DNA of 8,139 nt, taken from IMG/VR virus record IMGVR_UViG_2554235185_000004, positions 1 through 8,139 of that record; one strand, given 5' to 3'. The notes beneath the pieces are model-generated. The model was not told the origin of the DNA and ran no database searches. It saw only the letters and a list, made by a program, of their open reading frames with translations. Within the stretch, counting starts at the first letter, position 1. Each line of letters begins with the position of its first letter. The translations under genes and the position numbers were made by a program. Positions 1-8,139 of this stretch are shown here, in pieces. Origin of the DNA: a virus (lineage: Duplodnaviria; Heunggongvirae; Uroviricota; Caudoviricetes).

Positions 1-722
1 GCGCAATGGTGTTGTGCTGGCACTGCGACAACCAGCTGCGCGACCAGACCTCCGAATCACTCGGGCAACTTGCTCACCAAAACCTGTCTGCATGGATGAT
101 TGACGTCATACGCCATGCAATGAATGGCTCGCAGGAACGGGAATTATCGCTGGCTGAATTATCCTGGTGGGCGGTCCGCAATCAGGTGGCGGACGCGCTA
201 CCGGAAGCGGTATTACGTCGTTCGCTGGGGTTGCGTGCGGAAAAAATCCGCTCAATGTACCGTGAAAGCGACATCGTACCGGGAGAGCAGACCGCCACCA
301 GCATACTGAAACAGCGCACAAAAAATCTTGCGCCGCTGCCTCACGCCCACCAGCAACAGAACCCACCACAGGAAAAGACGGTGGTCAGCATTGCCGTTGA
401 TCCGGAATCTCCGGCTCAGTATCTCCAGCGCCAGAAACCACAACGGGAAGAGATGCCTGTATACACGCGCTGGGTAAAAACGCAGAAATGCATGACGTGT
501 GGCAATCAGGCAGATGATCCGCATCACATCATTGGTCATGGACTGGGAGGGATGGGAACAAAGGCTGACGATTTGTTTGTTATTCCGCTGTGTCGTAAAT
601 GCCATAACGAACTACACGCCGGGGTAAAAGATTTTGAAGAAAAACACGGTAGTCAGTTGTTGTTGCTGATTCGTTTTTTAATGCACGCGAGAAATTCGGG
701 TGTTCTGAAGTGGAAAGCATAA
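1..722 (+). CDS. NinG/DUF968-like protein with a C-terminal HNH-type Cys/His (zinc-finger nuclease-like) motif; probably 5'-partial
   Basis: Reading frame is open from the window edge (first ATG at 6) to TAA at 720-722. C-terminal region has CxxC ... HH ... CxxCH ... H (CMTCGNQADDPHHIIGHG...CRKCHNELH), as in NinG/YdfU-type nin-region proteins. Sits immediately upstream of rusA, as in lambdoid nin regions. Confidence 0.6.
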   Translation, partial: AMVLCWHCDNQLRDQTSESLGQLAHQNLSAWMIDVIRHAMNGSQERELSLAELSWWAVRNQVADALPEAVLRRSLGLRAEKIRSMYRESDIVPGEQTATSILKQRTKNLAPLPHAHQQQNPPQEKTVVSIAVDPESPAQYLQRQKPQREEMPVYTRWVKTQKCMTCGNQADDPHHIIGHGLGGMGTKADDLFVIPLCRKCHNELHAGVKDFEEKHGSQLLLLIRFLMHARNSGVLKWKA

Positions 723-1091
723 ATGACCGAACGCATAGAATTTGTTTTGCCTTACTCGCCGACGGTGAACACTTACTGGCGACGCCGTGGCAGCACATAT
801 TTTGTATCAAAAGCCGGGGAGCGTTATCGCCGGGCAGTGGCGCTTATTGTTCGCCAGCAGCGACTGAAATTAAGCCTGTCCGGACGGCTGGCAATAAAAA
901 TTATTGCAGAGCCACCGGATAAGCGTCGTCGTGACCTGGACAATATTCTGAAAGCACCACTGGATGCGCTGACGCACGCGGGGTTGTTAATGGACGATGA
1001 GCAGTTTGATGAAATCAATATTGTACGTGGCCAGCCAGTATCTGGTGGACGGCTGGAGATAAGAATTACAGAGGTGGGTGTGCATGAATAA
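723..1091 (+). CDS. rusA: Crossover junction endodeoxyribonuclease RusA (Holliday junction resolvase)
   Basis: 122-aa ORF. Shares conserved blocks with remembered E. coli RusA (PDKRRRDLDNILKAPLDALTHAGLLMDDEQ and GGRLEIRITE versus [30 protein letters not shown] and GGRLELTITE). ATG directly follows the upstream stop (TAAATG), with GGAAAG upstream. Confidence 0.9.
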   Translation: MTERIEFVLPYSPTVNTYWRRRGSTYFVSKAGERYRRAVALIVRQQRLKLSLSGRLAIKIIAEPPDKRRRDLDNILKAPLDALTHAGLLMDDEQFDEINIVRGQPVSGGRLEIRITEVGVHE

Positions 1092-1773
1092 CCAGTATTT
1101 ACAGTTTGTTCGTGAGCAACTCATGATTGCCACTGCAGATCTCAGTGGGTCGACAAAATGCCAGCTGGAAGCCTGGCAGGAAAATGCCCTGTTCGATACA
1201 GGGCGTTACAGACGCAAAAAAATTCGTTACCGCGATGAGGTAACCGGAAAAATGATCACGCGGGATAATCCCCCGATCCAGGGTAAACAATCACTGGCGA
1301 AAGGCTCATCAATTGCGCTGGTCAGTCCTGTTGAGTTTGCAACATCATCGTGGCGGCGTGCTGTTCTGGAACTGGAAGAACATCAGAAGGCGTGGTTGTT
1401 GTGGTGTTATGGCGGAAACATTTGCTGGGAGCATCAGATCGCGATAACGCAGTGGGGGTGGAGTGAATTTAAAACTCAGTCCGGCTCCAGAAAAATTGCA
1501 GTGAAAACGCTGGAGCGTGTGAAGAAGTTGATCTGGCTGGCGGCACAGGATGTCAGAGGATGGGTTACCGGGTGTGAGGTCTACCAGAGACAGGAGCTTG
1601 CCAGACTGTGTGGAGTTAAGCCTGATAACTGGAGCCATAATTATGCGAACTACTGGCGTGAGATGTGCGATATTTTTAAGCGCCTCGATAGAGAATCCTT
1701 GATTTGCTCCGTGAAAATAAGAGCGCAACAAAAAGCGACCTTTTCACGACGAGATATTGCAAAAGTCAATTAA
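1084..1773 (+). CDS. Putative late-gene antitermination protein Q (assigned mainly by position)
   Basis: 229-aa ORF from ATG 1084 (GAGGTG Shine-Dalgarno at 1071-1076; an alternative GTG lies at 1078), overlapping the rusA stop. Lies between rusA and a promoter-plus-terminator pair that precedes the lysis genes. I could not match the sequence to a specific Q family by eye. Confidence 0.5.
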   Translation: MNNQYLQFVREQLMIATADLSGSTKCQLEAWQENALFDTGRYRRKKIRYRDEVTGKMITRDNPPIQGKQSLAKGSSIALVSPVEFATSSWRRAVLELEEHQKAWLLWCYGGNICWEHQIAITQWGWSEFKTQSGSRKIAVKTLERVKKLIWLAAQDVRGWVTGCEVYQRQELARLCGVKPDNWSHNYANYWREMCDIFKRLDRESLICSVKIRAQQKATFSRRDIAKVN

Positions 1774-1800
1774 ATCGCGTATGTTTCGTATAAATCTGAT
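1757..1800 (+). promoter_or_regulatory. Candidate late promoter (PR'-like) with tandem -10-like hexamers
   Basis: TTGCAA (1757-1762), 17-bp spacer, TATGTT (1780-1785), then a second -10-like TATAAA (1789-1794). Located directly after the putative Q stop and upstream of a strong terminator, as for lambda PR'/qut/tR'. Confidence 0.3.
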
Positions 1801-1834
1801 ATTTTGCCGATTTTGTACGTGATGGCAAAGTAAG

Positions 1835-1862
1835 AAAAAACCACCGCCAGGTGGTTTTTTTT
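1835..1862 (+). terminator. Intrinsic terminator (tR'-like) downstream of putative Q
   Basis: A6 then CCACC (1841-1845), loop GCCA, GGTGG (1850-1854), then T8 (1855-1862). A/T flanks make it potentially bidirectional. Confidence 0.7.
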
Positions 1863-2183
1863 ATGTCCGAAAATCGCGTCAGTACAGTAAACGCGCTGGT
1901 GGTTGCGAATACGGGTCTTTCAGCTTGCCGGCTTTTTCGACAAGAGTTATTGGTATGTCACGTTAACCGGAAAAGGGAAAAAGACATGCTAAAACAGCAG
2001 GATATGACAGAAGCCGCCAGAGTGGTGTTTAATGAATTAAGCGTTACCGACCCGGCGACAGTCAGGGAGATTGCACAGAATACTTACCTTTCACGCGAAC
2101 GCTGCCAGTTAATACTGACCCAGCTTGTTATGGCGGGTCTGGCAGACTATCAGTTTGGTTGTTACAGACACCTTCAGTCCTGA
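1863..2183 (+). CDS. Hypothetical small protein (moron candidate); alternative start ATG 1986 gives 65 aa
   Basis: ORF from ATG 1863 (106 aa), or from ATG 1986 with a purine-rich AAGGG Shine-Dalgarno. Its TGA stop is embedded in a hairpin followed by a T-run (2171-2197). No homolog recognised. Confidence 0.4.
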   Translation: MSENRVSTVNALVVANTGLSACRLFRQELLVCHVNRKREKDMLKQQDMTEAARVVFNELSVTDPATVREIAQNTYLSRERCQLILTQLVMAGLADYQFGCYRHLQS

Positions 2184-2197
2184 AGGCTTTTTTATTT
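2171..2197 (+). terminator. Intrinsic terminator at the end of the small gene
   Basis: CCTTCA (2171-2176), loop GTCC, TGAAGG (2181-2186), followed by CTTTTTTATTT. Confidence 0.55.
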
Positions 2198-2497
2198 GTG
2201 GTAAATGGGCGGCTGGTGGGTGTGGTGGTTGTTGCTTTCCCGTTGCTGAAAAAGAAAACGCCAGACTGTTAGCCGGGTATCAGTTAGCGGGAGAAATTTT
2301 TAAATACTTCACAATTCAGGCGGTTGACTGTTGTCTGGTTTGCGGGGAGTTTGTTAAAAGAAACTGGCATGGTGAATCCCCCTGTGCGGAGGGGCAATCA
2401 GCGAGTAGGTATATGGGATAATCGCGGATTCAGGTGCTGGTACTGAATTCACCGGGAGGCACCCGGCACCATGCAATGGCACATAGCGCCACTCTCC

Positions 2498-2526
2498 AGC
2501 CCCTCTCCGGAGGGGCTGTTTATATT
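2498..2526 (+). terminator. GC-rich perfect hairpin with downstream T-rich tract (terminator-like, + orientation)
   Basis: AGCCCCTC (2498-2505), loop TCCG, GAGGGGCT (2510-2517), followed by GTTTATATTGATTTTG. A smaller hairpin CCGGG/CCCGG lies at 2452-2466. Confidence 0.5.
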
Positions 2527-2552
2527 GATTTTGTCAGATGTGAGTAAACTCC

Positions 2553-2888
2553 TTATGGACTTTGTTGTTTTAGCCCATAAGGACATATTTGCAGAGTGCA
2601 ACGGTTATTAAAGCATTCATTCAATACGTTATCTGTATTTGTAGGGCATTCCTGGCTGTTTTTGATTAAATTCCAGAATGTTTTATTGAATGGTACTACG
2701 TTGTAAATGGTTACAGGTAGCACTTTGTTATTGAGCATGATACCTGTGTGAGTCAGTGTAAATATACTTTCAGGAGGTAAGAAAGCATCCGATTGATACC
2801 AGATTATTAATTTTATTTTACTCCATATGACTGAAAAAGATATTCCGCATGATGGCTGGATAACTGTATCAATCACAATCCACTTCAT
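2553..2888 (-). CDS. Hypothetical protein encoded in an AT-rich island
   Basis: 111-aa minus-strand ORF with a good Shine-Dalgarno (AAGGAAA about 4 nt upstream of ATG at 2888-2886). Lies inside a visibly AT-rich block (about 2530-3130) that contrasts with flanking phage DNA. No homolog recognised. Confidence 0.45.
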
Positions 2889-3148
2889 TTAGTTTCCTTG
2901 TTTATGCCTTGCTGGTGATGTTCTGAAAAGTATAAATGATATTTTTGATTGTAAACCATAGAGCAGAATTATTTTTCTGATGTTGTTTATTGTTTATTTA
3001 AATGCAGGGTGGTTTATATCTCGTCTTGTAGTTTATCCATGCATATCTGCTTGATGATGAGGTTTTTATTTAAGGTATGGTTTTGTGTTTTTTCTGTATT
3101 ACATGTCAGGTATTTTAAAGAATCATTTTTCAGATGGTGGAAAGAACC

Positions 3149-3337
3149 ATGGCATTTAAACACTATGATGTTGTCAGGGCGGCGTCGCCGTCAGATCTTG
3201 CGGAAAAGCTGACACATAAACTGAAAGAGGGCTGGCAGCCGTTTGGTAGTCCGGTGGCCATAACCCCTTATACCCTGATGCAGGCGATTGCAGCAGAAGG
3301 TGATGTGGTGGTCAGTGGTGCAACTGAGCCGGAGTGA
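3149..3337 (+). pseudogene. DUF1737-like small ORF, possibly the N-terminal remnant of a larger (nanS-p esterase-like) prophage gene
   Basis: 62-aa ORF from ATG 3149 (GGTGGAAAG upstream), MAFKHYDVVRAASPSDLAEKLTHKLKEGWQPFGSPVAITPYTLMQAIAAEGD. From memory this resembles the DUF1737 N-terminal domain of prophage 9-O-acetylesterase genes located before S in Stx-type phages. Downstream DNA (3337-3492) is open in other frames but not this one, consistent with a frameshifted or truncated remnant. Confidence 0.4.
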
Positions 3338-3580
3338 TACTACGTCATCGTACTGGCCCGGCATTCCAGGCCATAAAAGACGGTCTGGCAGTGGGACTAA
3401 ATGCACTGACGCTGACGGATATTACCAAAAATGCAACGTATGGCGTTGAGATAGAAAGTCTGGTGCTGGAGATAAATGCACCGGCATCATCATAAAAAGT
3501 GAGCCAGTCAAATGGAAGGTATCGTTAAACTCACCGGTAGTGTCAGTGGGTCGTCTGAGACGCCTGCATGAGTTATCAGA

Positions 3581-3612
3581 GCCATCAGTACTTAACTGGT
3601 GGCTTTTTTATT
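3581..3612 (+). terminator. Intrinsic terminator immediately upstream of the holin gene
   Basis: GCCATCAG (3581-3588), loop TACTTAA, CTGGTGGC (3596-3603; one G-U wobble), followed by TTTTTTATTG. Confidence 0.55.
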
Positions 3613-3644
3613 GTTGTCAGCTTCCGGATAACGGGAGACGGGGT

Positions 3645-3860
3645 ATGTACCAGATGGAAAAAATCACAACAGGTGTGTCATACACCACGTCAGCGGTGGG
3701 AACGGGCTACTGGTTCCTGCAGTTGCTGGACAGGGTTTCCCCGTCTCAGTGGGCGGCAATAGGCGTGCTGGGGAGTCTGCTGTTTGGGCTGCTGACATAT
3801 CTGACTAACCTGTATTTCAAAATCAAAGAGGACCGGCGTAAGGCGGCGCGGGGAGAGTAA
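3645..3860 (+). CDS. S: Class II holin, phage 21 S21-type pinholin (EssD-like), with dual-start motif
   Basis: 71 aa, [71 protein letters not shown]. Near-identical by memory to S21/EssD pinholins (two transmembrane domains, charged C-terminus). GGGAGA Shine-Dalgarno at 3633-3638. Met1 and Met4 give the dual-start arrangement. Confidence 0.9.
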
Positions 3861-3864
3861 AGTG

Positions 3865-4755
3865 ATGAATAAAAAATATGAACTGGTTGTTAAGGGGATA
3901 AATAATTACGGGGATAAGGTTACTGTTACTGTGAAGTCGGAAGGTGACGGGCAAGCGTCGCTGTTGTTGCCAGATGTGGCGATTAGTCTTGACCGTACTG
4001 AAGGTGCCACGCTGGAGTTTTACGAAGCTGAGGCGAAAAAGCAGGCGAAGCAGTTTTTCATGGATGTTGCTGCCGGGTTATGTGAATGGAACGAACCGTT
4101 GCCGGAAAAGCGCCCCGTAATTTTAGAGGCGCAGGATGTGTTGATAACCTACAAAGGAAAGCTACCGGGAAGAATTACTTGTTCTCTGAAGATGCCGCCG
4201 TCAACACTGCGGTCAGAAAAAGATGATGTTGAATCACGTATTGAAAAACTGGAGAGCTACGTCGTTGAGCTGAATAAGAAATGGTCGATATTGGTGCCTT
4301 CTGGCGATGAAAAGCAGTTTGCTGCGTTTGACGATTATTGTCGGAAAGTGATGAGCAGAAATCTCGCAGAGTGTTTCAGTATTCATAATGATAATTTCAG
4401 TGACCCGGAATGGGAGTGTAACCGGCCATCCTTTGTTGTATCCGGTGATGCTGGGAAAATAACCATCTCAGAAAATGGGAAAGTAACACCTCCATCGCAC
4501 CAGCACAGTGAGGAGCTCATTGAATTTGCCATTGATTACCTGAAGAACAATAAAAAGCAGGGGCTGATGAAGCGCGTTGGCCGTTGCATGGGATATCTTC
4601 AGGTAGCCGCTGAGATTGAAGCGCTGGCCAGTGGTGCTGATAAGGATGCAATTGTGCGGGAGGCTCTTCTTCGTGATTTTAATACTCCACCCTTTAAAAA
4701 AGTGCCGGCTTACTGGCTTCATCCGGGGCTGACTTATCTTAAAGTGCGTATTTAG
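3865..4755 (+). CDS. Hypothetical 296-aa soluble protein inserted between holin and endolysin (unknown function)
   Basis: Long ORF from ATG 3865 (GTG at 3862 also in frame), with GGGGAGAG Shine-Dalgarno lying in the 3' end of the holin gene and the start 5 nt after the holin stop (translational coupling). No signal peptide or transmembrane segment seen, and no motif I recognise. Confidence 0.75.
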   Translation: MNKKYELVVKGINNYGDKVTVTVKSEGDGQASLLLPDVAISLDRTEGATLEFYEAEAKKQAKQFFMDVAAGLCEWNEPLPEKRPVILEAQDVLITYKGKLPGRITCSLKMPPSTLRSEKDDVESRIEKLESYVVELNKKWSILVPSGDEKQFAAFDDYCRKVMSRNLAECFSIHNDNFSDPEWECNRPSFVVSGDAGKITISENGKVTPPSHQHSEELIEFAIDYLKNNKKQGLMKRVGRCMGYLQVAAEIEALASGADKDAIVREALLRDFNTPPFKKVPAYWLHPGLTYLKVRI

Positions 4756-4791
4756 TGGGCCAGGGACAGCGGCTGAATATTTAATATATCC

Positions 4792-5325
4792 ATGAACACC
4801 AAAATCAAATACGGCCTGTCGGCTGCCGTTCTGGCGCTGATTGCCGCTGGTGCGCCTGCGCCTGACATTCTCGACCAGTTTCTGGATGAAAAGGAAGGCA
4901 ACCACACCACGGCATACCGTGATGGTGCAGGTATCTGGACCATCTGCCGTGGTGCCATCATGGTGGATGGCAAACCTGTCGTTCCGGGCATGAAGTTGTC
5001 GAAGGAAAAATGCGACCAGGTTAACGCCATTGAGCGTGATAAAGCGCTGGCGTGGGTGGAGAAAAACATCAGAGTGCCGCTGACCGAACCCCAGAAAGCG
5101 GGGATCGCGTCATTCTGTCCGTACAACATTGGTCCCGGTAAGTGTTTCCCGTCGACGTTTTACAGACGAATTAATGCTGGTGATCGAAAAGGTGCCTGCG
5201 AAGCGATTCGCTGGTGGATTAAGGACGGTGGCAGAGACTGCCGTATTCGTTCAAACAACTGTTACGGTCAGGTATCCCGTCGTGACCAGGAGAGCGCGCT
5301 GGCGTGCTGGGGTATCGACAGATAA
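4792..5325 (+). CDS. R: SAR endolysin (phage lysozyme, T4/P22-type glycoside hydrolase family 24, R21-like)
   Basis: 177 aa. N-terminal Gly/Ala-rich weakly hydrophobic signal-anchor-release segment (KYGLSAAVLALIAAGAPAP). Catalytic E...D...T spacing (EGNHTTAYRDGAGIWTICRG) typical of P22/21-type lysozymes. A SAR endolysin is the expected partner of a pinholin. Confidence 0.9.
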   Translation: MNTKIKYGLSAAVLALIAAGAPAPDILDQFLDEKEGNHTTAYRDGAGIWTICRGAIMVDGKPVVPGMKLSKEKCDQVNAIERDKALAWVEKNIRVPLTEPQKAGIASFCPYNIGPGKCFPSTFYRRINAGDRKGACEAIRWWIKDGGRDCRIRSNNCYGQVSRRDQESALACWGIDR

Positions 5326-5481
5326 GCAGAATATTTTGCTGAAAAATGAGGAATGGCCACGCGGGCGGATAACACGAAATCCTGCGAACTGGCGAAACGT
5401 AAGTGAATAAAAGTAAAAACCCCGTTTGTTGGCACCAAGCGAGGTTTTGTGTTTCTGACCTTGAGTAAGGCAAGGGAGAAC

Positions 5482-5664
5482 ATGGCGAAGTGTAAACGAA
5501 TTCTGTTGAGGTTGACTATGAAAAATGGCCTTGAACTGAAAGCGCCTGTAACTGATGACATCAGCAGAGCACTGGCTTTTGCCATTAAGTGGGTGGCGGT
5601 CGGTGTTGCTGTGTCCCCGATGCTGTATGGGCTGGCAAAACTGGTCATTGCGTTGAAATCGTGA
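5482..5664 (+). CDS. Hypothetical small protein (60 aa) with hydrophobic C-terminal segment
   Basis: ATG 5482 preceded by AGGGAG (5473-5478). Sequence [60 protein letters not shown] has a basic N-terminus and a hydrophobic C-terminal stretch. Located between the endolysin and Rz. Confidence 0.4.
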
Positions 5665-5678
5665 AGGGAGGATTAAGC

Positions 5679-5810
5679 ATGTCAGACAAACTCATAACGC
5701 TGGCGAAGATCCTCTGTGTAATTGTCGGCATTTCATTTTCACTAATGCTGGTTGCTCTTTTTCTTTCCATGGCCTGGATGATGTTGTCTTCGTCGGGGTT
5801 GCTGGGGTGA
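5679..5810 (+). CDS. Hypothetical small single-pass membrane protein (43 aa)
   Basis: ATG 5679 preceded by a strong GGGAGG Shine-Dalgarno (5665-5670). [43 protein letters not shown] is almost entirely one transmembrane helix. Its TGA (5808-5810) overlaps a GTG at 5807 that begins the Rz frame (GTGA coupling). Confidence 0.45.
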
Positions 5811-6280
5811 ACATAAACCGAATGCTTTCCGCGTTTATCGTTATTCTGCTGGTGGCCTGTGGTGCGCTGTGGATGGCAACAGACCATTACCGTGATAACG
5901 CGATTACCTACAAAGCGCAGCGCGATAACAAAGCCAGTGAACTGAAGCTGGCGAACGCAACCATTACTGATATGCAGGTGCGCCAGCGCGATGTTGCTGC
6001 GCTCGATGCAAAATACTCGAGGGAATTAGCCGATGCGAGAGCTGAAAATGAAACTCTTCGCGCTGACGTTGCCGCTGGTCGTAAGCGCCTGCGGATCAAC
6101 GCCACCTGTCCAGGCTCCGTGCGTGAAGCCCCCACCACCTCCGGCGTGGATAATGCAACCGGCCCCCAACTGGCAGACACCGTTACACGGGATTATTTCA
6201 CCCTCAGAGAGCGGCTGATGACGATGCACAAGCAACTGGAAGGGGCACAGGACTATATCCGCACTCAGTGCCTGAAATAA
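5807..6280 (+). CDS. Rz: Rz, inner-membrane spanin subunit (i-spanin)
   Basis: Strong similarity by memory to RzpD (shared [44 protein letters not shown]). N-terminal transmembrane segment followed by a coiled-coil-like periplasmic domain. Start could be GTG 5807 or ATG 5822. Confidence 0.88.
6033..6218 (+). CDS. Rz1: Rz1, outer-membrane lipoprotein spanin subunit (o-spanin), embedded in the +1 frame of Rz
   Basis: 61-aa ORF wholly inside Rz in another frame. Lipobox VVSAC, then a proline-rich mature region with [14 protein letters not shown], as in RzoD/Rz1. Alternative start at ATG 6048. Confidence 0.85.
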
Positions 6281-6590
6281 GTTTTGTTGATGCGCCGTAT
6301 CGTCGCTATATTCCCTCATTAACAGAGACCGCAGCCCGACAGGGAGACTCCTCTGCGCGAGTGTGCGGGGATAATTAAAAACGATGCACACCGGGTTTTT
6401 ACCGCGTTAATGATTCGCGGGTTTATCCCGGTGCGATGGTGGAAGAAACAGGAAGCTGTATTACAGAAAGTGCTACTACTGTATCCCGATGCGATGTATG
6501 TAATGTGAGTCAGATAATGGCACAGGATGTGGTGATGTGGCAGTCTGGAACACAGGATATATTGTCAGAATAAGACCCGTAGGAATAAAA

Positions 6591-6917
6591 ATGAAAAGAC
6601 GCCTTTTACTACTTTTTCTGTTATCTGTCCTGGCAGTGGGATGCTCGCAGCAAAAAGCTGATGAGCCCCGGCAATTAGTGACGGTGTATCCACGATATCC
6701 GGAATATGCTGCAGCAAATTATATCAAGGGGCTGGTTGAGGTTAAGTTCGATATTGGTGCTGATGGGACTGTGACACGGATCGTTTTTCTCCGCTCAGAG
6801 CCTCATAATTTGTTTCGTGATGAAGTGGTGAAGGCCATGGCGAAATGGCGATTTGAAAAGAATCGCCCCTGTCAGGGAGTGAAGAGACAATTTATCTTTA
6901 CGCCGTCACGTCCTTGA
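6591..6917 (+). CDS. Lipoprotein with TonB C-terminal-like domain (moron)
   Basis: ATG 6591 with AGGAA Shine-Dalgarno. Signal peptide plus lipobox (MKRRLLLLFLLSVLAVGC, Ser at +2). Mature region PRYPEYAAANYIKGLVEVKFDIGADGTVTRIVFLRSEPHNLFRDEVVKAMAKWRFE aligns by eye with the E. coli TonB C-terminal domain [56 protein letters not shown]. Preceded by about 310 bp of non-coding DNA. Confidence 0.75.
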   Translation: MKRRLLLLFLLSVLAVGCSQQKADEPRQLVTVYPRYPEYAAANYIKGLVEVKFDIGADGTVTRIVFLRSEPHNLFRDEVVKAMAKWRFEKNRPCQGVKRQFIFTPSRP

Positions 6918-7008
6918 TGCTTCCAGGTAGAGAGGGGCTGGACGCAGGAGAAAAATGAAAGAGCCAGCGGTTATATTTTTGTCATGGCTGACGAGGAATG
7001 ATGGAAGA

Positions 7009-7058
7009 AGGCGTTGTATGCCACACAACGCCTCACTGTTCATTTCTTCTTTTTCTCT
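7009..7058. terminator. Hairpin between convergent genes (possible bidirectional terminator)
   Basis: AGGCGTTGT (7009-7017), loop ATGCCAC, ACAACGCCT (7025-7033), a perfect 9-bp stem. T-rich tract TTCATTTCTTCTTTTTCTC follows on the + strand after a short spacer; the U-tract on the minus side is weaker. The T-rich tract overlaps the last codons and stop (7040-7042) of the minus-strand ORF. Confidence 0.4.
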
Positions 7059-7219
7059 GGTGGAACCCGATGAATAAGAGTTGCACTGGTTTCCGATGAG
7101 ATGGCGATATACTCGGGCAAAGTATGCTGGCAGTTTTCCAACTGGTCAAAAATACCTGCTCTCGTCTGTTGCAATGCCTGCAGCATGCGGCGGCAATGCG
7201 CCTTGCTTTTACTAACCAT
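7040..7219 (-). CDS. Hypothetical small protein (59 aa; the longer 117-aa frame to 7393 is less likely)
   Basis: Internal ATG at 7219 is preceded on the minus strand by a strong GAGGAAGGAAAG Shine-Dalgarno. The extension up to 7393 is proline-rich and overlaps the upstream gene in another frame. Product MVSKSKAHCRRMLQALQQTRAGIFDQLENCQHTLPEYIAISSETSATLIHRVPPEKKKK is not recognised. Confidence 0.35.
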   Translation of the reverse strand: MVSKSKAHCRRMLQALQQTRAGIFDQLENCQHTLPEYIAISSETSATLIHRVPPEKKKK

Positions 7220-7280
7220 CTTTCCTTCCTCTATCAGTCGCTGCGTGAACTCATCATGTAATACCAGGTAAATGCGGATG

Positions 7281-7532
7281 TTATCGGTTTTGGCTACGCA
7301 GCATAGTACAAAACGGACAGGTGCATCCCGGGACGGGGGAGGCGTCACATGTCCCTGTGATGGTTGTTCCGGGTAATGCACTGTGTGGGGCATAAAAATG
7401 TCCGATAATTTTACTTTCTACCGCAGTTAGTTGATTCGTTGGTCCTGGTAGCACATTGGGCGAGGATTTAAATGCCAGGCAACTGAAGGATGATGTTGCA
7501 AGGGAGATAGCGAGAATATTTCTGATTTTCAT
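7281..7532 (-). CDS. Small secreted, cysteine-rich protein or lipoprotein (signal peptide MKIRNILAISLATSSFSC), Bor-position moron
   Basis: Minus-strand ATG at 7532 with a GAGG-containing Shine-Dalgarno. Classic N-terminal signal peptide with a possible lipobox (SSFSC) or signal peptidase I site. Mature part has 5 Cys (TGTCDASPVPGCTCPFC). Same location and orientation as lambda bor, but not Bor-like by sequence. Confidence 0.5.
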   Translation of the reverse strand: MKIRNILAISLATSSFSCLAFKSSPNVLPGPTNQLTAVESKIIGHFYAPHSALPGTTITGTCDASPVPGCTCPFCTMLRSQNR

Positions 7533-7668
7533 TTGATGATGCCTCTGTGTGAAATGACGGTAAACGACGCACTTGTGCCGGCACATAATAGCAAGCACCA
7601 TAATAGATCAGATTCGATTCTTGCTGTAAGTGATAATTATTCTCGTTTTCGGGTCCTTTCCGTCGATC

Positions 7669-7704
7669 CAACAGGTTACGGGGCGGCGACCTCGCGGGTT
7701 TTCG
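7669..7704. other. cos: cosN, cohesive-end site (12-nt cohesive end GGGCGGCGACCT at 7681-7692)
   Basis: CGATCCAACAGGTTACG|GGGCGGCGACCTCGCGGGTTTTCGCTATTTATGAAAATTTTCCGG matches the joined right and left ends of the lambda genome almost base for base (from memory). Lies about 180 bp upstream of nu1. Confidence 0.85.
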
Positions 7705-7728
7705 CTATTTATGAAAATTTTCCGGGGA

Positions 7729-7845
7729 AAATCATGTCGGTACTTCTCGAACATAACTATTTGTTTTTTCTAATATCGAATCCGTAAAAGGTCCGACATG
7801 AAAACGCCTAAAAAAGTCATTTTCGGGCACTTTCATGTCGGCCCC
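7729..7845. promoter_or_regulatory. cosB-like region with three copies of a TCATGTCGG element (candidate Nu1 R sites)
   Basis: CATGTCGG at 7733-7740 (+) and 7834-7841 (+), and its inverse CCGACATG at 7793-7800, with AT-rich spacers. Position between cosN and nu1 matches lambda cosB, but the sequence differs from lambda here. Confidence 0.45.
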
Positions 7846-7867
7846 TGTATTTATTGTGAGACTGTTT

Positions 7868-8139
7868 CATGAAGGTTAATAAAAAGAAACTTGCCGAAAT
7901 TTTCAACGTGGATCCGCGAACGATTGAACGCTGGCAGTCTCAGGGACTCCCTTGCGTCTCCGGAGGTGGTAAGGGCGTTGAATCTGTATTTGATACCGCC
8001 ATGGCAATTCAGTGGTATGCGCAGAGGGAAGCTGATATCGAAAATGAAAAACTCCGTAAAGAGGTTGAGGATTACAGGGCTGCCAGTGAGGCAGATCTCC
8101 AGCCTGGGACTATTGAGTACGAACGCCATCGACTTACGC
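7868..8139 (+). CDS. nu1: Terminase small subunit Nu1 (gp1), 5' portion; continues beyond the window
   Basis: ATG 7868, open to the window end. [90 protein letters not shown] closely parallels lambda Nu1 (MEVNKKQLADIF...GGGKG...[33 protein letters not shown]), with a diverged helix-turn-helix segment. Confidence 0.9.

Follow-up and report, generated by a model that had tools for sequence, protein, structure and literature searches.

The DNA analyzed here (the window, positions 1 to 8,139 of IMG/VR virus record IMGVR_UViG_2554235185_000004) spans the part of a lambdoid prophage that holds its late-regulatory and lysis genes (Table 1). On the plus strand, the order is a DUF968/HNH gene cut at the window start, rusA, the late antiterminator gene Q, a short terminated region, a 66-amino-acid (aa) winged-helix-like open reading frame (ORF), and the small RNA (sRNA) STnc100, followed by an AT-rich island, DUF1737, a class II holin, a DUF1327 ORF, lysozyme, Rz/Rz1, a TonB_C lipoprotein, and cos. 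No tRNA genes were found in the window. This gene order places the island inside the Q-dependent late transcription unit, with its gene facing against that unit. An initial annotation, made from the sequence, had proposed such an antisense arrangement within the late operon, and this was borne out. The island gene, iraL, lies on the minus strand, with Q on one side and the genes for the holin, lysozyme, and Rz on the other; all of these are plus-strand genes.

Table 1. Coordinates of the iraL cassette, its neighbors in the window, and the paralogous loci of Stx2 phages
Feature	Position	Strand	Basis and remarks
Late antiterminator Q	1084..1773	+	PF06323, E = 2e-82; PGAP, strain 7/2; start of late region upstream of island
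Short pR'-proximal transcript to tR'-like terminator (probable)	1783..1862	+	Hairpin 1835-1860, then T run
STnc100 prophage sRNA	2338..2527	+	RF02076, 132 bits (gathering score 47), E = 9e-30; convergent with iraL
iraL cassette, AT-rich variable segment	~2477..3148		BLAST and alignment breakpoints, GC; 672 bp, 34.8% GC
iraL coding sequence, RssB anti-adaptor	2553..2888	-	111 aa plus stop, ATG start; identity to CFT073 IraL, NF007393, PDB 8twd
iraL 5' UTR	2889..2921	-	Published 5'RACE
iraL core promoter	2929..2955	-	-10 TATACT (2934-2929); best -35-like TTTACA (2955-2950); spacer 15 nt
AT-rich DNA upstream of iraL, no gene assigned	2956..3148		GC ~29%
nanS-p/yjhS esterase remnant	3149..3495	+	PF08410, E = 4e-17; first late gene downstream of cassette
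Lysis block	3645..6280	+	Opposite strand to iraL
Class II holin	3645-3860	+	Lysis block
DUF1327/YdfR-like ORF	3862-4755	+	297 aa; DUF1327 in first ~100 residues
Lysozyme	4792-5325	+	Lysis block
Rz/Rz1	5822-6280 and 6033-6218	+	Lysis block
Paralog, phage 1717 (gp43)	L007:4001-4324
Paralog, phage 258-320 (ORF107)	L005:598-921

For the short region downstream of Q, terminator-like sites were detected at 1843-1855 (plus strand) and 1860-1835 (minus strand), together with weak, sub-threshold Rfam matches to isrK (the Gifsy-1 pR' RNA), Phe_leader, and STnc370. It probably corresponds to the prophage's constitutive short pR'-tR' transcript, for which we infer the position of the promoter. The 66-aa ORF that follows (1986-2183) gave a weak TrmB-like winged-helix match (E = 0.003), with a terminator at 2171-2186. 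It is kept at 89 to 94% in many Stx2 phages and phiP27, some records of which name it a TrmB family regulator.

The island had been recognized by eye at 2530-3130, with a compositional contrast to its flanks, and both the overall GC and the codon-position GC calculations agreed with that description. The GC content of 2530-3130 was 32.4% (0.324), versus a mean of 48.8% (sd, 2.7; minimum, 43.1%) in 6,266 overlapping 601-bp segments outside the island (z = -6.2). The sliding GC profile showed a single deep trough from ~2500 to 3150, and the 601-bp segment with the lowest GC in the whole sequence begins at 2519. For the ORF at 2553-2888, GC1/GC2/GC3 values of 0.35/0.35/0.34 were obtained, compared with a GC3 of 0.41 to 0.68 in eleven neighboring genes; the upstream DNA of iraL (2922-3148) had a GC content of 29.1%. 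The 111-aa minus-strand ORF and its good Shine-Dalgarno sequence were also as described, with AGGA at 2898-2895, 6 nt ahead of the ATG.

The limits of the segment were defined by comparison with phage JLK-2012, which has both flanks (2206-2483 at 91% and 3156-3368 at 97%) and, between them, an unrelated 171 bp instead of the 672 bp seen here. The resulting limits, ~2477 and ~3148, are slightly wider than the island seen by eye. As a discrete insertion that is absent from a related phage and has 32 to 35% GC versus 49%, the segment resembles a moron; it probably has a promoter of its own, whereas no terminator of its own was found. Thus, being discrete, compositionally foreign, and polymorphic between phages, the 672-bp segment is classed as a moron, and since JLK-2012 does without it, it behaves as a classic one. 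Neither direct nor inverted terminal repeats were found at the cassette ends. The independent acquisition suggested by the initial annotation was therefore supported by the GC and GC3 contrast and by the presence/absence polymorphism relative to JLK-2012. Like the morons located between Q and S (stx, tRNAs, sRNAs), the cassette occupies a cargo hot spot; it shows foreign composition, presence/absence polymorphism between related phages, and a probable promoter of its own. In contrast to the stx moron, the iraL cassette faces against the late transcript and has no clear terminator. The exact moron boundaries and the antisense late-operon position beside the STnc100 sRNA are added here.

On the right, the cassette abuts a nanS-p/yjhS remnant in which an internal deletion of ~1.5 kb has spared the DUF1737 domain at the N terminus (3149-3337) plus a 3' fragment of 53 codons (3334-3495). 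PGAP marks this gene as "incomplete," and CFT073 has the same remnant. At the deletion junction, window positions 3156-3368 and 3353-3700 correspond to positions 2942-3154 and 4646-4993 (yjhS) of the JLK-2012 locus, with a 16-bp overlap. In the lysis block, PGAP reports only a truncated YdfR pseudogene at 3862-4755, so the rest of this ORF may be a fusion or frameshift product.

The minus-strand product was identical at all 111 residues to IraL of Escherichia coli CFT073 (WP_000871291.1). The same accession is annotated in CFT073 and in strain 7/2, the latter being a 100% match to the window. Many E. coli chromosomes match 2400-3250 at 100%, and the ORF is annotated there as "anti-adapter protein IraM." The NCBIfam model for IraM (NF007393), which stands for the IraM/IraL/RssC anti-adaptor family, matched residues 1-110 with 162 bits against a cutoff of 121; K-12 IraM was 62% identical to the window protein, and the IraM chain of PDB 8twd was matched with an E value of 9e-32. 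With a threshold of 95% identity to iraL of CFT073, promoter and 5' UTR included, the window gene belongs to the IraL clade rather than to IraM. Pfam scans of the ORF gave no match at E ≤ 0.01, nor up to E = 10, PmrD (PF11183) included, although PF11183 is the precomputed Pfam tag. The earlier statement that the product has no recognizable domain thus stands for Pfam and fails for NCBIfam. As the gene is iraL, a characterized member of the IraM family, the statement as a whole was wrong. The minus-strand gene of the island is an already characterized and prophage-borne gene, not a new one.

IraL was named by Hryckowian et al. in 2014 in uropathogenic E. coli CFT073 (PMC4045071). It is an anti-adaptor that blocks the adaptor RssB and thereby raises and stabilizes the stress sigma factor RpoS in log phase, roughly doubling the RpoS half-life from ~2.5 to ~5 min (PMC4045071). 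Binding of IraL to RssB was shown by two-hybrid assay and pull-down and involves only the N-terminal receiver domain; iraL is transcribed from a sigma-70-like promoter, and in both CFT073 and Shigella sonnei, log-phase RpoS fell when the gene was deleted (PMC4045071). The CFT073 locus was called the "potB genomic island," and the antisense late-operon position was not described in that report (PMC4045071).

The CFT073 locus shares with the window the protein, the 5' UTR and start (31 of 32 nt), and the STnc100-region and DUF1737 remnant/holin neighbors, with 98.7% DNA identity over window positions 2212-3700. Upstream of 2212 the two differ: in place of the window's PF06323 Q and small winged-helix ORF, CFT073 carries a different type of Q, an IS200, and three tRNAs. 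Three base changes also separate them within the promoter and 5' UTR. K-12 IraM (YcgW), an Mg2+-starvation anti-adaptor, shares family, fold, RssB contacts, and a Cys4 motif with IraL at 62% amino acid and 71% nucleotide identity, and no homology outside the coding sequence was found in the K-12 iraM flanks (next to e14). IraM is induced by stress and contacts both RssB domains, whereas IraL acts in unstressed log phase and binds the N-terminal domain only (PMC4045071, PMC10844676). IraL also has four more C-terminal residues than IraM.

For the transcription start, 5'RACE of CFT073 iraL gave the sequence ACATCACCAGCAAGGCATAAACAAGGAAAC(C/T)A (PMC4045071). The reported mRNA 5' end, ACATCACCAGCAAGGCATAAACAAGGAAACCA, is the reverse complement of window positions 2890-2921 at 31 of 32 nt, with a mismatch at 2891; therefore, transcription is assigned to start at 2921, giving a 5' UTR of 33 nt. 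The promoter hexamers (Table 1) were read off the sequence relative to this published start; a consensus promoter scan that required a spacer of 16 to 18 nt did not list them. The initial annotation had suggested that the AT-rich upstream DNA could hold the promoter of a lysogen-expressed gene, and the published start on the minus strand, with a TATACT -10 in place, agrees with this suggestion. The minus-strand transcript itself has been published for CFT073 iraL, and expression in the lysogen from its own promoter is supported by that 5'RACE start and by the lowered log-phase RpoS of the iraL deletion (PMC4045071).

Taken together, the island is very probably a moron cassette by which a lambdoid prophage carries iraL within its late region. 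In the lysogen, iraL would be transcribed during ordinary growth from its own sigma-70-type promoter, as shown for CFT073. As for the identical CFT073 protein, IraL would bind the receiver domain of RssB, so that RssB could not deliver RpoS to ClpXP; the RpoS half-life would about double, and RpoS would be raised already in log phase. In this way, a prophage would reset the general stress response of its host by raising RpoS in growing cells. The reading of a foreign, lysogen-expressed gene placed antisense in the late operon is thus supported, and the gene is the published and already known iraL.

A quite improbable alternative is that an intact iraL is a silent passenger, kept off by its promoter allele or by H-NS silencing of the 29 to 35% GC DNA. 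The 80 bp of promoter and 5' UTR are 96.3% identical to CFT073, with three differences at 2891, 2922, and 2949; JJ1886 has a second allele, iraL2, in which the -35 carries a point mutation (PMC4045071); and the DNA is very AT rich. Against our main explanation we also counted the short 15-nt spacer to the -35 hexamer and the lack of a canonical intrinsic terminator after iraL. However, the TATACT -10 and the TTTACA hexamer are unchanged relative to CFT073, and the window's promoter allele is the commonest, found exactly in 790 of 1443 iraL-positive genomes. The coding sequence has been kept identical to that of the functional protein, and CFT073 iraL is equally AT rich and yet expressed in log phase.

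The DNA upstream of iraL was also inspected for regulator sites. A PhoP-box-like repeat (TGTTTATTGTTTATTTA, one mismatch) is present at 2984-3000 and is partly conserved in the Stx2-phage paralog. The match was not significant (1 observed versus 0.16 expected; 30 of 200 shuffles gave at least 1), and the same pattern had no match upstream of PhoP-dependent K-12 iraM, so the pattern is not diagnostic. IraL was reported to be increased in a CFT073 fur mutant (PMC7157518). The best Fur-box match in 2889-3148 was 11/19, no better than shuffles (P = 0.95), and any effect of Fur on iraL is probably indirect.

At the 3' end, the minus strand beyond position 2553 gave no canonical intrinsic terminator (hairpin plus U tract) in the terminator scan, and the minus-strand hairpins at 2583-2550 and 2518-2497 carry no U tract. 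The STnc100 3' terminator hairpin (2497-2518) lies 35 nt past the iraL stop codon and, according to the alignment, is part of the variable cassette rather than of the conserved left flank. As iraL has no terminator of its own, its transcripts may enter STnc100 antisense, and the two could overlap. During lytic growth, Q-modified RNA polymerase from pR' would have to cross the cassette antisense to iraL. From this late antisense read-through we infer that iraL may be a lysogeny-phase function which convergent transcription could shut down, so that induction of the prophage might erase its expression.

The structure of IraL was predicted with AF2. With just 16 close homologs, the prediction reached a pLDDT of 37 and could not be used; 39 sequences were needed, and the 39-sequence family alignment gave a pLDDT of 84 overall and 86 to 97 across residues 1-80. 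The best Foldseek match in the PDB was the IraM chain 8twd_A (TM, 0.90; rmsd, 1.2 Å), followed by three PmrD structures (4hn7, 2jso, and 2rqx) at 14 to 21% identity. Residues 1-78 are thus predicted to form a PmrD-like antiparallel beta-barrel plus a helix, which agrees with IraM having been described as PmrD-like (PMC10844676). The IraM residues that contact RssB were taken from the crystal structure paper of the IraM-RssB complex (PMC10844676). In the IraL-IraM alignment, 10 of the 12 contact positions were identical (I4, I6, C14, F18, W22, K26, W30, I42, I61, and Y62), and the other two were conservative (T13S and L75I).

It is conceivable on these grounds, although very unlikely, that IraL acts mainly as a PmrD-like connector for a response regulator other than RssB. 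PmrD structures come next after IraM, the precomputed Pfam tag points the same way, and only the receiver domain of RssB is bound by IraL (PMC4045071). PmrD resembles IraL in its beta-barrel fold and in binding a receiver domain, where it stabilizes a phosphorylated-like state. In contrast to IraL, PmrD has no Cys4 tail, its partner is PmrA rather than RssB, and it is no more than distantly similar at 14 to 21% identity; the direct Pfam scans also returned no PmrD up to E = 10. RssB binding and RpoS stabilization have also been shown directly for the identical protein (PMC4045071), in line with an anti-adaptor role for IraL.

Beyond the barrel, the C terminus of IraL carries the Cys4 motif C-P-x(9-10)-C-x(4-5)-C-x4-C-P at C81, C92, C97, and C102; in its extended form, C-P-(G-N)-x7-8-C-x4-5-C-x4-C-P-Y/F-G, it spans residues 81-105, or window positions 2574-2648 on the minus strand. 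In the 39-sequence alignment, C81, C97, and C102 were conserved in 39/39 and C92 in 38/39. The only invariant residues were W72, C81, C97, and C102, with P103 at 38/39. On average, tail and core were equally conserved (0.44 and 0.46). The crystal structure was built on IraM residues 1-78, with the tail removed and called less conserved and flexible; full-length IraM was unstable and insoluble (PMC10844676). Added here is the observation that this tail, ignored by structural work, ranks as the most conserved feature of the family. The tail is a reasonable candidate for a zinc-binding or redox-sensitive element, which, if true, might control how stable or how active IraL and IraM are. The combined proposal that the Cys4 tail is a metal- or redox-sensing module and that the antisense slot makes a lysogeny-only switch of iraL is speculative, and we hold it to be more doubtful than probable.

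The iraL promoter and 5' region were found in 1443 of 5426 complete E. coli genomes (~27%), and any IraM-family gene in 4757 of 5426. The gene is overrepresented among uropathogenic E. coli and Shigella, and its biology was published in 2014. Four sequenced induced phages (vB_EcoS-640R1, 733R4, 716R1, and 813R8) have iraL in this same slot, where it runs antisense, flanked on one side by Q/STnc100 and on the other by the nanS-p remnant and the lysis genes. Both slot and antisense orientation are shared with CFT073 and, for a paralog, with Stx2 phages. A profile search of 1.84 billion representatives gave an Enterobacteriaceae-wide family of 48 clusters at E ≤ 1e-10, with members from Salmonella, Citrobacter, Enterobacter, Cronobacter, Kosakonia, and others. 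The IraM family is wider than reported. The same conservation, together with the published genetics, refutes the reading of the island as cis-regulatory late-operon DNA (a terminator or processing region) with an incidental ORF; although the island lies between terminators and the first late genes and STnc100 abuts it, related phages manage without the segment and the function of the ORF is experimentally established, leaving this reading a negligible chance.

The tblastn search revealed a third clade of the IraM family in 41 Stx2c/Stx2a phage records, where the gene is mostly unannotated. Its 107-aa product is 72 to 74% identical to IraL and 65% identical to IraM. In phages 1717 (gp43), 2851, and 258-320 (ORF107), the gene occupies the same slot as iraL, antisense and directly upstream of nanS-p. 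It differs from iraL in its length and in lying immediately downstream of stx2B. Between the STnc100-like 3' end and the point where DUF1737 begins, the whole module can be aligned with the window at ~71%, and TATAAT occurs where iraL has its -10. The slot common to iraL and this stx2-adjacent paralog is added here. No functional data on the paralog were found in our literature search. Shiga toxin-producing E. coli (STEC) isolates with high log-phase RpoS and without iraL have been described (PMC4045071), so the stx2-linked paralog would be an obvious candidate there. If true, it could explain the raised log-phase RpoS of iraL-less STEC.

Further observations concern the right part of the window. 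A lipoprotein-like ORF with a TonB_C domain (6591-6917, plus strand) lies where bor is normally found. Among Fur-box-like sequences in the window, the best, GAAAACGAGAATAATTATC (15/19), is at 7632-7650 on the minus strand, upstream of a minus-strand ORF (7281-7601) with a signal-peptide-like start. In a second AT-rich dip, positions 7680-7725 contain GGGCGGCGACCTCGCGGGTTTTCGCTATTTATGAAAATTTTCC, which we take to be a lambda-type cos. The terminase small subunit gene begins at ~7876 and runs off the window end.

Follow-up and report, generated by a model that had tools for sequence, protein, structure and literature searches.

A full-length YdfR-family gene beside the lysis cassette of an Escherichia coli lambdoid prophage and its possible connection to RNase E

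The 296-aa gene encoded between the pinholin and endolysin genes of an Escherichia coli lambdoid prophage belongs, close to certainly, to the YdfR/DUF1327 family (PHROG 1085), of which it is a full-length representative. With the same near-certainty, this family is carried as an optional, mosaic accessory gene by lambdoid prophages of Escherichia, Shigella and Salmonella, and travels in the Q-dependent late operon, adjoining the lysis cassette. It is already catalogued and very common, and the gene is not a new insertion. A recent experimental lead obtained with a short relative makes its function testable. Our preferred reading, which we hold tentatively, is that the product may be a late-expressed cytoplasmic accessory protein that docks on host RNase E and modulates RNA decay, rather than a core lysis factor.

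The window (the whole stretch of DNA analysed, 8,139 nucleotides) covers the late region of a Qin/933W-type lambdoid prophage from E. coli. The gene and its neighbours are arranged as follows:

6-722: DUF968 gene (Pfam/PHROG scans and ORF list)
723-1091: RusA gene (Pfam/PHROG scans and ORF list)
1078-1773, plus strand: antiterminator Q (PF06323, E = 2e-82), which defines the late operon of the YdfR-family gene
2553-2888, minus strand: IraM-like gene
3134-3337: DUF1737 gene
3645-3860, plus strand: S21-type class II holin (pinholin) of 71 aa with an M1/M4 dual start (PF04971, E = 7e-33)
3852-3855, plus strand: GGAG, a Shine-Dalgarno-like motif in the 3' end of the holin gene, 9 nt before the ATG at 3865
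3865-4755 (stop included), plus strand: YdfR-family gene, 296 aa (PF07041, PHROG 1085, RefSeq name)
4756-4791, plus strand: AU-rich spacer of 36 nt between this gene and the lysozyme gene (sequence)
4792-5325, plus strand: R, phage lysozyme of 177 aa with a SAR-like N-terminus (PF00959, E = 2.4e-24)
5449-5664: small ORF
5807-6280, plus strand: Rz i-spanin (PF03245, E = 2e-47), with which the lysis cassette ends
6033-6218: Rz1, embedded in Rz (ORF list)
6594-6917: TonB_C lipoprotein-like gene

Between Q and the DUF1737 gene there are a few small ORFs in addition to the IraM-like gene. A preliminary description of this DNA had placed a 296-aa ORF between a pinholin and a SAR endolysin; the coordinates bear this out, and the profile matches of both neighbours agree with it. 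The holin is 80% identical to K-12 EssQ, and R, whose N-terminus is hydrophobic and G/A-rich, is 89% identical to K-12 RrrQ. DNA 100% identical to the gene is present in E. coli strain 7/2 (CP023820, 1274970-1275860) within an otherwise complete-looking prophage, in which terminase, portal and head genes come after the identical region.

The same description had found no recognisable motif in the protein, and this did not hold. Residues 1-100 match the Pfam family DUF1327 (PF07041) with 137.9 bits (E = 1.3e-40; gathering cut-off 25 bits), and a match to PHROG 1085 takes in the complete protein and the complete profile (residues 1-296 on profile positions 1-296 of 296, E = 3.1e-190). PHROG 1085 is in the category of unknown function, as is every other PHROG that the protein matches, and the RefSeq/NCBI label on identical DNA is "YdfR family protein". 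K-12 YdfR aligns to residues 1-74 with 47% identity over 78 columns (BLASTP, E = 6e-21). No NCBIfam model matched the protein. What the searches returned was a family with a name and with no established function, not a characterised protein of mundane role.

The ORF is intact, running from the ATG at 3865 to the TAG at 4753-4755. Starting from the in-frame GTG at 3862 would lengthen the protein to 297 aa, but homologues begin at the ATG. The holin stop codon (TAA, 3858-3860) is separated from this ATG by 4 nt. Downstream, the 36-bp interval and the endolysin ATG lacking a Shine-Dalgarno sequence are seen in the sequence as they had been described, with no such motif 5-13 nt upstream of the ATG at 4792. 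The predicted RNA fold around the start of R is unremarkable relative to shuffled sequence (z = 0.21), and an RNA structure hiding that start was ruled out on this basis. An internal start that would give a 213-aa isoform was likewise rejected; the equivalent position has neither a Met codon nor a Shine-Dalgarno sequence. No plus-strand promoter-like site was found in the slot, nor a convincing terminator, the sole terminator-like hairpin being weak and inside the ORF, and we therefore rejected an independent promoter and terminator of the kind that marks a moron. Co-expression with the lysis genes, as previously proposed, is thus the natural expectation for a gene in the Q-dependent late operon with neither signal of its own. 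For want of its own plus-strand promoter, the gene is not expected to be expressed in the lysogen. The description of the protein as soluble also stands: the highest mean Kyte-Doolittle hydropathy over 19 residues is 0.75, so that there is no transmembrane segment.

The position of the gene had been considered unusual on the grounds that the endolysin gene directly follows the holin gene in related cassettes. This is correct for DLP12, in which essD and rrrD are adjacent, but it overlooked the Qin cryptic prophage of K-12, in which the order essQ-ydfR-rrrQ-rzpQ is that of the window, with an equal 4-nt gap after the holin stop. The observation is therefore real but ordinary, since K-12 itself shows the position. 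YdfR (b1555, P76160) is a DUF1327-family protein like the one studied here, and its gene is preceded by a near-identical junction, GAGGAGAGTAA-NNNN-ATG. However, it is only 103 aa long, without the conserved linker, helical hairpin and C-terminal domain, and the stop codon of ydfR shares the letters ATGA with the start of rrrQ; in the window, the corresponding genes are 36 nt apart.

Sequences of this kind are frequent in the species. Part of the gene was detected by megablast in half of the complete E. coli genomes (2703 of 5426), which also speaks against an undescribed insertion, and at least 80% of it was present in 496 of the 5426 (9%). Across E. coli genomes the holin segment occupies 8950 places, the N-terminal domain of this sequence type 3749 places, and the C-terminal domain 952 places in 777 genomes. 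The family as a whole is nevertheless narrow, with 112 representatives at 50% identity among 1.84 billion proteins; all those whose source names an organism are enterobacterial, a range that fits a host-specific target. A scan of GTDB genomes with the C-terminal domain alignment yielded 3 loci. PGAP marks DNA identical to the gene as a pseudogene, and RefSeq commonly shortens it to a 112-codon "pseudogene". Given that the ORF is intact and the DNA 100% identical over 891 nt, we regard this call as an annotation artefact, and as a result of it the C-terminal domain is often left unannotated in RefSeq.

The cassette can do without the gene. This holin occurs in 436 phage records, of which 330 lack a homologue of the gene; 106 phage records have a homologue of any kind. 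Adjacency of S and R in relatives, a comparison that had been suggested, was found both in DLP12 and in the 933W-like phage PA28, in which R follows S after 4 nt and begins at the very junction that the YdfR-family gene uses in the window (GGGGAGAGTAA-NNNN-ATG). Where the slot is filled, three forms occur: a protein of 103-112 aa consisting of the N-terminal domain only (K-12, Stx1a and Stx2c phages); the full architecture in 268-330 aa (the window, Stx2_95 and phage 86); and a coiled coil plus C-terminal domain in 209-213 aa, without DUF1327 (Stx2_12E129). Whatever the C-terminal domain does, it therefore has no need of the putative RNase E-docking module, since variants lacking DUF1327 fill the same slot.

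The full-length homologues of Stx phages, namely gp05 of the Stx2-converting phage 86 (268 aa) and BCI50300 of Stx2_95 (329 aa), lie in the slot after the holin and have N- and C-terminal domains like those of the window's protein, whereas the middle segment is replaced or expanded. The Stx2_95 protein is 77.5% identical over the full length. In phage 86 there is an additional reverse-strand ORF before R, and some phages have a reverse-strand ORF beside the homologue in the slot. The YdfR-family proteins of Stx phages are all annotated as hypothetical; a note of "type IIA topoisomerase" on phage 86 gp05 was rejected for lack of Pfam support. The passages searched in a survey of Stx-phage lysis cassettes (PMC8136144) make no mention of the ydfR-family gene.

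We then considered the architecture of the protein. A first AF2 model, built on a shallow alignment of E. coli sequences only, was unusable (pLDDT 46.5), and a second, built on 78 diverse sequences, reached a usable mean pLDDT of 72.5. In the predicted protein, two domains are modelled with confidence, and a linker and a helical hairpin connect them:

3865-4092, plus strand: N-terminal DUF1327 domain, approximately aa 1-76 (AF2 and 47% identity to YdfR)
4093-4224, plus strand: basic linker, approximately aa 77-120 (alignment; pLDDT below 50 over residues 77-119)
4225-4404, plus strand: helical hairpin/coiled-coil segment, aa 121-180 (AF2 helices at 122-146 and 149-176)
4405-4752, plus strand: C-terminal alpha/beta domain, aa 181-296 (alignment, AF2 and dN/dS)

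The N-terminal domain is acidic (pI 4.8), has an invariant DRxEGAxLEFYEA face and is modelled, over residues 1-73, as three beta strands and a long helix, with pLDDT values of 77-98 over residues 1-70. The linker is well conserved among E. coli homologues (PEKRPxILEAQDVLITYKGKLPGRIT...), and model confidence is low there. Mosaicism within the family is greatest in the hairpin, where variants differ by insertions, deletions and replacements. The C-terminal domain, of about 110 aa, is modelled as a three-strand meander with four helices over residues 185-296; its block-mean pLDDT values are mostly 74-95, falling to 50-68 towards the C-terminal end. It carries the motifs H-x4-I-x3-I, KRxGRCMGxLQVAAEIE and DNPPFKxxPxxWxxPGxxYLKxR, and across 14 diverse sequences the invariant positions (GR, LQ-AAE, PP-K, W, PG and Y) include G55, R56, L61, Q62, A64, P92, K94, W100, P103 and Y107 in the numbering of alignment A3. 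A Pfam scan returned no family for this domain, which is also found without DUF1327. A conserved C-terminal domain of the YdfR family, absent from Pfam, is thus one of the additions made here.

Structural comparison did not point to a function. The protein had no structural match in PDB or BFVD, and profile searches of PDB with the full-length, C-domain and N-domain alignments gave chance coiled-coil matches only, including weak ones for the hairpin segment among PDB sequences. No fold or profile similarity to RNase E regulators, or to anything else, was detected in these searches. There were no informative domain fusions among the variant C-termini and the Salmonella relatives, and in PHROG scans of eight relatives all matches were of unknown function except for one marginal tail-fibre match.

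The distant relatives are "hypothetical proteins" of 220-340 aa from Salmonella enterica lambdoid prophages (P0241, P0272 and others). They have the same three-part architecture, with a C-terminal domain that is 32-42% identical and retains the invariant motif residues, and an N-terminal domain whose homology to DUF1327 is remote (hhalign probability 90%, E = 2e-6) and falls below the Pfam threshold. The full-length form has the architecture shared with the Salmonella relatives, whereas K-12 YdfR is a reduced version of it. The Salmonella genes adjoin an S21-type holin, lysozyme and Rz in the late operon; however, the order there is Q, reverse-strand HicAB, homologue, holin, lysozyme and Rz, and S and R overlap. 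One relative is accompanied by a holin of another family, from which two further genes separate it. The late-operon position is constant across relatives whereas placement relative to the holin varies. The occurrence of the gene upstream of the holin in Salmonella weakens the idea that a position between S and R is functional, and what is conserved is better described as a late-operon gene beside the lysis cassette.

These comparisons bear on whether the protein regulates the timing of lysis. T4 RIII is a cytoplasmic antiholin cofactor that acts on holin T, in a lysis-inhibition system with a periplasmic sensor. By analogy, the protein could act on the charged C-terminal tail of the pinholin or on release of the SAR endolysin, and so tune the moment of membrane depolarisation. 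It would then resemble RIII as a soluble cytoplasmic protein tied to holin function, although there is no homology and no comparable system in the window. Such a role would agree with a gene that always adjoins the lysis cassette, in E. coli as in Salmonella, and with the 4-nt junction and the Shine-Dalgarno-like motif within the holin gene. It would also agree with a genetic screen, cited in PMC13232886, in which ydfR was important for envelope integrity; in our view, however, that knockout phenotype could be polar on rrrQ. The optionality of the gene and the S-4 nt-R junction of 933W-like phages argue against a timing function, as do the holin's own dual-start antiholin motif, the Salmonella position upstream of the holin and the single relative beside another holin family. 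In addition, the protein has no transmembrane or SAR segment, and no similarity to a lysis-category Pfam or PHROG family was found. We therefore consider a lysis-timing regulator unlikely.

A different reading is that the protein itself is unimportant, and that the ORF is either a translated spacer bringing ribosomes to the endolysin start or a decaying remnant. R indeed lacks a Shine-Dalgarno sequence, the K-12 genes overlap at ATGA, forms with the N-terminal domain only are about four times commoner in E. coli than those with the C-terminal domain (by the place counts above), and identical DNA carries the pseudogene label. Conservation at the protein level points strongly the other way. The C-terminal domain is under purifying selection, with dN/dS values of 0.18-0.38 between this gene and four diverged homologues. 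These values, together with hundreds of database homologues, identify a real gene and not a chance ORF. For the N-terminal domain, comparison with K-12 ydfR gave pN 0.34 and pS 0.76. The retention of invariant residues in Salmonella relatives at such low identity also disagrees with a spacer or remnant, and those relatives do not precede an R gene lacking a Shine-Dalgarno sequence. Moreover, a 36-nt gap is poor for termination-reinitiation, and the ORF is intact, the pseudogene call being an artefact. Overall, a spacer or remnant is highly improbable.

The composition and mosaicism of the locus are those of cargo. The GC content of the gene is 46%, compared with 54-55% in S, R and Rz, as expected for acquired cargo. 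It could be a late cargo gene (moron) for host takeover, anti-defence or exclusion that has nothing to do with RNase E, with the C-terminal domain as the effector and DUF1327 as an interchangeable targeting or regulatory module. Besides the low GC, this would fit the extreme mosaicism of a slot that can hold N-only, N+C or C-only forms and adjacent reverse-strand ORFs, and the location in the cargo region between Q and terminase, home of stx and other accessory genes. The Salmonella homologue adjoins HicAB, and no known fold was matched. On the other hand, PADLOC-DB v2 gave no match of weight, the best being PbeC (11.3 bits, E = 0.018) over 64 residues of the coiled-coil segment; exclusion would matter in the lysogen, for which a plus-strand promoter is missing; and no particular target receives positive support. 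Of the roles proposed in the preliminary description (lysis regulation, anti-defence, superinfection exclusion and abortive infection), none gained support from PADLOC, Pfam or PHROG. Cargo acting independently of RNase E is a possibility that we consider rather improbable.

The reading that we favour, docking on RNase E, comes from the one substantive treatment of "ydfR" found in the literature (Göpel et al., RNA Biol 2026; PMC13232886); the name "DUF1327" appears in one other paper, where it is used purely as an annotation. In the study by Göpel et al., a two-hybrid screen baited with RNase G yielded a YdfR fragment comprising residues 1-72 three times; this fragment gave two-hybrid signals with RNase G and RNase E constructs, whereas full-length YdfR gave a signal with Rne1-597 only (PMC13232886). 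Chromosomally encoded Rne1-598-FLAG co-purified with Strep-YdfR, in an RNA-rich eluate that contained much DNase-resistant nucleic acid (PMC13232886). As there was no nuclease treatment and the eluate was rich in RNA, the contact could be bridged by RNA. Overexpression of ydfR altered few transcripts and did not stop growth (PMC13232886). The binding and RNA co-purification data all concern K-12 YdfR (PMC13232886). By alignment, the N-terminal domain of the 296-aa protein is the counterpart of the segment through which K-12 YdfR is reported to bind RNase E, and RNase E binding by the longer protein is an extrapolation from that correspondence.

If so, the protein would be a cytoplasmic product of the late lytic phase, synthesised together with the holin. 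Host RNase E would be contacted at its N-terminal, catalytic half by the DUF1327 domain at the N-terminus of the protein. Self-association may be a property of the helical hairpin, and the C-terminal domain would supply a second binding or effector activity. The net outcome may be that RNase E-dependent RNA decay or processing is modulated while the long late transcript is in use. Consistent with this model are the gene order shared with K-12, the 47% identity to the mapped binding segment and a two-domain architecture that is kept in Salmonella, as well as the constant late-operon position, the optionality and purifying selection established for this gene, its low GC content and the narrow enterobacterial range of the family. 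The lead comes from a single paper on a 103-aa relative with only 47% identity, and the main internal objection is the existence of C-domain-only variants in the same slot. We regard the RNase E model as plausible, though still short of probable.

A stronger version of the RNase E model is that the protein is a two-module phage device, in which DUF1327 attaches to RNase E at its catalytic half while the C-terminal domain blocks or redirects the enzyme. We think this version doubtful. RNase E modulators include the phage T7 gp0.7 kinase, T4 Srd and phiKZ Dip as well as the host proteins RraA, RraB and RapZ. The three phage proteins are from virulent phages, and most of them target the C-terminal scaffold of the enzyme or work through phosphorylation. 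YdfR, unlike most of these phage modulators, maps to the catalytic N-terminal half. The relation to these phage and host modulators is one of functional analogy only, with no sequence or fold similarity detected; the parallel, if the extrapolation from K-12 YdfR holds, is a small phage protein contacting RNase E so as to change RNA decay in the infected cell. Were the two-module device real, temperate lambdoid phages would have their first described RNase E modulator, one that would control the stability of the long late transcript, which comprises the lysis genes and also, in Stx phages, those for the toxin.

For the family, the analysis adds that the architecture common to the Salmonella relatives is displayed by the 296-aa form rather than by the 103-aa K-12 YdfR, and that the position between S and R is not itself conserved. 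The gene sits in the transcript of the lysis genes and, in Stx phages, adjoins the toxin genes. Should the RNase E lead prove right, temperate phages would tune late host RNA decay by means of such proteins, and lysis and toxin output could be affected.

The DNA of the target gene (3865-4755) recurs with 100% identity in a prophage of E. coli 7/2 (locus L004 9001-9891, corresponding to NZ_CP023820.1 1274970-1275860), and there the 296-codon reading frame is intact. In RefSeq, PGAP gives this identical DNA pseudogene status under the label “YdfR family protein, incomplete, missing C-terminus,” with a feature that spans only the first 112 codons. Of the five genomes with identical DNA among the matches listed, four lack any annotated feature over the region encoding the C-terminal domain.

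The protein contains a linker:

4093-4224 (aa 77-120), linker, pLDDT below 50, modelled as disordered

Among E. coli homologues this predicted disordered segment is strongly conserved (PEKRPxILEAQDVLITYKGKLPGRITxSLKMPPSTLRSEKDD), and the Salmonella relatives have a counterpart, GKLNGEYKIRVVNKNGKLSV, matched by eye. The linker may fold upon binding a partner. Short YdfR-family forms of 112 aa end just past it.

In the Salmonella prophages (L013-L016), a HicA/HicB toxin-antitoxin pair on the reverse strand (~4650-5470, -) consistently lies ahead of the target homologue, between the antiterminator gene Q and the late genes. In the window, the interval between Q and the holin gene holds the following features:

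1843-1855 (+), terminator-like hairpin and T-run just downstream of Q
2338-2527 (+), STnc100 sRNA (RF02076), full-length Rfam match scoring 132 bits (gathering score 47)
2553-2888 (-), IraM-like ORF of 111 aa, NCBIfam “anti-adapter protein IraM”
3134-3337 (+), DUF1737 ORF upstream of the holin gene
3578-3606 (+), terminator-like hairpin and T-run just upstream of the holin start

STnc100 is a gammaproteobacterial sRNA, and the window copy ends in a strong hairpin followed by a T-run (2497-2518). The IraM match (E 6e-47, 158 bits where the cut-off is 121, over 110 residues in the NCBIfam scan) identifies a homologue of a host regulator, an RpoS stabiliser, carried as prophage cargo; it lies inside the late region on the strand opposite to the late genes. 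The hairpins at 1843-1855 and 3578-3606 are presumably sites where Q-modified RNA polymerase reads through. Because PGAP marks the DUF1737 ORF as incomplete in identical DNA and it overlaps the start of the following small ORF (3334-3495, +), 3134-3495 appears to be a decayed or fused gene pair.

Two further ORFs lie downstream of the lysozyme gene R:

5449-5664 (+), 71-aa ORF, hydrophobic in its C-terminal half, PHROG 1115 (unknown function)
6594-6917 (+), small ORF, lipoprotein-like, whose product has a TonB C-terminal domain (PF03544, E 7e-13)

The former fills another optional slot, the one that separates R from the i-spanin gene Rz; 933W-like phages instead carry the anti-repressor Ant there. 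At the place of the latter, lambda, 933W and DLP12 have Bor. A gene with a weak TonB_C match is found at this place, on the other strand, in one Salmonella-type relative (L006).

The Qin-type lysozyme (N-terminus MNTKI...) lacks a Shine-Dalgarno sequence. In K-12, the lysozyme ATG and the ydfR stop codon overlap (ATGA; L003 5050-5070, -), and in the window the lysozyme gene is preceded by a 36-nt AU-rich spacer (within 4756-4800). In contrast, the 933W-type lysozyme (N-terminus MSRKF...; L011 3200-3225) uses a GGAG at the 3' end of the holin gene. The occupant of the slot between holin and lysozyme may influence endolysin translation.

Follow-up and report, generated by a model that had tools for sequence, protein, structure and literature searches.

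Two conserved genes for predicted small inner-membrane proteins at the endolysin–Rz junction of a lambdoid Escherichia coli prophage

The gap between the endolysin and Rz genes of a lambdoid Escherichia coli prophage is occupied by two genuine, conserved protein-coding genes, ORF60 and ORF43, the products of which are mini-proteins of 60 and 43 residues, each with a single hydrophobic segment. The two ORFs are portable accessory genes of phage late operons for small inner-membrane proteins, and it is possible that these proteins act at the end of lysis. Depending on whether Rz starts at the GTG codon at position 5807 or at the ATG codon at position 5822 selected by PGAP, the gap that follows the end of the endolysin gene at position 5325 is 481–496 base pairs long. 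The corresponding junctions of the K-12 prophages DLP12 and Qin are without such ORFs. The window, which is the whole 8,139-nucleotide stretch of DNA that was analysed, contains the late region of the prophage, with features in the following order.

Beginning of the window: a DUF968/NinG-like gene, RusA and the antiterminator Q
After Q: the sRNA STnc100
Between STnc100 and the holin gene, minus strand: the IraM gene
3645–3860, plus strand: P21-type class II holin of 71 residues (Pfam Phage_holin_2_1, E = 2e-32; a 216-nucleotide class II holin gene in PGAP)
3862–4755: DUF1327/YdfR-like gene, 297 residues
4792–5325, plus strand: SAR-type phage lysozyme, endolysin R (Pfam Phage_lysozyme, E = 2.4e-24)
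5416–5456, plus strand: terminator-like hairpin AAAACCCCG...CGAGGTTTT (5416–5448) followed by a U-rich tract (terminator scan)
5473–5478, plus strand: Shine-Dalgarno-like AGGGAG of ORF60 (direct reading of the sequence)
5482–5664, plus strand: ORF60, 60-residue mini-protein (phrog_1115 profile, E = 3.7e-42, residues 1–60)
5666–5671, plus strand: Shine-Dalgarno sequence GGGAGG of ORF43 (direct reading of the sequence)
5679–5810, plus strand: ORF43, predicted membrane mini-protein of 43 residues (phrog_4906 profile, E = 2.1e-23, residues 1–43)
5807 (GTG) or 5822 (ATG) to 6280, plus strand: Rz i-spanin (Pfam Phage_lysis, E = 2e-47)
6033–6218, plus strand: Rz1 o-spanin lipoprotein, embedded in Rz (Pfam Rz1, E = 4.4e-20)
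After Rz/Rz1: lipoprotein with a TonB C-terminal domain

The holin gene has the dual-start motif MYQMEK of a holin/antiholin pair. The N-terminus of the lysozyme is SAR-like, with the weakly hydrophobic segment LSAAVLALIAAGAPAP preceded by K4 and K6. An earlier, sequence-only reading of this DNA had described two small membrane-type ORFs with ribosome-binding sites in a gap of about 480 base pairs, and all of these elements are present, with the starts of the ORFs located one base away from the positions that it implied.

The substitution patterns of ORF60 and ORF43, in terms of both dN/dS and the variability of codon positions, indicate that the two ORFs are under purifying selection. Values of dN/dS were determined by the pooled Nei-Gojobori method from unique DNA sequences of loci from IMG/VR. 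The conserved 48-codon core of ORF60 has a dN/dS of 0.17, and ORF43 has a dN/dS of 0.26 for all sequences and 0.28 between its lineages of 43 and 44 codons, which differ in 38 of 129 bases. The shifted sense frames of the two ORFs have dN/dS values of 0.5–14. The numbers of variable sites at the first, second and third codon positions are 15, 4 and 30 in ORF60, and 10, 5 and 12 and 10, 3 and 15 in the two lineages of ORF43, so that the second position is the least variable in both genes. The length and reading frame of both ORFs are kept down to about 75% DNA identity, even in a different cassette. When the sequences were divided according to whether the ORFs precede Rz or a small lipoprotein gene, the dN/dS of ORF60 was 0.16–0.20 in both contexts, and that of ORF43, determined from small samples, was 0.10 before the lipoprotein gene versus 0.44 before Rz. 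Fragments, fusions and frameshifted copies of the ORFs are frequent, and loci differ in which of the ORFs they have, in how many copies and in what order.

In both genes, the antisense frame with the same third positions as the sense frame is open and likewise looks constrained, with a dN/dS of 0.37 for ORF60 and 0.30 for ORF43. For ORF43, the values of the sense (0.26) and antisense (0.30) frames are too close to be told apart by dN/dS alone. ORF43 is assigned to the sense strand because its Shine-Dalgarno sequence, start codon and stop codon are conserved, its second codon position varies little, the antisense start is not conserved, and a RIBOseq signal has been published for a homologue. 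The minus-strand ORFs 5268–5648 and 5645–5887 were considered as candidate genes and rejected; they have no family matches, their starts are not conserved, and their second codon position would vary more than the first.

Some part of the 485-base-pair region is present in 2120 of 5426 complete E. coli genomes (approximately 39%), and at least 80% of the region is present in 989 of them. The exact protein sequences of ORF60 and of ORF43 are each encoded on at least 1000 contigs. Homologues were sought among 5.8 billion clustered proteins; those of ORF60 fall into 122 clusters, from E. coli, E. marmotae and Salmonella, and those of ORF43 into 129 clusters, from E. coli, and all of them are hypothetical proteins. 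An ORF43 homologue is present in 276 phage records, mostly of Stx phages. The ORF60 family is narrow, because just 17 clusters were recovered when 1.8 billion representative proteins were searched with a profile, and some of these clusters have sequences ending with RWW; the alignment of the distant members is too divergent for seeding a scan. Neither protein has a match in Pfam, NCBIfam, PADLOC or PDB sequences, and the sole hit of ORF43 in Pfam is to DUF3930, which at 13.2 bits is below the cutoff of 25. Neither the peptide sequences nor their WP accessions are mentioned in any paper of the literature collection searched. Both proteins are already catalogued as hypothetical, in RefSeq and PGAP as WP_001446668.1 (ORF60) and WP_001280932.1 (ORF43), and as PHROGs 1115 and 4906 with function unassigned. 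The earlier expectation that such ORFs are missed by annotation therefore does not apply to RefSeq/PGAP and PHROGs, which hold both; it does apply to many GenBank phage records, which omit the ORF43 homologue and a 45-residue ORF from the same gap.

A homologue of ORF43, XECs191 (MMGWLMISDKLITLVKSLCVLVGISFLVMLVAIFFSTAWRVLTLSGLVG), is listed among ORFs with a RIBOseq signal in E. coli O157 Sakai, with a predicted location in the inner membrane (Hücker et al. 2017, PMC5597208). Its translatome RPKM in LB is 12.6, its ribosomal coverage value 0.43 and its coverage 0.55 (PMC5597208); this is a weak signal from an uninduced culture, and multi-copy prophages may confound it. XECs191 is a 147-nucleotide ORF of the same length as ECs_1966, which is located between the antirepressor gene and Rz of the Sakai prophage Sp10, and the two sequences differ by one extra N-terminal methionine in the published listing. 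The first reading had named as a refutation a region that is neither translated nor conserved as coding in relatives; the ORFs are conserved as coding, and XECs191 has a translation signal.

ORF60 and ORF43 are both predicted to be single-pass proteins of the inner membrane with the N-terminus in the cytoplasm, an orientation assigned from the positive-inside rule. In ORF60, eight lysine or arginine residues lie ahead of the hydrophobic stretch of residues 38–56 and one behind it, so the protein would have a C-terminal membrane anchor with about three residues outside. The cytoplasmic part is predicted to contain a short cationic amphipathic helix at the N-terminus and an acidic juxtamembrane stretch, in which the motif TDD or TDE is conserved. 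The transmembrane helix is rich in glycine, alanine and serine and moderately hydrophobic, with a Kyte-Doolittle mean of 1.88 versus 1.70 for the helix of the holin. AlphaFold models ORF60 as helices of residues 2–15 and 23–59 with a mean pLDDT of 76. The conserved core of the family consists of the last 48 residues, starting at M13. The ATG codon of ORF60 is conserved together with its Shine-Dalgarno sequence, which is separated from it by only three nucleotides in the window and reads AAGGGAG or AAAGGAG in relatives.

ORF43 has two lysine or arginine residues before a strongly hydrophobic helix and none after it, and its mean Kyte-Doolittle hydropathy reaches 2.89 in the best window of 19 residues. 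It is predicted to have a transmembrane segment of approximately residues 11–36 and a periplasmic tail of about 8–14 residues. The GGGAGG sequence in front of ORF43 overlaps the stop of ORF60 and is located seven nucleotides ahead of the ATG codon. The possibility that ORF43 is a duplicated transmembrane segment of Rz was rejected, since the local alignment of the two is no better than that of composition-preserving shuffles, of which 22 to 1771 of 2000 scored equal or higher. A natural fusion of ORF60 with ORF43 is modelled by AlphaFold as two long helices with a pTM of 0.46, which is uninformative about their packing.

The 5′ boundary of the ORF60 unit is formed by the terminator-like hairpin and its U-rich tract, which are located about 25 nucleotides upstream of the ORF60 Shine-Dalgarno sequence. 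Homology starts at the hairpin in all 42 distinct upstream sequences recovered, regardless of the DNA further upstream. The outer stem of 9–10 base pairs is invariant, and the inner stem is lineage-specific yet still paired. The hairpins of other lineages have folding energies between −19 and −23 kcal/mol, with z-scores between −3.3 and −4.9; the copy in the window, which contains a C.A mismatch, folds less stably, at −12 kcal/mol. A promoter scan of both strands of positions 4700–6600 identified no sigma-70-like site, and a search of positions 5326–5810 against Rfam at E ≤ 1 identified no regulatory or antisense RNA; both were simple scans, which a weak element could escape. Since the unit has no promoter of its own, its products are expected to be produced together with the lysis proteins, and we infer that ORF60 and ORF43 are expressed from the Q-antiterminated late transcript.

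The stop codon of ORF43 (TGA, 5808–5810) overlaps the GTG codon of Rz (5807–5809) in the sequence GTGA, as the first reading had noticed. Comparison of the junction across loci shows that the usual start of Rz, ATG AAC CGT (MNR...), is changed to ATA AAC CGA in the lineage of the window, with the ATA codon at 5813–5815. Because the ancestral ATG codon of Rz is mutated, Rz must start at GTG 5807 or at ATG 5822. Rz translated from GTG 5807 would read MNINRML... and would keep its N-terminal arginine. The overlap of the ORF43 stop with the GTG codon, combined with the loss of the ancestral start, suggests that in the window lineage the translation of Rz is probably coupled to that of ORF43.

The unit recurs in cassettes that differ in most of their other genes. 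In the window it follows the SAR lysozyme and is followed by Rz/Rz1. Both ORFs are carried, for example, by PhiR5_2 and PhiR12. In 933W-like Stx phages, ORF43 occurs alone, often unannotated, between ant and Rz. In cassettes with a GH108 endolysin, such as those of loci L165 and L173, ORF60 and a 44-residue homologue of ORF43 follow the endolysin gene, the holins belong to the Phage_holin_8 and Phage_holin_3_7 families, and the next gene, instead of Rz, encodes a 60-residue lipoprotein (phrog_7528). In phage phiSTEC1575-Stx2k, a 57-residue protein of the ORF60 family follows an M15 peptidase endolysin, and the gene for a phrog_7528-type lipoprotein comes next after a gap of one nucleotide; the complete genome of this phage contains no homologue of Rz or Rz1. 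The Rz motif was found in none of 43 loci that carry the lipoprotein. A second type of lysozyme is also followed by an ORF60-family member (loci L228 and L161); the lysozyme of L228 is another SAR endolysin, and the distant ORF60 member behind it is located upstream of Rz, with a methylase gene inserted between them. Another locus has a distant member after a GH19-like endolysin, directly before a gene for a different, unrelated 56-residue lipoprotein. Since the unit follows five types of endolysin and is accompanied by unrelated holins, it can be considered portable. The next gene, Rz or that of a 56–60-residue lipoprotein, overlaps the unit or starts 1–7 nucleotides behind it, and ORF43 has been observed solely directly before Rz or a small lipoprotein gene.

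Distant members of the ORF60 family also occur away from lysis genes: in two loci from Lelliottia they follow tail-fibre genes outside any lysis cassette, and in one further locus the ORF60 member lies between tail genes. The endolysin–Rz gap of other phages contains one to four small ORFs with a single transmembrane segment in varied order. One of them is a 45-residue ORF of the RWW type, present in H-19B, Stx2c phages and Salmonella phage FSL SP-016, which has a relative in the tail region of a Pseudomonas phage. At the junction that harbours the unit, ant, an IS element and a methylase gene are found as well.

The leading explanation, which we put forward tentatively, judging from gene arrangement and conservation, is that ORF60 and ORF43 are non-essential proteins of the inner membrane that modulate lysis at its last stage, the disruption of the envelope. 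The Q-dependent late operon would express both ORFs as single-pass inner-membrane mini-proteins. The hairpin, ORF60 and ORF43 would form a portable accessory unit lodged at the endolysin–spanin junction, and its lack of a promoter would couple the production of the two proteins to that of the lysis proteins. In the window lineage, Rz translation would in addition be coupled to the translation of ORF43. The proteins would act with the product of the next gene, Rz/Rz1 or the small lipoprotein, and not with a particular holin or endolysin. The constant place of the unit, last before the gene for an outer-membrane component, and its tight packing favour a role in the final envelope stage, and in the window lineage they also favour a role of ORF43 translation in the expression of Rz. 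Because the holins, endolysins and outer-membrane genes vary, no specific partner can be named. The variable presence, copy number and order of the ORFs and their fragments and fusions fit dispensable cargo and count against the explanation, as do the distant relatives of ORF60 and the relative of the 45-residue ORF among tail genes. The same observations suit a close rival, nearly as good as a role in late lysis although somewhat unlikely when taken by itself, according to which the ORFs are moron-type cargo unrelated to lysis. They would encode host-protecting or host-modifying inner-membrane proteins, such as factors of superinfection exclusion, inserted at a permissive junction that also takes up ant, an IS element and a methylase gene. 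Protein gp15 of phage HK97 causes superinfection exclusion by blocking DNA entry. Like ORF60 and ORF43, morons of this type encode small proteins of the inner membrane in temperate phages and occupy junctions between modules of late operons in some phages but not in others; however, no promoter was detected for ORF60 and ORF43, and their hairpin is located upstream instead of downstream. Exclusion proteins are known at such sites (bioRxiv 10.1101/2024.03.05.583538), and RNA and ribosome signals of the ORF43 homologue were recorded in uninduced Sakai cultures. However, these signals could stem from spontaneously induced cells, the terminator-like hairpin immediately upstream of the unit should stop read-through in the lysogen, neither strand of 4700–6600 contains a promoter-like site according to the scan, the proteins have no match in PADLOC, and ORF43 is met solely right before Rz or a small lipoprotein gene.

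It is unlikely that ORF60 and ORF43 are antiholins or regulators of lysis timing, which would delay or sharpen the triggering of the holin by binding to it in the membrane, although the sequence-only reading had suggested antiholins or lysis-timing accessories. They are predicted small membrane proteins from a lysis cassette, presumably co-expressed with the holin, and the helix of ORF60 is close to that of the holin in hydrophobicity. However, the same proteins occur with unrelated holin families (P21-type class II in the window, Phage_holin_8 and Phage_holin_3_7 in the GH108 cassettes), whereas the known antiholins are specific to one holin. The variation in partners and the presence of a dual-start holin gene in the window make a specific antiholin role improbable, and neither a Pfam holin family at E ≤ 0.1 nor a PHROG of the category 'lysis' was matched. 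The small membrane proteins phage 21 S71, lambda S107, P1 LydB and P2 LysA are similarly encoded in lysis cassettes outside the core scheme of holin, endolysin and spanin, but they have no sequence or profile similarity to ORF60 and ORF43. The comparison with P2 LysA that had been drawn earlier holds for the position of the gene after that of the endolysin; it fails for size and number of transmembrane segments, because LysA has several transmembrane segments and about 140 residues, and ORF60 and ORF43 have one hydrophobic segment each. The ORFs could also be relics, recombination scars open by chance or composition, with ORF43 kept for the translation of Rz, or they could encode type I toxin-like peptides; we consider this quite improbable. 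Relics would account for the frequent fragments, fusions and frameshifted copies, for the loss of the Rz ATG codon in the window lineage and for the weaker constraint on ORF43 before Rz. By contrast, ORF60 is under purifying selection in both contexts, ORF43 appears most constrained before the lipoprotein gene, the start of which it does not overlap, and both families are retained in different species and different types of cassette. The type I toxins Hok and TisB are also prophage-encoded, similar in size and built of a single hydrophobic helix; however, the scans gave neither a promoter-like site nor an antisense RNA or other Rfam match for ORF60 and ORF43, which are co-directional and tightly packed in an operon. 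The earlier proposal of toxin-like membrane peptides thus loses ground.

A role of ORF60 as a releasin is very improbable; a releasin is a cytoplasmic peptide that is tethered to the membrane and, like gp25 of phage Mu, assists the SAR endolysin in leaving it. Protein gp25, of the DUF2730 family, is nevertheless the closest functional analogue of ORF60: it is a small, membrane-tethered protein other than a holin, and its gene comes a few genes after that of the endolysin (PMC9239132). The genes for the relatives of gp25 are at most five genes behind the endolysin gene, and like ORF60 these relatives accompany both SAR and cytoplasmic endolysins (PMC9239132). ORF60 lies directly downstream of a SAR endolysin with K4 and K6 at its N-terminus, and has a conserved acidic juxtamembrane motif. 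However, gp25 has 99 residues, an N-out/C-in orientation and an anionic cytoplasmic domain of 73 residues (PMC9239132), whereas the 60-residue ORF60 is predicted to be N-in, with a net cationic cytoplasmic part, a C-terminal anchor and no match to DUF2730. Furthermore, the cassette in the window contains a pinholin, with which a releasin should be unneeded. ORF60 and ORF43 are best classed as uncharacterised representatives of the small accessory membrane proteins that phages encode in their late and lysis operons.

The lipoprotein cassettes admit a more far-reaching interpretation, which we regard as a long shot. A protein of the ORF60 family, sometimes with ORF43, and the small lipoprotein encoded behind it would constitute a compact, undescribed envelope-disruption module that replaces Rz/Rz1 in phages lacking a recognisable spanin, such as phiSTEC1575-Stx2k. 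The copies in the window may then be the inner-membrane half of such a module, retained beside a conventional spanin. This interpretation is permitted by the mutual exclusion of the lipoprotein and Rz in 43 loci, by the occurrence of two unrelated lipoproteins in the same place, and by the strongest constraint on ORF43 being found there. The gene that follows the unit is Rz in the window, and in GH108, M15 and GH19-like cassettes its place is taken by the gene for a 56–60-residue lipoprotein without Rz. Where ORF43 directly precedes the small lipoprotein gene, the gene order matches that of separated two-component spanins, and the N-terminal transmembrane segment and predicted N-in/C-out orientation of ORF43 resemble those of Rz-type i-spanins. 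However, the tail of ORF43 has at most about 14 residues and contains no coiled-coil, and the protein has no match to Phage_lysis.

The ORF43 homologue of Stx phages is located in the operon that controls the release of the toxin through lysis. If the ORFs tune late lysis, or if Rz is coupled to ORF43, they would add a component to a lysis pathway that is commonly reduced to holin, endolysin and spanin, and if they encode exclusion factors, they would represent a widespread prophage defence. The lipoprotein cassettes offer an entry to the question of how spanin-less phages breach the outer membrane. Isolated phages that carry both ORF60 and ORF43 exist, and the roles of the two proteins are therefore easily testable.

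Some cassettes that carry an ORF60-family or ORF43 gene (the window copies encode predicted inner-membrane mini-proteins of 60 and 43 residues) lack Rz/Rz1 and encode GH108, M15 or GH19-like endolysins. Directly 3' of the mini-protein gene, these cassettes contain a gene for a small lipoprotein of 56–60 residues, as in three of the compared loci:

L165, 3341-3523, small lipoprotein gene
L220, 2655-2837, small lipoprotein gene
L231, 3129-3299, small lipoprotein gene

The lipoproteins belong to two unrelated families, one of which is phrog_7528 (MxRKHWTHR...LVGCVSLDKARQLFDTASQVCEIVDGVRQCMQN). The presence of the lipoprotein and that of Rz are mutually exclusive among 43 loci. The small lipoprotein may represent an alternative outer-membrane disruption factor. 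A segment of approximately 60 base pairs 3' of the endolysin stop codon in the window (GCAGAATATTTTGCTGAAAAATGA..., 5326-5385) recurs with ~78–81% identity at L165:3536-3595; in GH108 cassettes it is positioned immediately 3' of the 60-residue lipoprotein gene. One possibility is that the shared segment is a linker for recombination where modules meet. ORF60 is accompanied in every genomic context by a hairpin:

Window 5416-5456, terminator-like hairpin

The outer stem of the hairpin is invariant, and the inner stem differs among lineages with pairing retained. The window copy is weakened by a C.A mismatch.

The endolysin–Rz gaps of related prophages contain one to four different small ORFs, each with a single transmembrane domain, in varied order, together with fusion ORFs and frameshifted remnants. 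Examples are found at:

L207, 600-1095
L154, 2935-3033
L006, 3656-3830
L221, 2063-2625

Several of these ORFs terminate in RWW, with TGGTGGTGA serving as the ribosome-binding region of Rz. A 45-residue RWW-type ORF from E. coli Stx phages has 50% identity (E 7e-7) to a 48-residue hypothetical protein of Pseudomonas phage YMC11/02/R656 (L224:2498-2644), the gene for which lies among small genes of the tail region, outside any lysis cassette.

The N-terminus of the window holin, MYQMEK (3645-3656), is a dual-start motif similar to that of phage 21 S71/S68. An antiholin is probably already among the products of this cassette. The holin and endolysin genes are separated by an ORF:

Window 3862-4755, 297-residue DUF1327/YdfR-like ORF (phrog_1085, E 3e-190)

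In strain 7/2, PGAP annotates the corresponding gene as a pseudogene of the YdfR family and flags it as incomplete. The interval between Q and the holin gene contains two features:

Window 2338-2527, plus strand, sRNA STnc100 (full-length RF02076 match, 132 bits)
Window 2553-2888, minus strand, anti-adapter gene iraM, adjoining STnc100

The usual ATG start codon of Rz is replaced in the window, which represents a very common lineage, by ATA (5813-5815). Therefore, Rz must start either at a GTG (5807) whose bases overlap the stop codon of ORF43, or at ATG 5822, which is selected by PGAP and would remove the N-terminal arginine of Rz. Downstream of Rz is another lipoprotein gene:

Window 6537-6917 (6591 being the equivalent of the PGAP start), lipoprotein with lipobox LAVGC and a TonB C-terminal domain

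In lambda, this position is occupied by bor. The family, phrog_1267, is named 'Rz-like spanin' in PHROGs, which appears to be a mislabel.

Follow-up and report, generated by a model that had tools for sequence, protein, structure and literature searches.

The TonB box of TonB-dependent transporters pairs with strand β3 in TonB's C-terminal domain (CTD) by parallel β-augmentation, "predominantly by backbone hydrogen bonds" (PMC11658791; PMC6699858). Transport through FecA and FhuA was reportedly inhibited by engineered periplasmic TonB fragments, which place the C-domain in the periplasm without energy coupling (Howard et al. 2001, J Bacteriol 183:5885, as cited in PMC9841981), and a TonB-box pentapeptide lowers colicin killing and φ80 infection (PMC9841981). 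Small phage-encoded outer-membrane lipoproteins acting periplasmically on the TonB-dependent receptor FhuA are described for T5 (Llp) and for φ80, N15 and HK022 (Cor) in PMC9586334 and the bioRxiv 2026 FhuA:Llp paper; each blocks a single receptor used by its own phage. λ Bor, also a small outer-membrane lipoprotein, belongs to the lambdoid morons of the Rz-to-cos interval. FusB of Pectobacterium (7zc8, 9hi3) is a full-length, energised TonB paralogue.

The window analysed here is a stretch of 8,139 nt. Upstream of the gene under study it encodes DUF968, RusA, Q, a P21-type holin, lysozyme and Rz/Rz1, and terminase and head genes follow downstream in an identical E. coli locus, in agreement with the prophage origin given in the initial annotation; the carrier element is a lambdoid (phage-21-type) E. 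coli prophage. The gene runs from an ATG at 6591 to a TGA stop at 6915-6917, and its protein is identical to phage 21 CPT_21_73 and to RefSeq WP_000830178.1. Start 6591, which is also used in RefSeq and in the phage 21 annotation, was favoured over a GTG at 6537 because of the placement of the AGGA. The features of the gene are as follows.

6591..6917, + strand, coding sequence of the TonB C-domain lipoprotein, 108 aa, standalone
6581..6584, + strand, Shine-Dalgarno AGGA with a 6-nt spacer before ATG 6591
6591..6644, + strand, predicted lipoprotein signal peptide (residues 1-17) and lipid-modified Cys18; PS51257-type rule, lipobox LAVGC
6645..6665, + strand, short tether SQQKADE (residues 19-25) linking the lipid anchor to the folded domain; the TonB alignment starts at P26 = TonB P154
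6666..6899, + strand, TonB_C domain, residues 26-103 = E. coli TonB ~154-230, from profiles, alignment and model
6870..6899, + strand, last β-strand, residues 94-103 (GVKRQFIFT region) = TonB β3, from model secondary structure and alignments

The gene already has annotations and is less new than had been implied: it has been called TonB-like from the annotation of the EDL933 prophage onward, and phage 21 has the explicit product name "TonB C-terminal domain protein". It goes unmentioned in the phage 21 genome announcement, and the searchable full-text literature yielded annotations only, with no functional study of the 108-aa protein or any relative.

Likeness to the TonB C-terminal domain had been claimed, with a Pfam profile search named as the check, and that search returned PF03544 at E=7.3e-13, with 49.2 bits where the gathering score is 24.6. 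TIGR01352 matched at 47.4 bits against a cut-off of 27.1, and phmmer against the PDB returned the E. coli TonB CTD chains 1u07/1xx3/2gsk/2grx at 1e-14, with an ungapped alignment of residues 23-103 to TonB ~150-230. Against the NCBIfam PRK10819 TonB equivalogs, scores were 45-69 bits, far below the 265-448 required, and the match was confined to the final 75-85 positions of the profile. The AF2 model has a mean pLDDT of 87.8, which climbs from block 21-30 on, after the tether, and averages 96-98 in the blocks spanning residues 31-100. Its elements (E28-30, H38-42, E47-55, E61-70, H76-83, E94-103) make up the same β-α-β-β-α-β fold as in the TonB CTD, leaving the β3 edge exposed, and the TonB-box-pairing strand β3 is the last element of the model. 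Foldseek placed the model on 2gsk_B and 2grx_C, which are TonB bound to its receptors BtuB and FhuA, with a target-normalised TM of 0.92 and an rmsd of 0.9-1.0 Å; TolA domain III was matched only at E>0.1.

Set beside the E. coli TonB CTD (~150-239; 1u07, 1xx3, 2gsk_B, 2grx_C), the domain has the common fold at ~38-40% identity over 80 ungapped residues, and keeps β3, the YP motif and an aromatic core made up of Y36, F53, F75, W86, F88 and F103. It differs in ending four residues short of TonB's C-terminus and in a last β-strand that is more basic than TonB β3, with K/R conserved across the lipoprotein family. TonB Q160 and R166 are implicated in transporter contacts; in the alignment they are replaced (Y33 or L33, and Y39). 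The 108-aa protein has neither the ExbB/ExbD-coupling membrane helix nor the proline-rich rod of TonB, its N-terminus being a predicted cleavable signal peptide with 7 residues before the domain, and it would be lipid-anchored with no ExbB/ExbD or proton-motive-force coupling.

Lipoproteins were recognised by a regular-expression rule demanding a basic n-region, a hydrophobic core and, among the first 35 residues, [LVI..][ASTVI..][GAS]-C. The initial annotation had called the product a lipoprotein, and under this PROSITE-PS51257-type rule the call stands: the N-terminus reads MKRR-LLLLFLLSVLAVG-C18, with n-region MKRR, a hydrophobic core of 12 residues and the lipobox LAVG before C18. The lipobox is retained in every relative examined. 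At position +2 the protein has Ser, and the relatives examined have Ser, Ala, Thr or Val there, never Asp; since the residue is Ser and not Asp, outer-membrane sorting is predicted (Lol avoidance rule), and from this we infer an outer-membrane location. The mature form is small, and basic at a pI of ~9.8. By every available test of sequence and model, the protein appears to be a lipid-anchored, periplasm-facing TonB C-domain.

The other described systems differ more. Engineered TonB fragments, as presented in PMC9841981, are artificial, soluble and overexpressed, whereas the prophage protein is natural, predicted to be lipid-tethered, and evolutionarily maintained. Llp and Cor are likewise small phage-encoded lipoproteins, and TonB-dependent transporters would be the common target, but there is no relationship in sequence or fold: the only Pfam match is TonB_C, the PHROG matches are phrog_1267 and phrog_34172, and the structural matches are all TonB CTDs. 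Unlike Llp and Cor, the TonB_C lipoprotein would target the generic TonB box, and its carrier phage 21 uses LamB as receptor (10.1101/2024.04.15.589635); as LamB is not TonB-dependent, action on TonB boxes would not conflict with the needs of phage 21. Bor occupies the same slot and is a neighbour in phage 21, but is unrelated in sequence and fold, and bor is transcribed oppositely whereas the TonB_C gene is co-oriented with the late operon. The C-domain of FusB shares the fold (TM 0.82-0.84) and shows that TonB_C domains can acquire additional partners.

The gene was found in 1617 of 5426 complete E. coli genomes (~30%), but among 50,697 phage records just 15 have it, and these are lambdoid or Stx-converting phages or phages recovered from bacterial strains; a fold search of BFVD matched no viral TonB_C structure. 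Two E. coli alleles, both of 108 aa, share 72% amino acid identity with a dN/dS of 0.12 at a dS of 1.5, and by this measure the gene is under purifying selection and functional, not a relic. Lipoprotein relatives directly follow lysis cassettes in Salmonella and Klebsiella prophages; these cassettes are non-homologous, and the same-strand position just after the cassette is seen behind at least four non-homologous endolysin/spanin sets. Other relatives lie at a conserved, syntenic, non-phage chromosomal locus in Klebsiella and Raoultella species, where they adjoin a glycine-zipper outer-membrane lipoprotein and a DUF1440 membrane protein. The lipoprotein signal peptide is kept across lineages that are only 35-45% identical.

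Fur operators were sought with the 7-1-7 consensus TGATAATnATTATCA or as a 19-mer. Canonical 7-1-7 operators precede the start codon by 9-18 nt in the Salmonella-prophage and the Klebsiella/Raoultella chromosomal groups, and by ~45 nt in a group of viral contigs (L014-L019); at this same offset, the Klebsiella-phage group shows no more than weaker matches to the 19-mer. The 7-1-7 match is exact in L005-L013, L055 and L057, whereas L056, L058 and the L016 group deviate from it at one position. These operators tie the TonB_C lipoprotein family to iron/TonB physiology and imply host-controlled expression. At the present allele, no 7-1-7 site with three or fewer mismatches was found near the TonB_C gene and no 19-mer with three or fewer mismatches in the window, the best upstream 19-mer match being 11/19, which is chance level. 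A scan of 6200-7700 gave no convincing sigma-70 promoter on the + strand upstream of the gene and no terminator 3' of it, the matches being at chance level. With no recognisable promoter, Fur box or terminator at this allele, expression in the lysogen is unproven; the gene could be transcribed solely within the late operon, and exclusion would then be of little value.

Our best guess for the function of this prophage accessory gene ("moron") is the occupation of TonB boxes of outer-membrane transporters. The lipoprotein would dock onto these boxes through the exposed edge of its last β-strand, with TonB-dependent colicins as possible further docking partners. Lacking the TonB membrane helix and proline-rich rod, it cannot transmit energy. 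Filling the boxes at the outer membrane would put it in competition with scarce host TonB. Entry by TonB-requiring phages (T1 and φ80 types), group B colicins, microcins and siderophore antibiotics would be dampened, at the cost to the lysogen of part of its iron and B12 uptake. We put this explanation forward tentatively, at slightly below an even chance. TonB-box binding, inhibition and a selective benefit are what we infer; divergence from TonB in sequence would be tolerated by a binding mode that consists mostly of backbone hydrogen bonds. The precedent named in the initial annotation, inhibition of TBDT iron import by an overexpressed periplasmic TonB domain, proved to be real (Howard 2001, as cited in PMC9841981). 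Such a decoy, which the initial annotation had proposed as a means of excluding TonB-dependent phages and colicins or of modulating iron uptake, is plausible, with a precedent, and unproven, and its outcome would be exclusion or modulation; of that proposal, the structural half is supported.

Several observations count against a decoy or qualify it. The conserved chromosomal orthologues of Klebsiella and Raoultella, with their Fur boxes, sit oddly with a protein that does nothing but inhibit. Fur-controlled genes are usually iron-acquisition genes, and a supporting role therefore fits these orthologues better than pure inhibition. TonB Q160/R166 are replaced, and TonB_C domains can have other partners, as in the binding of the FusB C-domain to ferredoxin (9hi3). 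The N-terminus of the domain, which in TonB leads to the inner membrane, is here tied to a membrane by 7 residues, a geometry that may or may not let the β3 edge face a transporter's TonB box. A search of the PADLOC-DB defence-protein models gave no matching family at E<=0.1.

A wider form of the same proposal, which is possible but which we regard as doubtful, would make this a natural "dominant-negative TonB" lipoprotein family in prophages of Enterobacterales (E. coli, Salmonella, Klebsiella) and on Klebsiella/Raoultella chromosomes. Lying under the outer membrane and de-repressed from Fur in most lineages, it would cap TonB boxes and thereby protect broadly, whatever the receptor, against TonB-dependent phages, group B colicins, microcins and antibiotics conjugated to siderophores. 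Exclusion would then be generic and act at the energy-coupling step, not at one receptor, and Fur de-repression, if it is the switch for the family, coincides with peak abundance of TonB-dependent receptors. If TonB boxes are capped, a prophage gene present in about a third of E. coli strains, and in many of Salmonella and Klebsiella, would tune all import that depends on TonB at once: that of iron siderophores and B12, of colicins and microcins, of TonB-dependent phages and of "Trojan-horse" siderophore antibiotics (cefiderocol-type). This would bear on phage-therapy host range, gut bacteriocin ecology and susceptibility to siderophore-drug conjugates, and the TonB-transporter interaction, which is pursued as an antibiotic target (PMC9841981), would have a compact inhibitor of natural origin.

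The alternative that survives best is that the outer-membrane-anchored TonB_C domain is an iron-related helper or adaptor that supports or tunes TonB-dependent uptake under iron starvation, as a lysogen fitness gene. It might hold or pre-extend TonB boxes, keep TonB from engaging futilely with transporters that carry no ligand, or, like the C-domain of FusB with ferredoxin, bind some substrate or partner protein. The canonical Fur operators before most relatives, including those at the syntenic non-phage Klebsiella/Raoultella locus, argue for such a role, as do the high prevalence in E. coli and the ferredoxin-binding C-domain of a TonB homologue among the fold matches (9hi3, 7zc8). We know of no mechanism, however, by which an unenergised TonB_C domain would promote transport, and the Fur box is absent at this allele; moreover, the sole experimental precedent for a free periplasmic TonB domain, as relayed in PMC9841981, is inhibition. 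On balance we consider a helper unlikely, though deserving of some weight; if true, it would be a new accessory component of a system studied for 50 years.

Distinctly unlikely in our judgement is a Bor-like envelope or virulence lipoprotein, in which the TonB_C/TolA-like fold would bind peptidoglycan, another outer-membrane protein or a host factor and alter serum resistance, envelope stability or colonisation. The gene does lie where morons are classically found, between Rz and the terminase genes, a slot which bor shares with it in phage 21 and which bor/ybcV fill in DLP12; the small, basic mature protein and the chromosomal neighbours (glycine-zipper outer-membrane lipoprotein, DUF1440 membrane protein) would also suit such a role. 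Yet the similarity is specific to TonB CTDs, with TolA domain III at E>0.1 only, the core residues of TonB persist, as does the β3 edge, and the Fur link indicates iron.

A lysis accessory, made with the late genes and helping or timing envelope disruption, is very improbable. The protein matches phrog_1267, labelled "Rz-like spanin", over its full length, its gene directly follows the lysis cassette on the same strand behind the non-homologous endolysin/spanin sets counted above, and its own promoter was not detected at this allele. The lysis cassette of the window, however, is already complete.

5807..6280, + strand, i-spanin gene Rz with embedded o-spanin gene Rz1 (6033-6218); context, lysis cassette complete without the TonB_C gene

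Besides this full Rz/Rz1 pair, the globular TonB_C domain shows neither proline-rich o-spanin character nor the C-terminal membrane helix of unimolecular spanins, the gene is absent from virulent phages, and relatives have host Fur operators, some being chromosomal and outside prophages. Spanin identity through PHROG 1267 was rejected; given the separate Rz/Rz1 and the globular domain, the label is most likely a positional mislabel.

That the gene is a non-functional remnant of a captured tonB, as the earlier annotators' terms "TonB fragment" and "partial tonB-like membrane protein" would have it, is hardly credible and effectively refuted by the selection analysis (dN/dS 0.12 at near-saturated dS, alleles of identical length), against which also stand a lipoprotein signal peptide acquired and kept across lineages 35-45% identical, a good RBS, and a TonB identity of only ~38%, so that any capture was not recent.

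The gene had been credited with its own upstream non-coding region. There are indeed 310 nt (6281-6590) before it, but their 5' two-thirds are generic lambdoid intergenic DNA, in which two features were considered.

6291..6480, + strand, conserved upstream block, common to phage 21 and JLK-2012 and not gene-specific, from comparison with E. coli genomes
6436..6573, + strand, 45-codon upstream ORF (CPT_21_72 in phage 21), probably not coding; frame not conserved in the JLK-2012 allele

The block gave no match in an Rfam search and was rejected as a gene-specific regulatory element or RNA, since 4582 of the 5426 E. coli genomes have it and K-12 carries it in DLP12, where it separates bor from ybcV. 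The ORF was rejected as a partner gene, its reading frame not being conserved in the second (JLK-2012) allele. The sole 7-1-7-like site in the window lies at 7631-7645, with two mismatches, far downstream of the TonB_C gene.

The window is the part of a lambdoid prophage given over to late regulation and lysis, in the order DUF968/HNH, RusA, Q antiterminator, P21-type holin, DUF1327/YdfR, lysozyme, Rz with embedded Rz1, a 310-nt gap, and the TonB_C gene. E. coli strain 7/2 has an identical stretch that runs on into genes for terminase, portal, capsid, and tail; this, together with the lysis genes 5' of TonB_C, bears out the initial annotation's description of the gene as prophage-encoded. The 297-aa DUF1327/YdfR-family protein between the P21-type holin and the endolysin (3862-4755, + strand; phrog_1085, unknown function) is a truncated pseudogene in the otherwise identical 7/2 locus. 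A 111-aa ORF at 2553-2888 (- strand), antisense between Q and the lysis genes, corresponds to the RefSeq 'anti-adapter protein IraM' (WP_000871291.1), a host-physiology gene that stabilizes RpoS. The features around the start of the TonB_C gene are:

6436-6573, + strand, 45-codon ORF, listed for phage 21 as hypothetical protein CPT_21_72
6581-6584, + strand, Shine-Dalgarno AGGA, 6-nt spacer to the ATG of the TonB_C gene
6591-6917, + strand, TonB_C gene, ATG start, 108 codons, TGA stop

The 45-codon ORF is probably not a gene because its reading frame is not kept in the second E. coli (JLK-2012) allele. The TonB_C gene had also been credited with its own upstream non-coding region; the 310-nt gap is present, but the conserved block within it (~6285-6480) is intergenic DNA of a generic lambdoid kind, present in up to 11 copies in 4582 of 5426 E. 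coli genomes, at 694 plasmid places, and between bor and ybcV in K-12 DLP12. Between the two alleles the block is more conserved (~88%) than the coding sequence (~73%). Small GC hairpins, e.g., CCGCG-N9-CGCGG, occur in it. In phage 21 (L002 5196-6000), Rz and the TonB_C cassette are separated by an antisense bor. The window (6281-6590) lacks bor, and its cassette directly follows Rz, which by this comparison makes the slot modular.

The N-terminus consists of MKRR, 12 hydrophobic residues, and the lipobox LAVG-C (Cys at residue 18), which satisfies the PROSITE-PS51257-type rule and confirms that the product is a lipoprotein, as first annotated. From the Ser at position +2, we infer an outer membrane location. 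Only 7 residues (SQQKADE) tether the lipidated Cys to the first TonB-aligned residue. Pfam TonB_C scored 49.2 bits against the protein (gathering score 24.6) and TIGR01352 scored 47.4 bits (cut-off 27.1), while full-length TonB equivalog models matched by their last 75-85 positions only, at 45-69 bits vs cut-offs of 265-448. Searching PDB sequences with phmmer returned the E. coli TonB CTD chains 1u07, 1xx3, 2gsk_B, and 2grx_C at ~1e-14, residues 23-103 aligning without gaps to ~150-230 of E. coli TonB; the TonB C-domain assignment thus stands. The protein was modeled with AlphaFold2 from a 17-sequence family alignment, giving a mean pLDDT of 87.8, averages of 96-98 for residue blocks 31-100, and the element order β-α-β-β-α-β. 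Foldseek placed the model on TonB of the BtuB:TonB and FhuA:TonB complexes (target-normalized TM 0.92, rmsd 0.9-1.0 Å), and TolA domain III was matched at E>0.1 only; a search of BFVD gave no structure with the fold. Retained from TonB are the YP motif and the aromatic core (TonB Y163, F180, F202, W213, Y215, F230), TonB Q160 is replaced by Y in the window/phage 21 allele (hereafter this allele) and by L in the second, and R166 is replaced by Y. Since the protein ends 4 residues before the TonB C-terminus, its last element in both alignment and model is the β3-equivalent strand, residues 94-103. With neither a membrane helix nor a proline-rich rod, it belongs to the TonB_C domain family but lacks the defining features of TonB proteins; it is the TonB C-domain alone and not TonB in the functional sense.

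Binding of the TonB box is by parallel β-augmentation, in which it joins strand β3 of the TonB C-domain, chiefly through backbone hydrogen bonds (PMC11658791; PMC6699858). A further paper (PMC9841981) describes TonB as limiting, with transporters competing for it, and a TonB-box pentapeptide as lowering colicin killing and φ80 infection; it also cites Howard et al. 2001, where an overproduced periplasmic TonB domain is reported to inhibit iron import by TonB-dependent transporters. A folded TonB_C domain that has its β3 edge exposed, is concentrated at the outer membrane, and cannot exert pull would therefore be expected to cap TonB boxes in competition with TonB. For the lysogen, the gain would be that fewer TonB-dependent phages, group B colicins, and microcins enter, and the carrier phage 21 would be unhindered because its receptor is LamB (10.1101/2024.04.15.589635). 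Capping of this kind is the explanation preferred here, tentatively and at a little under an even chance. Engineered periplasmic TonB fragments would be an analogy, having the same mode of action as that proposed. Llp and Cor, too, are phage outer membrane lipoproteins, working from the periplasm on TonB-dependent transporters as the TonB_C lipoprotein would, but they have no sequence or fold relation to it. If true, capping would bear materially on the ecology of phages and bacteriocins and on siderophore-drug susceptibility.

In most relatives, a canonical Fur operator lies just 5' of the start codon, at a distance of 9-18 nt or, in the L016 group, ~45 nt. The exact 7-1-7 consensus TGATAATnATTATCA was found in 11 loci, the Salmonella-type prophages L005-L013 and the chromosomal loci L055 and L057, and is the sole exact match in each (up to 10 kb); L056, L058, and the L016 group have a 7-1-7 site with one mismatch. 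The sites are located as follows:

L005-L013, 4972-4986 (most)
L055 and L057, 4005-4019
L056, ~3975-3990
L016, ~4925-4945

In the Salmonella-prophage, Klebsiella-phage, and chromosomal groups, the classical Fur 19-mer was matched at 12-16 of 19 positions, with the offset fixed at 9-18 nt; in the L016 group, it was matched at 16/19, ~45 nt upstream. A score of 15/19 was attained by 1 of 1036 random 153-nt windows from those loci. Because operators precede most relatives, the family appears from sequence to be mostly iron-regulated through host Fur. For the relatives that carry them, the operators imply an own promoter and expression in the lysogen, and would tie function to conditions that induce TonB-dependent transporters. 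This allele is the exception: its best upstream 19-mer match is 11/19, which is chance level, no 7-1-7 site lies near the TonB_C gene in the window, and a simple scan gave no sigma-70-like promoter and no terminator. The second allele carries another palindrome at that position, GAATAAG-A-CTTATTC; in this allele, a deletion has removed half of it. By its position, the gene is at a minimum within reach of late transcription antiterminated by Q.

A non-prophage homologue was found in Klebsiella and Raoultella at a conserved syntenic chromosomal locus (~1400-6300 of each of L055-L060, from Klebsiella sp. I138/R390, Raoultella planticola, R. ornithinolytica, R. lignicola, and a Raoultella MAG), in the order LacI-family regulator, glycine-zipper (Rick_17kDa_Anti) lipoprotein, TonB_C lipoprotein, DUF1440 membrane protein, and 2-thiouracil desulfurase. 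In an Erwinia genome, the homologue adjoins araA/araB. Many TonB_C-bearing Klebsiella prophages also have a DUF1440 gene, upstream of the lysis cassette and 61-63% identical to the chromosomal one, which hints that TonB_C and DUF1440 may be a functional pair. For the chromosomal orthologues with Fur boxes, supporting or modulating iron uptake would be no worse a fit than capping, which weakens the case for a cap; such a helper or adaptor function is unlikely overall, though it keeps a real chance. That the protein serves as an envelope or virulence lipoprotein unrelated to TonB boxes is distinctly unlikely.

An exhaustive HMMER search gave 2795 matches, the nearest of which, after E. coli fragments, include standalone 107-133-aa proteins of 35-46% identity, interleaved with long multi-repeat TonB_C proteins. 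The long proteins (P0036, P0043, P0047, P0166, and others), which are among the best matches, are 340-1300 aa with 3-6 tandem TonB_C-like stretches, an architecture very unlike TonB. Of the short relatives, Salmonella enterica has one group (>1000 contigs) and the Klebsiella pneumoniae complex another, and the only name given to any of them is 'TonB family protein'. Most short relatives have a lipobox and a few an ordinary signal peptide. The gene is directly 3' of the lysis cassette and on its strand in GenBank phages and 47 IMG/VR viral contigs, the preceding cassettes being mutually non-homologous:

P21 pinholin, SAR endolysin, Rz
λ-S-type holin, GH19, DUF2514
HP1-type holin, lysozyme
further Klebsiella set

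This distribution fits a temperate-phage accessory gene in the classical moron slot, not a lysis component. Over its full length (6591-6914), the protein matched phrog_1267 (E=5e-43), a family labeled 'Rz-like spanin' and filed under lysis; a lysis accessory is nevertheless highly improbable given that distribution, the complete spanin pair (Rz/Rz1) already in the window, and a globular protein without a C-terminal membrane helix. Position best explains the spanin label, which looks like a position-based misannotation of the TonB_C lipoprotein family.

The sighting of the gene is already on record, as it is both annotated and very common. The protein is 100% identical to phage 21 CPT_21_73 (OL657228, 'TonB C-terminal domain protein'), encoded there after bor, and is WP_000830178.1, 'TonB family protein', in RefSeq; other records use 'TonB fragment', 'protein TonB', or 'Partial tonB-like membrane protein encoded within prophage CP-933N'. 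Among 5426 complete E. coli genomes, 1617 have the gene, 1202 with this allele (at least 99% identity) and ~390 with the second (~73% nucleotide identity); among 50,697 phage records, only 15 have it, all lambdoid/Stx-converting or recovered from bacterial strains. Both alleles encode 108 aa (72% amino acid identity), the lipobox is kept in all variants, and dN/dS between the alleles is 0.12 at dS ~1.5, for signal peptide and domain alike. By these figures the gene is real and maintained, and such selection effectively excludes a dead tonB fragment. PADLOC gave no match for the protein, a point against the cap, and the searchable literature contained no described function and no experiment on it; the lipoprotein-decoy reading, the Fur control of the family, and the chromosomal counterparts appear undescribed there.

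Downstream of the TonB_C gene, an unannotated 106-codon ORF (7281-7601, - strand) had no match in Pfam or PHROG; from an internal start (MKIRNILAISLATSSFSCLA...), it resembles a small Cys-rich protein with a signal peptide. Just upstream of this ORF, at 7631-7645, is a Fur-like 7-1-7 site (TGATAATTATTCTCG, 2 mismatches), and the equivalent region of K-12 DLP12 has an exact Fur 7-1-7 upstream of ylcI (L052 4086-4100).

Follow-up and report, generated by a model that had tools for sequence, protein, structure and literature searches.

The cos site of this prophage raises a question of identity: when the cohesive ends look like those of lambda and the DNA beside them does not, whose packaging specificity does the element have? 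A first-pass annotation had proposed phage-21-type specificity on a conserved nicking site. We followed up the proposal in the window, that is, the whole stretch of 8,139 nucleotides analysed, using as references the right and left ends of lambda and two phage 21 records that had been annotated independently, M81255.1 and OL657228.1. In our reading, positions 7650–7868 very probably form the complete cos of a lambda-like Escherichia coli prophage, which would have the specificity of phage 21, be served by a chimeric small terminase subunit and act in the style known from lambda and phage 21.

The conserved left part of cos

The segment that precedes cosB contains the following elements.

7650–7661, plus strand: R4 box (CGGGTCCTTTCC), 12 of 12 bases as in the R4 annotated in M81255.1; lambda is identical
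7651–7657, plus strand: cosQ (GGGTCCT), the packaging-termination subsite, inside the R4 box
7679–7694, no strand assigned: cosN nicking site, consisting of the cohesive end GGGCGGCGACCT at 7681–7692 and 2 bp on each side; the ends of lambda and phage 21 are identical
7710–7724, plus strand: I2, a secondary IHF-like site between cosN and R3, 13 of 15 bases as in the I2 of M81255.1 and identical to lambda

The extent of cosN follows the usage of PMC9026076. As in other lambda-like cos sites, which give 12-base 5' cohesive ends, the 12-bp cohesive end lies in a partly symmetric cosN, with a 7-bp cosQ approximately 30 bp upstream; cosQ starts 29 nt before the right end, the same distance as in OL657228 (cosQ at 42902–42908) and in lambda. 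The annotation had described the cohesive-end site and its flanks as almost identical to lambda, and the alignment bears this out: 7670–7725 is a perfect match, position 7725 corresponding to lambda bp 45, while 7650–7669 contains three mismatches and a 1-base indel is found immediately to the left of 7650. The divergence from lambda, which had been placed at about 7707, starts at 7726 in the alignment, some 20 bases later.

Since cosQ and cosN have been reported to be identical between lambda and phage 21, a lambda-identical cosN beside a 21-type cosB does not in itself represent any special chimera. Only four positions flanking cosN (7698, 7704, 7722 and 7724) are lambda-type and not 21-type. 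The DNA leading up to cos resembles phage 21.

6291–7680, plus strand: phage-21-like terminal part of the prophage's right arm, reaching the right cohesive end

Over 1391 nt, this segment is 98.7% identical to the right end of phage 21 (blastn; OL657228 41542–42931).

R boxes and IHF-like sites of cosB

Beyond the conserved segment, the alignment with phage 21 identifies four further elements.

7730–7745, plus strand: R3, predicted small-subunit binding box, 15 of 16 bases as in phage 21 R3; core at 7732–7740
7752–7766, minus strand: I1, putative IHF bending site between R3 and R2, 13 of 15 bases as in phage 21 I1
7788–7803, minus strand: R2, predicted small-subunit binding box, inverted, 16 of 16 bases as in phage 21; core at 7793–7801
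7831–7846, plus strand: R1, predicted small-subunit binding box, aligned to phage 21 R1; the core TTTCATGTCGG, at 7833–7841, is identical

The starting point for these assignments was the observation of three copies of a short repeat, two direct and one inverted, where the R sites would be expected. The repeats are real: the 8,139-base window contains exactly three perfect copies of TCATGTCGG (7732–7740 and 7833–7841 on the plus strand and 7793–7801 on the minus strand), against a mean of 0.04 in dinucleotide-preserving shuffles, none of the 200 of which had three or more. We relied on exact matches because a search allowing one mismatch has no power, with 1.6 copies expected on average. Their placement holds as well: the alignment with phage 21, which could have displaced them, puts each of the three copies precisely in one of the annotated boxes, R3, R2 and R1. 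The resulting arrangement, R3-I1-R2-R1 with R2 inverted and an IHF-like site between R3 and R2, is the complex cosB layout of the lambda, 21, phi80, Gifsy-1 and Monarch type.

R3 occupies bp 50–65 from the left end, as it does in lambda and 21, and from bp 1 to bp 65 the alignment has no indels relative to either phage; the spacing from cosN to R3 is therefore preserved. The position of R3 and its spacing from cosN have been described as critical in both lambda and 21 (PMC9026076). Within the box, bp 56 and bp 59 have been reported as critical lambda/21 specificity contacts (PMC4669245); both are G in the window (7736 and 7739), as in 21, whereas lambda has T and C. The sole difference from phage 21 R3 is at bp 54, with A here and G in 21, and it makes the R3 of the window a perfect copy of the core shared by R2 and R1. 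Across seven 21-type loci, including the diverged PhiR5_1, the cores of the R boxes and of I1 are kept while the spacers drift, and the R1 core is kept in six other 21-type loci. The start codon of the small subunit is also aligned with that of phage 21.

At I1, the minus strand of 7754–7766 reads AAACAAATAGTTA, with one mismatch to the IHF consensus WATCAANNNNTTR, and the site sits exactly where lambda has AAACATTAAGTTA. A scan of the window for the consensus with one mismatch gave 8 matches vs. 9.2 expected, which is no better than chance, and we rejected it as stand-alone evidence; what supports the I1 assignment is its homologous position.

A chimeric small terminase subunit

The gene that starts directly to the right of cos falls into three parts.

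7869–8060, plus strand: 5' portion of the gene for the terminase small subunit, a homologue of Nu1 and gene 1 (PF07471), 21-type, codons 1 to approximately 64
8061–8083, plus strand: crossover zone in the small subunit gene, codons approximately 65–72, where informative sites are mixed and the sliding identity switches
8084–8139, plus strand: lambda-type remainder of the small subunit gene, which continues past the end of the window

The open reading frame from the ATG at 7869 runs off the end of the window; in the parent genome, the complete small subunit has 181 aa. The Phage_Nu1 family (PF07471) is matched with 156.7 bits (E = 5e-46) by the fragment in the window and with 302.6 bits by the full protein, the cut-off being 30. 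The first part, 7869–8060, is predicted to encode a 21-type winged helix-turn-helix DNA-binding domain. Over residues 1–54, only five differences separate it from the phage 21 small subunit (K7R, V30A, G32K, G34S and V37I, window residue first) and many more separate it from lambda, in agreement with the earlier remark that the N-terminal helix-turn-helix is unlike that of lambda and closer to 21. PMC9026076 assigns the recognition helix to residues 17–24. Their sequence in the window, RTIERWQS, is the same in phage 21 gp1 and in PDB 7LWR; the lambda counterpart is RTIQNWQE. The sequence of 7LWR equals residues 1–54 of phage 21 gp1, an identification made through sequence identity alone, and our literature search did not find a paper describing 7LWR, 7LXS or 7LW0.

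The wing of the domain is intermediate between the two phages: residues 31–39 are SGGGKGVES in the window, RGGGKGNEV in lambda and SKGSKGIES in 21, and the minor-groove contact K35 is conserved. A lambda-like GGGKG motif in the wing of an otherwise 21-type domain could be either a lambda-type patch within the 21-type cassette or the ancestral state.

We mapped the mosaic with sliding-window identity and with a tally of informative sites, i.e., those where lambda and 21 differ. At 7681–7725, the informative sites are 0 21-type and 4 lambda-type; at 7726–8060, they are 121 and 14, with 68 and 7 in the coding part from 7869 to 8060. At 8084–8139, every informative site is lambda-type or resembles neither parent, and none is 21-type; these final 56 bases are lambda-type. 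The pattern continues beyond the window, where, in the parent genome, 97–100% identity to lambda extends over the remainder of this gene and all of the gene for the large subunit. Residues 1–100 of the large subunit share 93% identity with lambda, compared with 63% for 21. CosB together with codons 1 to approximately 64 is ~89% identical to phage 21, vs. ~45–55% for cosB compared with lambda, whereas the full-length small subunit, being lambda-type from codon ~73 onward, is closer to lambda (83% identity) than to 21 (65%).

Judging from these alignments, the small subunit is a natural chimera, with a 21-type cassette of cosB and DNA-binding domain (7726 to ~8060) joined to a lambda-type part for oligomerization and for binding the large subunit, in keeping with the lambda-type large subunit encoded downstream. 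The description of the gene as a 21-like Nu1 is then correct for the N-terminal DNA-binding part and fails from ~8084 onward, where the protein is lambda-type; a 21-type C-terminal domain, which would pair with the 21 large subunit (gp2), is not present in the protein from codon ~73.

Relation to phage 21, lambda and a laboratory hybrid

With the cos of phage 21 (cosQ-cosN-I2-R3-I1-R2-R1; M81255.1, X02501.1 and OL657228.1), the window shares the order, orientation and positions of the subsites, the R-box core CATGTCGG, G56 and G59, the position of I1, and the recognition helix. It differs from phage 21 in having the perfect core in R3, where phage 21 has TCGTGTCGG, in 1 extra bp between I1 and R2, in the wing (G32, G34 and V37 in the window), and, on a larger scale, in its lambda-type large subunit and in the C-terminal two thirds of its small subunit, which are also lambda-type. 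With lambda, the window has in common an identical cosQ, cosN and I2, the R3-I1-R2-R1 layout and the location of R3 at bp 50–65, but the R boxes of lambda are unrelated in sequence, being of the CGTTTCC type with T56 and C59. Lambda gpNu1 (PDB 1J9I for the DNA-binding domain) belongs to the same family, and the C-terminal part of the window protein is near-identical to it.

The combination seen here has a counterpart made by experiment. The hybrid phage lambda-21 hy51 from the Feiss laboratory has cosB-21 and a small subunit encoded by 21 gene 1 in its 5' half and by lambda Nu1 in its 3' half, and it works with lambda gpA; the hybrid is viable and has 21-specific packaging (PMC4669245). Its architecture is the same as that of the window: a 21-type cosB and DNA-binding domain, a lambda-type part for binding the large subunit, and a lambda-type large subunit. 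While hy51 is laboratory-made, the chimera in the window is natural and widespread in E. coli, and its 21-type part is a diverged allele.

Packaging specificity and a proposed mechanism

The specificity of phage 21 is understood here as a more than 1000-fold preference for cos-21 over cos-lambda DNA together with binding of the boxes by the small subunit. We consider it the probable specificity of the window because both partners match 21, the R boxes with G56 and G59 on one side and the helix RTIERWQS on the other; on these grounds, the original proposal of phage-21-type packaging on a conserved nicking site is supported. We infer both the small-subunit binding and the packaging specificity from homology and published work. 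On the other hand, the identity to phage 21 is only ~89%, the wing is intermediate and I1 stands 1 bp farther from R2 than in 21, and for these reasons the fine specificity or the dependence on IHF could differ. It is conceivable, though rather unlikely, that the allele found here, with its perfect R3 core and lambda-like GGGKG wing, has an altered IHF dependence or a sub-specificity other than that of phage 21.

The mechanism that we propose is that of the lambda/21 paradigm, with the IHF bending and the nick positions taken from homology and published work. Winged helix-turn-helix dimers of the small subunit would bind R3 and R2 across a bend at I1, R1 having an accessory role; bending by IHF at I1 would turn both R3 and R2 toward a single dimer. 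With its anchor at R3, the complex would then position the large subunit for staggered nicks 12 bp apart in cosN, predicted at 7680/7681 on the top strand and at 7692/7693 on the bottom strand, which would generate GGGCGGCGACCT ends and allow packaging to proceed rightward. The terminase would remain on the end bearing cosB and dock on the portal, and cosQ (7651–7657) and cosN would serve in termination at the next cos. The lambda-type C-terminal part of the small subunit would couple the complex to the lambda-type large subunit.

Alternative explanations

Does the prophage still use this site? The whole window is 100% identical to a chromosomal prophage of E. coli LP-26-E1-261, a river isolate from France, and the site could in principle be a decayed remnant in a cryptic prophage, similar to the noh/cos relics of DLP12 and Qin, with repeats that were inherited and are no longer used. 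Some features of the neighborhood fit this idea: the early region resembles that of cryptic K-12 prophages (dicB, hokD and rem), and several neighboring genes are annotated as pseudogenes (DUF1737 and YdfR). The site itself does not look decayed, however, as the subsites of cos are all intact and the small subunit has its full length of 181 aa; the nohA and nohD relics of K-12 match only the 3' 127 nt, at ~81%. The LP-26-E1-261 prophage has a complete lambda-like operon of terminase, portal, protease, decoration, capsid and tail genes, the annotation giving its terminase, portal, protease, capsid and tail genes as intact. Furthermore, the cos/Nu1 segment is present at 99% identity in IdasGreatGrand, a phage isolated as a virus, which argues for a functional site. 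We rejected the explanation on gene content and regard a disused remnant as very unlikely.

The segment is also common. The 440-nt cos/Nu1 segment is found with full coverage and at least ~98% identity in ~370–550 of 5,426 complete E. coli genomes, an estimate based on an evenly spaced ranking in which the third row has 98.4% identity and the fourth 83.7%; a 21-type relative with at least 80% coverage is found in ~1,180 genomes.

A second alternative concerns the inverted pair of boxes. Instead of protein-binding sites, the dyad formed by R2, the spacer and R1 (7788–7846) could be mainly an RNA or DNA hairpin, acting as an attenuator, a terminator-like structure or a translational element in front of the small subunit gene. 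The RNA fold of 7780–7875 is indeed stable, with −28.9 kcal/mol and z = −3.2 (z = −5.5 for phage 21), and when the spacer alone is shuffled, the fractions of shuffles that are at least as stable as the native sequence are 0.02 for the window, 0.01 for 21, 0.07 for PhiR5_1 and 0.14 for lambda. As spacer shuffling weakens the fold in all four, the dyad reaches somewhat past the boxes: the 31-nt spacer between R2 and R1 has more pairing than shuffled spacers, the effect being weaker in lambda. Two inverted 16-bp boxes, however, yield most of the stem automatically, and R3 has the same core without having a hairpin partner. The spacers share a GAAAA...TTTT..GGC pattern, and common ancestry or A-tract bending explains them equally well. 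The terminator scan of the plus strand of cos found nothing, and in the combined promoter and terminator scan of 7300–8139 there were no hits within cos. Moreover, any function of a hairpin could coexist with binding of the small subunit. That the dyad is mainly a hairpin seems to us even less probable than a disused remnant; a R2-R1 hairpin is a possible secondary feature, going weakly beyond what the two inverted boxes create, of a site whose R boxes we continue to interpret as binding sites of the small subunit.

Finally, one may ask if this is the cos of a phage-inducible chromosomal island (PICI) hijacking the terminase of a helper through a lambda-like cosN and an Rpp adaptor. PICIs have a cosQ and a cosN that hardly differ from those of lambda, and a small gene comes next. 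Reported PICI cos sites, however, are without repeated R boxes, of which there are three here, and the gene downstream encodes a full Phage_Nu1 family protein, with a large subunit gene and the complete morphogenesis operon after it. The boxes, together with the presence of terminase genes, exclude this reading, to which we assign next to no probability.

A natural chimera and a possibly exchangeable cassette

The system itself is well studied and common in E. coli, and the site described here is phage-21 packaging specificity in a natural chimeric form. The finding raises no new question, and its practical value lies mainly in annotation: the subsites of prophage cos are almost never annotated, and here they are placed to the base. 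Such a placement predicts the DNA ends in the virion and the helper or co-resident phages that could cross-package the element. The locus also provides a natural example of the hybrid result from the Feiss laboratory, namely that specificity resides in a small cassette of cosB and the N-terminal domain and can be recombined onto a lambda-type motor.

It is tempting to go further and suggest that the cassette of cosB and the DNA-binding domain (~350 bp, 7726 to ~8070) may be a freely exchangeable specificity module, although we consider this generalization speculative and rather unlikely. The limits of such a module would be the invariant cosN-I2 segment on the left and the conserved core helix of the small subunit on the right. 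If the idea were true, swapping of the cassettes could be selected for, as a way to avoid cross-packaging by co-resident prophages or to escape the Rpp hijackers of PICIs.

Many E. coli prophages are 100% identical to the window over 1–7726 and then, exactly at the I2/R3 boundary, continue with cosB of a third kind. The same right arm is found with at least two unrelated cassettes, the 21-type and one with CATGTCCGG repeats, the latter seen in strain 7/2 and in the PhiR12 phages. In E. coli 7/2 (NZ_CP023820.1; locus L006, 9226–9885), this third type of cosB contains one direct copy of CATGTCCGG and two inverted copies of CCGGACATG. Next to it is encoded a small subunit of 169 aa, of which only residues 49–150 match Phage_Nu1; over the first ~63 residues, no similarity to the DNA-binding domains of lambda, 21 and phi80 could be detected, and we found no description of a third specificity type with the CATGTCCGG repeat.

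Neighboring genes in the window

The resemblance of the right arm to phage 21 varies from gene to gene. The protein of the lipoprotein gene with a TonB C-terminal domain, at 6591–6917, is identical to that of phage 21 in 108 of 108 residues. The lysis genes had been called 21-like, and this is true of the holin, with 77% identity to S21, and untrue of the endolysin, with 31% identity to R21. The lysis cassette at 3645–5325 is itself a mosaic, having an S21-type pinholin gene at 3645–3860 and the endolysin gene at 4792–5325. An open reading frame of 297 aa (3862–4755, plus strand) lies between the two and makes an unusual insertion in a lysis cassette; in RefSeq, the annotation covers just the first third of it and calls this a truncated "YdfR family" pseudogene. 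Phage 21 has two tRNA genes downstream of the late promoter, and none are present here.

Further to the left, a match to the sRNA family STnc100 (Rfam RF02076) is found at 2338–2527 on the plus strand, downstream of the Q antiterminator gene, with 132 bits vs. the gathering score of 47. The match partly overlaps the region just upstream of an iraM-like gene on the opposite strand. That gene (2553–2888, minus strand) is annotated as an IraM anti-adapter, a stabilizer of RpoS, and sits between Q and the lysis genes, a moron position of the late region.
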